Of a DNA stretch of 64,000 nt, positions 1 through 64,000 are shown one piece after another; position 1 is the stretch's first letter, and the number at the start of each line of letters is the position of its first letter. The stretch is from the NCBI GenBank assembly GCA_041917555.1, contig JAYRXL010000059.1, forward strand, positions 132,504-196,503, read 5' to 3'. The notes beneath the pieces are model-generated. The model searched no databases and had not been told where the DNA came from. It worked only from the letters and a program-made list of their open reading frames with translations. The DNA is from Flavobacterium sp. GTDB lineage: Bacteria > Bacteroidota > Bacteroidia > Flavobacteriales > Flavobacteriaceae. A program made the position numbers and the translations under genes.

Positions 1-347
1 TCTTTAGCCACAGAAAGTGGCACACCTCCAACTTCAAACATAATTCTGCCTGGTTTAACAACAGCAGCCCAATATTCAACTGCTCCTTTACCTTTACCCA
101 TACGTACTTCAAGCGGTTTCTTAGTGATTGGCTTATCCGGGAAAATTTTGATCCATAACTGACCTTCACGTTTCATATAACGGGTAGCAGCGATACGAGC
201 AGCTTCGATTTGGCGTGAAGTTAAAAATGCAGAATCCAAAGATTTAATTCCGAACATTCCGTTGGAAAGAACGCTTCCTCTTTGGGAAACTCCTTTCATT
301 CTACCTTTCTGTACCTTACGGTATTTTGTTCTTTTAGGCTGTAACAT
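1..347 (-). CDS. rplP: 50S ribosomal protein L16 (partial, runs off window start)
   Basis: Read manually: ATG at 347-345 gives [19 protein letters not shown]; follows rpsC in S10 order. Confidence 0.96.
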
Positions 348-367
348 TTTTCTTTAATTTAAAAAAT

Positions 368-1108
368 TTACTTTCTTTTACGGGGATTGGTTTTACCTCC
401 GGGTTTTCCACCTCTTGGCGAATCACCTTTACCACCGGCAGCCTGTTTTTTATCCATACCTACAAGAGGTGATAAATCACGCTTACCATAAACTTCACCT
501 TTCATGATCCACACTTTAATTCCCATTCTACCATAGGTAGTATGTGCTTCACCAAGTGCATAATCAATGTCCGCTCTGAAAGTTGATAGAGGAATACGAC
601 CTTCTTTGAAACTTTCGGAACGTGCCATCTCAGCACCGTTTAAACGGCCTGAAATCATCACTTTTATTCCTTCTGCATTCATACGCATAGCAGCCGCTAT
701 AGCCATTTTAATAGCTCTTCTGTATGAAATACGGCTTTCAATTTGACGGGCAATACTTGTTGCTACTAAATAAGCGTCAAGTTCCGGTCTCTTGATTTCA
801 AAGATGTTAATTTGAACCTCTTTATCGGTAATTTTCTTAAGTTCTTCTTTCAACTTGTCTACCTCCTGGCCGCCTTTCCCAATGATAATACCGGGACGCG
901 CTGTGGTGATAGTAACGGTTACAAGTTTAAGCGTTCTTTCGATAATTACTTTTGACACACTTGCTTTTGATAAACGAGCATGGATATACTTTCTGATTTT
1001 GTAATCTTCGGCGATTTTATCACCATAATCATTACCACCATACCAGTTTGAATCCCATCCTCTGATGATACCAAGGCGATTTCCAATTGGATTTGTCTTT
1101 TGTCCCAT
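368..1108 (-). CDS. rpsC: 30S ribosomal protein S3
   Basis: [23 protein letters not shown]; [12 protein letters not shown]. Confidence 0.98.
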
Positions 1109-1116
1109 ACTGTTTA

Positions 1117-1527
1117 TTAATTACTTTGTGTGTTATCTAATTGTCCTAATACGATAGTTACGTGGTTAGAACGTTTTCTAATTCTGTGAGCACGACCCTG
1201 TGGTGCTGGACGAAGTCTTTTCAACATCATACCGCCATCCACGCGAATCTCTTTAACAAACAAGCCAGCTTCTGAAACATTTCCTTCTGCATTTTTCTGT
1301 TCCCAGTTATTGATTGCAGATAACAAAAGTTTTTCAAGTTTTCTTGAAGCTTCTTTAGTACTAAATCGTAATATATTTAGTGCTTTTTCAACCTTCTGAC
1401 CTCTTACCAAGTCTGCTACTAAGCGCATTTTTCTAGGTGAAGTAGGGCAGTTATTCAATTTTGCAAAAGCCAGAGACTTATTAGCCTCTTTTCTTGCGTC
1501 TGCAGTTTCTCTTTTACGAACTCCCAT
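1117..1527 (-). CDS. rplV: 50S ribosomal protein L22
   Basis: [14 protein letters not shown]; [17 protein letters not shown]. Confidence 0.98.
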
Positions 1528-1533
1528 GTCTTC

Positions 1534-1812
1534 TTATTTTTTACCTTTATTTTTAGCTCCAGCATGACCTCGGAAAGATCTTGTTGGTGAAAATTCTCCT
1601 AATTTATGACCTACCATGTTCTCGGTAATGTAAACCGGAACAAATTGACGACCATTGTGTACAGCTATTGTTTGACCAACGAAATCCGGAGTAATCATAG
1701 AAGCTCTAGACCAGGTTTTAACAACCCCTTTATTGCCTCCTGCGATATTTTCCTGAACTTTTTTGTCCAATTTGTAATGTACAAAAGGTCCTTTTTTTAA
1801 TGAACGTGCCAT
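1534..1812 (-). CDS. rpsS: 30S ribosomal protein S19
   Basis: [11 protein letters not shown]; [11 protein letters not shown]. Confidence 0.98.
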
Positions 1813-1822
1813 GTGTTACTTA

Positions 1823-2647
1823 TTATTTCTTTCTGCGTTCAACAATATACTTATTACTCGGATTTACCTTAGAGCGGGTTCTGTATCCTTTAGCCGGAAG
1901 ACCTTTTCTAGAACGTGGGTGACCTCCTGATGAACGTCCTTCACCACCACCCATTGGGTGATCTACAGGGTTCATAGCAACCGGTCTTGTTCGTGGTCTT
2001 CTGCCTAACCATCTTGACCTACCGGCTTTACCGGAAACGATTAACTGATGGTCAGAGTTAGATACAGCACCAATGGTAGCTGTACAGGTTAATAAAATCA
2101 AACGGGTTTCACCGGATGGCATTTTGATTGTCGCATATTTACCGTCTCTTGCCATTAATTGAGCAAAAGTACCGGCGCTACGAGCAATAACAGCACCCTG
2201 ACCCGGACGAAGTTCAATACAAGAAATTACAGTTCCCAGAGGAATTTTACTCAATGGTAAAGTATTTCCGATTTCTGGAGCTGCATTTTCTCCGGACATT
2301 ACAGTTTGTCCAACCTGCAATCCGTTTTGAGCAATTACATACGTTTTTTCACCATCCGCATAAGCCAATAAAGCAATAAAGGCCGTTCTGTTTGGATCGT
2401 ATTCGATTGATTTAACTGAAGCCGGAATTCCGTCTTTAGTTCTTTTGAAATCAATCATACGATAACGTTGTTTGTGACCACCGCCTGTGTAACGCATGGT
2501 CATTTTTCCTTGACTATTTCTACCTCCTGAAGCTTTTTTCGGTGCCAATAAAGAGCGCTCCGGCTTATCAGTTGTAATGGCGTCAAAACCATTCACAACT
2601 CTAAAACGCTGCCCCGGGGTAATAGGTTTTAATTTTCTAACTGACAT
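1823..2647 (-). CDS. rplB: 50S ribosomal protein L2
   Basis: [13 protein letters not shown]; [14 protein letters not shown]. Confidence 0.98.
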
Positions 2648-2653
2648 TGTTTA

Positions 2654-2944
2654 TTAGATATTGTTATAAAAATCAATTGTTTCACCTTCCTGTATTTGAA
2701 CTACAGCTTTTTTGTAGGCGGTGGTTTTTCCACTTATCAAACCGCTTTTGGTATATTTAACGGTTCTGTCAGGTCTCACGTTCATGGTGTTAACGCTAAC
2801 TACATTCACTCCATAAGTAGCTTCTACTGCATTCTTAATTTGAATTTTGTTTGCCTTTTTATCTACCACAAAACCAAAACGATTGAAAACTTCACCATCC
2901 TTGGTGATTTTTTCCGTAATTATAGGTTTAATCAATACACTCAT
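2654..2944 (-). CDS. rplW: 50S ribosomal protein L23
   Basis: KPIITEK; ANKIQIKNAVE; YKKAVV; operon position. Confidence 0.97.
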   Translation of the reverse strand: MSVLIKPIITEKITKDGEVFNRFGFVVDKKANKIQIKNAVEATYGVNVVSVNTMNVRPDRTVKYTKSGLISGKTTAYKKAVVQIQEGETIDFYNNI

Positions 2945-2951
2945 GACCTGA

Positions 2952-3581
2952 TTATTTACTTAAATTTTCAACAATTCCCTCTACAGACCCTTCTGTAAGC
3001 ACTAAATTATTTGCATTTAAAATTGCATAAGTACTTAATTCTGAAGAAGTTACAACTGAAGACGCCTTCAAATTGCGTGACGACAAATATACATTTTTAT
3101 TTGTATCACCCAACACCATTAATGATTTTTTGTTTTCAATGCCAAGGGCTTTCAAAACAGAAATGTATTTTTTAGTGTTTGGCGTATCAAAACTGAAATC
3201 TTCAACCACAATCAAATTTGAATCTTTAACTTTTAAAGAAAGAGCAGATTTACGCGCTAATCTTTTAAGTGTTTTGTTCAATTTGAAAGAGTAGTTTCTT
3301 GGTCTTGGACCGAAAATTGTACCACCACCTTTGAAAACAGGGCTTTTAACACTACCTGCACGGGCCGTACCGGTTCCTTTTTGTTTTTTCACTTTGCGTG
3401 TACTTCCGGTAACTTCATTACGCTCTTTTGCTTTATGAGTTCCTTGTCTTTGATTAGCAAGATATTGCTTAACATCAAGATATACCGCATGGTTGTTTGG
3501 CTCTATACCAAAAACTGAATCCGAAAGAGTTACTTTTCTCCCGGTTTCTTTTCCGTTGATATCTAAAACTTTTACTTCCAT
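2952..3581 (-). CDS. rplD: 50S ribosomal protein L4
   Basis: RQGTHKAKERNEV; QKGTGTARAGS; FGPRPR. Confidence 0.98.
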   Translation of the reverse strand: MEVKVLDINGKETGRKVTLSDSVFGIEPNNHAVYLDVKQYLANQRQGTHKAKERNEVTGSTRKVKKQKGTGTARAGSVKSPVFKGGGTIFGPRPRNYSFKLNKTLKRLARKSALSLKVKDSNLIVVEDFSFDTPNTKKYISVLKALGIENKKSLMVLGDTNKNVYLSSRNLKASSVVTSSELSTYAILNANNLVLTEGSVEGIVENLSK

Positions 3582-4198
3582 TACTTCATAATGATTACAT
3601 ACGAGTTTTTATGTCCCGGAACAGCGCCCTTAACCACAAGAAGATTCTTGTCGGCAACAACTTTTAAAACTCTTAAATTTTGTACTTTCACATTAACACC
3701 ACCCATTCTTCCTGCCATGCGCATTCCTTTGAATACACGTGAAGGATAAGAAGATGCTCCTACTGATCCCGGTGCTCTTAAACGGTTGTGCTGACCATGT
3801 GTTGATTGACCAACCCCACCAAAACCGTGACGTTTAACAACCCCTTGGAAACCTTTCCCTTTAGAAACTCCTTGCACATCAACAAACTCACCTTCGTTGA
3901 ATAGTTCCACGGTGATATTATCACCTAATTTGTAATCGTTATCAAAACCTTGGAATTCAACGACTTTTTTCTTTGCAGAAGTTCCTGCTTTTTTAAAGTG
4001 ACCTGTAGCCGCTTTAGTAGCATGTTTTTCTGATTTGTCATCGAAACCAAGTTGTAACGCTTCATACCCGTCAACCTCGTTGGTTCTGACTTGGGTAACG
4101 ACACATGGTCCTGCTTCTATAACGGTACACGGAATGTTTTTTCCGTTTTCGTCAAAGATGCTGGTCATGCCGATTTTTCTTCCAATTAACCCAGACAT
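3581..4198 (-). CDS. rplC: 50S ribosomal protein L3
   Basis: GRKIGMT; [15 protein letters not shown]; RMAGRMG. Confidence 0.98.
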
Positions 4199-4259
4199 AT
4201 TAAACTTGTTTTTAAAATTATTACTTCTGAAGCAGACACACTACTCCAGTTTGAGCGTG

Positions 4260-4290
4260 CAAAAGTAAGATATTTTTTGTATCCTGCAAA
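4260..4290 (-). promoter_or_regulatory. Bacteroidota primary-sigma promoter for rplC
   Basis: TACTTTTG (4267-4260) with TTTG (4290-4287) 19 bp upstream; matches the -7 TAnnTTTG / -33 TTTG consensus. Confidence 0.75.
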
Positions 4291-4419
4291 TAATTGATTA
4301 TCCTTTTTTTAAGATTTTTTTAAACCTGTAAACTACCTGTAATTCAGATTGCTGCATTTGGTCGTTTAAGAGTAAAAAAAACCGATTAAAAACACGGCTT
4401 AGGGTAGATTTATGAGGAC

Positions 4420-4515
4420 GCGCAAGGACGGAGGGAATTGTTGAAGCTCTCCCGATACAATCGGGAAGCGACTGCCCGCAGGCCGACCCGAAGTTATAAA
4501 CAAGGGATGCGCACC
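4420..4515 (+). repeat. Interspersed structured repeat (scaffold family, CTCCCGA-TCGGGA variant)
   Basis: agctctcccga-tacaa-tcgggaagcg...ccgacccg...gggatgcgc resembles the reverse complement of 63056-63143. Confidence 0.7.
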
Positions 4516-4517
4516 AA

Positions 4518-4546
4518 TAAAAAAACCCGACGTTAACATCGGGTTT
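4518..4546 (-). terminator. Intrinsic terminator after rpsJ
   Basis: aaacccga...tcgggttt stem followed by a U-tract on the minus strand. Confidence 0.75.
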
Positions 4547-4569
4547 ATTATATAAGTTGTCAGAACAAC

Positions 4570-4875
4570 TCACACTTTAATTTCTACTTCTACACCACTT
4601 GGCAATTCAAGTTTCATTAAAGCATCGATTGTTTTTGAAGAAGAACTGTAGATATCTAACAATCTTTTATAAGAACTTACTTCAAACTGTTCTCTTGCTT
4701 TTTTGTTTACGTGTGGAGAACGTAGTACAGTGAATATTTTTTTGTGCGTAGGTAACGGAATCGGACCTGTTACAACAGCACCTGTGCTTTTCACAGTTTT
4801 TACGATTTTCTCAGCTGATTTATCAACCAGCATATGATCGTATGATTTTAGTTTTATTCTGATTTTTTGACTCAT
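4570..4875 (-). CDS. rpsJ: 30S ribosomal protein S10
   Basis: [11 protein letters not shown]; GPIPLPT; [13 protein letters not shown]. Confidence 0.98.
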
Positions 4876-4886
4876 CTTGTTACAAT

Positions 4887-7043
4887 TTAAGCGTTACCTT
4901 TTGCTTTTTTAATTACCTCTTCAGAAATATTTGAAGGTGTCTGCTCGTAGTGAGAGAACTCCATAGTAGAAGTAGCACGTCCTGATGACAATGTACGTAA
5001 TGTAGTTACATAACCAAACATTTCAGAAAGCGGCACATGTGCTTTAATCACTTTAGAACCGGCTCTGTCGCCCATGTCATTAACCTGACCTCTACGACGG
5101 TTAAGGTCACCTACGATATCCCCCATGTTTTCCTCAGGAGTAATTACTTCGATTTTCATGATTGGTTCCAAGATTACGGCACCGGCAGCTTTAGCTACTT
5201 CTTTGTACCCTAATTTGGCCGCCAATTCGAATGAAAGTGCATCGGAGTCAACCGGGTGGTATGAACCGTCTAAAAGAGTTACTTTTAAACTATCTACCTG
5301 ATACCCTGCTAAAGGACCTTGTTTCATCGCTTCACGGAAACCTTTCTCAACAGCCGGGATGTATTCTTTAGGTACGTTACCACCTTTTACTTCGTTTACA
5401 AATTGTAATCCGATTGGTGTTTTACCGTCAACTTCATCAGCAGGCTCTAAACGGAATACAATGTCCCCGAATTTACCACGACCACCGGATTGTTTTTTGT
5501 ACACTTCGCGGTGTTGTGCTGATTTAGTGAACGCCTCTTTGTATTCTACCTGAGGTTCTCCTTGGTTAACTTCCACTTTAAACTCGCGTCTTAAACGGTC
5601 TACAAGGATATCCAAGTGCAACTCACCCATACCTGAGATAATAGTTTGCCCTGAAGCCTCATCAGTACGCACGGTAAACGTTGGATCTTCTTCAGCTAAT
5701 TTTGCTAAAGCCATACCCATTTTATCTACGTCTGCTTTTGTTTTAGGTTCAACAGCGATACCAATTACCGGATCAGGGAATTTCATAGATTCCAACACAA
5801 TTGGATTCTTTTCATCACACATAGTATCTCCGGTTTTAATATCTTTAAAACCAACAGCAGCTCCAATATCTCCAGCCTCAATATATTCGATTGGATTTTG
5901 TTTATTGGCGTGCATTTGATAGATACGCGAAATACGTTCTTTCTGCCCAGAGCGTGTGTTCAAAATATAAGAACCCGCATCTAAACGACCGGAATAAGCT
6001 CTGAAGAATGCCAAACGACCTACATACGGGTCGGTTGCAATTTTGAATGCCAAAGCTGCAAACGGTTCTTTTACATCCGGCTTACGCACCAACTTACGTT
6101 GTTCTTCTTCCGGCATATCTAAATCGTCAGGATGTGTTCCAACAATACCTTCTTTATCTACAGGAGAAGGAAGGTATTTACAAACGGCATCCAACATGAA
6201 TTGAACTCCTTTATTTTTGAAAGATGAACCACACATCATTGGGATGATAGCCATATCCATGGTAGCGGCGCGTAACGCTGCGTTGATTTCATCCTCAGTA
6301 ATAGAGTTTTCGTCTTCCATGAATTTTTCCAAAAGGTTTTCATCATAGGTAGCGATTTCTTCGATAAGTTGCGCACGGTATTGTTTTACTTCGTCTGTCA
6401 TATCCGCAGGGATATCAACCACGTCGAAAGTAGCACCTTGTGTTTCATCATGCCATACAATAGCCTGATTTTTGATCAAGTCAACCACACCTTTAAAATC
6501 GGCTTCATCACCGATAGGTAATACAATTGGCACCGCATTGGATTTCAACATATCTTTCACTTGCTGACAAACAGCAAGGAAGTTAGAACCTTGACGGTCC
6601 ATTTTGTTTACGAATCCCATACGAGGCACTTTGTATTGATCTGCTAATCTCCAGTTTGTTTCAGACTGAGGCTCAACACCATCAACTGCGGAGAAAAGGA
6701 ATACCAATCCGTCCAATACACGAAGAGAACGGTTTACCTCAACGGTAAAGTCAACGTGACCCGGGGTATCAATAATGTTAAAGTGGTAAGGTTTTGAATC
6801 AGCTATGTTTTTCCCTTGTTCAGTTGGGAAATTCCATGTACAGGTTGTAGCCGCTGAAGTAATGGTAATACCACGCTCCTGCTCTTGCGCCATCCAGTCC
6901 ATAGTAGCAGCACCATCGTGAACCTCACCAATTTTGTGTGATTTACCGGTGTAGAATAATATACGCTCAGTTGTTGTCGTTTTACCGGCATCAATGTGAG
7001 CAGCAATACCTATATTTCTTGTAAATTTTAAATCTCTTGCCAT
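4887..7043 (-). CDS. fusA: Elongation factor G
   Basis: [24 protein letters not shown]; 718 aa; follows rpsG. Confidence 0.98.
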
Positions 7044-7054
7044 TTCTTTATGAA

Positions 7055-7531
7055 TTAAAATCTGAAGTGAGAGAATGCTTTGTTTGCATCTGCCATTTTG
7101 TGGGTATCCATACGTTTTTTAACAGCTGCACCTTCTTCTTTAGCAGCTGCCAAAATTTCTGAAGCCAATTTGGCGGACATTGATTTTTCGTTTCTTCTTC
7201 TCGCATACAAAATCAACCACTTCATAGCCATGGAGATTTTACGATCCGGACGGATCTGCATCGGAATTTGGAAAGTAGCACCACCTACACGACGGCTTCT
7301 TACTTCCACGTGAGGCATTACGTTAGTTAAGGCATCTTTCCATACTTCAAGTGCTGATTTTTCAGCGTCTTGTTTTTTAGTTTCAACAATATCTAAAGCA
7401 TCATAGAATACTTTAAAAGCAGTTGATTTTTTACCATCCCACATCAAGTTGTTTACGAAACGTGTAACCAATTGATCGTTAAATTTAGGATCCGGTAAAA
7501 GAGGTCTTTTTTTGGCCTGTCTTTTTCTCAT
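7055..7531 (-). CDS. rpsG: 30S ribosomal protein S7
   Basis: [15 protein letters not shown]; [10 protein letters not shown]. Confidence 0.98.
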
Positions 7532-7596
7532 GTCTTAAATTTTTAGTCAAAGTCCAAAGTCGAAAAGTTACATTTTGGCTCTTGACTGATTAAAAA

Positions 7597-7977
7597 TTAC
7601 TTTTTGTCTTTAGGTCTTTTTGCTCCGTATTTCGATCTTCTTTGTAAACGGCCGTTAACACCGGCAGTATCCAAAGCACCACGTACGATGTGGTAACGAA
7701 CACCTGGCAAATCTTTAACCCTTCCACCTCTTACTAATACTATCGAGTGCTCTTGTAGATTGTGTCCTTCTCCGGGGATGTAGGCATTTACCTCGTTACC
7801 GTTTGTTAAACGAACCCTTGCCACTTTACGCATGGCAGAGTTTGGTTTTTTCGGTGTAGTGGTGTAAACACGCGTACAAACTCCTCTTCGTTGAGGACAG
7901 GAATCTAAAGCAGCCGATTTACTCTTCTTAGTAACTTTGGCTCTTCCTGTTCTTACTAGTTGTTGAATTGTTGGCAT
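7597..7977 (-). CDS. rpsL: 30S ribosomal protein S12
   Basis: [17 protein letters not shown]; [11 protein letters not shown]. Confidence 0.98.
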
Positions 7978-8030
7978 AATTAAAAATTAAATTTCCTATA
8001 TTTTGCTAAAACCCGCTTTTTACGGGGTTG

Positions 8031-8038
8031 CAAATGTA
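8031..8038 (-). promoter_or_regulatory. -7 element of the rpsL operon promoter
   Basis: TACATTTG about 54 bp upstream of the rpsL start. Confidence 0.65.
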
Positions 8039-8178
8039 GAAATTATTTTTGGAAAAAAAAATGCTGATAAATTATTTTTTTGGTTAACTAATATATTGTG
8101 TTTTAGGACAGTAAATTTATCGTGTAGGTTGTGTGTTCCTTTCTGCAAAACAACCCATTGCTCAAACAACAAAAAGGC

Positions 8179-8186
8179 TATCTTTG
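8179..8186 (+). promoter_or_regulatory. -7 element upstream of the repeat and OMP gene
   Basis: TATCTTTG with TTG about 20 bp upstream. Confidence 0.6.
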
Positions 8187-8196
8187 CTTAGACAGG

Positions 8197-8299
8197 TTGC
8201 GCAAGGGATAGCAGCAAACTACCCTGCCTGCTGGTGCAGGCAGGTAGTGCGTATAGCCCGACCCGAGCCACCAACGGCTGGCGAGGGATGCGCCCAAAA
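8197..8299 (+). repeat. Interspersed structured repeat (possibly Flavo-1-like) with a CCTGCC-GGCAGG mini-hairpin insert
   Basis: tgcgcaagggatagcag...ctacc[...]gtag...agcccgaccc...gcgcccaaaa shared with 45391-45462 and 63167-63260. Confidence 0.7.
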
Positions 8300-8347
8300 C
8301 ATACTATTTACAAAAGTGGAGCGTTACTGTAATGATTTGAATTTGGT

Positions 8348-9991
8348 TTGAAAAACTTTTTTTACATACTATTTATAATTACCATTCCGTTGCATGCTCA
8401 AAAAATCCAACTTACCGTGAGTGGTTCGACGGAACAGGAGACACGCGTTTTGGACTCGGTTGGTTATGCTAAGGAAGTGAACCATGAAAATGAAGCAGCG
8501 ACCGAGGTAAAAAAACTTTCCGAAAAATTGGAGCGTTTGGGTTATCTTGATTTACAATACAGTTTGCAATCGGCGCCACCCGCAACTTTAGCTTATCAAT
8601 TTCGACTCGGAATTCCGGTACGTTTAGTACACCTATATATAGGTAAACAAGAAAGAGAATGGATTGGCACATCAGAAGACACCTTACTACTTCCATTTAT
8701 TGCCCTTGAAGACCAATTGAAAGGCTTTTCCAAAAAATTGGAGAATCAAGGTTATCCCTTAGCATCGGTGACCCTGCAAGATATTAGTCACCAAGGAAGT
8801 ATTTTAAAAGCGCGGCTTAGCGTAATACGCAATGAAAAAAGAACAGTTAACGAGGTTATTATTGAGGGTTATCCTAAATTTCCGGTTGGTTTTCGCAAGA
8901 ACATAAACCGCAACTATGTCGACAAACCATTTAGCCGGGAAACCATTTCCAAAATAGAGGCTGATTTTAGGAACCTTCGGTTTGTAAAGCAAGTAAAAGC
9001 GCCCGAGGTATTGTTTATGAAAGACAGCACTAAGGCTTATGTTTTTGTGGAAAAAAGCAAGTGCAATACCTTTGATGGCTTTTTAGGATTTGGCAACAGC
9101 GAAACAGGTGCCACTCGACTTGCCGGTTATTTGGACTTACAGTTGACCAACATTTTGAACTCCGGGGAACAAATTGCCGTTAAATGGCGCAGTGACGGGA
9201 AAGATCAGAAAACATTTCAATTGGAAACCGAATTTCCGTATATCCTAAAAACGCCAATTGCCCTACAATTACAGTTACATATTTTCCGACAGGATTCCAC
9301 TTTTCAAAATTCAAAATCGCAGATTGGGCTTGGTTATTATTTTAGGAACAACTCGAAACTGTTTTTAAATTACCGGATGACCGAATCGAGTGATATTCAA
9401 AACCGCAATTCGGCTCTATTAAGCGATTACGAGAGCACTTTTTTTACGGCCAGCTACACCTTTTCGAAAGTGGGAGAAGATTATCCGTTTGAACCTGTTT
9501 TAGACCTACAAACACAGTTTGGATCCGGAAGCAGGAAAGATAAGATTACCGACAACAATCAGCTATTAGGAAGGATTGAGGCCCGAACAATACTAAAACT
9601 CAATTCGAAGAACCACTTATTTATAGCCAATCAGAGTGCTATTTTAGTGAGCGACCGCTATTTGACCAATGAGCTATTCCGTTTTGGCGGAATACAATCG
9701 ATTCGAGGGTTTGCCGAAAACAGTCTTCAAGCCGACAAGATGACCCTCTTTATGACTGAGTACAGGTATAAAATTTCGCCGGGAATTTACATACATACAC
9801 TAACCGATTTTGGCTTTTACAGCGACAAAACCACAGAAATGAGTCGGAAACCATTCGGTTTTGGTATCGGAACAGGCATTCGAACCCAAAATGGCTTATT
9901 GAAGATTATTTATGCTAACAGCACTGATAACAAACAGGTTATCCAGCTTCGGAATTCCATTATTCACATCAATTTCAAAACTTTTTTCTGA
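8348..9991 (+). CDS. BamA/TamA (Omp85)-like outer membrane protein
   Basis: Signal peptide, POTRA-like region, FRFGGIQSIRGF loop motif, C-terminal Phe. Confidence 0.75.
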   Translation: MKNFFYILFIITIPLHAQKIQLTVSGSTEQETRVLDSVGYAKEVNHENEAATEVKKLSEKLERLGYLDLQYSLQSAPPATLAYQFRLGIPVRLVHLYIGKQEREWIGTSEDTLLLPFIALEDQLKGFSKKLENQGYPLASVTLQDISHQGSILKARLSVIRNEKRTVNEVIIEGYPKFPVGFRKNINRNYVDKPFSRETISKIEADFRNLRFVKQVKAPEVLFMKDSTKAYVFVEKSKCNTFDGFLGFGNSETGATRLAGYLDLQLTNILNSGEQIAVKWRSDGKDQKTFQLETEFPYILKTPIALQLQLHIFRQDSTFQNSKSQIGLGYYFRNNSKLFLNYRMTESSDIQNRNSALLSDYESTFFTASYTFSKVGEDYPFEPVLDLQTQFGSGSRKDKITDNNQLLGRIEARTILKLNSKNHLFIANQSAILVSDRYLTNELFRFGGIQSIRGFAENSLQADKMTLFMTEYRYKISPGIYIHTLTDFGFYSDKTTEMSRKPFGFGIGTGIRTQNGLLKIIYANSTDNKQVIQLRNSIIHINFKTFF

Positions 9992-10085
9992 TTTATTTAC
10001 GTTTCCGTAACTTTTTTTTAACTTTTCTTTGAGTTTTTAAGTTTTTTTTATGAATTTTGGACTAACTAATTCAAACCAATTTATA

Positions 10086-13000
10086 ATGAAAACAAAGTTC
10101 AATTTGATTATGACACTGGTAACAGTGTTGTTCATGCAGTTCGTGGCTGCGCAAGAACGTGTTGTAACGGGAGTAGTGTCCGACAATACGGGATTGCCGT
10201 TACCGGGAGCGAATGTGAATGTCAAGGGGAGCACAAGTGGTGTGCAAACCGACATGGATGGTAAGTATTCCATCAAAGCTAAGGAAAATGATGTGTTAGT
10301 GTTCAGTTATTTGGGCATGCAAACACAAGAGGTAAAAGCCTCTTCCACCAAAATCAACATTAAACTCAAAGACGGTTCTATCGAACTGGAAGGAGTTGTA
10401 GTAACGGCTTTGGGTATCAAGCGAGAGAAAAAAGCATTGGGTTATGCTACCCAAGAAGTTAAGGGCTCGGATGTTTCGGATACTCCGGTAACAAACTTTG
10501 CGGACGCACTATCCGGTGAAGTAGCCGGTTTGGACATCCAGTCTTATGGTACAATGGGAGGTTCTGCCAACATTGTTGTACGTGGTTACAAATCGCTATT
10601 TGGCAGCAACCAGGCTTTAATTGTAATTGATGGTACTCCGGTACAAAATGACACCTACAACTCTTCGGATCAAAAAACAGGTAGAGGTGGTTACGATTAT
10701 GGAAATGCTGCTATGGATATCAACCCGGACGACATTGAAAGTCTGAACGTTTTGAAAGGTGCTGCTGCAACCGCTTTATATGGTTCGCGTGCTTCAAATG
10801 GAGCTATCGTAATTACTACCAAAAAAGGGAAAAAAGCTAAAGGCATTGGTGTTACTGTGAACTCATCGTTAACAGTAGGTACTGTGGATAAAGAAACGCT
10901 TCCAAAATACCAAGATAAATATGGTGCGGGATACGGTCCTTATTATGATGACCCTTATTTCCTTAACTATGACTTGACCGGTGACGGAAATATCGACCAA
11001 GTTGTACCATTTACAGAAGATGCTTCGTATGGTGCGGCTTTCGATCCAAACTTATTAGTATACCAATGGACCTCAATTTTCCCACAATTACCGGGTTATT
11101 TAGTACCTACTCCATGGGTTGCTGCTGAACATACACCAAACGATTTATTTGAAAGCGCTATCACTACAACCAACTCAATCTCGTTTGGCAAAAACAGTGA
11201 CAATGGCTCTTTCCGTTTAGGTTTTACCAATAAAATTCAGGAAGGTGTTGTGCCAAACAGTAAAATCAAACGTAATACACTTACCTTCTCCGGCAGTCAA
11301 AAATTCAATGACAAGTTAACCGGATCAGTTGATTTTTCTTACACAAACACAAATGGTAAAGGCCGTAACGGAACCGGGTACGACTCAAACAATCCAATGC
11401 AGGCATTCAGACAGTGGTTCCAAACCAATGTTGATATTTACCAACAACGTGATGCCTTTTTCAATACAGGAGGTCAAAATATTACTTGGAACGTAAACTC
11501 TTCTGATGATTTGTCTCCTATTTACACCGATAACGTTTACTGGGTATTGTACAAAAACTTCCAAACAGATAGTAGAGATCGTTATATGGGTAACTTTACC
11601 TTAAACCAAAAAATAACAAAATGGTTAAATGTAACGGCTCGATTTGCCTACGATACTTACTCTGAAATACGTGAAGAGCGTACCGATGTGGGATCTTCTA
11701 ATGTATCAGACTATACGGTTACCAACCGAAAAGCTTCTGAATTAAATTATGATTTGATGGCAAACATTAATCATAATATCACAGAAGATTTAAATTTAGA
11801 TGCGCTTGCCGGTTTTAATTTACGTGTAAATAAATTAAACTCGTTAGCTGCTTCTACCAATGGTGGACTTGTTACTCCTGGTTTATTCACCCTTTCTAAC
11901 TCGGTTAACTCGTTAACTTCAAACGATTATACCAAAGTAGATTACACCAAAAAGGTTGACGGGGTATTTGGTAAAGTTGGTTTAGGCTATAAAGGGACTT
12001 ATTATATCGATATTACAGGAAGACAAGACCGCTCTTCGGCCTTACCAAGAGACAATAATACGTATTTCTACCCTTCCGTTTCTTCTAGTATTGTATTCTC
12101 AAACCTACTTAAAAAAGATTGGTTGAGCTTTGGTAAAATTCGCGCTAATTATGCCGAAGTGGGTAACGATACAAACCCTTATCAGATATTCAACACTTAT
12201 GCTGTTGGAGCATCTTTTAATGGTTCTCCTACTGCGAGTAACCCAACTTCATTTAATAATCCTGAGCTAAAAGCAGAAACCAGTAAAGACTTTGAAGTGG
12301 GTATGGAAGTACAAATGTTTAAAAACCGTTTTGGTTTTGACGTTTCGTACTACAAAAGAAAAACAGTTGATTTGATTACGCCAATTGATGTATCAACTTC
12401 AACCGGGGCTACCAGCCTTTGGTTAAATGGTGCCGATATGGAAAATAAAGGTATCGAATTGGTAGTTAACGGTACTCCGGTGAAAACTTCCAACTTCTCT
12501 TGGGATATCAAAGTAAACTATGCTTCGAACAGAAGTGAGGTAACGCGTTTGGCAGAAGGTATTCAATTCCTTCAATTAGCTAGCGTACAAGGTGGTGTTA
12601 CATTAGGTGCTGCTTTAGGTGAACCTTTTGGTGTAATTCGTGGACGTGATTTTGTATACCATGAAAATGGACAACCAATCGTTGGTACTAATGGTTACTA
12701 TTTGAGAACTGCATCTAGCAATAATGTGATTGGTAATATCAATCCGGATTGGACCGGTGGTGTTAAAAACACATTCAAATATAAAAACCTTAGTTTGGGT
12801 GTATTAATTGACATCCAAAAAGGAGGTGATGTATTCTCATTAGACACTTATTATGGTTATGCAACAGGTCTTTACGATTTCACAGCAGGTACAAATCACT
12901 TAGGAAACCCTGTTCGTGATGATGTAGCCAACGGTGGTGGTGTTATTTTGCCTGGTGTTCAAGCTAATGGTTCGCCAAATACTGTGGTTGCAGATGCTAC

Positions 13001-13301
13001 CACTTATGCTAACCCTTGGGGTTATGTGAGAACGCCACAGGCTGCTCACGTATATGATGCATCATTTGTTAAATTGAGAGAAGTAAACCTTACCTATAAT
13101 TTACCATCTAAATTTGCAGAAAAACTTTATCTACAAAATCTTTCGTTATCACTTATCGGAAGAAACCTTTGGATAATTGACAAAAATGTACCGTATGCAG
13201 ACCCTGAAGCAGGTCTTGGTGCCGGTAACATTCAGGGATATCAGTCAGGTTCTTATCCTGCAGTTAAAGAATTAGGAGCTAGCCTGAAATTTGAATTCTA
13301 A
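10086..13301 (+). CDS. susC: SusC/RagA family TonB-dependent transporter (ORF track starts 10050)
   Basis: N-terminal CarboxypepD-like domain; plug motif VLKGAAATALYGSRASNGAIVITTK; C-terminal FEF. Confidence 0.95.
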   Translation: MKTKFNLIMTLVTVLFMQFVAAQERVVTGVVSDNTGLPLPGANVNVKGSTSGVQTDMDGKYSIKAKENDVLVFSYLGMQTQEVKASSTKINIKLKDGSIELEGVVVTALGIKREKKALGYATQEVKGSDVSDTPVTNFADALSGEVAGLDIQSYGTMGGSANIVVRGYKSLFGSNQALIVIDGTPVQNDTYNSSDQKTGRGGYDYGNAAMDINPDDIESLNVLKGAAATALYGSRASNGAIVITTKKGKKAKGIGVTVNSSLTVGTVDKETLPKYQDKYGAGYGPYYDDPYFLNYDLTGDGNIDQVVPFTEDASYGAAFDPNLLVYQWTSIFPQLPGYLVPTPWVAAEHTPNDLFESAITTTNSISFGKNSDNGSFRLGFTNKIQEGVVPNSKIKRNTLTFSGSQKFNDKLTGSVDFSYTNTNGKGRNGTGYDSNNPMQAFRQWFQTNVDIYQQRDAFFNTGGQNITWNVNSSDDLSPIYTDNVYWVLYKNFQTDSRDRYMGNFTLNQKITKWLNVTARFAYDTYSEIREERTDVGSSNVSDYTVTNRKASELNYDLMANINHNITEDLNLDALAGFNLRVNKLNSLAASTNGGLVTPGLFTLSNSVNSLTSNDYTKVDYTKKVDGVFGKVGLGYKGTYYIDITGRQDRSSALPRDNNTYFYPSVSSSIVFSNLLKKDWLSFGKIRANYAEVGNDTNPYQIFNTYAVGASFNGSPTASNPTSFNNPELKAETSKDFEVGMEVQMFKNRFGFDVSYYKRKTVDLITPIDVSTSTGATSLWLNGADMENKGIELVVNGTPVKTSNFSWDIKVNYASNRSEVTRLAEGIQFLQLASVQGGVTLGAALGEPFGVIRGRDFVYHENGQPIVGTNGYYLRTASSNNVIGNINPDWTGGVKNTFKYKNLSLGVLIDIQKGGDVFSLDTYYGYATGLYDFTAGTNHLGNPVRDDVANGGGVILPGVQANGSPNTVVADATTYANPWGYVRTPQAAHVYDASFVKLREVNLTYNLPSKFAEKLYLQNLSLSLIGRNLWIIDKNVPYADPEAGLGAGNIQGYQSGSYPAVKELGASLKFEF

Positions 13302-13312
13302 AAAAATTAATC

Positions 13313-14725
13313 ATGAAAAAGTATATAGTTATTCTATCCTCTCTATTTGTCGTTAGTTGTGCCAACGACGATAAATATGAAAACCTGAATCAGGACCCTA
13401 ACAATCCTACACAGGTTTCGGCTGATGCTTTGTTTACATCAGCAACCAAAAGTCTTTTTGACCAATTAGAGAGTACTAACGTAAACACAAATGTTTTCCG
13501 TTTGTTTGCTCAATATTGGACAGAAACAACCTACATCGACGAAAGTAATTACGATTTGATTACTCGCGGAATTGCGGGAAGTCATTGGTCTGAAATGTAC
13601 CGCGATGTGTTGTACGATTTAAAAGATGCAAAATCATTAGCAAACTCTGATGTTAAAGCTGCTCAAATTTCGGTACTTGAAGTGTACACATGGCAACAAA
13701 TGGTAGATACTTTTGGAGACATCCCTTATAGTAATGCATTGCAAGGAGCCTCTGAACCAACACCAAGTTACGACAATGATGCCGATATTTATGCCGATTT
13801 ATTAGTGCGAATCAACGCGGCTATTACCACACTTTCAACTTCTTCTGCAAGTGGATTTACCTCATCTGATGTAATTTACCAAGGTGACATTGCAAAGTGG
13901 ACTAAATTTGCCAATACATTAAAGTTGAAGATTGCTATGCGTATGGCCGATGTTAATAATGCAACTGCGCAAACTGCAGCGCAACAAGCTGTAACTGCCG
14001 GTGTTTTCACTTCTAACTCAGATAATGCTATCATCGGTTATGAAGGGGCAACTCCAAATACAAATCCTCTTTGGGTTGATTTAGTTCAAAGCGGACGTAG
14101 TGATTTCGTTGTTGCAAACACTGTTGTAGATTATATGAATACCCTAAATGACCCTCGAAGAGAATATTATTTTGATGATAATCTTGGTGCAGGTGTTTAT
14201 GTTGGTGGCCCTTATGGCGACAATAACACATTCAGTAGTTATACACATATTGGAGAAGTTATGCATGAACCAACTTTCAGAGGTGTATTAATGGATTATG
14301 CTGAAACTGAATTCTTATTAGCCGAAGCTGTTGAAAGAGGTTATGCTGTAGGCGGAAGTGCTGCAGCCCACTACAACAATGGTATTACTGCCTCAATGCA
14401 AGATTGGGGTGTAGCCTCAGGTTCAATTTCAAGCTATTTAGCAAACCCTGCTGTAGACTATGCAACCGCTACAGGTACATGGAGACAAAAAATTGGTTTC
14501 CAATTCTGGCTTGCTATGTACAATAGAGGTTTCGAAGGATGGTGTGTATACAGAAAATACGATGCTCCGGTTTTCAATGTTGCTGCTGAATCAGGACTTC
14601 CTGTTCCAAAACGCTACACTTATCCATTGAGCGAACAAACTCTTAACGTAACTAATTACAATGCTGCTTCTTCAGCTATTGGTGGAGATGATATGACTAC
14701 ACCGGTATTCTGGGACGTTAACTAA
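13313..14725 (+). CDS. susD: SusD/RagB family lipoprotein
   Basis: Lipobox VVSC; DTFGDIPYS; P.RY.YP..EQ.LN..NY tail; directly after susC. Confidence 0.93.
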   Translation: MKKYIVILSSLFVVSCANDDKYENLNQDPNNPTQVSADALFTSATKSLFDQLESTNVNTNVFRLFAQYWTETTYIDESNYDLITRGIAGSHWSEMYRDVLYDLKDAKSLANSDVKAAQISVLEVYTWQQMVDTFGDIPYSNALQGASEPTPSYDNDADIYADLLVRINAAITTLSTSSASGFTSSDVIYQGDIAKWTKFANTLKLKIAMRMADVNNATAQTAAQQAVTAGVFTSNSDNAIIGYEGATPNTNPLWVDLVQSGRSDFVVANTVVDYMNTLNDPRREYYFDDNLGAGVYVGGPYGDNNTFSSYTHIGEVMHEPTFRGVLMDYAETEFLLAEAVERGYAVGGSAAAHYNNGITASMQDWGVASGSISSYLANPAVDYATATGTWRQKIGFQFWLAMYNRGFEGWCVYRKYDAPVFNVAAESGLPVPKRYTYPLSEQTLNVTNYNAASSAIGGDDMTTPVFWDVN

Positions 14726-14748
14726 TTTGTTTTTTTTAATATAAACTT

Positions 14749-14780
14749 CCATCCCGCCCAAAAGCGGGATGGTTTTTTTT
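14749..14780 (+). terminator. Intrinsic terminator after susD
   Basis: ccatcccgc-ccaaaa-gcgggatgg followed by T8. Confidence 0.88.
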
Positions 14781-14791
14781 ATCTTTGTCCC

Positions 14792-15526
14792 ATGGAAAAA
14801 GAAAACAGGATTTTCGGAATACGTGCCATCATTGAAGCAATCAACAGCGGTGCCGTGATTGACAAAGTTTTTATTCAAAATGAATCACAAGGTGAGTTGA
14901 TGAAAGAGCTTATTAAAGCACTAAAACAAAAAGGAATCAACTTTAGTTATGTTCCGGCTGAAAAAATCAACCGCATGACCACCCAAAATCATCAAGGTGC
15001 TGTCGCAACCATCTCCCCCGTTCGATTTTGGAGCTTAGAAGAAATGGTAGAAACTGTATTGGCGAAAAATGAAAATCCGCTTTTTTTAATTTTAGACCAA
15101 CTCAGCGATGCCCGAAATTTTGGCGCAATTATCCGTACCGCTGAATGCACAGGTGTAGACGGAATAATCATTCAAAAAACGGGAGCAGCTCCGGTAAACG
15201 GTGATACCGTAAAAACATCGGCAGGTGCTGTATTTAATATTCCTATTTGTAAAGTTGATCATATCAAAGATGCAGTTTTTTATCTTCAGGGAAGCGAAAT
15301 CAAAACAGTAGCCGCCACTGAAAAAACAGAAACTAATCTGTTTGATATTGCACTAAACGGACCTGTGGCTCTTATCATGGGAAGTGAAGACCGTGGCATT
15401 AACCCATCCGTTTTGAAAATTGTTGACGAAAAAGCAAAACTGCCTATGTTTGGAACCATTGGGTCGCTCAATGTTTCCGTGGCCTGTGGTGCCTTTTTAT
15501 ACGAAGCAGTCAGACAAAGACAATAG
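14792..15526 (+). CDS. rlmB: 23S rRNA (Gm2251) 2'-O-methyltransferase, SpoU family
   Basis: NHQGAVA; DARNFGAIIRTA; MGSEDRG; SLNVSVA. Confidence 0.92.
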   Translation: MEKENRIFGIRAIIEAINSGAVIDKVFIQNESQGELMKELIKALKQKGINFSYVPAEKINRMTTQNHQGAVATISPVRFWSLEEMVETVLAKNENPLFLILDQLSDARNFGAIIRTAECTGVDGIIIQKTGAAPVNGDTVKTSAGAVFNIPICKVDHIKDAVFYLQGSEIKTVAATEKTETNLFDIALNGPVALIMGSEDRGINPSVLKIVDEKAKLPMFGTIGSLNVSVACGAFLYEAVRQRQ

Positions 15527-15573
15527 CAATATTTTTTTGAAGCGAATAGCTTGGGCATTACCGGCAATCTGTG

Positions 15574-15617
15574 TTCCCGCTTTTCGGCGCGCATGGCGCT
15601 TTCTACAATCGGGGCTA
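15574..15617 (-). repeat. Degenerate copy of the interspersed scaffold repeat
   Basis: ttcccgct...ctacaatcggggcta resembles ttcccgct...cttccatcggg|gcta at 42762-42885. Confidence 0.5.
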
Positions 15618-15634
15618 TAAAAGTTACTTTTGGC

Positions 15635-16399
15635 TTACTTGCTTTCGCCTTCCTTATAGGTGTAGATATATCGAACCGGTTGTTCTAAAACTTCTTCATA
15701 GATTACTTCTATTTCCTCTGGTTTTGGTGGGTTCACAAAGTTACCATCGGCATCAAAACGTTTCATAAAAGGATCCTGCATCGGATCAAATTCGGGTTTT
15801 TCCCATTCATAGCGCAATTCTTCAACATAATCAGGCGTTTTAAATCGCCAGGCAAAAATATATCCGGTTATAAATCCGGCTAAATGTCCTTCCCAAGAAA
15901 TTTTGTGATCTACATCCGGAAAAACATACCAAATCATTCCACCATACAACAAAACAACAGCAAACGAAAGCGCCATCAAACGGTAGTATTTTGTCATTAA
16001 TCCCTTAAAAAAAATAAAAGAAACCAAAACATAAATCAAACCACTCGCGCCAATATGTATATTTGGTCTGCCTATCAACCAGGTTAGTGCTCCCGAAATT
16101 AGTATTCCGTACAGTAGTACTTTGAGTGATACTTCCCGATAAAAATAAACCAAGGCCATCGTTAGAATAAACAAAGGAAGTGTGTTGTTGACGATGTGAT
16201 CTAAATTTCCATGCAAAAACGGACTAAAAACTACTCCTTGCAAACCTGAAATGGTTCTGGGGTAAATTCCGTGATTATTCAAATGGAGTTTAAAAACTGT
16301 ATCAAAATAGAACACCGTCCAAACAGACAGCGTTAACAGGAAAGGAACAATCCAAACCGAAGGCGTAAATCGAAAAAAATGGGCATCCCTCATAGTCAT
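15635..16399 (-). CDS. Rhomboid family intramembrane serine protease
   Basis: SPFLHG..HI..N; HIGASG; WEGHLAG. Confidence 0.92.
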   Translation of the reverse strand: MTMRDAHFFRFTPSVWIVPFLLTLSVWTVFYFDTVFKLHLNNHGIYPRTISGLQGVVFSPFLHGNLDHIVNNTLPLFILTMALVYFYREVSLKVLLYGILISGALTWLIGRPNIHIGASGLIYVLVSFIFFKGLMTKYYRLMALSFAVVLLYGGMIWYVFPDVDHKISWEGHLAGFITGYIFAWRFKTPDYVEELRYEWEKPEFDPMQDPFMKRFDADGNFVNPPKPEEIEVIYEEVLEQPVRYIYTYKEGESK

Positions 16400-16559
16400 A
16401 GTCGTATCAAATATACAACCAAAAACAAAAAAGGTGCAAAAATGGCAGAAGACGGTAATTCTTCACAACCGAAAACTCCAATAACTAAGGTTCACAAAAT
16501 GTTCTCTACAAACTTTACACCGTTTATTTGTATCTTTACACTTTCAACAATTACAATCA

Positions 16560-17837
16560 ATGGATGCGCCATTAGCCGAACGTGTACGACCCCAACGGTT
16601 AGAAGAGTATATCAGTCAATTACACTTAGTGGGACCCAACGGTTCCCTTACCCAACAAATTACTCGGGGAAGTATCCCGTCAATGATTTTTTGGGGCTCA
16701 CCCGGCACCGGAAAAACCACGTTAGCTCAGATTATTGCCCGGCAAAGTGAACGCCCGTTTTATGAACTTAGTGCAATAAATTCGGGGGTTAAAGATGTGC
16801 GCGATGTGATTGAAAAAGCCAAACAAAGCGGCGGACTTTTCACAGCCAAAAACCCTATTTTGTTTATTGATGAAATCCATCGCTTTAGCAAATCCCAACA
16901 AGATTCTTTATTAGGCGCTGTAGAAAAAGGTTGGGTTACCCTTATTGGAGCAACCACCGAGAATCCCAGTTTTGAAGTTATTCCCGCGCTACTGTCACGT
17001 TGTCAGGTATATGTGCTTAATCCGTTTTCTAAAGATGATTTAATTGCCCTGCTCCACCGAGCCATGAATACCGATGCAGTGATGCAAAAGCGTACCATTA
17101 AAATTGACGAGTACGAAGCATTAATTCGGCTTTCCGGTGGTGATGGCCGAAAACTATTGAATATTTTTGAACTGGTTGTCAATGCGAGTCCTGAAGGTCC
17201 TGTAACCATTTCTAATGCAAAAGTGTTGGAAATGGCCCAACAAAATACCGTTTTATATGACAAAACGGGTGAACAACATTATGATATTATTTCCGCCTTT
17301 ATCAAATCGATTCGGGGAAGCGACCCTAATGGAGCCGTATATTGGCTGGCACGCATGATTGAAGGTGGTGAAGATGTGAAATTTATAGCTCGACGCATGC
17401 TCATTTTGGCCAGTGAAGATATTGGTAACGCCAATCCCACTGCGCTTATCATGGCCAACAATACTTTTCAAGCCGTGGCAACCATCGGTTACCCTGAAAG
17501 CCGAATTTTACTCAGTCAATGTGCGGTTTATTTAGCCTCTTCAGCAAAAAGTAATGCCAGTTATATGGCAATCAGCGAAGCACAGTCTATCGTAAAACAA
17601 ACCGGAGATTTACCGGTTCCTTTGCATTTGCGAAACGCACCTACCAAACTCATGAAAGAATTAGGCTATGGCGAAGAATACCTGTATTCGCATAATTATG
17701 CTAACAATTTTGCTGAACAAGAATACCTTCCGGATGCTATTCGGGAAACAAAATTTTACGAACCCGGAAATAACGCCCGAGAAAATGAATTGCGTAATTT
17801 TCTAAAAAACCGTTGGAAAGATAAGTACGGCTATTAA
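16560..17837 (+). CDS. rarA: Replication-associated recombination protein A (AAA+)
   Basis: PLAERVRP; GSPGTGKTT; DEIHRFSKSQQD; KSIRGSDP; SEDIGNA. Confidence 0.95.
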   Translation: MDAPLAERVRPQRLEEYISQLHLVGPNGSLTQQITRGSIPSMIFWGSPGTGKTTLAQIIARQSERPFYELSAINSGVKDVRDVIEKAKQSGGLFTAKNPILFIDEIHRFSKSQQDSLLGAVEKGWVTLIGATTENPSFEVIPALLSRCQVYVLNPFSKDDLIALLHRAMNTDAVMQKRTIKIDEYEALIRLSGGDGRKLLNIFELVVNASPEGPVTISNAKVLEMAQQNTVLYDKTGEQHYDIISAFIKSIRGSDPNGAVYWLARMIEGGEDVKFIARRMLILASEDIGNANPTALIMANNTFQAVATIGYPESRILLSQCAVYLASSAKSNASYMAISEAQSIVKQTGDLPVPLHLRNAPTKLMKELGYGEEYLYSHNYANNFAEQEYLPDAIRETKFYEPGNNARENELRNFLKNRWKDKYGY

Positions 17838-17879
17838 TAATAGTCCCTTGCTCAATTTTGAACCCAATTCAAGTAGCGG

Positions 17880-18659
17880 TTAAAGTCCGACAATACTTAG
17901 CACTACAGCTTTTTTTTCACCATTATTGTAGTATTCATATACCCACTTATCGCCCGACAAGTAAACAATACCATGCTGACCTGTTTTATCAACAATATAG
18001 CAATTGGTTAAACCGGTCTTGTAAATAGTCATTACATAATTTGGAATATTGGTATCATTCGTTAACAATTGAAATGCAGTTGCGCCATAAGGCTTTGCAA
18101 ATAAATTAGTTCCTGTAGCTTGAACATTACCCGATTGGACTGGTTCATTGGGTATGGGCTGCGAGGCAGGCTCTGTTTGTATTGTTGTCGTACTGACAAC
18201 AGGAGTAGTTTGCGGTTTGGCAACCGATTTAAATTTGTACGTTCGCAATTCATTAAAATTATCAAAAGCAGCTCTTATGGCTTCATTGTAAGCTGCATGA
18301 TAATCTTTTTCGCGACTCTCTCCAACAGGCGAAGTAGCAATGATGGAGCCTTTACAATCTTTTAGTACAACTGTAACTTTGGTTTTGAACAAATTATTGG
18401 AATGGCTGATATCCAAATACAACTTATCACATCCGTCTGCCTTGTAGGCCTCTGAATCCACTTCATCATCAAACGAGGCCACCAAACCATATTTTTGCAA
18501 ATACAACTTGCATATCGTATTAAGATGGTATTTATCAGCCTCCTTAAAAATGGAAAATTTATGGGGAACAATGGCATAATGATATTGATCCACCGTTTGC
18601 GAATAGCTTGACAAACCAACCAATAAGAAAAAAACGCTCAAAAAATAATATGGTTTCAT
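17880..18659 (-). CDS. Exported hypothetical protein
   Basis: 259 aa, signal peptide ending SYSQ, Pro/Thr-rich linker; no family recognised. Confidence 0.7.
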   Translation of the reverse strand: MKPYYFLSVFFLLVGLSSYSQTVDQYHYAIVPHKFSIFKEADKYHLNTICKLYLQKYGLVASFDDEVDSEAYKADGCDKLYLDISHSNNLFKTKVTVVLKDCKGSIIATSPVGESREKDYHAAYNEAIRAAFDNFNELRTYKFKSVAKPQTTPVVSTTTIQTEPASQPIPNEPVQSGNVQATGTNLFAKPYGATAFQLLTNDTNIPNYVMTIYKTGLTNCYIVDKTGQHGIVYLSGDKWVYEYYNNGEKKAVVLSIVGL

Positions 18660-18724
18660 ATACTTTATACTTGAAGATTAATAAAAACGTTACTAACTCC
18701 TAACCTACTTTTACTCCGGGTAAA

Positions 18725-19414
18725 TTATAACAGACTTTTAATTTCGTTTAAATGGGTTACAACCGAAATCCCTTCCGGAACAGCTTCTCCTCTCGGATTA
18801 AAAAAAACAGCGCTCATTCCAAATGCTATCGCACCTCGAACATCGGCATCGATACAATCGCCAATCATTACCGAACGTTCTTTCTCGGTTTCTGCCTGTT
18901 TCAATGCGTAATCATAGATATAAGGATGCGGTTTTTTCACACCGGCTTTTTCTGAATTGGTCACCGTACTAAAGTACGATTCTATACCCGAATTTTTTAA
19001 TTTCTTATACTGCACTTCAGCAAAACCGTTGGTAATCACATGCAATGTGTATTTGCTTTTTAGGTAGTCCAAAACATCAATTGCACCCTCAAAAAGCATA
19101 TTATTTTCGGGCAAATAGGTGATGTAATCCACGGCAATTCGGTTTATAATTTCATCCGAAATGGTATAGTTTAATGCATCAAAAGAATCTCTAAGTCGTT
19201 TGTATCGCAACTCTTCGTGTGTAATCTTATCCACCTGATATAACTTCCAACACGCCTGATTGATTGGATGGTATATCGCAATAAATGTTGCTGTTTGGAT
19301 AGGAATTTGAAGTTCTCTAAAAACTTTTTCGAAAGCCAAAGCCGAATTACGGTCAAAATCCCAAAGGGTATGATCTAAATCAAAAAAAACATCGGTGATG
19401 GCTTCAAATCTCAT
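18725..19414 (-). CDS. yjjG: YjjG-like HAD pyrimidine nucleotidase
   Basis: FFDLDHTLWDF; ITNGF; GVKKP; MIGD. Confidence 0.85.
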   Translation of the reverse strand: MRFEAITDVFFDLDHTLWDFDRNSALAFEKVFRELQIPIQTATFIAIYHPINQACWKLYQVDKITHEELRYKRLRDSFDALNYTISDEIINRIAVDYITYLPENNMLFEGAIDVLDYLKSKYTLHVITNGFAEVQYKKLKNSGIESYFSTVTNSEKAGVKKPHPYIYDYALKQAETEKERSVMIGDCIDADVRGAIAFGMSAVFFNPRGEAVPEGISVVTHLNEIKSLL

Positions 19415-19903
19415 TTAATTCCCTTTAACAATAACAACATCATCCAAATTGTAAATCCAGTCGTCGGCATCAGTCTCGTTGTACCTAAAAGTGCCTTCTA
19501 CCGTAACATATTGGTCGGTTTTCAATTTGGGCATAGTGCCGCGAAATTTTAAGCCGGCTATTGTTTCCGGGCCCGACTTACCACAGAAGAAACAAGCGGC
19601 AAATACGTTTTTACTAATGGCGTAGTTTTTATTGTCAATCGGCACTATAAATCCTGATAACAACACGCGTTTTTTTCCTTTGGCCTTCAATTTTTCATTG
19701 ACAACAGGAAACTCTACGGGACCATATTTAGGATGGTTTTTCTTAACATATTTGATATCGCCTAACAATTTCCAAGTTAAGGTATCGCCTTTAACCAAAG
19801 GTAATTCAGCTTTCGTCACAGGGATTGAAGAATTCGTTTTACCAAACCCAACCAATACCAGAGTGGCGGCAAAAACTGAAAATAAAAATAGTGCTTTACG
19901 CAT
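19415..19903 (-). CDS. DUF3299-like (ZrgD-like) exported protein
   Basis: GFIVP...ACFFCG..GP motif; VTVEG; located in the ABC operon. Confidence 0.7.
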   Translation of the reverse strand: MRKALFLFSVFAATLVLVGFGKTNSSIPVTKAELPLVKGDTLTWKLLGDIKYVKKNHPKYGPVEFPVVNEKLKAKGKKRVLLSGFIVPIDNKNYAISKNVFAACFFCGKSGPETIAGLKFRGTMPKLKTDQYVTVEGTFRYNETDADDWIYNLDDVVIVKGN

Positions 19904-21170
19904 TAGCAAGTGTTTTAGATATATTTAAATTATACGCTTTTACTGCCGGAATCAAGGCTGCCAAAACTCCAATAGCCAGAGTGGCTCCTAAAAGCCAACC
20001 TTCTTTATTACCAACAATTTCCCAAGGGTTAAAACCCATTTTAAAATCGTCTTCGGCGGCATTTGAAATCCAGCTCAGTGCAAATCTACCAAAAACTGTT
20101 CCAATAAGATAACCGAAAAAGCACAAAAACAAACTTTCCAGGAGTACCAAAACCAACAATTGAATTCGCCCGGCGCCATTAACGCGTAAAAGTGCAAACT
20201 CGTATTTTCGTTCTTTTAATCGGTTATATAAAGCAATAAAAATAGAAATCCCGGAAATCAGCATAATGGCGTAAGCTAAATATTTCAAGGCCGAAATCCC
20301 AATCCCAAACATCGAAAACAATCGGTTCACTTCGATCGCGGGAGAAGCTGCCTGCATTTTGGTATTTTGAGCGATAATACGAGGCCACATTACAATTCCC
20401 ATTTTGTTTCTAAACTTCAACAAAACGGCTGTGATCTCCATTCCTTTTTGATCCAGAGTCATATCGGGAACCACATGCTCGTGTTCGTGCTCATCCCCTT
20501 CACCATGAACATGACCCGGTTCACCATGTGGCGGGTTTTCTGAAGTAGCTTCATCGTGTCCGGCATGCATCTGCCAAACACTGGGAATATTGGATAAAAT
20601 TAAATTATCAATTACTTTACCGGTGGGAGTCAAAATTCCTGAAACTTTGTAATGGTAATGCTCGTGCTTTTCGCCTTCTTCTGCATCGCCGTGCGTTCCT
20701 AAAAAAGTATCGCCTACTTTTACTTGTAACTTAACGGCAGCTTCGCTCCCAACCACTACATCAAAATTGCGACCGAATATTTTCCCGACAGCTAATTTGG
20801 CGTTGTACTTGTCGAGGTAATCATTGGTTGTTCCCACAATTTTAAAACCGCGGTAATTGTCTCCAAAAGCCAATGGAATTGCTTTTTCAATAAAAGGATG
20901 GTTCATCCATACTTTAGCTGAATCATAGCTGATATTTCCGGTTGGATTGTCAATGTGATAGACTGACGATAAAATGAGTTGCATCGGACTTCCTTGTGCT
21001 CCCAAAACCAAATCGACATTATCAATATTACTGGAAAATTTTTCCTCAAATTGTTTATCCAATAAAATTAAAACCGTAATAATTGCAACTCCCGAAGCCA
21101 GTAAAATAAGACTAAGTAAGGTATTGAGCGGTTTGAACCAAATGTTTTTCCAAGCTAATTTCCCTATCAT
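19896..21170 (-). CDS. FtsX/MacB-type ABC permease with His-rich periplasmic segments
   Basis: LVLGAQGSPMQLILSSVYH; ERKYEFALLRVNGA; His-rich insert. Confidence 0.88.
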   Translation of the reverse strand: MIGKLAWKNIWFKPLNTLLSLILLASGVAIITVLILLDKQFEEKFSSNIDNVDLVLGAQGSPMQLILSSVYHIDNPTGNISYDSAKVWMNHPFIEKAIPLAFGDNYRGFKIVGTTNDYLDKYNAKLAVGKIFGRNFDVVVGSEAAVKLQVKVGDTFLGTHGDAEEGEKHEHYHYKVSGILTPTGKVIDNLILSNIPSVWQMHAGHDEATSENPPHGEPGHVHGEGDEHEHEHVVPDMTLDQKGMEITAVLLKFRNKMGIVMWPRIIAQNTKMQAASPAIEVNRLFSMFGIGISALKYLAYAIMLISGISIFIALYNRLKERKYEFALLRVNGAGRIQLLVLVLLESLFLCFFGYLIGTVFGRFALSWISNAAEDDFKMGFNPWEIVGNKEGWLLGATLAIGVLAALIPAVKAYNLNISKTLANA

Positions 21171-21796
21171 ATCAATTGAATTTGGTTCTCAAATCTGTTT
21201 TTTAAACGTTGATCGTGTGTAACAATCACCAATGCAGCGCCATATTCTTTTGACAAATCTTCCAACAATCCGGCGACAACGATTGCATTTTCATCATCTA
21301 AACTTGAAGTTGGTTCATCAGCCAAAAGCAACTTGGGCTCGTTGATCAAGGCACGTGCTATTGACACACGCTGTTGTTGTCCGATACTCAGTTGCGAAGT
21401 GCGTTTGTGTTTCTGCTCGTGTAATCCTAACTCATCGAGGAGTTTCATGGCTTTGGAAACCGCTTTATTTCCGGTTGCTAACCAAGAAGCCATAACAATA
21501 TTATCCAATACTGATAATGAAGCTATAAAATGGGATTGCTGTAAAATTAACCCAATGTTTTTTCCGCGAAAATGATCGAGTTTACGCTCGGAGAGGGAGG
21601 ATAACGTAGTGTCGCCCACCATAATCGTACCCGAATCGGGTTTTAAAATCCCTGCTAAAAGATGTAAAAGTGTGGTTTTGCCTTTTCCCGACTGTCCTGT
21701 TATGAGTAGGGTTTTACCCTTATCGCAAGAAAAATCAGGGAAAGTAAAATACTGTTCCGAATTATAGTGAAATTTAAGATCTTGAACCGAAATCAT
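21167..21796 (-). CDS. ABC transporter ATP-binding protein
   Basis: GQSGKGKTT; LSIGQQQRV; ADEPT; VTHD. Confidence 0.93.
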   Translation of the reverse strand: MISVQDLKFHYNSEQYFTFPDFSCDKGKTLLITGQSGKGKTTLLHLLAGILKPDSGTIMVGDTTLSSLSERKLDHFRGKNIGLILQQSHFIASLSVLDNIVMASWLATGNKAVSKAMKLLDELGLHEQKHKRTSQLSIGQQQRVSIARALINEPKLLLADEPTSSLDDENAIVVAGLLEDLSKEYGAALVIVTHDQRLKNRFENQIQLI

Positions 21797-21969
21797 AATG
21801 CGCAAATATCGCGCAATTTAACAAAATACTCTGTGCAATTTTCTTACTGTTTTCTTAAAACGTATGTTCGCTGTGCTTTTTCTTAAAAGCGCATGGTTAT
21901 GAGGCTAATTTTTGAGAAAGAACAGTTTATCAAGAAAAAATGTATTAAATTCTTAAATTGAGTAAACGA

Positions 21970-22653
21970 TTAAAAAATACCTTCATCACAAAAACTCAAA
22001 TACGCTGTTTCGGTGATGATGATATGGTCCAACACCTGAATATCCAATTGTTCGCCGGCCAATTTGATTTTTTTGGTAATATCTCGATCGGCATCGCTTG
22101 CCTGCAACTTGCCCGAGGGGTGGTTATGGCACAATATAACCGAAGTGGCATGATGTTCCAGTGCATTTTTAAAAAGTAGGCGCACATCGACCAAGGTTCC
22201 TGTTATTCCGCCTTTTGAAAGCTGCGCTTTATGAATAACTTTATTGGAATTATTAAGGTAGAGTACCCAAAATTCTTCGTGCCGCAATTCGCCCAAAATG
22301 GGTTGCATCAGTTCAAAAACCGACCTGCTTGAAACTATTTTGTGTGTTTCCGGAGAATCGGACAAACGGCGGCGGCGTCCTAATTCCATAGCGGCTGCAA
22401 TGGTAAGTGCTTTCGCCTCTCCTATTCCTTTAAATTCGGTAAGTTGGTGAACGGATAATTTGCCCAAATGGTTCAGGTTATTTTCAACAGAGGCTAAAAT
22501 GCGTTGACACAGTGCGACAGCGCTTTCGTTGCGCGAACCGGAACCAATCAATATCGCAAGTAACTCGGAATCAGACAGGGCGGCTTTCCCTTTGAGGAGC
22601 ATTTTTTCGCGTGGGCGATCGTCTTCGGCCCAGCGGTTTATTGGCGTATACAT
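21970..22653 (-). CDS. radC: RadC/JAB domain protein (likely start MYTPINRW)
   Basis: DRPREK; GIGEAKA; HEEFW; HNHPSG...S.AD; VLDHII. Confidence 0.93.
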   Translation of the reverse strand: MYTPINRWAEDDRPREKMLLKGKAALSDSELLAILIGSGSRNESAVALCQRILASVENNLNHLGKLSVHQLTEFKGIGEAKALTIAAAMELGRRRRLSDSPETHKIVSSRSVFELMQPILGELRHEEFWVLYLNNSNKVIHKAQLSKGGITGTLVDVRLLFKNALEHHATSVILCHNHPSGKLQASDADRDITKKIKLAGEQLDIQVLDHIIITETAYLSFCDEGIF

Positions 22654-22782
22654 AATTTTATGGCTTTTAGAGAAAACAAATGAACAAAAAAAAGTTTGTT
22701 TTTCAAAAAGGGAATCGTGCATGGCGTCATAACCTAACAATAATCAATGTAATTTATACGTTGTGTAAAGAGAATCGTTGAA

Positions 22783-23181
22783 ATGATGAGCATGAAATTT
22801 GCAATAACATTTTTGGTTACAAGTTTACTTTTGGCGGGTTGTGCTTCCACAAAACCCAAAGAAGGACAAACTATTTATACCAACACCGGTGGGTTGCACT
22901 TGCTTTTTGATTTTAGTAAAAAGGAAAGCGGTTGGCTTTTTATTAACGGAAAGCAAGATTCGATTCCGTTTAGTTATACCTTAACATCGCAAAAGTTGCG
23001 CGCCACTGATGCGGAAAAAGACAAGGAAAAACAACTGACTTTATACCGTTATCAGGTAGTGTATCAAGGAAATAAAGCAGTTCGATATAAAATTTTGAAA
23101 AAGTTTGAAACACTGGTTACCTATGAGCCGGCCAAATTAGTGCGTTATGAACCAAAATTGGCAGCCAAGCCCCGACAGTAG
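22783..23181 (+). CDS. Hypothetical lipoprotein
   Basis: Lipobox LAGC; C-terminus runs into an intergenic repeat. Confidence 0.7.
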   Translation: MMSMKFAITFLVTSLLLAGCASTKPKEGQTIYTNTGGLHLLFDFSKKESGWLFINGKQDSIPFSYTLTSQKLRATDAEKDKEKQLTLYRYQVVYQGNKAVRYKILKKFETLVTYEPAKLVRYEPKLAAKPRQ

Positions 23182-23315
23182 CGGATAGCCCGGAGGTGTT
23201 TTGGGTTCTTTTTGGGGATTTGTGCAGTGCGACAAAAGAAGCGCCTGCAGAAAGCCCTACAAAAACAGCCAAAACAGCGAGGACTAGGAGCGAATGGCGG
23301 GAAAAGCTGCCTAAA
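23158..23315. repeat. Long imperfect palindromic intergenic element
   Basis: ttggcagc...gctgcctaa ends; internal arms tgttttgggttctttttggggattt / aaagccctacaaaaacagccaaaaca; agcggatagcccg motif. Confidence 0.6.
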
Positions 23316-23326
23316 AACATAAAAAA

Positions 23327-23968
23327 ATGAAAAACCTACTATTTTTTGTTACTGTATTTTTGCTTTTGAGTTGTAAAGAAAACTCTGAAAAAGAAGAAAT
23401 TTTCATTCAGGAGCCGGTGGTTCAGCCGATTGCGCAGCCTAAAACTTTTGAAGAAAAGTTATCGAATGCGGCTTTGAAAATTATTAATCCGGATGTGGTT
23501 TATGATCCGGCCTATGTGAGCATTCCTTATCCGAATGGCGATGTAGCGGCGAACAAAGGTGTTTGTACGGATGTAGTTATTCGGGCTTATCGGAAATTAG
23601 GCATTGATTTACAAAAAGAAGTTCACGAGGATATGGTGATGCATTTTAACTTGTATCCCAATCAAAAACGTTGGGGGTTAAAGTCGACCGACACCAATAT
23701 AGACCACCGCAGGGTTCCGAATTTGGAGGTGTTTTTTGGTCGAAAAGGGCAAAAACTGGCTGTGAGCAATGAGGCAAGTGAGTACAAAACCGGTGAAATT
23801 GTTACGTGGTTAATCAACGGCAAGTTACCTCATATTGGGATTGTTACCCATTTAAAATCGGATGATGGCAAACGTCCGTTGTTGGTTCACAATGTGGGGG
23901 GCGGGCAAGTTTTGGAAGATTGCTTGTTTGATTATACCCTTGTGGGGCATTTCAAATATGGCAAATAG
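23327..23968 (+). CDS. DUF1287 (YijF-like) lipoprotein
   Basis: Lipobox LLSC; YDPAYVSIPYPNGDV; GVCTDVVIRAYR; DTNIDHRRVPNL; PHIGIV. Confidence 0.88.
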   Translation: MKNLLFFVTVFLLLSCKENSEKEEIFIQEPVVQPIAQPKTFEEKLSNAALKIINPDVVYDPAYVSIPYPNGDVAANKGVCTDVVIRAYRKLGIDLQKEVHEDMVMHFNLYPNQKRWGLKSTDTNIDHRRVPNLEVFFGRKGQKLAVSNEASEYKTGEIVTWLINGKLPHIGIVTHLKSDDGKRPLLVHNVGGGQVLEDCLFDYTLVGHFKYGK

Positions 23969-24026
23969 CGTGTGTTCGAAAAGGAGCAAGTCCATTTCAA
24001 TCTTCAAAATTGATGTAACGTAAAAT

Positions 24027-25382
24027 TTACATTATCAATCCTTTAACCTCTTCAAAATCGAGTCCGCCATAGTTCCCTGAGCTCATGAGTAATAAGGACG
24101 TATTTTCAAAGTTGTAGCCAAACAAAAATGCTTTAAATTCGGCCGGATTGGTGAAAATAATCAAGTCGTCGCGTTTGAAAGAAGCAGCAATTTGTTCGTA
24201 GGTAACTTCTTCGAGTTGCTTTATTTTAACGGCATCGGGCGAATAGAAAACTACGGCTATATCTGCCGCATCCAGCGCTCCTTGGTATTCTTTAAGAAAT
24301 TCGGCATTAAGGCTGCTGTAGGTATGTAATTCCAAACAAGCTATCAATTTACGATCAGGGTATTGCCCTTTAACAGCTTGGGTTGTTGCGGTTACTTTGC
24401 TTGGTGAATGCGCAAAATCCTTGTAGGCGACTTTTGTAGCACTTTCGGCAATTTTTTCCAAGCGTTTGGATGCTCCCTTGAATGTAGCGATGGCTTCATA
24501 GAAGTCGGCTTCATCCACACCCATACATTGGCAAACCCATTTGGCACCAGCCAAATTATTCAAATTATGCGCTCCAAAAACCTCAATAGGCATGGCACCT
24601 TCGGGAGTATCTAAAAGAGTGGTTCCGTTTTGGACTGTGTAGGCCGGAGTTGTGTATGGAATTTTGCGAATTGCATTTTCCGAATTTTCGGCGACTTTTT
24701 TAACTGTGTCATCTTCTTCATTGTAAATTAAAATACCGCCATTGGTAATTTGGTCAACAAAAATTTCAAATTGCGCTACATAATTTTCGAAGGTTGGAAA
24801 CACATTGATATGATCCCAGGCTATACCCGAAAGTAAGGCAATATTAGGCTGGTACAGATGGAACTTAGGACGACGATCGGTTGGCGACGATAAATATTCA
24901 TCGCCTTCCAAAACGATAAATTCGTTGGTTTCGGTTAAGTGAACCATCGTATCAAAACCTTCCAATTGTGCTCCCACCATGTAATCGACCTCAATATTGT
25001 GGTAGTGCATCACATGCAAAATCATGGACGTAATGGTAGTTTTGCCATGGGATCCGCCGATGACCACACGTGTTTTGGTTTTGGACTGTTCATATAAATA
25101 TTCCGGATAGGAGAAAATTTTCAAGCCCAATTCTTGTGCACGCAACAATTCGGGATTATCCGGTTTTGCGTGCATGCCCAGAATAACGGCTTCTATTTGA
25201 GTAGTGATTTTCTCAGGAAACCATCCTAAGGCTTTAGGGAGTAAGCCGTGTCGCTCCAATCGAGAACGAGAGGGTTCAAAAATAGCATCGTCACTTCCGG
25301 TTACGTTGTATCCTTTGTGGTGAAGAGCCAATGCCAAATTGTGCATTGCGGCTCCGCCTATGGCTATGAAATGTGTACGCAT
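24027..25382 (-). CDS. mpl: Murein peptide ligase (Mpl/MurC-like); start MRTHFIAIGG
   Basis: HFIAIGGAAM; GSHGKTT; EGDEY; DFAHSP; the 11-aa ORF-track extension derives from the repeat. Confidence 0.85.
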   Translation of the reverse strand: MRTHFIAIGGAAMHNLALALHHKGYNVTGSDDAIFEPSRSRLERHGLLPKALGWFPEKITTQIEAVILGMHAKPDNPELLRAQELGLKIFSYPEYLYEQSKTKTRVVIGGSHGKTTITSMILHVMHYHNIEVDYMVGAQLEGFDTMVHLTETNEFIVLEGDEYLSSPTDRRPKFHLYQPNIALLSGIAWDHINVFPTFENYVAQFEIFVDQITNGGILIYNEEDDTVKKVAENSENAIRKIPYTTPAYTVQNGTTLLDTPEGAMPIEVFGAHNLNNLAGAKWVCQCMGVDEADFYEAIATFKGASKRLEKIAESATKVAYKDFAHSPSKVTATTQAVKGQYPDRKLIACLELHTYSSLNAEFLKEYQGALDAADIAVVFYSPDAVKIKQLEEVTYEQIAASFKRDDLIIFTNPAEFKAFLFGYNFENTSLLLMSSGNYGGLDFEEVKGLIM

Positions 25383-25865
25383 TTGAAATTCCAATTTAAA
25401 AATTCCAAATCCCAATAGTTGGAATTTGGGATATGTTTTTTGTTATTTATTTTCGAATTGTTCTTTTAACTGTTTTGCCTTTGTTTTGTCTTTGATTTTA
25501 TTCAAGTAAAAATGGTATAATTTCTGAAATGTGGTTTTTGAATTCCCAATTTAAAAATTCCAAATCCCAATAGTTGGAATTTGGGATTTGTTTTTTTGTT
25601 ATTTACTTTCGAATTGTTCTTTTAATTGTTTTGCCTTTGTTTTGTCTTTGATTTTATTCAAGTAAAAATGGTATAATTTCTGAAATGTGGTTTTTGAAAT
25701 TCCAATTTAAAAATTCCAAATCCCAATAGTTGGAATTTGGGATTTGTTTTTTTGTTATTTATTTTCGAATTGTTCTTTTAATTGTTTTGCCTTTGTTTTG
25801 TCTTTGATTTTATTCAAGTAAAAATGGTATAATTTCTGAAATGTAGTTTTTGAATTTCCAATTTC
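25383..25865. repeat. Tandem triplication, 156-bp period
   Basis: gttattta(t/c)tttcg recurs at 25442, 25598 and 25754; unit is the last ~33 codons of the TPR gene plus the downstream hairpin. Confidence 0.95.
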
Positions 25866-26441
25866 GTGGGCTTTTTTGTAATTGGCTTCTGCTTTGGAAT
25901 TGCGTGAAAAATACTCATCGATATACCCTTTGGCCAAATAACCGTCAACTTTAGATAAGACCATTAATTCATCGGCGTATTTTTGAGCTTTTTTTTCGCT
26001 GCCGCCAACGATTCCCGGAAGTTCAATATAAAGCATGACCAAGGCCCAACGGGTGTCGATATGTTTGGCATCGAGTTTGGCTGCTTTTAAGAAAGCGTTT
26101 TCCACATCATCAATCATGCCTAATGCCTTAAATTTACTCACTGATTTGGCTTTCATCCCCATTGCACCGCCATATTTGTACCAATAATCGGCATTGGAGG
26201 GAAACTTATCTTTTAATTTTTTATATATCCCAAGCGCATTATCCCATTCTTTCAAATGCCCGTAGGCATCACCCAACAATTCGGTTAGCGCAGCATCATT
26301 TGGGTTTTGCTTGTAACACTGTTCAAGGTATGATTTTGCTTCGGTATATTTTTTTTGGGCAAATAACTGTTTCCCTTTTTCACATTCTTGCGAAAAAACG
26401 GAGGTGACTATAAAGAAAAATAAAACTACCGTTCGAATCAT
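25755..26441 (-). CDS. Exported tetratricopeptide-repeat protein
   Basis: Signal peptide ending VFSQ; helical TPR-like repeats. Confidence 0.8.
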   Translation of the reverse strand: MIRTVVLFFFIVTSVFSQECEKGKQLFAQKKYTEAKSYLEQCYKQNPNDAALTELLGDAYGHLKEWDNALGIYKKLKDKFPSNADYWYKYGGAMGMKAKSVSKFKALGMIDDVENAFLKAAKLDAKHIDTRWALVMLYIELPGIVGGSEKKAQKYADELMVLSKVDGYLAKGYIDEYFSRNSKAEANYKKAHEIGNSKTTFQKLYHFYLNKIKDKTKAKQLKEQFENK

Positions 26442-28669
26442 TTTTGGGCGTATTTTCTAAAATAATCACATTCGTTAATCACTTCTTGATAATACTGCGT
26501 GTGCGCAAATTTAGAAGCCAAGGTTTTATATCCATTAAACGCTATAAAATCCACTTCATAGGGTTTAAAAGCATCGGTAGCATAGAATGCATTGCGTTCA
26601 ATTTTGGTCAACATATAAACGGCTTTGGCTTGCTGTTCATCGTTAGTGGCGAAAGTTAACGCCTTTTGATAATAGTAGGCAGCTCGTTGGTCACTTTCGA
26701 GCATAGTTGACCATTTTTTGTCTATGTAATTTGTACCATATTGGTGAATAATTTCATTGTTGTAAAACAAACGGGCATTGCCATAGAACGACATATTGTA
26801 AAACGCATTTCCTACTAATATTGCCTCGTTGTATGTATCGCCGCCCCCTTTTAGGATGGTTTGAATCTCATTGAGTTTTTTGAGGAAATTGAGTTTCGAA
26901 TATTTTGTTTTTTGTTTGGCATAATGATCACAATCATTACAATCTTTTATGTTTCCGTTAAAGGGGTTCCCCAACAGGATGTCTTCTTTATTTTTTCCGC
27001 TTTGTTCCATTTCGGCAATAGCTTGCGGAATTTGATCGGCATACGCATAGCGGATTGCTTTGTATTCATGAATATCATCCAAGGTGACGGAATAGAGCGA
27101 TTTTGCGAAGTTATCCCAATCGGTTGTGTGATTTTCAGAAAGGTATTGTTGCATTTTGATCATGCATTTTTCGTCATCGTAAAAATCTTCTTTTCGCAAA
27201 AACAATTCAGAAAACACATCATTACCTTGGTTTTTGTAGAGCTTCGCGATGTAAGTTCTACTCCAATTATGCAAAAAACCGATTCGGTAGCGGCTGTCTT
27301 CCCCTTCAACTTTTGACAAATTAAAGAGCCATTGTAGTTTAGGAAGAAGTTTTGCTTCGGTAGTGGCATCCATTGTTTTTACAGAAGCAATGTCGTTAAA
27401 TACCTGAAATAATTTGAGCTGTACCTTGGTTAGTTTTGTATTGGGGATTGATTTTTCGGCTTCCGCCAAAAAATGAGCAGCGGATTGGTAATTTCCTTTT
27501 ACGGTTTCCAAATAACCCGCAGCCATATTCCACACATACGGATTTTTGGTTGTTCCGGCTTTGGCAATTCGCACCACATGCGAATAGAGTTCAGCATTAA
27601 GAGAATCGTTAGAAACTTTAGAATCAGAGCCATAATAATTCCATTCGGTAGCATTGATTTTTTCCTCGGCCAAATTCATAGCTCGGGATAGCAAATAATC
27701 CAAGTGTTGGTTTTGGGGATTCAAATCATAAACTTTTTCCAGTGCCGTAACTTCGTTGGCATAGTAACCATACAAAGCCCACAAAGCCGCTTTTTGGTCA
27801 TTGGTTTTGGCAAGAGAAAGGGACGCTTCAAAATCGCTGTCATTTTGCGGATGAAAACAATAGGTTGCTACTGTTCGCAATTTTGGACAATTATCAAAAA
27901 CCAACGCATACATGAAATTAGATTCAGCATATTGTTTGTCTTTATACATGGCACCTGCCACATAGGCTACACCTCTGTAATACGATTCATCTCGGGTTAG
28001 AGTTGATTGTGTTTTATTAAAAAATGCGATACAGCTGTTGCGTTTAACCGAATAGAAATATGATTTCATGGTAAGCAACCAGTATTTTGATTTTAGGAAA
28101 GGATCTTTGGTTATTTGGTAGATACTTTCAATCTCTTTTGCTTGGTTGAGCGACATACTGTTTTGTTCGGTCATTGCCTGCGCATCATAATCCCAATCTG
28201 CCACATTATTGGTGTAGGTTTCGAGCGAACGTGCCAAATTGATAAATAAGAAAAACTGACGAACCGAAGGGTTTTTAAGATCCAGTTTCGTGGCCCATTT
28301 CCCTTTGCCATCATTAGCTTTTATGGCTTTAATAATAGAGGCTATATCGTTCGAGGCTTTGTTGTCAAAAATATAGTATTCCAACTCTTTGTCCGAAATT
28401 TTGCTTTTCAGGTACGTTTTCCAATCGGATAAAATAGCCGATTTAAAGCGTGTGGGGTGCATTTCATCATACCAATTTTCGCCATAAAACATGTTTAAGG
28501 TATAGAATAATTGTTCGTAGGATTTGTCTTGAACAATTGCTTCGGGTGCTAAGATGGAATGCTCTTCATACCAGTCCCAATCGCCACCGGCACATAATGA
28601 AAACACAGTAGAGACTGTAACAAGTAAAGCGCTAGAAAGCAATGCAAACGGTTTTGATAAAATTGGCAT
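26438..28669 (-). CDS. Large exported alpha-helical hypothetical protein
   Basis: 743 aa; signal peptide then CAGGDW; TPR-like segments; DCNDCDH; C-terminal ECDYF. Confidence 0.8.
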   Translation of the reverse strand: MPILSKPFALLSSALLVTVSTVFSLCAGGDWDWYEEHSILAPEAIVQDKSYEQLFYTLNMFYGENWYDEMHPTRFKSAILSDWKTYLKSKISDKELEYYIFDNKASNDIASIIKAIKANDGKGKWATKLDLKNPSVRQFFLFINLARSLETYTNNVADWDYDAQAMTEQNSMSLNQAKEIESIYQITKDPFLKSKYWLLTMKSYFYSVKRNSCIAFFNKTQSTLTRDESYYRGVAYVAGAMYKDKQYAESNFMYALVFDNCPKLRTVATYCFHPQNDSDFEASLSLAKTNDQKAALWALYGYYANEVTALEKVYDLNPQNQHLDYLLSRAMNLAEEKINATEWNYYGSDSKVSNDSLNAELYSHVVRIAKAGTTKNPYVWNMAAGYLETVKGNYQSAAHFLAEAEKSIPNTKLTKVQLKLFQVFNDIASVKTMDATTEAKLLPKLQWLFNLSKVEGEDSRYRIGFLHNWSRTYIAKLYKNQGNDVFSELFLRKEDFYDDEKCMIKMQQYLSENHTTDWDNFAKSLYSVTLDDIHEYKAIRYAYADQIPQAIAEMEQSGKNKEDILLGNPFNGNIKDCNDCDHYAKQKTKYSKLNFLKKLNEIQTILKGGGDTYNEAILVGNAFYNMSFYGNARLFYNNEIIHQYGTNYIDKKWSTMLESDQRAAYYYQKALTFATNDEQQAKAVYMLTKIERNAFYATDAFKPYEVDFIAFNGYKTLASKFAHTQYYQEVINECDYFRKYAQK

Positions 28670-29627
28670 CCGAATAGTTATTTATGTTAGTGGCATCAAG
28701 GTCGAAAAACAAAACTTCAGTAGGTTTTTTGGGGAGAAAATCAGAAATTAATTCAGCCATTTCATATAAAGTTTCCTGCGAAATATGTTCCCATTTTAAT
28801 ACATCATTCTTTCTGAAAAAAAATCCTTTGTAAAAAGTATCTTCTTTAACCCTGACTACTGTTTTTTCACAGTCAAATTTAGGATTATTTTTAAAATCTG
28901 AGTGATTAATTTTCGATAATAAACCCACAACTTTTTTACCACGGGTATGGACCCACCATGAGAAAACCGGAAGAGCCGGTTTTAGCGGAAGCGGGTAATT
29001 TTTTAGGGAAGAAATGTATTTTTCAGCGATTTTTCGGTCATAGATAGAGTTTGCGCCATCGACCGATATAGTTCCCATATTGTAAAACATCAGCACGCCG
29101 TAATCGACGGGAGGCACTTTAGTAGCCTTCCAATACTTCACCTGATGAAGACGGATAGTAGCCGAGAGTTTTTTGTGACATGCCTTTTTGAGTTGGCTCA
29201 TAAAATCCATAAAGCGATCGCGGCTTTCGAGCGACCAGTCGCAATCAATTTGGATTTCGGAGGTTTGCAAGTGATTTGCTGTATCAATTTGGTTTACCAG
29301 ACGAAGCACTTTATTTTTCAGGTCAACTACATCCAAATCGGTTTTGAGAAACACCTCATTTTTTATGAATACAACCGGAATAATGGTAGTGTTTTTTGGA
29401 ACAGATTTGAAATAAACCGGCGAAATAGGCATAGGTTGGTTATTGCGTAACCCCACATCAAAGTAGCGCATGTAGAGGTTTTTGACCCCATTGGCACGAA
29501 TAAAATCCGATTCCGTTTGGGATAACGTAAAGGTTGTTTTCCAATAGTAAAACGAAGGATTCGGCACATCCTTTTTTTGGCAGGATACAACAGTAAATAA
29601 GGTAAATACTAAAAGAAGTGTTCTCAT
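28632..29627 (-). CDS. Hypothetical lipoprotein, DUF3142/GH18-like barrel candidate
   Basis: Lipobox VVSC; SFYYWK; YMRYFDV; EIQIDCDW; LMFYNMG; ALPVFSW. Confidence 0.7.
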   Translation of the reverse strand: MRTLLLVFTLFTVVSCQKKDVPNPSFYYWKTTFTLSQTESDFIRANGVKNLYMRYFDVGLRNNQPMPISPVYFKSVPKNTTIIPVVFIKNEVFLKTDLDVVDLKNKVLRLVNQIDTANHLQTSEIQIDCDWSLESRDRFMDFMSQLKKACHKKLSATIRLHQVKYWKATKVPPVDYGVLMFYNMGTISVDGANSIYDRKIAEKYISSLKNYPLPLKPALPVFSWWVHTRGKKVVGLLSKINHSDFKNNPKFDCEKTVVRVKEDTFYKGFFFRKNDVLKWEHISQETLYEMAELISDFLPKKPTEVLFFDLDATNINNYSDANFIKTVCIAF

Positions 29628-29640
29628 ACGTTTGCAGATC

Positions 29641-29648
29641 CAAAATTA
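29641..29648 (-). promoter_or_regulatory. -7 element for the three-gene operon
   Basis: TAATTTTG 13 bp upstream of ATG 29627. Confidence 0.6.
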
Positions 29649-29660
29649 GGGATAATAACC

Positions 29661-29689
29661 AAAAACTCCGGCTTTTGACCGGAGTTTTT
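29661..29689 (-). terminator. Intrinsic terminator after the S46 peptidase
   Basis: aaaaactccgg-cttttga-ccggagttttt. Confidence 0.85.
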
Positions 29690-29712
29690 AAGTAAAATCA
29701 TTATTGAAATGA

Positions 29713-31863
29713 TTATCTCACTAAAGTCATTTCATCTACGATATGTTTTGCACCGGAGAAATTTTCGATAACCCAAAGTACATAACGAATATCTACGTTA
29801 ATAGTACGTTGTAGGTTTTTATCAAAAATCACATCGCCGGCCATAGCTTCAATGTTACCATCAAAAGCCAAACCAATTAATTCCCCTTTACCATTCAATA
29901 CCGGAGAACCTGAGTTTCCACCGGTGATATCGTTGTCGGTTAAGAAATTAACATGTAATGAACCGTCTTTATCACCAAAACGTCCAAACTCTTTTTTAGC
30001 ATTCATCTCCAATACACGGGTTGGCAAATCAAATTCCTGATCTCCTTTTTTGTATTTTTTAACCTGACCCGCCAAGGTTGTATAATTATTAATGACAGCA
30101 TCGTTACGTTTGTCTGCAGGTAATGCACGTACTTTACCATAAGTTAAACGCAATGTTGAATTGGCATCAGGGTATTTAATCGTTGCAATTTTAGATTCAC
30201 GCAAACCTTCAACCAATAAACGGTAGGCCGCACTAAAATCGTTTTGCGCTTTGGCAATTTCATCCGATTTAGAAGCAAAATGAGTAAGCATATCGTTAGA
30301 TAATGCATATAGCGGATCGTTAGTTAAAAGCGCTTCATTTGGTAAATCCAAAAAGGCTTTGATACGATCTAAGGACGTGAAGATAGATAAATCAAAAGCG
30401 GCATTCACATATTTTGTGAAATCACCATTGTTTTCTTCTCCTATTTTTTTCACCATAGGAGCAATTGGATAACCCACTGATTTGGTGGAATACGTTTTCA
30501 ATTGTGCGGCTAAAATGTCTTTTTCTGCCGGAATGTGAAGTTCTTTAAACATTTCGGTAGCCATCTCCATAATTCCGGGTGCCATTTGCTGACGTTTAGC
30601 CGGATCTGCCTTAGCATAACTTTCTAATTGTTTGCCTAACCCGCGGGAAACGGTTGCAAAAGCTGTTGTTCTGAAAAGTTGTTGCATGTAATTATCATGT
30701 CTTGACTTTTCATTGGTTAAGGCATAGTAATTATTGATGGTTGAAATCACATTGCCATACTTCGCTTTATTTGCTTTTTTGTTGGCCCATTTATCAAATT
30801 TTGCTTCTTGGGCTGCCTTTGTTTTGGCTGTTCCAAATTTGGTTAAAGCGTCAATCATTCCTTGACGGTTTTTCCAATAATTGGCTGTAGAAGCATATTT
30901 TGAGGCATACACTAAATTAAGAGCTTCGTTCTGATCCATGTATTTTTTCATACCGTCCATTCCGGTTTTAGCACCTTCTACCCAAGCCGGATAAGCAAAT
31001 TTTACATTTTGCTCAATTCCGCCTGCAGGCATCCAACGGTTTGTTCTTCCGGGATAGCCTAAAATCATGGCAAAATCGTTTTCTTTTACACCGCCAATAT
31101 TAACCGGCAAATAGTGTTTTGGTTGTAACGGAACGTTATTTGGAGAATATTCTGCCGGGTTTCCATTAGCATCGGCATATACTCGGAACATCGAAAAATC
31201 GGCGGTATGGCGTGGCCATTCCCAGTTGTCGGTGTCACCACCAAATTTACCCAAACTTTCAGGAGGAGTTCCTACCAATCGAACATCTTTGTAATCTTGG
31301 TACACAAAATAGTAAAATTCATTTCCTTGGAAAAACGAACGAACTGCAACCGTATATTTTCCGCCACCGTTGTTTTCTTTTTCGATTAAGGCTACCTCAG
31401 CTGCTATAGCTTTTTCGCGTTCAGCTTCGGACATAGACGGATTTACTTTTGAAAGAATTCGCTTCGTACAATCATCCATACGCACAAAGAAACGTACAAA
31501 AAGACTGGATGGTTTTAATTCTTGTCCGCGGTTTGCAGCCCAATAGCCGTCTTTGAGGTAGTTTTTGTCGGCAGTAGATAATTCGGCAATTGCATCATAT
31601 CCACAGTGGTGATTGGTTAAGACTAAACCGTCTTTGGAGATCATTTCAGCAGTACACCCGCCGTTAAATTGCACAATAGCGTCTTTTAAACTGCTGTTGT
31701 TAATGCTGTAAATTTCTTCGGGAGTCAATTGCAGACCCATTTTTTGCATGTCGCGGTGATTCAGACGTTCGATAAACATCAGAAACCACATTCCTTCATC
31801 TGCTTTTACCGTAGTCGGAACTAAGGTTATTACAGCAATCAGGGATAGAATAATTTTTTTCAT
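29713..31863 (-). CDS. S46 family dipeptidyl peptidase (DPP7-like)
   Basis: DEGMW; TNHHCG; GGDTDNWEWPRHTADF; TGGNSGSP; LAFDGN. Confidence 0.93.
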   Translation of the reverse strand: MKKIILSLIAVITLVPTTVKADEGMWFLMFIERLNHRDMQKMGLQLTPEEIYSINNSSLKDAIVQFNGGCTAEMISKDGLVLTNHHCGYDAIAELSTADKNYLKDGYWAANRGQELKPSSLFVRFFVRMDDCTKRILSKVNPSMSEAEREKAIAAEVALIEKENNGGGKYTVAVRSFFQGNEFYYFVYQDYKDVRLVGTPPESLGKFGGDTDNWEWPRHTADFSMFRVYADANGNPAEYSPNNVPLQPKHYLPVNIGGVKENDFAMILGYPGRTNRWMPAGGIEQNVKFAYPAWVEGAKTGMDGMKKYMDQNEALNLVYASKYASTANYWKNRQGMIDALTKFGTAKTKAAQEAKFDKWANKKANKAKYGNVISTINNYYALTNEKSRHDNYMQQLFRTTAFATVSRGLGKQLESYAKADPAKRQQMAPGIMEMATEMFKELHIPAEKDILAAQLKTYSTKSVGYPIAPMVKKIGEENNGDFTKYVNAAFDLSIFTSLDRIKAFLDLPNEALLTNDPLYALSNDMLTHFASKSDEIAKAQNDFSAAYRLLVEGLRESKIATIKYPDANSTLRLTYGKVRALPADKRNDAVINNYTTLAGQVKKYKKGDQEFDLPTRVLEMNAKKEFGRFGDKDGSLHVNFLTDNDITGGNSGSPVLNGKGELIGLAFDGNIEAMAGDVIFDKNLQRTINVDIRYVLWVIENFSGAKHIVDEMTLVR

Positions 31864-31999
31864 TTTTGTTACTGATAAAGTTTTACTTATTTGAAGTTTG
31901 TCTTGATTGTTTAGATTTTGTTACAGAAAAATTACTGCTAACAAAACCGATGGCGAAGATACGCTATTGTATAAACAACTTGAAACGAAACTGTATAAA

Positions 32000-32023
32000 A
32001 AAACCTTTCCGAAGAAAGGTTTT
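32000..32023. terminator. Intrinsic terminator after the M43 peptidase
   Basis: aaaacctttc-cgaa-gaaaggtttt flanked by A and T tracts. Confidence 0.85.
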
Positions 32024-32043
32024 TTTTAATTGTATGATAGGAA

Positions 32044-33333
32044 TTATTTAATCACCACTTTTTTGGTTACCATTCCGCCTTCGGCACTGCGAATAGATAC
32101 GAAATAAACGCCAGAAAGAGCATTGTTATCCATTTTGATGGTTTGGCTAAGCGAACTGTTTTGATAGTATTCGTTATCAATAATTAAACGTCCGGTAGCA
32201 TCATAAATTTGGATGGTATAGTTATCAAGGGCTTCTTTTAACTCGATGGTAAAAGTACCGTTGTTTGGATTGGGAGATACCGTGAAATTATTTTCAACAA
32301 ACTCATTGTTGGCTAAGGCACTCATGTTCAACTGACTTGAAATTGCATTGTACCATGCTGTCATACGCGTAGCTTGCCCAGCTGTAAACATATACATACA
32401 GGCATCTTCCACATAGTCCATATAGTTCATGGTTAACTGGGTTGTACCACAATTTGTAGACACAGAACCGGGTGCATCGCATGTAAAGTAGGGCGTATCA
32501 GCTGAAGGCGTGTCACAAACACGGTCACCTGAAGTGGCACAGTTGGCACCATCACACGCTTCGAAAGTATGCCATAAATTAAAGAAGTGACCCAATTCAT
32601 GCGTTAGGGTACGACCCAAATTATAAGGAGCTCCGGGAACATAACCGGAACAAGTTGTTGGCGAAGTAGTCATTACTTTTCCAAATGCATTGTTATCAAT
32701 TACAACCGTCATCCCTCCAGATGGGGAACCTCCCAGCGGAGAATACCCTAAAATACCACCACTAATATTACGTACTACCAAGTTACAATAACCGGCCCAA
32801 GTGGTATCGGTATCCGCATTGGAAAGGAAGTCGGTTCCAAAAGTAACTGCCAGCGTACCATTAGATAAACCGGTTCCCGCCGGATGGTTTTGTGTTGCAA
32901 TGATAAACTGTACGTCCATATTACCTACATTAACACCAGGGTAATAAGAACTGGCTGCTGTCCACAACGATAAGTCGGTATTAGTAGCGTTATAATCGGC
33001 GTTAAGAATGTTTACCTGCGCTTGTGCCAAACTTCTCAAACACGATTTAACCGTTTCGGTACTACTATTTGCTACAGAAGGAAAGTGAACGGCAACCGGG
33101 ATACGGATTGTAGCATTTACGCTTTGTGCTTCATTCCCACTGCGATTTTGCATTTGTTGGGATACCAATCGTTCCAATTCTACTTGGAAACGGGCTTGTA
33201 ATTCTTCATAATTTTGTCTCGCAACCGGATCGGCTAACAAGCGTTGCATGTACTCATCAGTTCCACACGTTCTGTGTTCTTGAGCAAAACCTAGCTGCGC
33301 AATACATAAGGCTAAAAGTAGTCTTAATTTCAT
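32044..33333 (-). CDS. M43 (pappalysin-like) zinc metalloprotease with T9SS type A C-terminal domain
   Basis: HELGHFFNLWH; NYMDY Met-turn; SPNP...GVYFV...KKVVIK. Confidence 0.9.
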   Translation of the reverse strand: MKLRLLLALCIAQLGFAQEHRTCGTDEYMQRLLADPVARQNYEELQARFQVELERLVSQQMQNRSGNEAQSVNATIRIPVAVHFPSVANSSTETVKSCLRSLAQAQVNILNADYNATNTDLSLWTAASSYYPGVNVGNMDVQFIIATQNHPAGTGLSNGTLAVTFGTDFLSNADTDTTWAGYCNLVVRNISGGILGYSPLGGSPSGGMTVVIDNNAFGKVMTTSPTTCSGYVPGAPYNLGRTLTHELGHFFNLWHTFEACDGANCATSGDRVCDTPSADTPYFTCDAPGSVSTNCGTTQLTMNYMDYVEDACMYMFTAGQATRMTAWYNAISSQLNMSALANNEFVENNFTVSPNPNNGTFTIELKEALDNYTIQIYDATGRLIIDNEYYQNSSLSQTIKMDNNALSGVYFVSIRSAEGGMVTKKVVIK

Positions 33334-33443
33334 TTTTTTGAGTTAATTTATTAATATTAAGTTCTTTGGTTTAATTTAAAGTTCCCAAATGTATTGGTTT
33401 TTTTTTCTTTTCAAATACTTTTAACAAACAATTTATTAACAAC

Positions 33444-34445
33444 CTAATTGTTAAGCATTTGCCATAATTTGTCCTTCAATTCCTGAAGGCCTTGTTGGGC
33501 TACAGATGAAATAAACATATAGGCTGTTTTTTTGAATGCGGCATCCAATTCGGTTTTGAGTTCCGCTTGGAGTTCCTCATCCAGCATATCGCACTTGGAA
33601 ATTACTACAAGTCTGTCTTTTTGAAGCATCTCCGGATTATAGCGTTTTAACTCATCCAACAGAATATCGTATTCTTTTTTGATGTCATTGGCATCGGCCG
33701 GAATTAAAAACAACAACGTAGAATTGCGTTCAATATGCCTTAAAAAGTAATGTCCCAATCCTTTGCCTTCAGCTGCCCCTTCAATAATTCCTGGTATATC
33801 GGCCATTACAAACGATTGAAAATCACGGTAGGCCACAATCCCTAAATTAGGCTTTAAGGTAGTAAACGGATAATCGGCAATTTTAGGCTTTGCCGAAGTA
33901 AGCACCGACAAAAGTGTTGATTTTCCGGCATTGGGAAAACCTACCAAACCTACATCTGCAAGTACTTTGAGTTCTAAAATTACATCTTTTTCTTCAACGG
34001 GCATCCCCGGTTGAGCATACCGTGGCGTTTGGTTGGTTGCACTTCTAAAATGCCAGTTGCCCAAACCGCCTTTACCGCCACGAACCAAAATTTTTTGCTC
34101 GTCATGTTCGGTGATTTCAAAGAGCACTTCTTCGGTTTCCATGTCTTTTACTACAGTTCCTAATGGCACTTCGATGATTTTATCTTCACCGTCATGTCCG
34201 GTACTTCGGCTACTACCGCCATCACCACCGTGACCTGCTTTAACGTGTTTGGTAAACTTCAAATGAAAAAGCGTCCACAGGTTTTTGTTTCCTTTCAAAA
34301 TAACGTGTCCGCCGCGTCCGCCGTCACCTCCGTCGGGTCCGCCTTTTTCAATAAATTTTTCACGGTGAAGATGGGAAGACCCCTTCCCTCCTTTGCCCGA
34401 GGAAACATATATTTTAACGTAATCTACAAAATTACCTTCTGTCAT
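33444..34445 (-). CDS. obgE: GTPase ObgE
   Basis: [12 protein letters not shown]; GFPNAGKST; ADYPFTT; DIPG. Confidence 0.97.
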
Positions 34446-34455
34446 TTTTTTACTT

Positions 34456-35733
34456 TTAATCGTCTTTTAATGCCTTAACTAAGACTTTATCAATTTTTAC
34501 CCCATCCATATCCATCACTTCAAACTCCAAGCGGTTCCAAATTAATTTTTGGCCCTGTTTCGGAATTACGCCCAGTTCAGTTACGATCAAACCGCTTACC
34601 GTAGTCACTTCATAATCGCCGGTTAGGTCATCCATATCAAAATAGGTCAAAAAATCGTGTAAAGAATAATGCCCGTCTACCAACCATGTTCCGTCTTCGC
34701 GCGCAACGATTTTGAATTCATCTTCATAAAAATCGGCTGCATCACCCACCAAGGCTTCCAAAATATCATTTAAGGTAATAATTCCCTGAAAAACGCCGTG
34801 TTCATCAATAACCAACGCATAATGCACTTTTGATTTTTTGAAATTCTCCAAAGCGCGATAAGCCGAGGTATGTTCAATAAAATAAACCGGTTCACGGGTT
34901 ATTTTTTTCAAATCAAAATTCCCGGTTTCAAACCCAACAAACAAGTCTTTCAAAAGCACCACCCCTTCCATTTCATCTAAATTTTCTGCACAAACCGGGT
35001 AAACCGAATGCAGTTCATCCAATACTTTATGCTTAATTTCTTCTGCGGTATCTTCATACGACAAATACACGATAGAATTGCGGTGTGTCATGAGGGAATT
35101 TACCTTACGGTCGCCAATATGAAACACCCGTTCCACGATATCTTGTTCAATTTCCTGAACTTCACCCACTTCTGTTCCTTCTTTGATGATGGCCTTAATT
35201 TCTTCTTCGGTCACTTTTCCGTCGGCAGTTGGTTTTATTTGAAAAACTTTCAAAAGGAAATCAGTCGAAGTCGTTAACAACCATATAAACGGCATTGTCA
35301 CTTTAGAGACAATTTTCATGGGAACGGCTACCGCTTTGGCGATTCCCTCCGGGTAATTAAGTCCGATTCTCTTGGGCAACAACTCCCCTAAAACCAGGGA
35401 GAAAAAAGTTAGTAATACCACAACAATCCCAACACCAATGCTTTCAGCATAGGGTTTTAAAGGCGCAAAACCGGCTACAAAATTTTGGACATCCTGGGTA
35501 ATTTTATCACCGGAATAAATACCGGTAAGAATTCCGATTAGGGTGATACCAATTTGCACTGTCGATAAAAACTCGTTAGGCGAATTGGCTAATTCGAGTG
35601 CTGCTTTAGCATTACTGTTTCCTTTTTTGGCTGCCGTTTCAAGTCGGTTTTTGCGCGCTGAAATCAAGGCAATTTCCGACATCGAAAAAACGCCGTTCAG
35701 AAGTATCAGAAAAAGTATTATTAAAAGTTCCAT
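34456..35733 (-). CDS. CNNM/DUF21-CBS-CorC hemolysin-family transporter
   Basis: [12 protein letters not shown]; [10 protein letters not shown]; GELLPK; CBS pair; CorC C-terminal domain. Confidence 0.92.
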
Positions 35734-35743
35734 ATTTTTTTAT

Positions 35744-35781
35744 AAAAAAAAGAGCCCGCCTCGCAGGAGTCGGCCCTTTTT
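35744..35781 (-). terminator. Terminator-like hairpin directly upstream of the CNNM gene
   Basis: Minus strand aaagggccgactc-ctgc-gaggcgggctc followed by T8; imperfect stem. Confidence 0.55.
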
Positions 35782-35852
35782 ATTTTATCTTTCTGCTGCA
35801 AATATCAGCATTTTTTTTGAAAGTAAACCTAACTGTTTGCTTCTTAAACAAA

Positions 35853-36425
35853 TTACAGCGTATCCAACACTGCGCTCAAGCGCTCCGTTACTTCGGCTAC
35901 AGTACCAATTCCGTTTACCGCATAAAATTTCCCTTGCGCTTTGTAATAATCCATTAAAGGAGCTGTTTTTTCGTTGTATTCTTGGTAACGGTTTCTGATT
36001 TTTTCTTCATCCTGATCATCAGGTCTGCCCGATGTTTTTCCACGTTCCAGAAGTCGTTTTACTAAAATTTCATCATCCGCTTCTAAGGCCACTGTTGCAG
36101 TGATTTTTTGTCCTTTTGATTCTAAAAAAGCATCTAATGCCTCGGCTTGGGCAATCGTTCTCGGAAAACCGTCAAATAAAAATCCGGCCGAATGCGGGTT
36201 TTTGTCCACTTCACTCTGCAGCATCTGAATGGTAACTGCATCCGGCACCAAGTCACCTTTATCCATGTAGGTTTTGGCCAACATGCCCAGTTCGGTTTCA
36301 TTTTTAATATTGTACCTAAAAATATCACCGGTTGAAAGGTGCGTAAGGTTGTATTTTTCTTTTAAAAATTCAGCTTGAGTGCCTTTACCGGCTCCGGGTT
36401 TCCCGAAAAGAACAATGTTAATCAT
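35853..36425 (-). CDS. adk: Adenylate kinase
   Basis: GKPGAGKGTQ; HLSTGDIFR; DGFPRT; GRPDD. Confidence 0.97.
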   Translation of the reverse strand: MINIVLFGKPGAGKGTQAEFLKEKYNLTHLSTGDIFRYNIKNETELGMLAKTYMDKGDLVPDAVTIQMLQSEVDKNPHSAGFLFDGFPRTIAQAEALDAFLESKGQKITATVALEADDEILVKRLLERGKTSGRPDDQDEEKIRNRYQEYNEKTAPLMDYYKAQGKFYAVNGIGTVAEVTERLSAVLDTL

Positions 36426-36443
36426 TTTGTTGTATGAATTTAG

Positions 36444-36538
36444 AGATTGAAAGATTGAAAGATTGAAAGATTGAAAGATTGAACGTATATGCTGATTTAA
36501 AAAATTTTTAAATGTTTAAATCTTTTAAATCTTTAAAT
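36444..36538. repeat. (AGATTGAA)x5 tandem repeat with a degenerate inverted partner
   Basis: Five 8-mers at 36444-36483, then tttaaatc-type units. Confidence 0.85.
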
Positions 36539-36555
36539 GTTATAATTACAATACA

Positions 36556-37086
36556 CTATTGAGCTAACTGATATACATCGGGCAAATTTCGACCCAAACC
36601 ATCATAATCAAGGCCGTAACCTACAATAAACTTATTAGGTATGCGCATCCCGATATAGTCGATTTTTATGTCTTTCTTATACGCTTCGGGTTTGAAGAAA
36701 AGCGTAGCTATTTTAAGGTGCTTCACGTTTTGCTCTTTGAAAATGGCTTTAAGGGCTTCGATGGTATTTCCTGTATCAATGATATCTTCAACAATAACGA
36801 CAGTTCTTCCTTCGAGCGACTGACTCAGTCCGATTAGCGTACTAACGTCGCCGGTAGAAGTGGTTCCTTCATAGGAAGCTACTTTTACAAAATTAACTTC
36901 GCACATACCGCGGTAATGCTTCATTAAATCGGATACTGCCATAAATGCACCGTTTAAAACGCCTATAAAAACAGGAACCTCTTCAAAAAAATCATCATCC
37001 ATTTGTTTGGCCATGTTCTGTATAGCAAAATCAATTTCATCAGAAGAAATAAAAGGCTCAAATGTTTTGTCGTGTAAGTGTATCAT
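36556..37086 (-). CDS. hpt: Hypoxanthine phosphoribosyltransferase (start MIHLHDK)
   Basis: GVLNGAF; VEDIIDTGNT; FIVGYGLDY. Confidence 0.95.
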   Translation of the reverse strand: MIHLHDKTFEPFISSDEIDFAIQNMAKQMDDDFFEEVPVFIGVLNGAFMAVSDLMKHYRGMCEVNFVKVASYEGTTSTGDVSTLIGLSQSLEGRTVVIVEDIIDTGNTIEALKAIFKEQNVKHLKIATLFFKPEAYKKDIKIDYIGMRIPNKFIVGYGLDYDGLGRNLPDVYQLAQ

Positions 37087-37178
37087 TGTGTTGTGTTTGA
37101 AAGGTGCAAATTTACAGAAGAAAATACGATTCCGCATCTGCATTTTTGTATTTTTTGCAAAATAGGTATATTTACCCA

Positions 37179-37709
37179 ATGGAGTCATTCTTATACCATA
37201 GCATTTGCAATTCTACCGCACACCGAAAAAGTCGGGAAGAAAACCGCGATATAGTGCTGCAAAACCCACAGTATTTCAATACACTTTTTGAGACAGCTAT
37301 GGATGTAAAGGATAAAAATCACCATAAAGCCTGTTGGATTATGGAATTGGTTTGTGAACAACGCATTGATTTACTGAAGCCCTTTTTGGATAGTTATTGC
37401 GCTGCTGTTTCTTATTTCGAGGACGACCAATCCATACGTTCGCTTTCTAAAATAAATATGTTTTTGGCCTATGCCAACCCCACTTTATTGAACACAGAAC
37501 AAGAAAATAAAATAATTGAAACCTGTTTGGACTGGTTGATTCAGGAACAAAAAGTAGCCGCCAAAGCCTATTCTATTTATGCTTTGTATTATTTTGGAAA
37601 AAAACACGACTGGATTTATCCTGAGTTGCGTACCATTTTAACACAAGACTACCCCCACCACTCAGCGGCTTATAAAGCGGCCTCGAAACGCATTTTGAAG
37701 AAAATATAA
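37179..37709 (+). CDS. Hypothetical alpha-helical (HEAT/ARM-like) protein
   Basis: HHKACWIMELV; KVAAKAYSI; SAAYKAA; likely start MESFLY. Confidence 0.65.
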   Translation: MESFLYHSICNSTAHRKSREENRDIVLQNPQYFNTLFETAMDVKDKNHHKACWIMELVCEQRIDLLKPFLDSYCAAVSYFEDDQSIRSLSKINMFLAYANPTLLNTEQENKIIETCLDWLIQEQKVAAKAYSIYALYYFGKKHDWIYPELRTILTQDYPHHSAAYKAASKRILKKI

Positions 37710-39355
37710 TGGCATCATTAACCACTTACACCGAAACCTTAGGCGAAAAAAATGCACGCCATTTAATGCGAAGAGCAACTTATGGCAACTCGAGGACTTT
37801 GCTTGAAACGCTTTCACAAATGACACCTGAAAATGCATTTGTTCACCTTACTTCTTCTGTCGTCCAAACTGTAGAATTTCCATTTGACCCTTTGTCACTG
37901 GGAAGTCCGGATGGTTTTTGGGTAAATTCCAATCAAAATCCAATTACTTTTTCGGATCAACAACGAAAAACAAAAATTGTATCCGGATGGTGGTGGTACA
38001 ATGCGGTCAAAAGTGAAACCATGCATTATAAAATGATGCATTTTCTCTCAACTCGTTTTACTGTCTCAAAACAAAGTTTACTGCATTCAACAGACTTTTA
38101 TGATTATATAAAATTACTGAATCATTTTGCCTTGGGAAATTATAAAACCTTGGCCAAAAAGATGACTTTGAATAATGCTATGCTTTGTTATTTAAACAAT
38201 AATGAAAATACTAAAAATGCTCCTAACGAAAATTATGCCCGGGAGTTTATGGAACTCTTTACTATTGGTAAAGGCCCTCAAATTGGCATAGGCAATTATA
38301 CCAATTATACTGAATCTGATGTTGTCGAAGCAGCCAAAGTGCTTACCGGAATTAAAAACGATCCTTTACGCAATACTATTGATGCCGAAACGAGTATTCC
38401 ATGTGGCTATTTTACTCCTTCGGATCATAAAACAGATTCAAAAATATTTAGTGAAGCGTTTAATTATCATACAATTGCTGGATCTAATGATGCCGCAGGA
38501 ATGAACAATGAGTTAGACTCATTTATCAATATGCTTTTTGACAAAGTCGAAACAGCAAAACACTTATGCCGTAAATTATATTCGTATTTTGTAAGTACAA
38601 ATTTGACTGATGAAATTGAAACCGATATTATAATCCCACTTGCACAGGAACTGATAAACAACAATTATGAAATGTTTCCTGTTTTGAAAAAGTTGTTTAC
38701 AAGCGTTCATTTTTATGATTTGGACGATGCTTCTCAGGGTGATAAAATTATAGGCGGATTAATAAAATCTCCAATAGAAGTTATTTCAGATATTATTAGT
38801 ATTCTCAAATTTCCCATTCCAAATCCTATCATCAACCCTTATGAATATTATATCTTATTTTGGAATGATTTTATACATGAAACGTATCTAAACAATAGCG
38901 GAATGCTGCTCTTCGAACCGATTAATGTAGCCGGTCATACCGCTTATTACCAAGCTCCGGATTTTGATAAAAACTGGATATCTTCTTCAACACTTTTTTC
39001 AAGAATGATGGTAGGCGAATCAATAATAGCCGGTTCAAACCGACTAAATAACAATGAATTTGTTTATCCTGAACCCGATTTAGCAGCACTTTTTTCCACT
39101 AACTTTTTGGTAAGCGATGTAACCGATGCTTTTGTGTTGAGTGAGGAACTTTGTAGTGCATTCTTTGGGCAAAAACCATCCGAAGAACGTTATCTTTACT
39201 TCATGAACTCTTTTCTTTTACAAGGACAACCCCCCGGAGATTGGAGCTCTATATGGGGTTTTTACCTCGAAGCTAATTTTAGCTCTGTTGTTAATATCAG
39301 ACTAAAAATGCTCATTACTAATATTCTAAAATCGCCGGAAGCTCAAGTTCACTAA
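37709..39355 (+). CDS. DUF1800 family protein
   Basis: HLMRRATYG; AMLCYLNN..N...PNENYAREFMELFTIG; YTESDV..AAKVLTG. Confidence 0.92.
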   Translation: MASLTTYTETLGEKNARHLMRRATYGNSRTLLETLSQMTPENAFVHLTSSVVQTVEFPFDPLSLGSPDGFWVNSNQNPITFSDQQRKTKIVSGWWWYNAVKSETMHYKMMHFLSTRFTVSKQSLLHSTDFYDYIKLLNHFALGNYKTLAKKMTLNNAMLCYLNNNENTKNAPNENYAREFMELFTIGKGPQIGIGNYTNYTESDVVEAAKVLTGIKNDPLRNTIDAETSIPCGYFTPSDHKTDSKIFSEAFNYHTIAGSNDAAGMNNELDSFINMLFDKVETAKHLCRKLYSYFVSTNLTDEIETDIIIPLAQELINNNYEMFPVLKKLFTSVHFYDLDDASQGDKIIGGLIKSPIEVISDIISILKFPIPNPIINPYEYYILFWNDFIHETYLNNSGMLLFEPINVAGHTAYYQAPDFDKNWISSSTLFSRMMVGESIIAGSNRLNNNEFVYPEPDLAALFSTNFLVSDVTDAFVLSEELCSAFFGQKPSEERYLYFMNSFLLQGQPPGDWSSIWGFYLEANFSSVVNIRLKMLITNILKSPEAQVH

Positions 39356-39357
39356 TC

Positions 39358-40971
39358 ATGAAAAGAAGAAATTTTATAAAGCTTACTTCTACCGCAAGTG
39401 CTTCAGCGCTTTTACCCTTTGAATTGTTTAAATTAGTTGGCAAGCTCAACCTAAATCTTTGTCCGGACACTTCGGTTAGAAAAGTTGTTTTAGTTCAACT
39501 TGCCGGTGGAAACGATGGTTTAAATACATTGGTTCCTTTATCCCAATATGACCTATATGCTAATTTGCGACCCAATCTTAAACTGAATTTATCCGGTCAA
39601 AATAAAATAATTCCTTTGGATACCACTTTATCTACTGAAAATCAATATGGTTTGCATCCTGTCATGTCTGAATTTAAAAATCTTTATGACAGCGGGTACC
39701 TAAAAATCATTCAAGGTGTTGGCTATCCGAACGTAAATAAATCGCATTTCAAATCAACCGATTTGTGGCTAACCGGTGGCGATGGTTACTTCGATAATTT
39801 TTCAATGCAAAGTGGATGGTTAGGGCGTTTCATGGAAAATTATTACAGCCAAGATACTGAAAGAAACTACCCTTTGGGTTTACAAATTGGGAGTCCGAAT
39901 AAAAGTCTGCTTTTTCACAGTGAAAATAACGACAACCTTTCTTTAAATCTTAACACGAAAGATGAAAACAATTACTATTCTGTAATTCACGGTCTTGGAG
40001 GCACCCCTCCTTTGTTGGATAACAATACCGAGTATTTTGATAAAGTAAATCACATCATTTCAATAGATAATGCAACAAACACCTATTCTGAGAGTATTTC
40101 CAGCGCTTTCAATAATGGCACAAACGCTATAACTTATCCTGATACAGACTTAGCGAACCAACTAAAAACAGTAGCGCGTTTTATTGAAGGCGGACTAAAA
40201 ACAAATTTTTATTTAGTAACATTATATGGCTTTGATACTCATGACAACCAAATTCCATCTGTAAATCAGGCTCATCTCGGAAATCATGCAACGCTGTTAC
40301 AAGTGCTTTCTGATGCAATGTCAGCTTTTATGAATGATTTAAATGCACTGGGGATTGGTGAAGATGTACTTGCTTTGACTTTTTCGGAATTTGGTCGTAA
40401 AGTAAAAGAAAATGCCAATTTAGGGACAGACCATGGTGATATAGCTCCTATGTTTGTATTTGGTAAATCAATAATCCCGGGTATTATAGGGAGTGCGCCA
40501 GATCTATCTTTGGCTACCGAAGATAATAATTACCAAATTCAACATTTGCTTTACGATTACAGAAGTGTTTTTTCAACATTGCTTCAAGATTGGTTGGGTG
40601 CTAATAACCAAACTTTAAATGAGTCACTTTATGACCATCGACTTATGAGTAATTTTGCTAACACCAAAATAAATGATTTACTAAAAGCGAATAGGATAGT
40701 ACCTCCGAACTGTTATAACGAAACTCCTCTAAACTCAGGAATAAAAACCGTAGCCTATCCAAATCCATTTATAAACAGCCTCTCTATTTTAAGCGATACC
40801 GAAATTAACTCCATTATAATTTATACTATGGATGGAAAACAAGTACTTGCTGTCCAATCCGGTTTAAAATCAACAACTCTATACTTGGATTTTCTGACTC
40901 CTTCCACTTATATTTTACACTTGGAACTCAAAGACGGCAGCAAGCAATCTCATAAAATTATAAAATTATAA
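39358..40971 (+). CDS. DUF1501 family protein with Tat signal and T9SS C-terminal domain
   Basis: MKRRNFIK; LAGGNDGLNT; GFDTH; FSEFGR; GTDHG; YPNP...KIIKL. Confidence 0.92.
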   Translation: MKRRNFIKLTSTASASALLPFELFKLVGKLNLNLCPDTSVRKVVLVQLAGGNDGLNTLVPLSQYDLYANLRPNLKLNLSGQNKIIPLDTTLSTENQYGLHPVMSEFKNLYDSGYLKIIQGVGYPNVNKSHFKSTDLWLTGGDGYFDNFSMQSGWLGRFMENYYSQDTERNYPLGLQIGSPNKSLLFHSENNDNLSLNLNTKDENNYYSVIHGLGGTPPLLDNNTEYFDKVNHIISIDNATNTYSESISSAFNNGTNAITYPDTDLANQLKTVARFIEGGLKTNFYLVTLYGFDTHDNQIPSVNQAHLGNHATLLQVLSDAMSAFMNDLNALGIGEDVLALTFSEFGRKVKENANLGTDHGDIAPMFVFGKSIIPGIIGSAPDLSLATEDNNYQIQHLLYDYRSVFSTLLQDWLGANNQTLNESLYDHRLMSNFANTKINDLLKANRIVPPNCYNETPLNSGIKTVAYPNPFINSLSILSDTEINSIIIYTMDGKQVLAVQSGLKSTTLYLDFLTPSTYILHLELKDGSKQSHKIIKL

Positions 40972-41025
40972 AAGTAGTGACATAACTTACAATAATGATT
41001 TATTTTTGCAACATAAACAACACGA

Positions 41026-42177
41026 ATGAACTATTTCTCATCCGATTTTAAATTAGGCATATTGGGCGGAGGCCAACTGGGCAAAATGCTGTTGACCGAA
41101 ACCCGGAAGTTGGACATTCAAACCTTGGTTTTGGATTCGTCTGATGAAGCACCATCACGTTTTGGCTGTAATGCCTTTTACAAAGGAAGTCTGATGGATT
41201 ATGACACCGTTTACCAATTTGGAAAATTAGTTGATTTACTCACCATCGAAATCGAAAATGTTAACCTTGATGCCTTAGAGGTACTGGAAAATGAAGGCCT
41301 ACCTGTTTTCCCGTCCCCTAAAACGCTACGGCTAATTCAAAATAAAGGACGGCAAAAAGATTTTTATGTTGACAATGGCATTCCCACCGCGCCGCATCAA
41401 CGCTTTGTTGATTTGACTGCCCTGCAAAAGGCTGTTACTTCAGACACCATCGAGATGCCTTTTGTATGGAAAAGTGCGCAGTTTGGTTATGATGGCAATG
41501 GCGTAAAAATTATACGTTCCTCTATGGATTTAATTGGTTTACCCGAAGTGGAATGTATCGCTGAGCAAATGGTTCCGTTTAAAAATGAATTGGCCGTAAT
41601 CGTTGCGCGCTCCATTTCTGGCGAAGTTAAAACGTATCCTGTTGTGGAAATGGAATTCCATCCCGAAGCCAATCAGGTAGAATATGTAATTTGTCCGGCC
41701 CGAATTGATACAACTGTGCTGCAAAAAGCAACTGAAATAGCGTTGAGAGTTTCAGAATCTTTTAAGCATGTGGGCTTATTAGCCGTAGAAATGTTCCAAA
41801 CCGAAAACGACGAAATTTTGGTCAATGAGGTCGCTCCTCGCCCACACAATTCAGGTCATTACAGCATTGAAGCGAGTTACACCTCGCAGTTTGAAAACCA
41901 TTTGCGCGCTATTTTAAATTTGCCTTTGGGAAATACCAACAGTAAAGTAGCCGGCATTATGGTGAATTTGGTTGGTGAAGAAGGATTTTCCGGACCTGTG
42001 GTTTATGAAAATATTGAAAAAATAATGGCTATCGATGGCGTTACACCACATATTTACGGTAAACGCGAAACACGTCCTTTTCGAAAAATGGGACATGTAA
42101 CGATTGTGAATGAAAACATGACAGAAGCCCGAAGAATAGCCGAAGAAGTGAAGAATTGTATTAGAGTGATTAGTTAA
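41026..42177 (+). CDS. purK: N5-carboxyaminoimidazole ribonucleotide synthase
   Basis: GGGQLGKM; GYDGNG; NEVAPRPHNSGH; RKMGH. Confidence 0.96.
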   Translation: MNYFSSDFKLGILGGGQLGKMLLTETRKLDIQTLVLDSSDEAPSRFGCNAFYKGSLMDYDTVYQFGKLVDLLTIEIENVNLDALEVLENEGLPVFPSPKTLRLIQNKGRQKDFYVDNGIPTAPHQRFVDLTALQKAVTSDTIEMPFVWKSAQFGYDGNGVKIIRSSMDLIGLPEVECIAEQMVPFKNELAVIVARSISGEVKTYPVVEMEFHPEANQVEYVICPARIDTTVLQKATEIALRVSESFKHVGLLAVEMFQTENDEILVNEVAPRPHNSGHYSIEASYTSQFENHLRAILNLPLGNTNSKVAGIMVNLVGEEGFSGPVVYENIEKIMAIDGVTPHIYGKRETRPFRKMGHVTIVNENMTEARRIAEEVKNCIRVIS

Positions 42178-42187
42178 AAATTATTAT

Positions 42188-42242
42188 AAATTATGAATTT
42201 TAAATTTTGAATGAAAATCGTATCATTTAAAATTCATAATTT
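42188..42242. repeat. Perfect 18-bp AT-rich inverted repeat
   Basis: aaattatgaattttaaat (42188-42205) / atttaaaattcataattt (42225-42242). Confidence 0.9.
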
Positions 42243-42261
42243 AAAATTCAAAATAAATAAA

Positions 42262-42744
42262 ATGAAAGTAGCCATCATAATGGGGTCGGTATCCGACATG
42301 CCTGTCATGCAAGAAGCCATCGACATCCTAAAAGGATTTGACATCGAAACCGAAGTCGATATTGTTTCCGCACATCGTACGCCCGAAAAACTTGTTGATT
42401 TTAGCACCAATGCACACAAAACAGGTATTGCGGTTATTATTGCCGGTGCCGGTGGCGCTGCGCATTTGCCCGGAATGGTAGCGTCTATGAGTCCGCTTCC
42501 GGTTATTGGCGTTCCGGTAAAATCGAGTAACTCCATCGACGGTTGGGATTCGGTTTTGTCTATTTTACAAATGCCCGGTGGCGTTCCGGTAGCTACAGTT
42601 GCATTAAACGGAGCCAAAAATGCCGGAATCTTAGCGGCCCAAATCATTGGAAGTCACGATGAAAGCGTACTTGAAAAAATCATTTTATACAAAGAAAATC
42701 TGAAACAAGCCGTTTTGAAAGCTTCGGACGAATTGAAAAAATAA
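42262..42744 (+). CDS. purE: N5-CAIR mutase (start MKVAIIMGS)
   Basis: SAHRTPE; GAGGAAHLPG; QMPGGVPVATV. Confidence 0.97.
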   Translation: MKVAIIMGSVSDMPVMQEAIDILKGFDIETEVDIVSAHRTPEKLVDFSTNAHKTGIAVIIAGAGGAAHLPGMVASMSPLPVIGVPVKSSNSIDGWDSVLSILQMPGGVPVATVALNGAKNAGILAAQIIGSHDESVLEKIILYKENLKQAVLKASDELKK

Positions 42745-42751
42745 TTTTTAT

Positions 42752-42958
42752 GGGAAGCTATTTCCCGCTGTCCGCTGTATATGTCATTGCGAGCAGTGCG
42801 AAGCAATCTGTAAAAGGAATTGCCACGTTCCTCGCAACGACAGGATGCCGCTTCCATCGGGCCTGCCTGCCGGAAGGCAGGGCTAAGGGAATCCGATTTC
42901 ATAAAATAGTATAATAACTTAGAAAACAGAACGAGATTGCTTCGTTCCTCGCAATGAC
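42752..42958. repeat. Nested mosaic: scaffold repeat with GTCATTGCGAG REP-like arms and a CCTGCC mini-hairpin
   Basis: Arms at 42783-42809 (forward), about 42817-42841 (degenerate reverse) and 42934-42958 (reverse); cctgcc-ggaa-ggcagg at 42866-42881. Confidence 0.85.
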
Positions 42959-42959
42959 C

Positions 42960-44987
42960 ATGAAAATACTTACTCAAAAATTCCAAACCAAACACGAAAC
43001 TGTTCCGTTTTCGCAAATTAAATTAACCGATTACAAACCGGCTTTCGAAGCGAATATCGCCTCAGCTAAAGCTGAAATTGATGCCATTGCACACAATCCG
43101 GAACCGGCCACGTATGAAAATACCATTGTAGCGCTGGAATTTTGCGGCGAAGCACTTGACCGCCTCTCGACGTTGTTTTTCAACCTTAATTCGGCCGAAA
43201 CCAGCGACGAAATGCAACAAATCGCCCAGGAAGTTTCGCCTTTGTTAACCGCTTACAGCAACGACATTGCGCTGAATGAAGCCTTATTTTTACGGGTTAA
43301 AACCGTGTATGACCAAAAAGAAACCTTGCCTTTGAACACGGAGCAAAAAACAATGCTCGATAAAAAATTCAAGTATTTTTCCCGTAACGGTGCTCTTTTG
43401 CCCGAAAGCAAAAAAAGTCGCTTGCGCGAAATTGATACCGAACTTGCCAAACTCAAACTCACCTTTGGTGAAAATGTATTGGCCGAAACCAATAACTACC
43501 AATTACACATTACCAACGAAGCCGATTTAAAAGGTTTGCCTGATGGAACCATAGAAATGGCGCGTTCGTTAGCGCAATCAAAAGACTTAGAAGGCTGGAT
43601 TTTCACGTTAGATTTTCCAAGTTATTTACCGTTTGTAACCTATGCCGATAACCGAGAACGACGCAAAGAAATTAGTATCGCCTATGGTAAAAAAGCATTT
43701 CAAGGAAATGCTTATGACAATGTGGAGAATGTTAAAAACATTGTGCGGCTACGTCATGAGCGCGCCCAGTTATTGGGTTATGCCAGTCATGCTCATTTTG
43801 TTTTGGAAGAACGCATGGCACAACACCCCGACAAGGTAATTGCTTTTTTGAATGATTTATTGGAGAAAGCGAAACCGGCTGCCGAACGGGAATTTGCCGA
43901 ACTAACGGATTTTGCAAAAAACTTGGATGGTATTGAGCAACTCGAAAAATGGGACGCCTCGTATTACAGTGAAAAGTTAAAACAAAAGCGATACAGTTTG
44001 GATGATGAAATTTTGAAACCCTACTTTAAACTCGAAAATGTTTTGCAAGGCGCTTTTACCGTGGCAGAGAAACTATACGGGATTCGGTTTCATGAAGTGC
44101 ATGATATTGACAAATACCACGAGGATGTGACCACCTATGAAGTAATCGACATAGAAGGCACATTTGTAGCGGTTTTGTATGCTGATTTTTTCCCGCGAAA
44201 AGGCAAACGCAACGGAGCTTGGATGACATCCTACAAAAACCAATGGATTCGAGACGGATATAACAGTAGGCCACATATTTCGATTGTTTGCAATTTCACA
44301 CCTCCAACTCCTACCAAGCCTTCGTTACTTACTTTTAATGAAGTGACTACCCTTTTTCATGAATTTGGGCATGCGCTGCATGGGATGTTAGCCAATACAG
44401 AATATCCGAGTATATCGGGGACTTCGGTATATTGGGATTTTGTGGAATTACCGAGCCAAATTATGGAAAACTGGTGTTATGAACCGGAAGCCTTGGCTTT
44501 ATTTGCCAAACATTATGAAACCGGCGAAATTATACCCCAGCAGTATGTTGAAAAAATAAAAGAAAGCGCTTCCTTTTTGGAAGGCATGGCTACGTTGCGC
44601 CAGCTAAGTTTTGGGTTGTTAGATATGGCCTATCACGCAAAAATGCAAGACATTACTGACGTAAAAGCCTTTGAAAAAGAAGCCATGCAAATTGCCTCGT
44701 TATACCCTGATGTGGCCGAGAATTGCATGAGTGTTTCATTCTCCCATATTTTTCAAGGCGGCTATTCATCCGGTTATTACAGCTATAAATGGGCCGAAGT
44801 TTTGGATGCAGACGCTTTTGCTTATTTCCAAGAAAAGGGAATATTTAATCCTGAAGTCGCCGGCAAATTCAAAGACAATGTGCTCTCTAAAGGAGGCACC
44901 GAATTGCCGATGGAATTGTACAAACGCTTTAGAGGACAGGAACCAAAAGTAGAGGCATTGTTGAAAAGAGCGGGGTTGATTTCCTAA
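42960..44987 (+). CDS. M3 family peptidase (Dcp/oligopeptidase A-like)
   Basis: GKRNGAWM; TLFHEFGHALH; DFVELPSQ; YYSYKWAEVLDAD. Confidence 0.94.
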   Translation: MKILTQKFQTKHETVPFSQIKLTDYKPAFEANIASAKAEIDAIAHNPEPATYENTIVALEFCGEALDRLSTLFFNLNSAETSDEMQQIAQEVSPLLTAYSNDIALNEALFLRVKTVYDQKETLPLNTEQKTMLDKKFKYFSRNGALLPESKKSRLREIDTELAKLKLTFGENVLAETNNYQLHITNEADLKGLPDGTIEMARSLAQSKDLEGWIFTLDFPSYLPFVTYADNRERRKEISIAYGKKAFQGNAYDNVENVKNIVRLRHERAQLLGYASHAHFVLEERMAQHPDKVIAFLNDLLEKAKPAAEREFAELTDFAKNLDGIEQLEKWDASYYSEKLKQKRYSLDDEILKPYFKLENVLQGAFTVAEKLYGIRFHEVHDIDKYHEDVTTYEVIDIEGTFVAVLYADFFPRKGKRNGAWMTSYKNQWIRDGYNSRPHISIVCNFTPPTPTKPSLLTFNEVTTLFHEFGHALHGMLANTEYPSISGTSVYWDFVELPSQIMENWCYEPEALALFAKHYETGEIIPQQYVEKIKESASFLEGMATLRQLSFGLLDMAYHAKMQDITDVKAFEKEAMQIASLYPDVAENCMSVSFSHIFQGGYSSGYYSYKWAEVLDADAFAYFQEKGIFNPEVAGKFKDNVLSKGGTELPMELYKRFRGQEPKVEALLKRAGLIS

Positions 44988-44991
44988 ATGA

Positions 44992-45354
44992 TCATTGCGA
45001 GGAGGAACGACGAAGCAATCTCTAATGAAACAAGGTTTTACTTATATCATAACTAATAACAATAATACAACTTTGTATGTTGGTGTAACTTCTAATTTAC
45101 CCAAACGAATTTTAGAACACAAAGAAAAAAGATATCAAGACTCATTTTCTGCACGATATAACTTGTGCAAATTGGTATATTATGAGCAATTTCATACTAT
45201 TGTAGATGCCATTGCACGAGAAAAACAATTAAAAGCAGGTTCTAGAACAAAAAAACTGAAACTAATTGAAACTTATAATCCGGAGTGGAAGGATTTGTTT
45301 GATCACATTCAGAGTTGATTGGGAAGATTGCTTCGTCGTTCCTCCTCGCAATGA
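44992..45354. mobile_element. Candidate element: GIY-YIG gene between perfect 30-bp terminal inverted repeats
   Basis: tcattgcgaggaggaacgacgaagcaatct (44992-45021) is the exact reverse complement of 45325-45354; mobility is inferred, not shown. Confidence 0.65.
45025..45318 (+). CDS. Stand-alone GIY-YIG nuclease (97 aa)
   Basis: TYII...LYVGVTSNL..R..EH; AIAREKQLK; NPEWKDL. Confidence 0.92.
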   Translation: MKQGFTYIITNNNNTTLYVGVTSNLPKRILEHKEKRYQDSFSARYNLCKLVYYEQFHTIVDAIAREKQLKAGSRTKKLKLIETYNPEWKDLFDHIQS

Positions 45355-45390
45355 CTACTAAATTAGAAACCACATTTGAAACACTTTACC

Positions 45391-45462
45391 GCGTTAGGGA
45401 TGGCAGTGGCATCCTTTTGTGCAATGCAATGGAACAAAAGATAAAGCGAACAGCCCGACCCC
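45391..45462 (+). repeat. Uninterrupted copy of the scaffold repeat (possibly Flavo-1-like)
   Basis: gcgttagggatggcag...atccttttgt-loop-acaaaagat...agcgaacagcccgaccc. Confidence 0.7.
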
Positions 45463-45544
45463 GATGGATAAAAACAAGTGACAAACGTAGTTTTTACCAA
45501 TCGAGGGTAACGCCACAAAAAACAAACAATTTTGAGCAAAAAAA

Positions 45545-46309
45545 TTAAACAAACTTCAACAACCAAGCTATAATCGGCACACTTTCCACCCAAAAAAGGG
45601 TATAATACCTACTCCGATGGGCATCGGCATGATGTATAAAAACCAGCATTAATATGCCAATTGGAATCACGCTAAGCGTAGTAGTTGACTTAAAAAATTC
45701 GATAATCACATAGCCTAAAACAGCCATTACACCAAACATTTTCGACTTATTTTCGCCCAACAGCCGAGGAAGTGTTTGCATTGAACTGGCGTCTGTAGCG
45801 GTATCATAAATTTCAAAGGGAATCATCAGGGCAAACAGCCAAAGAACCCGCTGTAAAAGTTCCAAAAATAGTCCCTTGTCATGCCCGCTCATGACCAGAG
45901 GTATCCCCAAGGTGACCCAAGTAACGGCCAAAATAACCAAAACCAACTTAATCCATCCATGGTTGCGAGTAAACGGGTACACGGCTATCAACAAACCAAC
46001 GCCGGCCAACGCATACTGAATCTGAGGTGCCAACTGTATTCCGTAATAAATAAAACCGCCAAGGGCGGCAAGTGTTACCAATACAATTACTCCATGTTTT
46101 GCGATGGAAAAAGTTTTGTGAGGAATATGCGCGACATACTTCAAAAAATTATATCCTACCATCGTTCCCAAAAAAACAACCTGCCCATACAACCGGCCTT
46201 GAGCCATTTGATCAAAAGCAGGAGTCAGTAACACAAAGCAAAGTACCGCCAAACCAACATGCAGGGATGCGTCGAGGTAAAAATCGAAAAGGCGTTCCAG
46301 TACTTTCAT
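45545..46309 (-). CDS. Integral membrane protein, UbiA-prenyltransferase-like
   Basis: Multiple TM helices; GYNFLKY; IPFEIYD...D...QTLP. Confidence 0.6.
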   Translation of the reverse strand: MKVLERLFDFYLDASLHVGLAVLCFVLLTPAFDQMAQGRLYGQVVFLGTMVGYNFLKYVAHIPHKTFSIAKHGVIVLVTLAALGGFIYYGIQLAPQIQYALAGVGLLIAVYPFTRNHGWIKLVLVILAVTWVTLGIPLVMSGHDKGLFLELLQRVLWLFALMIPFEIYDTATDASSMQTLPRLLGENKSKMFGVMAVLGYVIIEFFKSTTTLSVIPIGILMLVFIHHADAHRSRYYTLFWVESVPIIAWLLKFV

Positions 46310-46407
46310 TCCTCAAAAATAAATATAATGTTAATAAAGTGGCTTTTTGGTTAAAAAAATATCAAAACATTAGCAGTTGTTCCCATAAAAAATAGGAGTT
46401 TAATAAT

Positions 46408-46415
46408 TACATTTG
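46408..46415 (+). promoter_or_regulatory. -7 element for gcvP
   Basis: TACATTTG 58 bp upstream of the ATG. Confidence 0.6.
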
Positions 46416-46473
46416 TTGGCAGTTTTTTAAACCCAATAACACAACTAAACTCAATAAAAAGATTCTTTTTTTA

Positions 46474-49317
46474 ATGAAAACAGATTTATTTGCTTTACGT
46501 CACATAGGCACCGGTGAATCCGACCTAAACCATATGTTAACTACCATTGGAGCTGAATCCATGGAACAATTAATTTACGAAACCATTCCGGATGATATCT
46601 TACTTAAAAGTCCATTGAACCTGGAAGCACCCCTGTCGGAATTTGAATACCTTTCTCACATAACAGAACTTGGTAATAAAAATAAAGTTTTTAAGTCTTA
46701 TATCGGTTTGGGGTATCATCCCACTGTAGTACCGGCTGTAATTCAGCGCAACATTTTTGAAAACCCGGGCTGGTATACTGCCTACACACCGTATCAGGCT
46801 GAGATAGCACAGGGCCGATTGGAAGCCATTCTAAATTTCCAAACCATGGTTATTGAACTCACGGGTATGGAAATTGCCAATGCCTCTCTTTTGGACGAAG
46901 GTACTGCCGCTGCCGAAGCCATGGCGCTTTTATTTGATGTGCGCAGTCGCGATCAGAAAAAAAACAATGTCGCTAAATTTTTTGTGGCCGATGATGTGTT
47001 ACCACAAACCATCTCAGTATTACAAACACGTTCAACTCCTATCGGTATTGAACTCGTAATTGGCAATCCGGATACTTTCGATTTTTCGGGCGAATTCTTT
47101 GGTGCTTTGTTGCAATACCCGGGCAAATACGGTCAAGTACATGATATTTCAGGATTTATTGCTAAAGCCAAAGAAAATGAAATTCGCACTGCTGTAGCAA
47201 CCGACATCCTAGCGCTGGTAAAATTAACTTCTCCGGGAGAAATGGGCGCAGATGTTGTTGTGGGAACTACACAACGATTTGGAATTCCTATGGGTTATGG
47301 TGGTCCTCATGCTGCCTTTTTTGCTACAAAAGAAGAACACAAACGCTCTATGCCGGGACGCATCATTGGTGTAACAATTGATGCGAATGGGAATCGTGCA
47401 CTTCGTATGGCATTACAAACCCGCGAACAACATATCAAACGTGAAAAAGCAACTTCCAATATTTGTACTGCTCAAGTTTTATTAGCTGTAATGGCCGGTA
47501 TGTATGCCGTTTATCACGGCCCAAAAGGACTTCGTTATATTGCCGATAAAGTTCATGCTTCGGCTGTAACGCTAACCGACGCTTTAAATAAAATTGGCGT
47601 TTACCAAACCAATACGGCTTTCTTTGATACCTTGCTTTTTAAAGCGGATGCTCAAAAAGTGAGAACGGTGGCCGAACGTCATGAAATTAACTTTTTCTAT
47701 CCGGATGCGAATTCGGTTGCTATTGCGATAAACGAAACTACATCGCTCCACGACATCAATCAGATTGTAGCTGTTTTTGCTGAAGCCTTGGGTAAAGAAA
47801 CTGTGACAATTCACCAAATAGAAAATGCCACAATTATTCCTGAAAACCTACGTAGAACTTCGTCTTTTTTAACCCACGATGTTTTCAACAGCCACCATTC
47901 TGAAAGTCAGTTGATGCGCTATATTAAAAAATTAGAACGCAAAGATTTATCCCTAAATCATTCCATGATATCATTAGGTTCCTGCACCATGAAACTCAAT
48001 GCCGCCGCAGAAATGTTGCCGCTTTCGATGGCCAACTGGAACAATATGCACCCGTTTGCGCCGGTTGAACAAGCTGAAGGGTATCAAATCATGCTGAAAA
48101 AACTGGAACACCAACTCAATATCATAACCGGATTTCAAGGCACAACGCTCCAACCTAATTCGGGTGCTCAGGGTGAATACGCGGGACTTATGGCCATTCG
48201 TGCCTACCACCAATCCCGAGGGGAATCGCATCGAAATGTGTGTTTGATACCGGCTTCAGCTCATGGTACAAATCCGGCTTCGGCAGCCATGGCCGGCATG
48301 CATATTATTGTTACTAAAACCACCCCGGAAGGCAATATTGATGTAGACGATTTGCGTGCAAAAGCTATTGAAAATGCCGCTAATCTTTCCTGCTTAATGG
48401 TAACATACCCTTCTACTCATGGAGTATATGAAAGTGCCATTTGTGAAGTAACCGATATCATCCATGAAAACGGAGGTTTAGTCTATATGGATGGTGCCAA
48501 CATGAATGCCCAAGTGGGCTTAACCAATCCGGCTACCATTGGTGCTGATGTATGTCACCTTAACCTACACAAAACATTTGCTATACCTCACGGAGGCGGA
48601 GGTCCTGGAGTGGGACCTATTTGTGTGAATGAAAAATTGGTTCCTTTCCTCCCTACCAACCCAATTATTCCGGTGGGAGGCGATAAAGCCATTACCGCTA
48701 TTTCGGCAGCTCCTTACGGATCCGCATTGGTTTGTTTAATCTCCTACGGTTACATCACCATGATGGGAGCCGAAGGCTTAACCAATGCTACTAAATATGC
48801 TATTTTAAATGCAAACTATATTAAGGCGCGTTTAGAAAGCCACTACCCTATTTTATATAGTGGAGAACGGGGCCGTGCCGCACATGAAATGATACTCGAT
48901 TGCCGCGAATTCAAACAAAAAGGCATTGAAGTTACCGATATCGCCAAACGTTTGATGGATTATGGATTTCATGCGCCTACCGTTTCATTCCCGGTTGCCG
49001 GAACACTCATGGTTGAACCGACAGAATCAGAAGACAGAGCAGAATTGGATCGTTTTTGTGATGCAATGATTTCCATTCGCAAAGAAATTGAAACAGCTAC
49101 AGCCGAAGAACCAATCAATGTTCTCAAAAATGCACCACATACATTGGCTATGCTAACTGCAAACGACTGGAATATGCCTTACACACGTGAACAAGCTGCC
49201 TTTCCGTTGACATACTTAAGCGAAAATAAATTCTGGCCAAGTGTGCGCCGCGTTGATGATGCTTACGGTGACCGCAATTTGGTTTGCTCGTGTGCACCAA
49301 TCGAAGCTTATATGTAA
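46474..49317 (+). CDS. gcvP: Glycine dehydrogenase (decarboxylating), P protein
   Basis: YTPYQAEIAQGRLE; TSNICTAQ; HLNLHKTF..PHGGGGPG. Confidence 0.97.
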   Translation: MKTDLFALRHIGTGESDLNHMLTTIGAESMEQLIYETIPDDILLKSPLNLEAPLSEFEYLSHITELGNKNKVFKSYIGLGYHPTVVPAVIQRNIFENPGWYTAYTPYQAEIAQGRLEAILNFQTMVIELTGMEIANASLLDEGTAAAEAMALLFDVRSRDQKKNNVAKFFVADDVLPQTISVLQTRSTPIGIELVIGNPDTFDFSGEFFGALLQYPGKYGQVHDISGFIAKAKENEIRTAVATDILALVKLTSPGEMGADVVVGTTQRFGIPMGYGGPHAAFFATKEEHKRSMPGRIIGVTIDANGNRALRMALQTREQHIKREKATSNICTAQVLLAVMAGMYAVYHGPKGLRYIADKVHASAVTLTDALNKIGVYQTNTAFFDTLLFKADAQKVRTVAERHEINFFYPDANSVAIAINETTSLHDINQIVAVFAEALGKETVTIHQIENATIIPENLRRTSSFLTHDVFNSHHSESQLMRYIKKLERKDLSLNHSMISLGSCTMKLNAAAEMLPLSMANWNNMHPFAPVEQAEGYQIMLKKLEHQLNIITGFQGTTLQPNSGAQGEYAGLMAIRAYHQSRGESHRNVCLIPASAHGTNPASAAMAGMHIIVTKTTPEGNIDVDDLRAKAIENAANLSCLMVTYPSTHGVYESAICEVTDIIHENGGLVYMDGANMNAQVGLTNPATIGADVCHLNLHKTFAIPHGGGGPGVGPICVNEKLVPFLPTNPIIPVGGDKAITAISAAPYGSALVCLISYGYITMMGAEGLTNATKYAILNANYIKARLESHYPILYSGERGRAAHEMILDCREFKQKGIEVTDIAKRLMDYGFHAPTVSFPVAGTLMVEPTESEDRAELDRFCDAMISIRKEIETATAEEPINVLKNAPHTLAMLTANDWNMPYTREQAAFPLTYLSENKFWPSVRRVDDAYGDRNLVCSCAPIEAYM

Positions 49318-49320
49318 AAT

Positions 49321-49393
49321 TTGTTTCAAGTTTCAGGTTCCAAGTTGGTATACAAGCACCAACTTGAAACCTGAAACTTTTAACTTGAAACAA
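49321..49393. repeat. Inverted repeat built from 7-bp units
   Basis: agtttcaggttccaagttggt / accaacttgaaacctgaaact (21 bp, 1 mismatch) plus outer ttgtttcaag / cttgaaacaa. Confidence 0.85.
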
Positions 49394-49401
49394 GCCATTT
49401 T

Positions 49402-49788
49402 ATGCACGACATTCAGACCCAAGATGATATTTACCTCATCGTATCCGATTTCTACAAACGCTTATTCGCTGATGAGCGTATCAGTTATATTTTTACACAA
49501 GTTACCGCTGTAGATCAAAAACTGGAAGAACACCTGCAAATGTTAGTCACCTTTTGGTCACAATCCATTTTGGGAACTGGCGGCTACTTCAATAATCTAA
49601 CCCAAATCCATCTCGACGTTAATGCCAAATCGCATTTAAGCAAAGCACTTTTCGATATTTGGCTATTCCATTTTGAAGCTGCAATCGATGCGCATTATAG
49701 TGGTTTTAATTGTGAGCGTATGAAAAATCAGGCGCACAGTTTATCTACCATCATGCAGATAAAAATTGCACGCGAAAAAGAAGTCTGA
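49402..49788 (+). CDS. Group III truncated hemoglobin
   Basis: DI..IV..FY; EHL...FW; H; F..WL.HF...ID. Confidence 0.85.
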   Translation: MHDIQTQDDIYLIVSDFYKRLFADERISYIFTQVTAVDQKLEEHLQMLVTFWSQSILGTGGYFNNLTQIHLDVNAKSHLSKALFDIWLFHFEAAIDAHYSGFNCERMKNQAHSLSTIMQIKIAREKEV

Positions 49789-49909
49789 ATTTTTAAATTT
49801 TGCAATTTAAACTCCACATTTTTACGGATTTGATAATAATTCAATTTTTGCACACCAAAAGAATACTAAGCCCATTATTTATACTTATTTTCGTTTAAAA
49901 TAGTGAACT

Positions 49910-50968
49910 ATGAACATCAAAATCACCGGATCGGGTTGCTATATTCCAACCGAAACTGTCACCAATCTCGACTTCGCTAAACACGAATTTTTAAACGATG
50001 ACGGATCTCCTTTTCCCTATCCAAATGAGGTAGTTGCCGAAAAATTTTTGGAAATTACCGGTATTCAGGAGCGTCGCTATGTTACACCCGATTTACTCAC
50101 ATCAGACATTGCAACACTTGCTGCAAAAAAAGCCATTGAAGATGCCGGCATTGATCCGGAAACATTGGATTATATTATATTGGCGCACAATTTTGGAAAT
50201 GTGAAACACGGCGCTATTCAAAGCGATATTTTGCCAAGTTTAGCTTCGCGTGTAAAATATGATTTGCGAATCAAGAATCCGAATTGTGTAGCTTACGATA
50301 TTCTTTTTGGCTGTCCGGGCTGGATTGAAGGCGTTATACAAGCTTGGGCATTTATCCGTTCTGGAATGGCAAAACGTTGTTTGGTAATTGGTGCCGAAAC
50401 CTTATCACGCGTAGTCGACATGCATGATCGCGATAGTATGATTTACTCAGATGGCGCGGGAGCTACCATCATTGAAGCAACTGACGCCGCCGGTGGAATC
50501 TTAGCCCATGAAAGTGCAACCTATGCCTATGATGAAGCCTATTACCTGTATTTTGGCAACTCCTTTAATGACACTCACGATCCGGATGTGCGCTACATCA
50601 AAATGTATGGCCGCAAAATCTATGAATTCGCTTTAAGCAACGTACCAAAAGCGATGGCTGCTTGTTTGGATAAAAGTGGTTTAGACATCAGTCAGGTTAA
50701 AAAAGTACTCATTCACCAAGCTAACGAAAAAATGGACGAAGCCATAATTCATCGCTTCTTCAAATTATACAAACAAACTCCACCCGAAGGAGTAATGCCA
50801 ATGAGTATTCATAAACTGGGTAATTCCAGTGTGGCTACGGTTCCAACACTGTATGATCTCTTGATAAAAGGGCAAATCGAAAATCAAAGTTTAAATCCGG
50901 GCGATGTGGTTCTCTTTGCCTCTGTGGGCGCCGGCATGAATATTAATGCGTTTGTGTATCAAATGTAA
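49910..50968 (+). CDS. fabH: 3-oxoacyl-ACP synthase III family
   Basis: FGCPG (catalytic Cys); HQAN; GNSS; DGAGA. Confidence 0.88.
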   Translation: MNIKITGSGCYIPTETVTNLDFAKHEFLNDDGSPFPYPNEVVAEKFLEITGIQERRYVTPDLLTSDIATLAAKKAIEDAGIDPETLDYIILAHNFGNVKHGAIQSDILPSLASRVKYDLRIKNPNCVAYDILFGCPGWIEGVIQAWAFIRSGMAKRCLVIGAETLSRVVDMHDRDSMIYSDGAGATIIEATDAAGGILAHESATYAYDEAYYLYFGNSFNDTHDPDVRYIKMYGRKIYEFALSNVPKAMAACLDKSGLDISQVKKVLIHQANEKMDEAIIHRFFKLYKQTPPEGVMPMSIHKLGNSSVATVPTLYDLLIKGQIENQSLNPGDVVLFASVGAGMNINAFVYQM

Positions 50969-51042
50969 TCTTTTTCAAGTTTATAGTTTGTTGTTTTTGG
51001 TTAATAGTTAATTTTGTGCAACCATAAACAATAAACACTTCA

Positions 51043-51564
51043 ATGTACGAAAAAACATATCCAAGCAAACGCTTCAACCTGACCTTAGCTTTTTTAAAAA
51101 AACACATTGCTACTTCAGAAACTATTTTCGATTTAGGTGTTCCGAATCCGTTTTCTAAAATCATGGAAGAAAATGGTTATAAAGTCATCAATACATCCGG
51201 TGAAGATTTGGATGAAAACCAAAACGCTTTAAAAGAGCAGGAATATGAAGTGTTTACCGCTTTTGAAATCTTCGAACACTTACTCAATCCGTATACAGTT
51301 TTACAAAATGTGAAATGCGATAAAGTGCTGATTTCAATTCCGCTACGTTTATGGTTTTCACCTGCGTATCGCAGCAAAACAGACATGTGGGACCGCCATT
51401 ACCACGAATTTGAAGATTGGCAATTGGATTGGCTTTTAGAAAAAACAGGATTTAAAATTGTGGACCGAGTGAAGTTTACACATCCGGTTAAAAAATTCGG
51501 AATCCGACCGTTGTTGCGTTATTTTACACCACGCTATTATATGGTTTACGCTGTTCGTCAATAG
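51043..51564 (+). CDS. Small SAM-dependent methyltransferase-like protein
   Basis: IFDLGVPN; FEIFEHL.NP. Confidence 0.7.
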   Translation: MYEKTYPSKRFNLTLAFLKKHIATSETIFDLGVPNPFSKIMEENGYKVINTSGEDLDENQNALKEQEYEVFTAFEIFEHLLNPYTVLQNVKCDKVLISIPLRLWFSPAYRSKTDMWDRHYHEFEDWQLDWLLEKTGFKIVDRVKFTHPVKKFGIRPLLRYFTPRYYMVYAVRQ

Positions 51565-51708
51565 CAATAGCAATGGCAATGAAAATGACAATGGCAATGG
51601 CAATGACAATGGCAATGACAATGGCAATGACAATGACAATGGCAATGGCAATAGCAATACCAATGACAATGGCAATGAAAATGGCAATGAGAATGGCAAT
51701 GGCAATAG
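51559..51708 (+). repeat. Degenerate hexamer array, (CAATGR)-type, 25 units
   Basis: Counted 25 consecutive 6-mers beginning at the stop-containing caatag. Confidence 0.95.
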
Positions 51709-51748
51709 CAAATTCAAAAGTTAACTTCAATTTTTTATAGTTTACACT

Positions 51749-52597
51749 ATGAAATACCAAATTATCATTCCTACCTATAACGAGGAAAAGTTTATTTCGT
51801 TAACCTTGCAGTCTTTGGTTGAACAGACTGTTTTGCCTACTAAAATTGTAGTGGTGAATGATAATTCTACCGATACAACTCCTGAAATTGTTTCTGAATT
51901 TGCGTCCAAATATCCAATCATCAATTTAGTAAATAAAACTTCAGATGCGGTTCATATGCCCGGTAGTAAAGTCATACAAGCGTTTCAAAAAGGATTAGAA
52001 ACGTTAGATGAAAATTATGATTTTATCGTAAAAGCCGATGCTGATTTGATTTTTCCTCCAAATTATTTCGAAACCATTATCCACCATTTTCAATCGGATG
52101 CCAAAATTGGAATGGCGGGCGGATTTTGTTATATCGAAAAAAATGGCGAATGGATTTTAGAAAACCTGACCGATAAAGACCACATTCGCGGTGCATTGAA
52201 AGCGTATCGAAAAGAAACGTTCAAACAAATTGGTGGATTAAAACCCCAAATGGGTTGGGATACTGTAGACGAATTGCTTTGCAAATTCTATAATTGGAAA
52301 GTGGTAACGGATGAAAGTTTACAGGTAAAACATCTAAAACCTACAGGAGCCGTTTACAACCAAGCTGCACGATTTAAACAAGGAGAAGCATTTTACACTT
52401 TGGGATATGGATTTTTCATCACAACCGTTGCGTCTTTAAAATTAGCGATGCGCAAAGGAAAACCCTTATTGTTTTTAGATTACATTAAGGGATTTTGGAA
52501 GGCTAAAAGGTCAAAAAAGCCATTATTAGTAACCGAAGAGCAAGCTAAATTCATCAGAAAGTACCGTTGGAGAAAAATGAAGGAAAAATTATTTTAA
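51749..52597 (+). CDS. Glycosyltransferase family 2
   Basis: IIIPTYNEE; VVNDNSTD; KADAD. Confidence 0.92.
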   Translation: MKYQIIIPTYNEEKFISLTLQSLVEQTVLPTKIVVVNDNSTDTTPEIVSEFASKYPIINLVNKTSDAVHMPGSKVIQAFQKGLETLDENYDFIVKADADLIFPPNYFETIIHHFQSDAKIGMAGGFCYIEKNGEWILENLTDKDHIRGALKAYRKETFKQIGGLKPQMGWDTVDELLCKFYNWKVVTDESLQVKHLKPTGAVYNQAARFKQGEAFYTLGYGFFITTVASLKLAMRKGKPLLFLDYIKGFWKAKRSKKPLLVTEEQAKFIRKYRWRKMKEKLF

Positions 52598-52679
52598 AAC
52601 CTGTTTCATTCAACCTAAACTACAATTAGTCATTGACACGTAAAAAAAATAAATTACTTTTGCGATAACTCTGAAACTA

Positions 52680-53429
52680 ATGATGCTGATTCGCTATTTA
52701 TCGCAGATTGGAAAGTATTTTCTGATGCTTAGAGAGGTTTTTGTAAAACCTACAAAGTGGTCTGTGATGCGCGGTTTAATTTTTAAAGAAATAGATGATC
52801 TGGTTATCGATTCTTTAGGCATCGTATCCTTTATTTCGTTTTTTGTGGGTGGTGTGGTTTCAATACAAACAGCACTTAATTTAACCAACCCACTTATCCC
52901 AAAATTTCTTATTGGATTTGCCACAAGGCAATCGGTTATTCTTGAATTTGCACCCACTTTTATATCCATCATTATGGCAGGTAAAATGGGGTCGTTTATT
53001 ACTTCCAGCATTGGAACCATGCGGGTTACCGAACAAATTGATGCCTTAGAAGTGATGGGGGTAAATTCCTTAAATTATTTGGTTTTTCCAAAAATTACGG
53101 CACTTCTTCTCTACCCTTTTGTAATTGGAATTGCCATGTTTTTGGGCATTTTAGGTGGTTGGATGGGTGGCGTTTACGGCGGATTTACCAGCAGTGCGGA
53201 ATTTATTCAAGGTATTCAAACCGATTTTATTCCGTTTCATATTACCTATGCGTTTATTAAAACCTTTGTATTTGCTGTTTTATTAGCAACCATACCCTCT
53301 TTTCATGGCTATTATATGAAAGGTGGCGCACTCGAAGTGGGTAAAGCCAGCACGGTTTCGTTTGTATGGACTTCGGTTGTAATTATCCTCTCCAATTATA
53401 TACTAACTCAACTCCTTTTGGCCTCATGA
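52680..53429 (+). CDS. mlaE: MlaE-family ABC permease
   Basis: LEFAP; AGKMGS; MRVTEQIDALEVMG. Confidence 0.92.
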   Translation: MMLIRYLSQIGKYFLMLREVFVKPTKWSVMRGLIFKEIDDLVIDSLGIVSFISFFVGGVVSIQTALNLTNPLIPKFLIGFATRQSVILEFAPTFISIIMAGKMGSFITSSIGTMRVTEQIDALEVMGVNSLNYLVFPKITALLLYPFVIGIAMFLGILGGWMGGVYGGFTSSAEFIQGIQTDFIPFHITYAFIKTFVFAVLLATIPSFHGYYMKGGALEVGKASTVSFVWTSVVIILSNYILTQLLLAS

Positions 53430-54199
53430 TAGAAGTAAAAAATGTGGTAAAATCCTTTGGAGAGAGTACGGTTTTAAAAGGCATAACAACTACTTTTGAT
53501 ACCGGAAAAACCAATCTGATTATTGGGCAGAGTGGTTCCGGAAAAACCGTTTTATTAAAATCATTGTTGGGAATTCACACACCTGATTCGGGCACTATTG
53601 CATTTGACGGTAGAATTTATTCTGAAATGAATGCCGATGAAAGAAGGGACTTACGTACTGAGATTGGAATGGTATTCCAAGGCAGTGCTTTGTTTGACAG
53701 CATGACTGTTGAGGAAAATGTTGCCTTTCCGCTGCGAATGTTTACGAATAAAACACCTGCCGAAATTAAAGAGCGCGTTGATTTTGTGATTGATCGCGTA
53801 CATTTGGTAAATGCACACCACAAAAAACCTTCTGAAATTTCGGGTGGTATGCAAAAACGCGTTGCCATTGCCAGAGCTATCGTGAATAATCCGCAATATC
53901 TTTTTTGTGACGAACCTAATTCGGGCCTTGACCCCAAAACAGCAATTGTAATTGATAACCTTATTCATGAAATTACAGTTGAATATAACATAACCACTGT
54001 AATCAATACCCACGACATGAATTCGGTTATGGAAATAGGTGAAAAAATTGTATTTCTAAAAGAAGGTGTTTTAGCTTGGGAAGGAACCAAAAAAGATATT
54101 TTTAAAACCGATAATGAAGCCATAACCGACTTCGTATACTCTTCCAATCTTTTCAAAAAAATCAGAAAAGCGCAAAATAAAGAAGATAACACCCTATAA
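53426..54199 (+). CDS. mlaF: MlaF-family ABC ATPase (start MIEVKN)
   Basis: GQSGSGKT; FQGSALFDSMTV; SGGMQKRVAIARA. Confidence 0.88.
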   Translation: MIEVKNVVKSFGESTVLKGITTTFDTGKTNLIIGQSGSGKTVLLKSLLGIHTPDSGTIAFDGRIYSEMNADERRDLRTEIGMVFQGSALFDSMTVEENVAFPLRMFTNKTPAEIKERVDFVIDRVHLVNAHHKKPSEISGGMQKRVAIARAIVNNPQYLFCDEPNSGLDPKTAIVIDNLIHEITVEYNITTVINTHDMNSVMEIGEKIVFLKEGVLAWEGTKKDIFKTDNEAITDFVYSSNLFKKIRKAQNKEDNTL

Positions 54200-55255
54200 A
54201 TTCTTAACCATAGCAGTAATTCGCTTAATCTCTTGTTCTTTACTTTTAGGATAGATCATTAATACATCATCTTTGTCTACAATAATAAAATCATCCAATC
54301 CATCAACTACAACCAACTTTTTGCCATCCGCTCTGATGATATTATTCGAGGCATTTTCTAAAATAACTGTTGCATTGACTACGGCATTATTTTGTTCATC
54401 TTTATCCAATTTTTCATGCAATGAACCCCATGTTCCCAAATCATTCCAATCAAACTTAGCGGGTAAAACAAAAACATTTTTAGCATGTTCCATCACCGCA
54501 TAATCAATTGAAACATTCTCGGCTTCAGGATAATATTGAGCAATAAATGCCTGCTCTTTGTGGGTATTATAGAGCTCATTTCCTTTTTCAAATAAGGCAT
54601 TCATTTGAGGTTGAAATTGCATAAATGCTGTGGTAATTGACTTAACGCTCCAGATAAAAATACCGCCGTTCCACAAGTAATTCCCTTGTTCCAAAAATAG
54701 CTTAGCCGTTTCATAATCAGGTTTTTCGCGAAACTGACTCACCTTTTTTATTGGGTTACTGTCTGTTTTATCGTATTCAATATAACCAAAACCGGTATTG
54801 GGAAAGGTAGGCTGTATGCCGAGCGTAAGTAGTGCATCGTTCGCCATACAAAAATCAAAACACTGTTTTAAATCGGCACTAAACGCCATTTCGTCTTCTA
54901 TCCAGTGGTCGCTTGGCGCTACAACCATAACGGCATCCGGATTGATTTTTTTTATTTTTAAAGAGGCATATAAAATACAGGGCGCTGTATTGCGCATAGC
55001 CGGCTCTAACAAAACCTGATTGGGTTTTACTTGTGGTAACTGTTCAAGAACCAATCCGTTGTAACGTTCATTGGTTAGTATAAATATATTTTCGACAGGA
55101 ATTAGCTGCGTCAAACGGCTGAATGTTTTCTGAATAAGCGTTTCACCGGACCCCAACATATCGTGAAACTGCTTAGGAAAATCGGTTGTGCTCACTGGCC
55201 AAAAACGGGAACCTACTCCACCGGCCATGAGTATGGCATAATAATTAGAATTCAT
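54194..55255 (-). CDS. manC: Mannose-1-phosphate guanylyltransferase
   Basis: MAGGVGSRFWP; PKQF; EP..RNTAP; SIDYAVME; WNDLGTW. Confidence 0.92.
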   Translation of the reverse strand: MNSNYYAILMAGGVGSRFWPVSTTDFPKQFHDMLGSGETLIQKTFSRLTQLIPVENIFILTNERYNGLVLEQLPQVKPNQVLLEPAMRNTAPCILYASLKIKKINPDAVMVVAPSDHWIEDEMAFSADLKQCFDFCMANDALLTLGIQPTFPNTGFGYIEYDKTDSNPIKKVSQFREKPDYETAKLFLEQGNYLWNGGIFIWSVKSITTAFMQFQPQMNALFEKGNELYNTHKEQAFIAQYYPEAENVSIDYAVMEHAKNVFVLPAKFDWNDLGTWGSLHEKLDKDEQNNAVVNATVILENASNNIIRADGKKLVVVDGLDDFIIVDKDDVLMIYPKSKEQEIKRITAMVKNL

Positions 55256-55701
55256 TGTGGTGTGCTATTTTTTCGAATTACAGCAACAAAGATATTTATT
55301 ACCAAAACGATTTGAACTAAAAGTAGACTAAAAAAACTAATTAATGCCCAAAAATTGTAATCGGGTGAATCGGTAAAAAGATAATACCTCGGAAGCATAA
55401 GGTCTTCCCGATCTTTATATAATGAATAGAGTAAACCCATAAGAGCCCCAACCGAAACTATACTATGTGCCCAAGTAAGGAACTGTATCATTTGAATTTT
55501 AAGGTAGTGTAGGAAGGCATACAGCAAAAACAAAAACCCAAAAAACGCTGCCATTAGATAAAAAAAATGATTTTCTTGGATTACATAATAGGTATCATAA
55601 ATACTTAAAACAAATGTTTTATCCATTGAAAAAAAACTTTTAAGAAAAAGTAAAAGCGAGGTAATAAATAAAACAGGATATAATTGGAACCGATTCATCA
55701 T
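55252..55701 (-). CDS. Small membrane protein resembling the heme-copper oxidase subunit I C-terminus
   Basis: YDTYYV..ENHF; TWAH; LPRYY...D..YNFW. Confidence 0.6.
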   Translation of the reverse strand: MMNRFQLYPVLFITSLLLFLKSFFSMDKTFVLSIYDTYYVIQENHFFYLMAAFFGFLFLLYAFLHYLKIQMIQFLTWAHSIVSVGALMGLLYSLYKDREDLMLPRYYLFTDSPDYNFWALISFFSLLLVQIVLVINIFVAVIRKNSTPQ

Positions 55702-55702
55702 T

Positions 55703-56311
55703 TTACCCCGGTATCATTTCAACTTCGGCATTGGCATTAAATAAAAATGTGAGTCCGGTTGCTACCTCGATGCACTCATAGCGTTTTACCCGAAGTCCCT
55801 TTTTTTGAAAAACGCGTCCATTCCGAATTCGGAACAAGCTTCCATTGGGTACTTCGTGTATAAAATGCACATCCGGTTTGCGTTCATCAAATTGTTTCAA
55901 CGCATACGCCAATCGGGCATCGGTATCACTGCTGGCTGTTGGATTTCGAAAATGATTGGCCACAAGAGGCAAAACACTGTTGGGAAAAATTTCGGGTCGA
56001 ATAAAGGGCAACATCAATCGTTGGAACATCATTTTCCATTCGGCACCATGTGGTTTTATTGCTCTTCCAAAACGCTCGTAAGCTACCAAATGGGCAATTT
56101 CGTGAATTAATGTTATCAAAAAGCGGTATTTATTCAAACTCGCATTAACTGTAATTTCATGCTTTCCGTTGAGGGCTCTTCGGTAATCTCCGTGACGCGT
56201 TTGACGCTCATGGACGATTTTTAGGTGTACCGAATGGGTTTTGATTAATTCAAAACAAGGAATTACAGCATGCTCGGGCAAATATTTTCTTAAAACTTCC
56301 AATCTAATCAA
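55703..56311 (-). CDS. SprT-like zinc metalloprotease domain protein
   Basis: LIHEIAH; PHGAEWK. Confidence 0.88.
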   Translation of the reverse strand: MIRLEVLRKYLPEHAVIPCFELIKTHSVHLKIVHERQTRHGDYRRALNGKHEITVNASLNKYRFLITLIHEIAHLVAYERFGRAIKPHGAEWKMMFQRLMLPFIRPEIFPNSVLPLVANHFRNPTASSDTDARLAYALKQFDERKPDVHFIHEVPNGSLFRIRNGRVFQKKGLRVKRYECIEVATGLTFLFNANAEVEMIPG

Positions 56312-56413
56312 TCTCTTTTGATCCTATCTTAAATTTGATGCTGTATTCCATTTCGCTTTACGTTGCCATTTCATAATCATTTTAAAACATGAAGTTGCTT
56401 AAAGCAAATGAAA

Positions 56414-57091
56414 TTAAGGTGTAGTGGAACTAACCTGAATAATTTTACCGTTAAAATAGGCATTCCCATTCAGGGCAAAATCAAAAATATAGTGCGCCAT
56501 TTTTTCGGCACTCAAAGGCGCTTGATAGCCCGGAAATGCTTCTTCCAACATTTCCGTTTGAACCGCACCTAACGCCAGAACATTAAATGCAATTCCTCTT
56601 TCTTTATATTCTTCAGCTAATAATTCTGACAACGTAATAACGGCTCCTTTACTGGAACTGTAGGCTGCCAAACCGGGAAATTTCATACTGCCTTGAATTC
56701 CTCCCATAGAACTGATTGTTACAACGTGACTGCCATACTCCATAAAGGGAAGACAGACTTGCGTGAGCAGAGCAACGCCAAAAACATTCACCCTATAGAC
56801 CCGTTCAAAATCGTTTACCGATAAATCTTCGAAAGGTTTGGTAACCAAACAACCTGCATTATGGATTAGAATATCGGTTTTTTTCCAAGTAGATTCCAAA
56901 AAATGAGAAACTTGTTCCAGATCGTCCTCGATGGTTATATCCAAGGATAAACAGGTAATATTGGGATTTCCCAACAACGCATCAGGTATATTGCGCGACA
57001 ACGCCAAAACACGATGCCCGTTTTCTGCAAATCGTAGAGCCAATTGAAGTCCGATGCCACGTGAGGTACCGGTAATGATTACGTTTTTCAT
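56414..57091 (-). CDS. Short-chain dehydrogenase/reductase
   Basis: TGTSRGIG; NAG; YSSSK. Confidence 0.92.
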   Translation of the reverse strand: MKNVIITGTSRGIGLQLALRFAENGHRVLALSRNIPDALLGNPNITCLSLDITIEDDLEQVSHFLESTWKKTDILIHNAGCLVTKPFEDLSVNDFERVYRVNVFGVALLTQVCLPFMEYGSHVVTISSMGGIQGSMKFPGLAAYSSSKGAVITLSELLAEEYKERGIAFNVLALGAVQTEMLEEAFPGYQAPLSAEKMAHYIFDFALNGNAYFNGKIIQVSSTTP

Positions 57092-57124
57092 CTAATTTTT
57101 TTGTAAAAATACATATTTGAATTT

Positions 57125-57152
57125 AAAAAAAAACTCCCGCATAACGGGAGTT
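57125..57152 (-). terminator. Intrinsic terminator after the acyl-CoA dehydrogenase
   Basis: aactcccg-cataa-cgggagtt with a U-tract on the minus strand. Confidence 0.85.
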
Positions 57153-57173
57153 ATATATCTGAATTAAGTCGGA

Positions 57174-58313
57174 TTAAACCATCAATCCTCTCGAAATCAC
57201 AATACGCTGGATCTCAGAGGTACCTTCATAGATTTGAGTGATTTTGGCATCACGCATCATGCGTTCCACATGATACTCGGCCACATACCCATTACCGCCA
57301 TGGATTTGAACGGCTTCGGTAGTCACATACATCGCCGCTTCGGAAGCATAGAGCTTAGCCATGGCACCGCTGTGTGCAATATCTTTGCCTTCATCTTTTT
57401 CACAAGCTGCTTTTAAAATCAATAATTTTGCCGCAGTAATTTGTGTGTACATATCGGCAAGTTTAAAGGCAATTGCCTGATGCTTAAAAATTTCTTTACC
57501 AAAAGCCTTGCGCTCGTGCGCATATTTTAAAGCCAACTCATAGGCTCCGGTTGCAATTCCCAACGCTTGCGAAGCAATACCGATTCGACCGCCATTTAGT
57601 ACATTCATAGCGAATGAAAATCCAAATCCATCCGGGCCGATACGATTTTCTTTAGGAACTTTAACATCGGTAAACAGTAAAGAATGTGTATCACTTCCGC
57701 GAATACCCATCTTTTTTTCTTTTGGTCCTATTTCAAAGCCTTCCCACCCTTTTTCAACAATAAAAGCATTAATTCCTTTGTGTCCTTTTTCAACATCGGT
57801 TTGCGCCATAACCAGATACGTTGATGCTGATGACCCATTGGTAATCCAGTTTTTAGTTCCATTCAACAGGTAATAGTCACCCATATCTTTGGCCGTTGTT
57901 TTTTGCGATGTTGCGTCCGATCCTGCTTCAGGCTCTGATAAACAAAAAGCTCCGATTACGTCGCCTTTGGCTAAGGGCACCAAGTATTTCATTTTTTGCT
58001 CTTCGCTACAATATTTTTCCATACCGGCACATACCAATGAGTTGTTTACTGACATGATTACAGCTGCCGAGGCATCTACTTTAGCAATTTCGGTCATGGC
58101 TAAAACATACGAAACACTGTCCAAGCCGGCTCCCCCGTATTTGGGGTCTACCATCATACCCAAAAAACCAAGATCAGCCATCATTTTTACCTGTTCTGTT
58201 GGAAATTTGGAGTGTTCATCGCGTTCAATAACGCCGGGTAACAATTCATTTTGCGCAAAATCTCGTGCTGCTTGTTGAATCATTAGGTGTTCCTCGGTCA
58301 GATTAAAATCCAT
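57174..58313 (-). CDS. Acyl-CoA dehydrogenase
   Basis: FCLSEPEAGSDA; NGTKNWIT; QIHGGNGY; IYEGTSEIQR. Confidence 0.95.
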   Translation of the reverse strand: MDFNLTEEHLMIQQAARDFAQNELLPGVIERDEHSKFPTEQVKMMADLGFLGMMVDPKYGGAGLDSVSYVLAMTEIAKVDASAAVIMSVNNSLVCAGMEKYCSEEQKMKYLVPLAKGDVIGAFCLSEPEAGSDATSQKTTAKDMGDYYLLNGTKNWITNGSSASTYLVMAQTDVEKGHKGINAFIVEKGWEGFEIGPKEKKMGIRGSDTHSLLFTDVKVPKENRIGPDGFGFSFAMNVLNGGRIGIASQALGIATGAYELALKYAHERKAFGKEIFKHQAIAFKLADMYTQITAAKLLILKAACEKDEGKDIAHSGAMAKLYASEAAMYVTTEAVQIHGGNGYVAEYHVERMMRDAKITQIYEGTSEIQRIVISRGLMV

Positions 58314-58409
58314 AATTTGTAGTGTTTGTTTAGATAAGTATTTTTAATTTTGGTTTTCAAATGTATGATATAAAACGGAAAATTTCAAACGATTTCGTTA
58401 ATTTAAAAA

Positions 58410-59483
58410 ATGTCTAAAGTGTACTACAATACAGTGGGGGTCATGAGCGGAACATCGCTCGACGGAATCGATTTGGCGCACATCCGATTTGACATCGCGG
58501 CAGACGGTAATTGGAACTACCTAATTGGCTGTGCCACTACTATACCCTACTCCCAAGAATGGTTAAACAAATTGAAATCGGCTATCGATTTTGATACGCA
58601 GCAATTGCAGCAACTCAATCAGGAATATACCTTGCTTTTAGGCACGGTGATTCGGAATTTTATTCACGAAAACAAACTGGAACCTCTCGATGCGGTGTGC
58701 AGTCACGGTCACACCATATTACACCAACCGCAAAACGGCATTACCTTACAAATTGGCAACTTACCTGCTATTGCGCAATTAACCGGTCAGAAAGTGGTAT
58801 GTGATTTTCGTGTTCAGGATGTAAAACGCGGCGGACAAGGGGCGCCTTTGGTTCCTATTGGCGATCGGATACTATTTGGAGCATTCGATTTTTGTTTGAA
58901 CTTGGGCGGATTTTCGAATATTTCGTTTGAACACAACCAAAAACGTGTCGCGTTTGATATCGCTCCGGTCAATACTGTTCTGAATTTTTATGCGGAAAAA
59001 TTAGGCTATGCCTATGATGAAAGCGGAAAAATTGCCGCTTCAGGGAACCTTCACCAACCCTTATTTGAAGCCTTAAATGCATTGGATTATTACCAAAAAC
59101 CGCATCCGAAATCACTGGGTTTTGAGTTTGTAAAAACCATTGTGCTTCCGTTAACAGAATCCTATAGCTGTAGCATTGAAGATAAACTTCGAACGTTTTG
59201 TGAACACATTGCTTATCAAACGGCAACGGCCTTGCAAACATTTCATCCTTCCGGAAAAAAGCTTTTTGTTACAGGAGGCGGTGCCTACAATACGTTTTTG
59301 CTCTCGCGCATGCAATTGTATTTACCCGAAACGCAAATTATTGTCCCGGACCCAAAAACACTCGAATTTAAAGAAGCGCTCATTTTTGCCTTACTGGGTG
59401 TTTTACGCTTGCGCAACGAAATAAATGTGCTTTCAAGCGTTACCGGAGCCGATGAAGACCATTGTAGTGGGGTTGTTTATTAA
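58410..59483 (+). CDS. anmK: Anhydro-N-acetylmuramic acid kinase
   Basis: GVMSGTSLDGID; SHGHT; DFR..D...GGQGAPL; NLGGFSN; GGGAYN. Confidence 0.93.
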   Translation: MSKVYYNTVGVMSGTSLDGIDLAHIRFDIAADGNWNYLIGCATTIPYSQEWLNKLKSAIDFDTQQLQQLNQEYTLLLGTVIRNFIHENKLEPLDAVCSHGHTILHQPQNGITLQIGNLPAIAQLTGQKVVCDFRVQDVKRGGQGAPLVPIGDRILFGAFDFCLNLGGFSNISFEHNQKRVAFDIAPVNTVLNFYAEKLGYAYDESGKIAASGNLHQPLFEALNALDYYQKPHPKSLGFEFVKTIVLPLTESYSCSIEDKLRTFCEHIAYQTATALQTFHPSGKKLFVTGGGAYNTFLLSRMQLYLPETQIIVPDPKTLEFKEALIFALLGVLRLRNEINVLSSVTGADEDHCSGVVY

Positions 59484-59501
59484 AAAACCAATTGTAAATC
59501 T

Positions 59502-59509
59502 TATCTTTG
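59502..59509 (+). promoter_or_regulatory. -7 element for the dehydrogenase-nhaA transcript
   Basis: TATCTTTG 18 bp upstream of ATG 59528. Confidence 0.65.
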
Positions 59510-59527
59510 CACCACAAACAAACAAGC

Positions 59528-60754
59528 ATGAAAGACTTACTCAAAAAATTCGAAAATAAACAACCTGAAATTATCTTTAATTGGAAAGACAGTGAAACCG
59601 AAGCTGAAGGCTGGACTGTAATCAATTCCCTTCGTGGTGGAGCGGCCGGTGGCGGTACGCGCATGCGCAAAGGATTAGATATGAATGAAGTACTTTCGTT
59701 AGCCAAAACCATGGAAGTTAAATTTACCGTATCAGGTCCTGCCATTGGCGGCGCTAAATCGGGTATCAATTTTGACCCCAACGACCCACGCAAAAAAGGG
59801 GTTTTACAACGTTGGTATAAAGCGGTTTCTCCCCTACTCAAAAGTTATTACGGAACGGGAGGCGATCTCAATGTAGACGAAATTCATGAAGTTATACCCA
59901 TGACCGAAGAATGTGGTGTTTGGCATCCGCAAGAAGGTGTTTTTAACGGGTATTTTAAACCTACAGAAGCCGATAAAATTAACCGTATCGGGCAATTGCG
60001 TCAAGGGGTTATTAAAGTTATTGAGAACCCAAAATTTTCGCCGGATGTAATGCGTAAATACACCATAGCCGATATGATTACAGGTTATGGCGTAGCCGAG
60101 GCTATACGCCATTATTACGATGTGTATGGCGGAGATTTTAAAGAAAAAAAAGCCATAGTACAAGGATTTGGAAATGTGGGCTCTGCCGCTGCTTTTTACT
60201 TATCTGAAATGGGTGTTAAAATAATCGGAATTATAGATCGCGACGGAGGAATAATCAACGAAAACGGTTATACTTTTGACGATATTAAACGCTTTTTCCT
60301 CAATAAAGACGGCAATAAATTGGTTGCCGAAAACATGATTCCTTTTGAAGAAATTAATACCAAAATATGGAGCCTGGGTGCCGAAATTTTTGCACCATGT
60401 GCCGCCTCACGTTTGGTAACTAAAGAGCAGGTTGACCAAATGACCGCCTCCGGCTTGGAAGTCATTTCCTGTGGCGCCAATGTGCCGTTTGCGGATACGG
60501 CTATTTTTTTCGGTCCGATTATGGAAGAAACCGACAGCAAAGTGAGTTTGATTCCGGACTTTATATCCAATTGCGGTATGGCACGAGTGTTTGCCTATTT
60601 TATGGAAAAGAAAGTGCAAATGACCGACGAGGCTATTTTTTACGACACCTCCGAAATTATCAAAAAAGCGATTGAACGCACGTATGATAAAAATCCGTCA
60701 AAAACCGGTGTAAGCGCCGCAGCCTTCGAAATTGCATTACAACAATTGGTATAA
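59528..60754 (+). CDS. Glu/Leu/Phe/Val dehydrogenase family
   Basis: GGAAGGGTR; IGGAKSG; QGFGNVG; GANVP; PDFISN. Confidence 0.92.
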   Translation: MKDLLKKFENKQPEIIFNWKDSETEAEGWTVINSLRGGAAGGGTRMRKGLDMNEVLSLAKTMEVKFTVSGPAIGGAKSGINFDPNDPRKKGVLQRWYKAVSPLLKSYYGTGGDLNVDEIHEVIPMTEECGVWHPQEGVFNGYFKPTEADKINRIGQLRQGVIKVIENPKFSPDVMRKYTIADMITGYGVAEAIRHYYDVYGGDFKEKKAIVQGFGNVGSAAAFYLSEMGVKIIGIIDRDGGIINENGYTFDDIKRFFLNKDGNKLVAENMIPFEEINTKIWSLGAEIFAPCAASRLVTKEQVDQMTASGLEVISCGANVPFADTAIFFGPIMEETDSKVSLIPDFISNCGMARVFAYFMEKKVQMTDEAIFYDTSEIIKKAIERTYDKNPSKTGVSAAAFEIALQQLV

Positions 60755-61912
60755 ATGAAAATAACCCGTTTGTTTAAATCCTTTTTTGAAAGTGAAAAAG
60801 CAGGTGGATTGGTATTAGTCATCTGCACTGTTTTTTCGCTTGCGTTGGCCAACTCGGCTTGGTCAGCTGATTACCTGCGCTTTTGGGAAATCTCGGTAGC
60901 AGACCATGACCTTACCCATTGGATAAACGACGGACTCATGGCTATTTTCTTCTTGCTGATTGGTCTCGAATTGGAGCGTGAGATTTATATTGGGGAATTA
61001 TCCAAAATTAAAGATGCAGCACTTCCGCTTGCCGGAGCTATGGGCGGTATGCTCCTGCCTGCCTTATGCTATAGTTTTTTCAACGCAAACACAAACACGG
61101 CATCGGGATACGGAATTCCGATGGCTACCGATATTGCCTTTGCCATAGGTATTTTATCTCTTTTAGGCAATCGGGTTCCTACCTCACTCAAAGTTTTTCT
61201 TACCGCATTGGCCGTAATTGACGACTTAGGCGCTATAATTGTAATTGCTGTTTTTTATACAAAAACCATTTACTTCACCAATTTACTGATTTCATTAGGC
61301 ATATTTGGTGTGTTACTGGTTATGAACCGACTAAAAGTTACCAATTTATTACTCTTTTTGGTAGGCGGTGTCGCCATGTGGTATTTTATGCTGCACTCCG
61401 GAGTACATGCTACCATTACCGGCGTTTTATTGGCTTTTGCATTACCGTTTCAAAACGGATCACCGCGTAGTATTTCATACCAGCTACAAGCTTGGTTGCA
61501 TCAACCGGTTGCTTTTTTTATTATCCCACTTTTTGCGCTGGCCAATACCGCTGTAGTTATCGAAGGTAATTTTACCGAAATCATACAATTACCCCTAAGT
61601 TTAGGCATCGTTTTCGGTTTGGTTTTGGGAAAACCTTTGGGTATACTCCTGTTTTGCTTTTTAGCCGTACGATTCAAGTTAGCCCAACTCCCGGAAGGAT
61701 TGTCTTGGCGCTCACTCACCGGACTCGGAATGCTGGGCGGAATAGGTTTTACCATGTCGATTTTTATTACGCTTTTGGCTTTTAACAATGCCGCTTATAT
61801 CAACGATGCAAAAGTAATGATACTGGTAGCCTCACTACTTTCGGGGATTGCAGGCTATCTTTGGCTTACTTTTTGTCTTGGTAAAAAAGCAGAAAAGAAT
61901 GATTTTCAATAA
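60755..61912 (+). CDS. nhaA: Na+/H+ antiporter
   Basis: WINDGLMAIFF; PMATDIAF; LAVIDDLGAI; GIGFTMSIFI. Confidence 0.95.
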   Translation: MKITRLFKSFFESEKAGGLVLVICTVFSLALANSAWSADYLRFWEISVADHDLTHWINDGLMAIFFLLIGLELEREIYIGELSKIKDAALPLAGAMGGMLLPALCYSFFNANTNTASGYGIPMATDIAFAIGILSLLGNRVPTSLKVFLTALAVIDDLGAIIVIAVFYTKTIYFTNLLISLGIFGVLLVMNRLKVTNLLLFLVGGVAMWYFMLHSGVHATITGVLLAFALPFQNGSPRSISYQLQAWLHQPVAFFIIPLFALANTAVVIEGNFTEIIQLPLSLGIVFGLVLGKPLGILLFCFLAVRFKLAQLPEGLSWRSLTGLGMLGGIGFTMSIFITLLAFNNAAYINDAKVMILVASLLSGIAGYLWLTFCLGKKAEKNDFQ

Positions 61913-61954
61913 TTTTTTGTACATTTCACCGTTTAACTGGTTAAATACACGGTT

Positions 61955-62983
61955 ATGAAAACCTTACGAACCCTTTTTCAATTGCTAAAAAACAACGACT
62001 ATTTTCCGTTACCACTACTAGTAATTATAGTAGGCGTGCTGGGTTTTGTTGTTCTTTTTAAATACATACGTAAAACACAAATCCATGACCACACAAAATC
62101 CAGGGTGCTGAGTGTATACAGTATTTTGGTACTTATCGCCGTTTTATTTTGCATTCGGTTTTGGCCTCCTTCAAAATATGAGGTTGCCTTACTGGAATCC
62201 GGTGGCGGTGGCGGTGGCGGCATGGAAGTGAATTTTGGTGACAGCGATTTAGGTCAAGGGACCGACTACCAAAGCAAAGTATTGGATGTACAAAACTCCA
62301 AAACCAATGCGGCTTCTACTGAGGAAGATGACCCTATTTTAGCACAAGACGCTTCTGACGATGAAAATACGGCTGTAGTTCCTAAAAACGACAATCCGAA
62401 ACCAGCCAAACCGATAACCAAACCCAATCTGACCCCGGCGCCACAAAAACCTAAAGTAAACCAAAACTCCTCTGATGCCTTGTCAAATATCATCAAAGGC
62501 AAAAACAAAGGAGGTGATGGTGATGATGGCGTTGCCGGAAACAAAGGAAAATCGAATGGCAATTTAAGTTCCGACGGCTATTATAACACCGGAGGAAGCG
62601 GCGGCGGAAAAGGCGGTGGAAAAGGAAAAGGTGACGGCACCGGAATTGGCGACGGAACAGGCTCAGGAACCGGAGGCGGCAACGGCAACGGCAATGGAAA
62701 AGGCAATGGCTCCGGGTATTCGTTAGCCGGAAGATCTGCTTTATCCAAACCGGCTCCTAATTACAACTGTAACGAAGAAGGAAAAGTGGTGGTTGAAGTA
62801 ACGGTAGACCAAAACGGCAATGTGATCGAGGCTCGTCCGGGTGCGCGTGGCACAACCAACGCCGCTTCTTGCCTTACTTCGCAGGCCAAAGCTGCTGCCA
62901 TGAAAACCAAATGGTCAGCCAGTCCAACCGGCGCTTCAAAACAGGTAGGAACCATTACCTACGTGTTTAGTTTAAAAGATTAA
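61955..62983 (+). CDS. TonB-family energy transducer with Gly-rich linker
   Basis: N-terminal TM, Pro/Lys- and Gly-rich spacer, C-terminal G.VVVEV.VDQNG.V...A...KW; near exbD/exbB. Confidence 0.75.
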   Translation: MKTLRTLFQLLKNNDYFPLPLLVIIVGVLGFVVLFKYIRKTQIHDHTKSRVLSVYSILVLIAVLFCIRFWPPSKYEVALLESGGGGGGGMEVNFGDSDLGQGTDYQSKVLDVQNSKTNAASTEEDDPILAQDASDDENTAVVPKNDNPKPAKPITKPNLTPAPQKPKVNQNSSDALSNIIKGKNKGGDGDDGVAGNKGKSNGNLSSDGYYNTGGSGGGKGGGKGKGDGTGIGDGTGSGTGGGNGNGNGKGNGSGYSLAGRSALSKPAPNYNCNEEGKVVVEVTVDQNGNVIEARPGARGTTNAASCLTSQAKAAAMKTKWSASPTGASKQVGTITYVFSLKD

Positions 62984-63001
62984 TCATACTTCATTTACCA
63001 T

Positions 63002-63035
63002 AAAAAAACAACGCTAGTAGGGCGTTGTTTTTTTT
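63002..63035. terminator. Bidirectional intrinsic terminator
   Basis: aaaaaaacaacgc...gcgttgttttttt between convergent genes. Confidence 0.85.
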
Positions 63036-63055
63036 ATATCATTCTGTAAAATTGT

Positions 63056-63260
63056 TTTTTGGGCCTGCCCCGCTACAAGCGGGTCGGTCTCCGGCTCCCG
63101 CTTCCCGAAAGGTCGGGAGAGCTCCGCCTTTGCCCTCAGGCGAAAATCGGTTTTTAATGTAGCGACTGCGCCAGCGGTTGAAGCAAGCTACCGTGTAGCG
63201 CGGAAAACGCGGTTCCGATAACTAAAACGCTGGTTTTAGTTATCGGAAGGCGCCCAAAAA
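63056..63260. repeat. Back-to-back pair of scaffold repeats with a perfect 16-bp hairpin
   Basis: Ends tttttgggc / gcccaaaaa; ttccgataactaaaac-gctg-gttttagttatcggaa at 63213-63248. Confidence 0.8.
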
Positions 63261-63262
63261 AA

Positions 63263-63679
63263 TTACTTCGGACTGGTAGCCAATACAAATTTGAGGTTGT
63301 TGCGCACGCCAATTTGTAGCACATCAACCAAGTCTTGCACCTGCATATTGAACGGGATGCGCACTACTATGGTTTGTTCTTTAGACTTATCGATTTTGGC
63401 GAGCAAATCGGATTCCAAGTTTTCATAAACGGTTTTGTCTTTATCAATGTAAAACTGTTTATCGTCGGTAACCGAAATGGTGATGAGTTGTTTGTTTGTT
63501 TTCTCGTTGGTTTTCGATTTTGGCAAAGTCATTTTAATCACATTTGGGTTTGCCAAGGTTGAAATAATGAGAAAGAAGAGCAACAAAAAGAACATGATGT
63601 CGCTCAAAGACGAAGTAGCTACTTCGGCGTGGAATCGTTTATTTCGTTTTACCGGCATGATCTGGTCTTTGAATTGCAC
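63263..63679 (-). CDS. exbD: Biopolymer transport protein ExbD/TolR
   Basis: SLSDIMFFLLLFFLI; LPKS; overlaps exbB. Confidence 0.9.
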   Translation of the reverse strand: MQFKDQIMPVKRNKRFHAEVATSSLSDIMFFLLLFFLIISTLANPNVIKMTLPKSKTNEKTNKQLITISVTDDKQFYIDKDKTVYENLESDLLAKIDKSKEQTIVVRIPFNMQVQDLVDVLQIGVRNNLKFVLATSPK

Positions 63680-64000
63680 TTACAAAATCGAGAACCTGAC
63701 GCTGCATATCGAGTACAAAGGCGTCTATACGTCCGTTGAATAAATGGTAGGCTGAGTAGGCAATAATCCCTACCACGAGTCCGGCACCACTACTAATCAT
63801 TTTTTCATACAATCCTCCTGAAATATTCCCGATACTGATATCTTCGGAAATGGAAATACTGTAAAAAATCTTAATTACACCCGATATCGTTCCGATAAAA
63901 CCGAACGTTGGCGCAATACCGGCGATGAGTCCGAGGTGTCCCAATTTTTCTTCCATACGCCCTACTTCGATATTGGCTGCCCGTTCCATATTGGATTCGA
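63639..64000 (-). CDS. exbB: ExbB/TolQ/MotA proton channel (partial, 5' end beyond window)
   Basis: IAPTFGFIGTISG; GGLYEKMISSGAGL; frame open to the window end. Confidence 0.88.
   Translation of the reverse strand, partial: ESNMERAANIEVGRMEEKLGHLGLIAGIAPTFGFIGTISGVIKIFYSISISEDISIGNISGGLYEKMISSGAGLVVGIIAYSAYHLFNGRIDAFVLDMQRQVLDFVSAIQRPDHAGKTK

Follow-up and report, generated by a model that had tools for sequence, protein, structure and literature searches.

Probable orphan recognition hairpins of an Ssn-type nuclease beside an M3 peptidase gene in Flavobacterium

The DNA between purE and an M3 peptidase gene of a Flavobacterium carries three short repeats of a composite hairpin motif, and two further repeats of the same kind bracket a small GIY-YIG nuclease gene (the 'ssn-like gene') directly behind the M3 gene. 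We call the three spacer copies arms A, B and C, and the bracketed gene together with its two arms the cassette. Our starting point was a first-pass annotation of the whole stretch of DNA analyzed here, which is 64,000 nucleotides long and is referred to as the window. The features of the locus, in window coordinates, are the following:

42745-42959: spacer between purE and the M3 gene, with three copies of the composite motif inside (arms A, B and C)
42757-42868, minus strand: first match to the Flavo-1 motif (RF01705), scoring 43 bits against a gathering score of 42, with the doublet of arms A and B in the place of its apical stem-loop
42783-42841: heterotypic +/- doublet of arms A and B, with a spacer of 7-8 nt and the GTC ends outward
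42783-42809, plus strand: arm A, GTCATTGCGAGCAGTGCGAAGCAATCT, an intact gene-less hairpin of the 26-nt class, similar to the Ssn-related motifs (SRM) described below
42817-42841, minus strand: arm B, reverse complement GTCGTTGCGAGGAACGTGGCAATTC, a degenerate hairpin of the 24-nt class, 'GTG' subtype
42934-42958, minus strand: arm C, reverse complement GTCATTGCGAGGAACGAAGCAATCT, an intact solo hairpin of the commonest type (GAGGAACGAA)
44991-45021, plus strand: left cassette arm, ATCATTGCGAGGAGGAACGACGAAGCAATCT, beginning 3 nt past the M3 stop codon and ending 3 nt before the ssn ATG
45025-45318, plus strand: ssn-like gene for a 97-aa single-domain GIY-YIG nuclease (stop codon 45316-45318), about 2 kb from arms A-C
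45325-45355, minus strand: right cassette arm, canonical GTC...C, a perfect complement of the left arm, 6 nt after the ssn stop codon
45383-45464, plus strand: second Flavo-1 match, intact, scoring 51 bits against the gathering score of 42, 27 nt downstream of the right cassette arm

The first-pass annotation had reported the three spacer sequences at these positions, including the degenerate reverse arm B, and had taken them for gene-less copies of the repeat bracketing the GIY-YIG gene, with the same termini and shorter loops. All of this was confirmed. Arms A, B and C and both cassette arms have GTCATTGCGAG...CGAAGCAATC in common, and matches in the window far exceed chance: GTCATTGCGAG with at most one mismatch occurs 6 times against 0.54 expected, and ATTGCGAG-N3-25-GCAATC occurs 4 times against 0.00. 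The segment from GTCATTGC to GCAATC measures 12, 10 and 10 nt in arms A, B and C, respectively, versus 16 nt in the cassette arms. The outer 11 + 11 nt match the cassette arms while the inner parts differ; because their inner stem-loops differ, arms A-C are not copies of the cassette arms. All five arms of the window lie inside 2.6 kb, and a fuzzy search of the 64 kb, allowing two substitutions per half, brought no further convincing copy. Nor did we find a second doublet or a second ssn-like open reading frame (ORF) in the window.

Arm A is laid out as GTC, ATTGC, GA, GC-AGT-GC, GAA, GCAAT and C, followed by T. Arm B carries three defects: an A to G change in the first stem pair (leaving G.T), GTG for GAA, and T for the C after the palindrome. 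Its ortholog at a related locus (L124) is intact at the first stem pair and at this C. Arm C ends a single nucleotide before the M3 ATG (42960), as the first-pass annotation had stated, and a second in-frame M3 ATG, at 42954, falls within it. The three arms look like old, orphan, partly decayed copies of a Bacteroidota-type hairpin motif related to that of the Ssn nucleases.

The Ssn family was described by Chenal et al. (Nat Commun, 2025) as single-domain GIY-YIG proteins of about 94 aa (CDD cd10448) that act as site-specific nucleases on single-stranded DNA (ssDNA) only (PMC11893778). In Neisseria meningitidis, SsnA binds a directional hairpin repeat, the NTS (CGTCATTCCCGCGMAVGCGGGAATCYRG), and cuts that strand only, a few nucleotides upstream of the repeat; the three nucleotides before the NTS palindrome govern cleavage, and the C directly after it is the most important base for binding (PMC11893778). 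The ssn genes of many phyla are flanked by SRMs, of which gene-less copies are dispersed at extragenic positions; Bacteroidota go unmentioned in the main text of that paper (PMC11893778). A literature search found no later paper on the family.

In the protein of the window, the PF01541 domain covers residues 4-77 of 97 (2e-15) and is the sole domain, and a profile search gave no Y1_Tnp match. Residues Y7, Y18, R28 and E66 are invariant in our alignment. A search of PDB sequences returned nothing useful, and PADLOC and NCBIfam assigned no specific family, with noise-level matches only. As a stand-in for the Neisseria SsnA, we scanned IMG/VR contigs for the exact NTS core and searched their ORFs for homologs with phmmer. 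This led to an ORF of 103 aa (contig L296) bracketed by GTCATTCCCGCgaagGCGGGAATC and its inverse, that is, by exact NTS-type repeats of the form GTCATTCCCGC-N4-GCGGGAATC. The window protein is 47% identical to this ORF (E 4e-28), as against 22% (E 2e-5) for YhbQ of E. coli, which is a small GIY-YIG protein of another kind. With the NTS-flanked group, the window protein shares its catalytic Tyr, Tyr, Arg and Glu as well as an NP.W.DL motif at the C terminus. Two other loci with NTS repeats about 270 nt apart (L246 and L257) were rejected, as neither contains an ssn gene. By homology, the 97-aa protein is probably a site-specific ssDNA endonuclease of the Ssn family.

The anatomy of the arms was studied in 80 Bacteroidota loci around ssn homologs and in 120 motif-bearing IMG/VR stretches. 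An arm is predicted to be a short directional hairpin with an unpaired GTC on its 5' side, a 5-bp ATTGC/GCAAT stem and an unpaired C on its 3' side. Inside this outer stem, GA would stand opposite GAA, and beyond them a GNA triloop would close a small stem of variable sequence. We searched with a skeleton that leaves both putative strands of the outer stem free (GTC-N5-GAG-N3-CGAA-N5-C), for which we estimate about one chance match in 2.4 Mb, and obtained 124 matches in 2.4 Mb. The two N5 blocks are complementary at 5/5 positions in 102 of these, including double compensatory stems such as ACTGC/GCAGT (7 matches) and ATCGC/GCGAT (3 matches), and a GNA triloop (GAA, GCA or GTA) is present in 117 of the 124. 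The inner 2-bp stem of the 26-nt class is GC/GC in 99 cases, AC/GT in 17 and GG/CC in 3, and longer arm variants have longer complementary inserts, such as GGCG-CTTT-CGCC or GTCCCGATAG/CTATCGGGAC.

In a count of base pairs, 94% of cells are paired, and changes on both sides of a pair occur in 17 cells versus 3.4 +/- 1.6 in shuffled data, none of 500 shuffles reaching 17; because the outer stem had served to pre-select the sequences, it is helix 2 that is tested without bias. The covariation supports both stems of the predicted hairpin. Under nearest-neighbor DNA folding, an arm taken singly reaches just -1.7 to -2.7 kcal/mol and does not outdo shuffled sequences; the energy model rewards neither GNA triloops nor tandem G.A pairs. 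It is therefore the covariation, together with the G.A/GNA motifs, that argues for the hairpin. The doublet, folded as ssDNA, forms one long hairpin of -12.4 kcal/mol (z -2.6). The most conserved letters of the arms are the unpaired GTC and C, and the position before GTC is a non-G in 95-97% of arms, which equals the published 'H'.

Several likenesses connect this system with the Ssn/NTS-SRM systems: a single-domain GIY-YIG protein of about 95-100 aa, a gene bracketed by inverted directional hairpin repeats of 20-50 nt, extragenic gene-less copies, and a frame GTCATT...AATC-Y, in which the palindrome lies between GTC and C and a non-G precedes GTC. The differences lie in the repeat, its numbers and its host. 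The stem has 5 bp (ATTGC/GCAAT) here versus 8-9 bp (ATTCCCGC/GCGGGAAT) in the NTS, and in the window arms it is followed by GA/GAA and a mini-hairpin that varies and ends in a GNA triloop. Five copies, clustered locally, are present in the 64 kb, whereas hundreds of copies per genome are described in Neisseria, and the host is a non-symbiotic Flavobacterium from activated sludge. The arms also fall outside the published SRM search pattern: HGTCWYN(0-2)YYVSBRHN(0-5)WNVSBRGN(0-2)RNCYNB, an operational search string rather than a biological definition of the family, has no match in the window and recovers none of the five arms (0/5), while the NTS used as a control does match. Based on the NTS-flanked homolog with 47% identity, the common GTC/palindrome/C/Y frame and this mismatch with the SRM string, we file the window system, provisionally, as of the Ssn/SRM kind, its repeat being a lineage-specific sequence variant, here a Bacteroidota variant that the published pattern misses.

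The family keeps close to ssn genes and to gene boundaries. In the 80 Bacteroidota ssn loci, arm density is about 100 times higher in the 200 nt next to the gene than at distances above 2 kb, where about one arm per 20 kb is found. The usual layout of an ssn locus is a plus arm ahead of the ATG and a minus arm past the stop codon. Only 10% of arms lie inside ORFs of at least 150 aa, versus 73% of random positions. Gene-less copies are the norm elsewhere: the 120 IMG/VR stretches (1.08 Mb) contain 229 arms, and only one of these stretches encodes an Ssn homolog.

Are the spacer arms miniature mobile elements? The first-pass annotation had proposed REPIN/MITE-like derivatives that depend on the nuclease in trans, in which case the doublet and the solo arm would be miniature derivatives of the cassette, copied to new sites by a trans-acting enzyme. 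The authors of the Ssn study noted the resemblance to IS elements and REP/RAYT systems and raised mobility or domestication as a hypothesis only (PMC11893778). We regard mobility as a rather unlikely alternative. The tabulation of doublets, spacing and insertion sites suggested in the first-pass annotation gives it some support. Doublets of the +/- type, with their GTC ends outward, dominate over the -/+ type in two independent samples (45 versus 19 in Bacteroidota and 39 versus 3 in IMG/VR contigs), and their typical spacers are 21-30 nt long. However, the flanks of the window doublet have no direct repeat and hence no target-site duplication, and no insertion target is conserved beyond the non-G at position -1.

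The arms of doublets are, moreover, mostly unlike each other. Identical arms occur in only 4/45 and 4/39 doublets of the two samples (41/45 are heterotypic at related loci), and the window doublet combines a 26-nt GAA type with a 24-nt GTG type. The left and right arms of cassettes, by contrast, are identical in 9/20 cases, and from lineage to lineage they change together. A doublet is therefore not simply a cassette that has lost its gene, and that of the window is a typical doublet, not a gene-deleted copy of the local cassette. Doublets identical over their whole length, spacer included, at different loci turned out to be orthologs and tandem duplicates only; as the sample spans different genomes, this search is uninformative on spread within a genome. 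In the window itself, the two cassette arms are 100% complementary over 30 nt (44992-45021 and 45325-45354).

Comparison of orthologous loci gives evidence on both sides. In a locus whose M3 protein is 99% identical (L002), all five arms are present. A locus with 78% identity in M3 (L124) has the doublet and the cassette, and arm C is absent; another (L131) has the doublet and arm C, with ssn at a different site; two more (L125 and L132) have the cassette and lack the spacer arms. L002, L124 and L131 thus have the doublet at the orthologous site; arm C is present in L002 and L131 and absent from L124, L125 and L132. The left cassette arm starts with ATC instead of GTC in the window genome and L002, and with GTC in L124 and L125. 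We also collected 80 further orthologous purE-M3 loci from metagenomes (504 kb in total, M3 71-82% identical). As the best of these relatives reaches 82% in M3 amino acids and none belongs to the same species, this comparison is at the species level and not at the strain level. The 80 loci contain no intact arm, no doublet, no cassette and no ssn gene; the sole trace is a truncated arm right after the Flavo-1 element downstream of M3, in L333 and L336. On a neighbor-joining tree of M3, the three groups bearing a cassette are not monophyletic.

Differences extend to strains. In three runs containing the same species (X5, X11 and X13), contigs run from the 3' end of M3 (44982) through 154 unrelated letters to position 45391. 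Bypassed in this way, the 365-bp cassette is missing from these strains; X5 contigs of similar depth keep the start of arm A and the whole of arm C. Run X5 also contains at least six contigs in which an identical 31-nt arm is followed by different flanks. Three other joints (42780 to 42842, 42808 to 42935 and 42809 to 45324) were considered as local deletions and rejected, as their matching sides measure 20-24 nt and their depths differ; their likeliest source is further copies of Flavo-1 or of arms at other places in the metagenome. Arms and cassette alike are subject to turnover, from species to species and even from strain to strain. The first-pass annotation had opposed mobile derivatives to local copies fixed across relatives: the copies are indeed local within the 64 kb, but they are not fixed, because the 80 orthologous loci lack them.

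This turnover, the non-monophyletic cassette-bearing lineages on the M3 tree, the different site of ssn in L131 and the multiple flanks in X5 count in favor of mobility. On the other side, the doublet is conserved at one site in L002, L124 and L131 and its arm B is decaying. Three Ssn proteins recurring in identical form on dozens of contigs from many samples have one genomic context each: P0001 lies after M3, and P0059 and P0032 lie between DMT_6 and Cupin_2 genes, where the arms again directly adjoin the stop codon upstream and the start codon downstream. In addition, the GIY-YIG nucleases are hydrolytic enzymes with no known strand-transfer activity, and no Ssn protein is known to transpose. 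Nothing in our data suggests ongoing transposition, and a domesticated system with rare movement fits these observations better than an active MITE. Of the REPIN/MITE proposal, then, the architecture stands and the mobile derivatives are not supported, given arms of unlike type, no target duplication, local copies only and a conserved site. Its trans relationship with the nuclease is retained as the best reading, by analogy with the Ssn-like group, whose characterized members bind such hairpins in ssDNA and cut directly on their 5' side (PMC11893778).

The known hairpin-processing elements provide a useful comparison. Like REP/BIME-RAYT systems and REPINs, the locus has a small nuclease gene between inverted hairpin repeats, together with extragenic solo copies, inverted doublets and tandem clusters. 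Doublets of two hairpin types recall the Y and Z units of BIMEs, and stable, domesticated-looking genes are found in both. However, RAYT (TnpA-REP) is an HUH/Y1 enzyme forming a covalent intermediate, while the gene here encodes a hydrolytic GIY-YIG nuclease (PF01541). REPINs have near-identical doublet arms in many copies, whereas the window has one doublet, which is heterotypic, and its copy number is very low. MITEs would show matching terminal inverted repeats and a target-site duplication, and only the outer 11 + 11 nt match here. The IS200/IS605 elements (TnpA, 'peel and paste') likewise combine a small nuclease, imperfect ssDNA hairpins and cleavage a short distance away; their ends, however, are on the same strand and unlike each other. 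Here no HUH domain is found, and the two cassette arms are reverse complements, so that the cleavable arm would form on opposite strands.

The two Flavo-1 matches of the region are both above the gathering score, and one encloses the doublet. Flavo-1 is an RNA motif reportedly described by Weinberg et al. in 2010. It is a host hairpin here and not the arm repeat; its conserved basal stems are unrelated to the arms. Flavo-1 occupies the same place in many orthologous spacers, with very different apexes of 17-70 nt, in most cases variable sequence enclosed by a T-run/A-run stem. This marks the basal hairpin as ancestral and the apex as hypervariable. The doublet forms this apex in the window lineage, where a single T.A pair is left from the old stem. 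The second Flavo-1 is kept after M3 in relatives without a cassette (L373, L333 and L336), and its apex in L124 and L125 includes the central 16 nt of the cassette arm. A general linkage between Flavo-1 and ssn was rejected: a box search of the 80 ssn loci found Flavo-1 beside arms in the purE-M3-ssn syntenic group only.

A bolder reading of this nesting is that Ssn-type hairpins preferentially colonize the tips of extruded intergenic hairpins, Flavo-1 then being a DNA-level hairpin and not a small RNA. The targets would be the apexes of Flavo-1 and the terminator region that directly follows a stop codon, the Flavo-1 apex would act as a hypervariable 'cargo', and the cassette would have entered the 3' end of M3 independently in several lineages. 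In the transcriptome of F. psychrophilum, Flavo-1 matches are found in sense, in antisense and outside transcribed regions (PMC9723704), a pattern that would fit a DNA-level repeat. We consider this reading improbable; if true, it would amount to hairpin-tip-targeted insertion driven by a GIY-YIG ssDNA nuclease.

The arms might also act as RNA, in the form of terminators, mRNA-stabilizing hairpins, 5'-UTR regulators of M3 or simply a part of the Flavo-1 RNA, in which case the nuclease would play no role. Their extragenic position at gene boundaries invites this view, with arm C directly ahead of the M3 start codon and the left cassette arm directly ahead of that of ssn, and so does the doublet at the apex of the Flavo-1 match. 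An RNA-seq contig (42582-42958) contains the spacer. In metatranscriptome X9, purE, the spacer and M3 are covered and no contig lies over the ssn ORF, contig depth being a poor measure of expression. A consensus scan placed two weak terminator-like sites in arms B and C, on the minus strand. However, such sites number 5 versus 4.2 in shuffles, all of them lack a proper T-run, and the doublet does not interrupt the RNA contig. Moreover, the arms have both orientations relative to neighboring genes, the family tracks ssn genes, and the Flavo-1 matches of F. psychrophilum lie on either strand and outside transcripts (PMC9723704). Finally, the strong conservation of GTC and C, which are unpaired, is more readily explained by a site that a protein recognizes than by a hairpin of structural value alone. 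A purely RNA-level role thus appears quite improbable. As for a chance resemblance, or ordinary inverted repeats that have nothing to do with the GIY-YIG arms, the shortness of single arms (24-26 nt) and their shuffle-like folding energies would allow it, but it is already refuted by motif counts far above shuffled expectation and by the 124 skeleton matches, the composite motif recurring hundreds of times at related loci with covariation, and its probability is negligible.

We therefore return to the nuclease-recognition reading, which we hold to be likely: arms A, B and C would be orphan recognition hairpins of the neighboring Ssn-type ssDNA nuclease, forming an old local cluster with the cassette. 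Transposed from the Neisseria enzyme, the mechanism would be as follows. When the DNA turns single-stranded, during replication or upon uptake by transformation or conjugation, the Ssn-type protein would bind the folded hairpin on the GTC...C strand, with a predicted cut a few nucleotides 5' of GTC. Recombination of incoming or replicating ssDNA, and with it gene flow, may be affected. Read in the light of the Neisseria mutagenesis, arms A and C and the right cassette arm appear to keep all determinants; arm B, having lost the C after the palindrome, is predicted to bind poorly, and the left cassette arm, with its ATC, to be cut poorly. Over evolutionary time, local arm copies are gained and lost, and those at this locus do not look like a currently spreading element.

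The kind of system, an Ssn nuclease with its repeat, has been known since 2025. What is added here is the anatomy of the motif, the finding that doublets are heterotypic and that cassette arms change in concert, and the nesting within Flavo-1. The Ssn nuclease/hairpin-repeat system, studied so far in Neisseria and a few Proteobacteria, is thereby extended to free-living Flavobacteria, and the Bacteroidota motif overlooked by the published pattern receives a concrete anatomy: GTC, a 5-bp stem, GA/GAA, a GNA mini-hairpin and C. For genome annotation, this accounts for the spurious small ORFs and 'repeats' beside GIY-YIG genes, a class that is very common. The combination of turnover between species and strains with stable gene contexts and heterotypic doublets bears on the open question of mobility in this family. 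The predicted pairs of nuclease and site are directly testable, and may serve as ssDNA tools.

The doublet of SRM-like arms in the purE-M3 spacer (arms A and B, 42783-42841), upstream of the M3 peptidase gene, forms the apex of a Flavo-1 hairpin (Rfam RF01705) in the window lineage. Many Flavobacterium relatives (loci L373, L326, L327, L343 and L400) have Flavo-1 at the same position in this spacer, with conserved basal stems and a hypervariable apex of 17-70 nt. This suggests that Flavo-1 may act at the DNA level, as a hairpin whose tip can be exchanged. The Flavo-1 elements, the Flavo-1-like hairpins of L125 and L124, and the other repeats in the window are as follows.

Window 42757-42868: Flavo-1 (RF01705)
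Window 45383-45464: Flavo-1 (RF01705)
L125, 3167-3226: Flavo-1-like hairpin with CGAGGAGGAACGACGA in its apex, 3' of the ssn cassette
L124, about 10420-10480: Flavo-1-like hairpin with CGAGGAGGAACGACGA in its apex, 3' of the ssn cassette
Window 25382-25864: 156-nt unit repeated three times in tandem, with 82-84% identity between copies (families D2 and D3)
Window 42183-42260: AT-rich inverted repeat, arms of 23-29 nt, 86-96% complementary
Window 51535-51741: hexamer-repeat run (CAATGG/CAATGA/CAATAG) of about 200 nt (family D1 of the repeat scan)

The sequence CGAGGAGGAACGACGA in the apexes of L125 and L124 corresponds to the central 16 nt of the cassette arm, present there without the arm's outer stem. 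The AT-rich inverted repeat covers the junction of purK and purE together with the purE start as annotated. Directly 3' of the Flavo-1/doublet element lies a GC-rich hairpin, gcctgcctgccggaaggcagggc (window 42860-42885), which occurs in two copies in strain L002 (507-560) and carries an 8-nt deletion in one contig of the activated-sludge run X5. Arm C furnishes an in-frame ATG at 42954, two codons 5' of the conserved M3 start (42960), and this ATG extends the mechanical ORF call of M3 (window 42954-42962). In other lineages, the purE-M3 spacer is occupied by unrelated short repeat families, composed of cacagag/ctctgtg units or actgagactgaga units (L322, L323 and L125; L352, L361, L363 and L365).

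The two arms flanking the GIY-YIG ssn-like gene (window 44991-45021 and 45325-45355) change from lineage to lineage, yet their complementarity is kept (L132, L403-L416). Arm length is matched within a cassette, long on both sides in one lineage and short in another, and so are the triloops, both GAA in some lineages and both GTA in others. Such joint change, with pairing maintained during divergence, suggests either gene conversion between the arms or selection that keeps them able to pair across the gene. In same-species strains from three activated-sludge runs (X5, X11 and X13), a 408-nt segment containing it (window 44983-45390) is replaced by 154 unrelated nucleotides.

Partial arms also occur near ssn genes. 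Locus L131 carries truncated half-arms in tandem arrays (8933-9100 and 9918-9990; GTCATTGCGAGGCACGAAGC-acagccgc seven times and cacacactcGCAATGAC four times) beside a full doublet and an ssn gene, and the right arm is partly duplicated in L125 (3067-3120).

High-GC 'viral' contigs from IMG/VR (L004-L123; median 56% GC) also commonly carry this motif frame, in most cases with GAGCGAAGCGAA as the middle; 229 arms accompany a single ssn homolog in 1.08 Mb of these contigs. The range of this repeat family thus extends well outside Bacteroidota, and the majority of its copies are far from any nuclease gene.

Follow-up and report, generated by a model that had tools for sequence, protein, structure and literature searches.

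Ssn nucleases and comparable systems

The Ssn family comprises single-domain GIY-YIG endonucleases of about 94 amino acids (CDD cd10448), which bind a hairpin repeat solely as single-stranded DNA (ssDNA) and cut a few nucleotides upstream of this repeat (Chenal et al., Nat Commun 2025; PMC11893778). The repeat is named NTS in Neisseria and SRM generally. It flanks the ssn genes on at least one side in 71% of the cases and on both sides in 42%, and ssDNA binding as well as cutting beside their own flanking repeats have been demonstrated for the Ssn proteins of four species. Cleavage critically requires a GTC located 5′ of the palindrome and binding a C located 3′ of it, and the process affected in Neisseria is natural transformation. 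The published SRM pattern reads HGTCWYN(0-2)YYVSBRHN(0-5)WNVSBRGN(0-2)RNCYNB, and Bacteroidota are not mentioned in the main text of the article (PMC11893778).

We analysed a 64-kb stretch of DNA, hereafter the window, from a Flavobacterium of activated sludge. It contains a small GIY-YIG gene enclosed by two inverted repeats, and we hold it highly probable that this gene belongs to the Ssn family and that the repeats on either side represent its presumed recognition motif, the whole forming an accessory, low-copy nuclease system directed at motif-bearing ssDNA. The locus resembles the Ssn/NTS-SRM system in several respects. The protein has a single GIY-YIG domain of about 95 residues in which the catalytic Tyr/Tyr/Glu are kept, and inverted hairpin repeats of 20-50 nt with the common frame GTCATT...AATC bracket the gene; moreover, extra gene-less copies lie close by and one neighbouring gene is bracketed too. 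Besides the host, the differences concern the orientation of the arms, which is (+) gene (−) in the window and the reverse, (−) gene (+), around N. gonorrhoeae ssnA, and the number of motif copies, which is apparently low, with no sign of hundreds of copies. The initial annotation of this DNA could not say whether a link between such repeats and a GIY-YIG nuclease was unreported; the association had in fact been published, and the Ssn authors had already put forward the analogy to IS elements, IS200/IS605 and REP as a hypothesis (PMC11893778). A literature search for the motif string itself returned unrelated primer sequences only.

REP/BIME elements and their RAYT (TnpA-REP) enzymes share with this locus short extragenic palindromes that are recognised as ssDNA hairpins, flank the enzyme gene and carry a directional, tetranucleotide-like flank beside the hairpin. 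However, the window enzyme belongs to the GIY-YIG and not to the HUH/Y1 class, and no large genome-wide arrays were seen in the window data. A RAYT/REP (REPtron) system was rejected because no HUH/Y1 transposase lies between the arms. To our knowledge, covalent-intermediate chemistry has not been described for this enzyme.

Protein and repeat arms of the Flavobacterium cassette

The 97-amino-acid protein encoded in the window matches the Pfam GIY-YIG family (PF01541, E = 2e-15, residues 4-77) and has no second domain. As SsnA reference we used a gonococcal ORF taken from a N. gonorrhoeae chromosome filed as a plasmid in PLSDB; it was named SsnA orthologue by its 94 amino acids, its Y6, Y17 and E64 residues and its canonical NTS flanks, and it is not the meningococcal sequence itself. 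The window protein is 47% identical to this orthologue over 90 amino acids (pairwise E = 7e-27, 81 bits), and in a tblastn search of a 7.3-Gb database this match had E = 7e-14. As the working criterion of Chenal et al. for Ssn homology was E < 1e-10 to Neisseria SsnA (PMC11893778), the window protein qualifies as a homologue when the gonococcal orthologue serves as reference. Furthermore, Y7, Y18 and E66 align with the mutated residues of SsnA, Y6, Y17 and E64, and are invariant in 42 homologues. According to these comparisons at the sequence level, the Flavobacterium ssn gene is very probably a member of the Ssn (SsnA) GIY-YIG family, the system published in 2025, and all the sequence-level Ssn features that we could compare are present with the exception of the published degenerate SRM pattern.

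The AlphaFold model of the protein is a single compact domain (pLDDT 95), whose best fold matches in the PDB, namely 1ZG2 (BH0048), Slx1 and the N-terminal domain of UvrC, are all GIY-YIG domains. Neither the fold search nor the PDB sequence search returned a solved Ssn structure, and the sequence search with the window protein found nothing in the PDB. UPF0213/YhbQ and Slx1 thus have the same fold, but they are structure-specific or damage-response nucleases, and the window protein shares just 22% of its residues with E. coli YhbQ (E = 2e-5, 26 bits). The scores of 81 bits against SsnA and 26 bits against YhbQ served as a proxy for the choice between the CDD families cd10448 and cd10456 (UPF0213). 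We know of no cognate repeat flanking YhbQ- or Slx1-type genes. In addition, blastn with Neisseria ssnA gave no match in E. coli genomes. The GIY-YIG homing endonucleases I-TevI and I-BmoI are similar in their catalytic domain and in their selfish-element behaviour, whereas they possess a C-terminal DNA-binding domain, cut double-stranded DNA and are encoded in introns or as free-standing phage genes. A homing endonuclease was rejected here since the protein has one domain, the NCBIfam search gave sub-threshold matches only (TIGR01453, 28.4 bits for a cut-off of 56) and the viral contigs searched contained no relatives. The PADLOC search yielded noise only.

The features of the locus are collected in the following table.

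Table. Features of the ssn cassette and its surroundings (positions in the window)
Feature	Position	Strand	Remark	Evidence
Gene-less inverted SRM-like pair	42783-42807 and 42819-42841	+ and −	11 nt apart	motif search
Solo SRM-like copy (minus-strand sequence GTCATTGCGAGGAACGAAGCAAT)	42936-42958	−		motif search
M3 peptidase gene	42954 or 42960 to 44987	+	upstream neighbour	ORF, Pfam
Left SRM-like arm, (A)TCATTGC-GAGGAGGAACGACGAA-GCAATCT	44991-45021	+		sequence, repeat search, motif search, alignment
ssn gene	45025-45318	+	97-aa single-domain GIY-YIG nuclease, Ssn/SsnA family	Pfam, homology, AlphaFold
Right SRM-like arm	45325-45355	−	exact reverse complement of the left arm over 30 nt	sequence, repeat search, motif search
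Flavo-1 (RF01705) element	45383-45464	+	27 nt past the right arm

A repeat search of the window delimited the inverted arms to 44992-45021 and 45325-45354, two stretches of 30 nt that are 100% complementary and separated by a spacer of 303 nt. With about 2.6e7 position pairs within 400 nt and a probability of 1/4^30 for each, the expected number of such perfect repeats is about 1e-11, and the arms are therefore not there by chance. Gaps of 3 nt and 6 nt separate the left arm from the ssn ATG (45025) and the TGA (45316-45318) from the right arm, respectively. The 30-nt perfect arms, the 97-aa ORF and both gaps had been read correctly in the initial annotation, and so had the gene-less relatives at 42783-42958, which are real and consist of an inverted pair and a solo copy. 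The same annotation had spoken of a candidate REP system; however, the SRM-like copies of the 64-kb window number five, all located within 2.6 kb (42783-45355), and in related DNA away from ssn genes the motif occurs at chance level. On the upstream side, the left arm opens 4 nt past the stop codon of the M3 peptidase gene, and the 37 nt between this stop and the ssn ATG are mainly arm sequence; ssn is probably co-transcribed with the peptidase gene. On the downstream side, the Flavo-1 element is followed by a convergent membrane-protein gene.

The solo copy overlaps the earliest ATG at which the M3 peptidase ORF could start. This gene is itself bracketed by SRM copies (42936-42958 and 44991-45019) in a (−) gene (+) orientation, which is that of the NTS around ssnA in the N. 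gonorrhoeae locus. It is reminiscent of the 'NTS-gene-NTS' organisation known from Neisseria.

When read in the GTCATTGC... orientation, the arms have the layout A/G-GTC-ATTGC-loop-GCAAT-C-T, to be compared with C-GTC-ATTCCCGC-loop-GCGGGAAT-C for NTS. The window stem, ATTGC/GCAAT, has 5 bp and a loop of 10-16 nt, whereas the NTS stem, ATTCCCGC/GCGGGAAT, closes a loop of 3-4 nt. The right arm, whose strand reads GTCATTGCGAGGAGGAACGACGAAGCAATCT, begins with the consensus GTC; the first base of the left arm is an A in place of the consensus G, so that it begins with ATCATT, against GTCATT in the right copy and in the three orthologous loci; the other copies in the window have GTC as well. By analogy with the Neisseria mutagenesis, ATC in place of GTC might weaken cutting at the left arm.

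Among 358 copies from the window and 80 homologue loci, the GTC and the 3′ C are 96-98% conserved, and 25 compensatory double changes were counted at three of the five stem pairs. The ATTGC...GCAAT stem noticed in each arm by the initial annotation is thus present and backed by these changes, though its fold is weak: a single arm as ssDNA reaches -1.7 to -2.4 kcal/mol (z of about 0 to -1), NTS -11.2 kcal/mol, and the gene-less pair at 42783-42841, also as ssDNA, -12.4 kcal/mol (z -3.0). The published SRM pattern gave no match in the 64-kb window and nine in a 3.2-kb Neisseria locus. It misses the arms because it wants pyrimidines at the GC of the motif and allows a shorter loop, and such loci have therefore probably been counted as motif-less. 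Together with the weak fold of the single arm, this miss suggests that recognition may differ from that of NTS or may need paired arms. We called the copies with a local fuzzy motif, which gives 0.64 matches per 64 kb in Markov-random sequence, so isolated weak matches are unreliable.

A motif copy apparently lies inside a coding sequence in one homologue locus (L010), where an intact aroA (EPSP synthase) ORF with a full-length Pfam match is found 3′ of ssn and contains the peptide VIARNETIS, the in-frame translation of SRM.

Motif-gene association across Bacteroidota and conservation of the arms

The association of the motif with the gene was followed in 80 loci from 80 Bacteroidota genomes, which encode relatives of 60-85% identity and of which 76 were usable for the flanks. 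Of these 76 loci, 53 have a motif within 250 nt of each end of the gene and 70 have one beside at least one end, so the flank enrichment that the initial annotation proposed to look for in homologues does exist. The density of the motif is 5.35 per kb within 250 nt of the gene and 0.21 per kb in the remainder of the homologue loci. It falls to 0.008 per kb, the random expectation, in a control of 504 kb of Flavobacterium DNA fetched via the M3 peptidase, and the density beside the gene is about 670-fold above this chance-level background. The (+) gene (−) layout of the window is the commonest (25 of the 80 loci); many other loci have one-sided arrays or mixed orientations, and some other genera harbour 12-13 extra copies within 8 kb. 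In all, 81 loci represent 45 genomic contexts, some of them stable across 9-14 genomes.

Nine Flavobacterium loci (L036, L044, L045, L047, L060, L061, L065, L067 and L074) have the order mutS2, SRM, ssn, SRM and a DCC1-like thiol-disulfide oxidoreductase gene. This context is a stable chromosomal home of the cassette beside a recombination-related gene.

We propose the following scheme. The protein would be a GIY-YIG endonuclease that cuts ssDNA at specific sites, like SsnA, and its presumed recognition motif would be a Bacteroidota variant of SRM, GTC-ATTGC-loop-GCAAT-C. As judged from the homologous enzymes of Neisseria and Wolbachia, the protein would bind this motif solely as ssDNA, and the cut is predicted on the same strand, a few nucleotides 5′ of GTC. 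In the (+) gene (−) layout, the two predicted cuts, one per strand, would lie immediately beyond the ends of the cassette. This accessory unit is placed directly after the M3 peptidase stop and has been kept there, its arms being strongly constrained, in several Flavobacterium lineages while being absent from most others. Its likely role would be the restriction or processing of motif-bearing ssDNA, for example of incoming, replicating or recombining DNA.

The order M3 peptidase then ssn is common to the window and to three genome loci (L001, L002 and L009), which made it possible to compare the evolution of the arms with that of the gene. In a four-way alignment, 29-31 of the 31 arm positions of L001 and L002 match those of the window, and the sole difference in L009 is a 6-nt deletion in the loop of both arms. 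The ORF is 73-84% identical overall among the syntenic loci and 57-70% at third codon positions, and the downstream spacer about 40-50%. Near-invariant arms around a diverging ORF indicate that arm identity results from constraint or concerted evolution and not from a recent insertion. The initial annotation was therefore wrong in taking the perfect identity of the arms as a sign of recent activity.

The arms could also act at the RNA level, by pairing into a 30-bp stem around the ssn ORF in an M3 peptidase-ssn transcript; such a stem would mask the start and thereby regulate translation, termination or processing, for instance by RNase III. Indeed, when 44980-45366 is folded as RNA (-109 kcal/mol, z -8.5), the two arms pair into a perfect stem, and the start codon is 3 nt from this stem. 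Moreover, the loop indel of L009 affects both of its arms and neither arm of the other three loci, so the arms change together, and the gene-flanking arms resemble each other more than they resemble the other copies in the window. However, concerted change is equally explained by gene conversion between the arms. The one-sided arrays and mixed orientations found outside the 25 loci with the simple layout are unable to form the stem, a plain stem does not need the orientation-specific GTC and C flanks, and SsnA does not bind RNA (PMC11893778). Arm pairing in RNA is plausible for the layout of the window; as the explanation of the cassette, we judge it very unlikely.

Turnover of the cassette and its genomic neighbours

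We compared the window with 80 metagenomic loci carrying an orthologous peptidase (71-82% identity), most of which display the synteny purK-purE-peptidase-(membrane gene)-gcvP. Seventy-eight of them had enough downstream sequence, and the cassette was absent from all 78; it is present in the window, L001, L002 and L009. Empty sites downstream of the M3 peptidase, which the initial annotation had suggested searching for, are thus found throughout the assessable loci. Several of these loci have a terminator hairpin in the short spacer that comes after the peptidase stop. In the peptidase tree, the four carriers formed a clade in none of 200 bootstraps and each had closer relatives devoid of the cassette. 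Since the carriers are never monophyletic, the cassette was either gained several times at one site or lost several times. Comparison of the filled with the empty site resembles a segment replacement that removed the terminator and not a clean insertion, and insertion into the terminator loop of the empty site was rejected, as no halves of the terminator stem are found beside the cassette. We read the cassette as an accessory unit with evolutionary turnover, which may move by homologous exchange of flanking DNA.

These data also bear on the proposal, made in the initial annotation, of an autonomous REPtron-like element. An autonomous IS- or REPtron-like unit, in which the GIY-YIG protein cuts the hairpin arms, moves SRM-ssn-SRM and spreads gene-less pairs, can be compatible with the Ssn assignment, and the idea was raised by the Ssn authors themselves (PMC11893778). 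It would account for terminal inverted repeats that enclose one gene, for 78 empty sites out of 78 with carriers that are not monophyletic and have empty closer relatives, for the 45 contexts among the 81 loci, and for gene-less SRM copies found inside other hairpins (the apex of the Flavo-1 match at 42757-42868 and the CCCTG..CAGGG hairpin of L094). We nevertheless consider this proposal unlikely. No target-site duplication was detected in the window, L001, L002 or L009, and the weak CTAAAT initially seen on both sides is not conserved in the three syntenic loci. The sole ORF between the arms is the GIY-YIG gene: Pfam and NCBIfam searches matched no transposase family, and the unit has no enzyme with strand-transfer or ligation activity. 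The 64 kb contain the gene once, and the 504 kb of related DNA carry the motif no more often than expected by chance. The cassette occupies the same site in four species, its ORF having diverged about as much as the host gene, certain contexts are shared by 9-14 genomes, and the filled site has the appearance of a segment replacement with loss of the terminator. Finally, no relatives were found in the viral contigs and no contig skipping the cassette, hence no excision joint, in four sludge runs that contain this strain (Logan contigs), the latter being a weak test in that rare variants are dropped and contigs break at the arms. A classical IS or transposon was rejected: the inverted repeats and the presence/absence polymorphism are there, but no transposase and no target duplication.

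In the same sludge data, contig ends coincide exactly with the arms in three runs, and three of the four runs contain a separate contig of 363 nt that reaches precisely from one arm to the other. These breaks and the perfect inverted repeats around a short segment, in a phylum rich in invertons, would fit a recombination between the 30-bp repeats that flips the 303-bp segment and switches ssn relative to read-through from the M3 peptidase gene. However, breaks at the arms and the 363-nt contig are what we would expect of a 30-nt inverted repeat in an assembly with k = 31, and they are not evidence of inversion. Furthermore, the orientation of ssn relative to its neighbours is fixed in the four M3 peptidase loci (4/4), in the mutS2/DCC1 loci (9/9) and in the cupin loci (5/5), which makes an inverton extremely improbable. 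Arm-to-arm contigs are rather a warning for the automated binning or annotation of such cassettes.

Close to the cassette, the depth of positions 45460-45503 exceeds the local value two- to fivefold in the four sludge runs, and several different continuations follow, which indicates a repeat present elsewhere in these communities. In a contig of sludge run X4, positions 45503 and 45565 are separated by about 3.9 kb of additional DNA.

The findings leave the basic picture of Ssn unchanged. They extend the Ssn/SRM pairing to Flavobacteria and other Bacteroidota, and they provide new comparative data for the family, namely near-invariant motifs beside a drifting gene and a cassette that comes and goes at one chromosomal site. 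The protein and its motif are also a candidate new enzyme-site pair for ssDNA tools.

The most interesting side lead is given by the relatives embedded in restriction-modification loci. Fourteen of the 80 relatives (among them L026, L034, L037, L038, L042, L046, L048, L050, L062, L066, L068, L070 and L077) have an hsdR homologue no more than 4 kb from ssn, mostly in the order hsdS, ssn, hsdR on the same strand, and in these type I loci a motif array precedes ssn. In the Cellulophaga locus (L037:3700-4420), for example, the hsdS stop is followed by four SRM copies, ssn and hsdR, and the ssn stop overlaps the hsdR start (ATGA). Four further loci (L003, L005, L033 and L056) have an Eco57I-like methylase near ssn. 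In other genera, ssn is thus wired into type I restriction-modification operons, which bears on the function of Ssn outside Neisseria. We tentatively suggest, as a possible though doubtful extension, that the Bacteroidota cassette has been gained or lost again and again at fixed intergenic sites, with motif copies that may land inside other hairpins, and that it works together with restriction-modification systems. Both roles are absent from the 2025 paper, which does not mention restriction-modification (PMC11893778). If this suggestion is true, Ssn adds an ssDNA arm to classical defence, for example against conjugative or rolling-circle DNA that enters single-stranded.

The window contains two Flavo-1 (RF01705) matches, at 42757-42868 (−) and 45383-45464 (+), and both adjoin SRM copies. 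In the first, the gene-less SRM pair takes the position of the apical stem-loop, and the syntenic element of L001 (1701-1812) has an equal length. Flavo-1 as a general partner RNA of Ssn was rejected, as it is found in just 2 of 39 homologue loci. In a transcriptome study, Flavo-1 matches lay on either strand relative to transcripts and many were untranscribed (PMC9723704). Flavo-1 behaves like an intergenic DNA repeat. Flavo-1-like elements fill the spacer between the peptidase and the membrane gene in loci devoid of ssn (L151, L161 and L094). Just 3′ of such an element, in the peptidase loci of two metagenomic relatives without ssn (L094:3940-4060, and the same in L097), a solo SRM sits in a hairpin, CCCTG-SRM-CAGGG. 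This hairpin and the SRM pair at the Flavo-1 apex hint that hairpin loops are a preferred place for motif copies.
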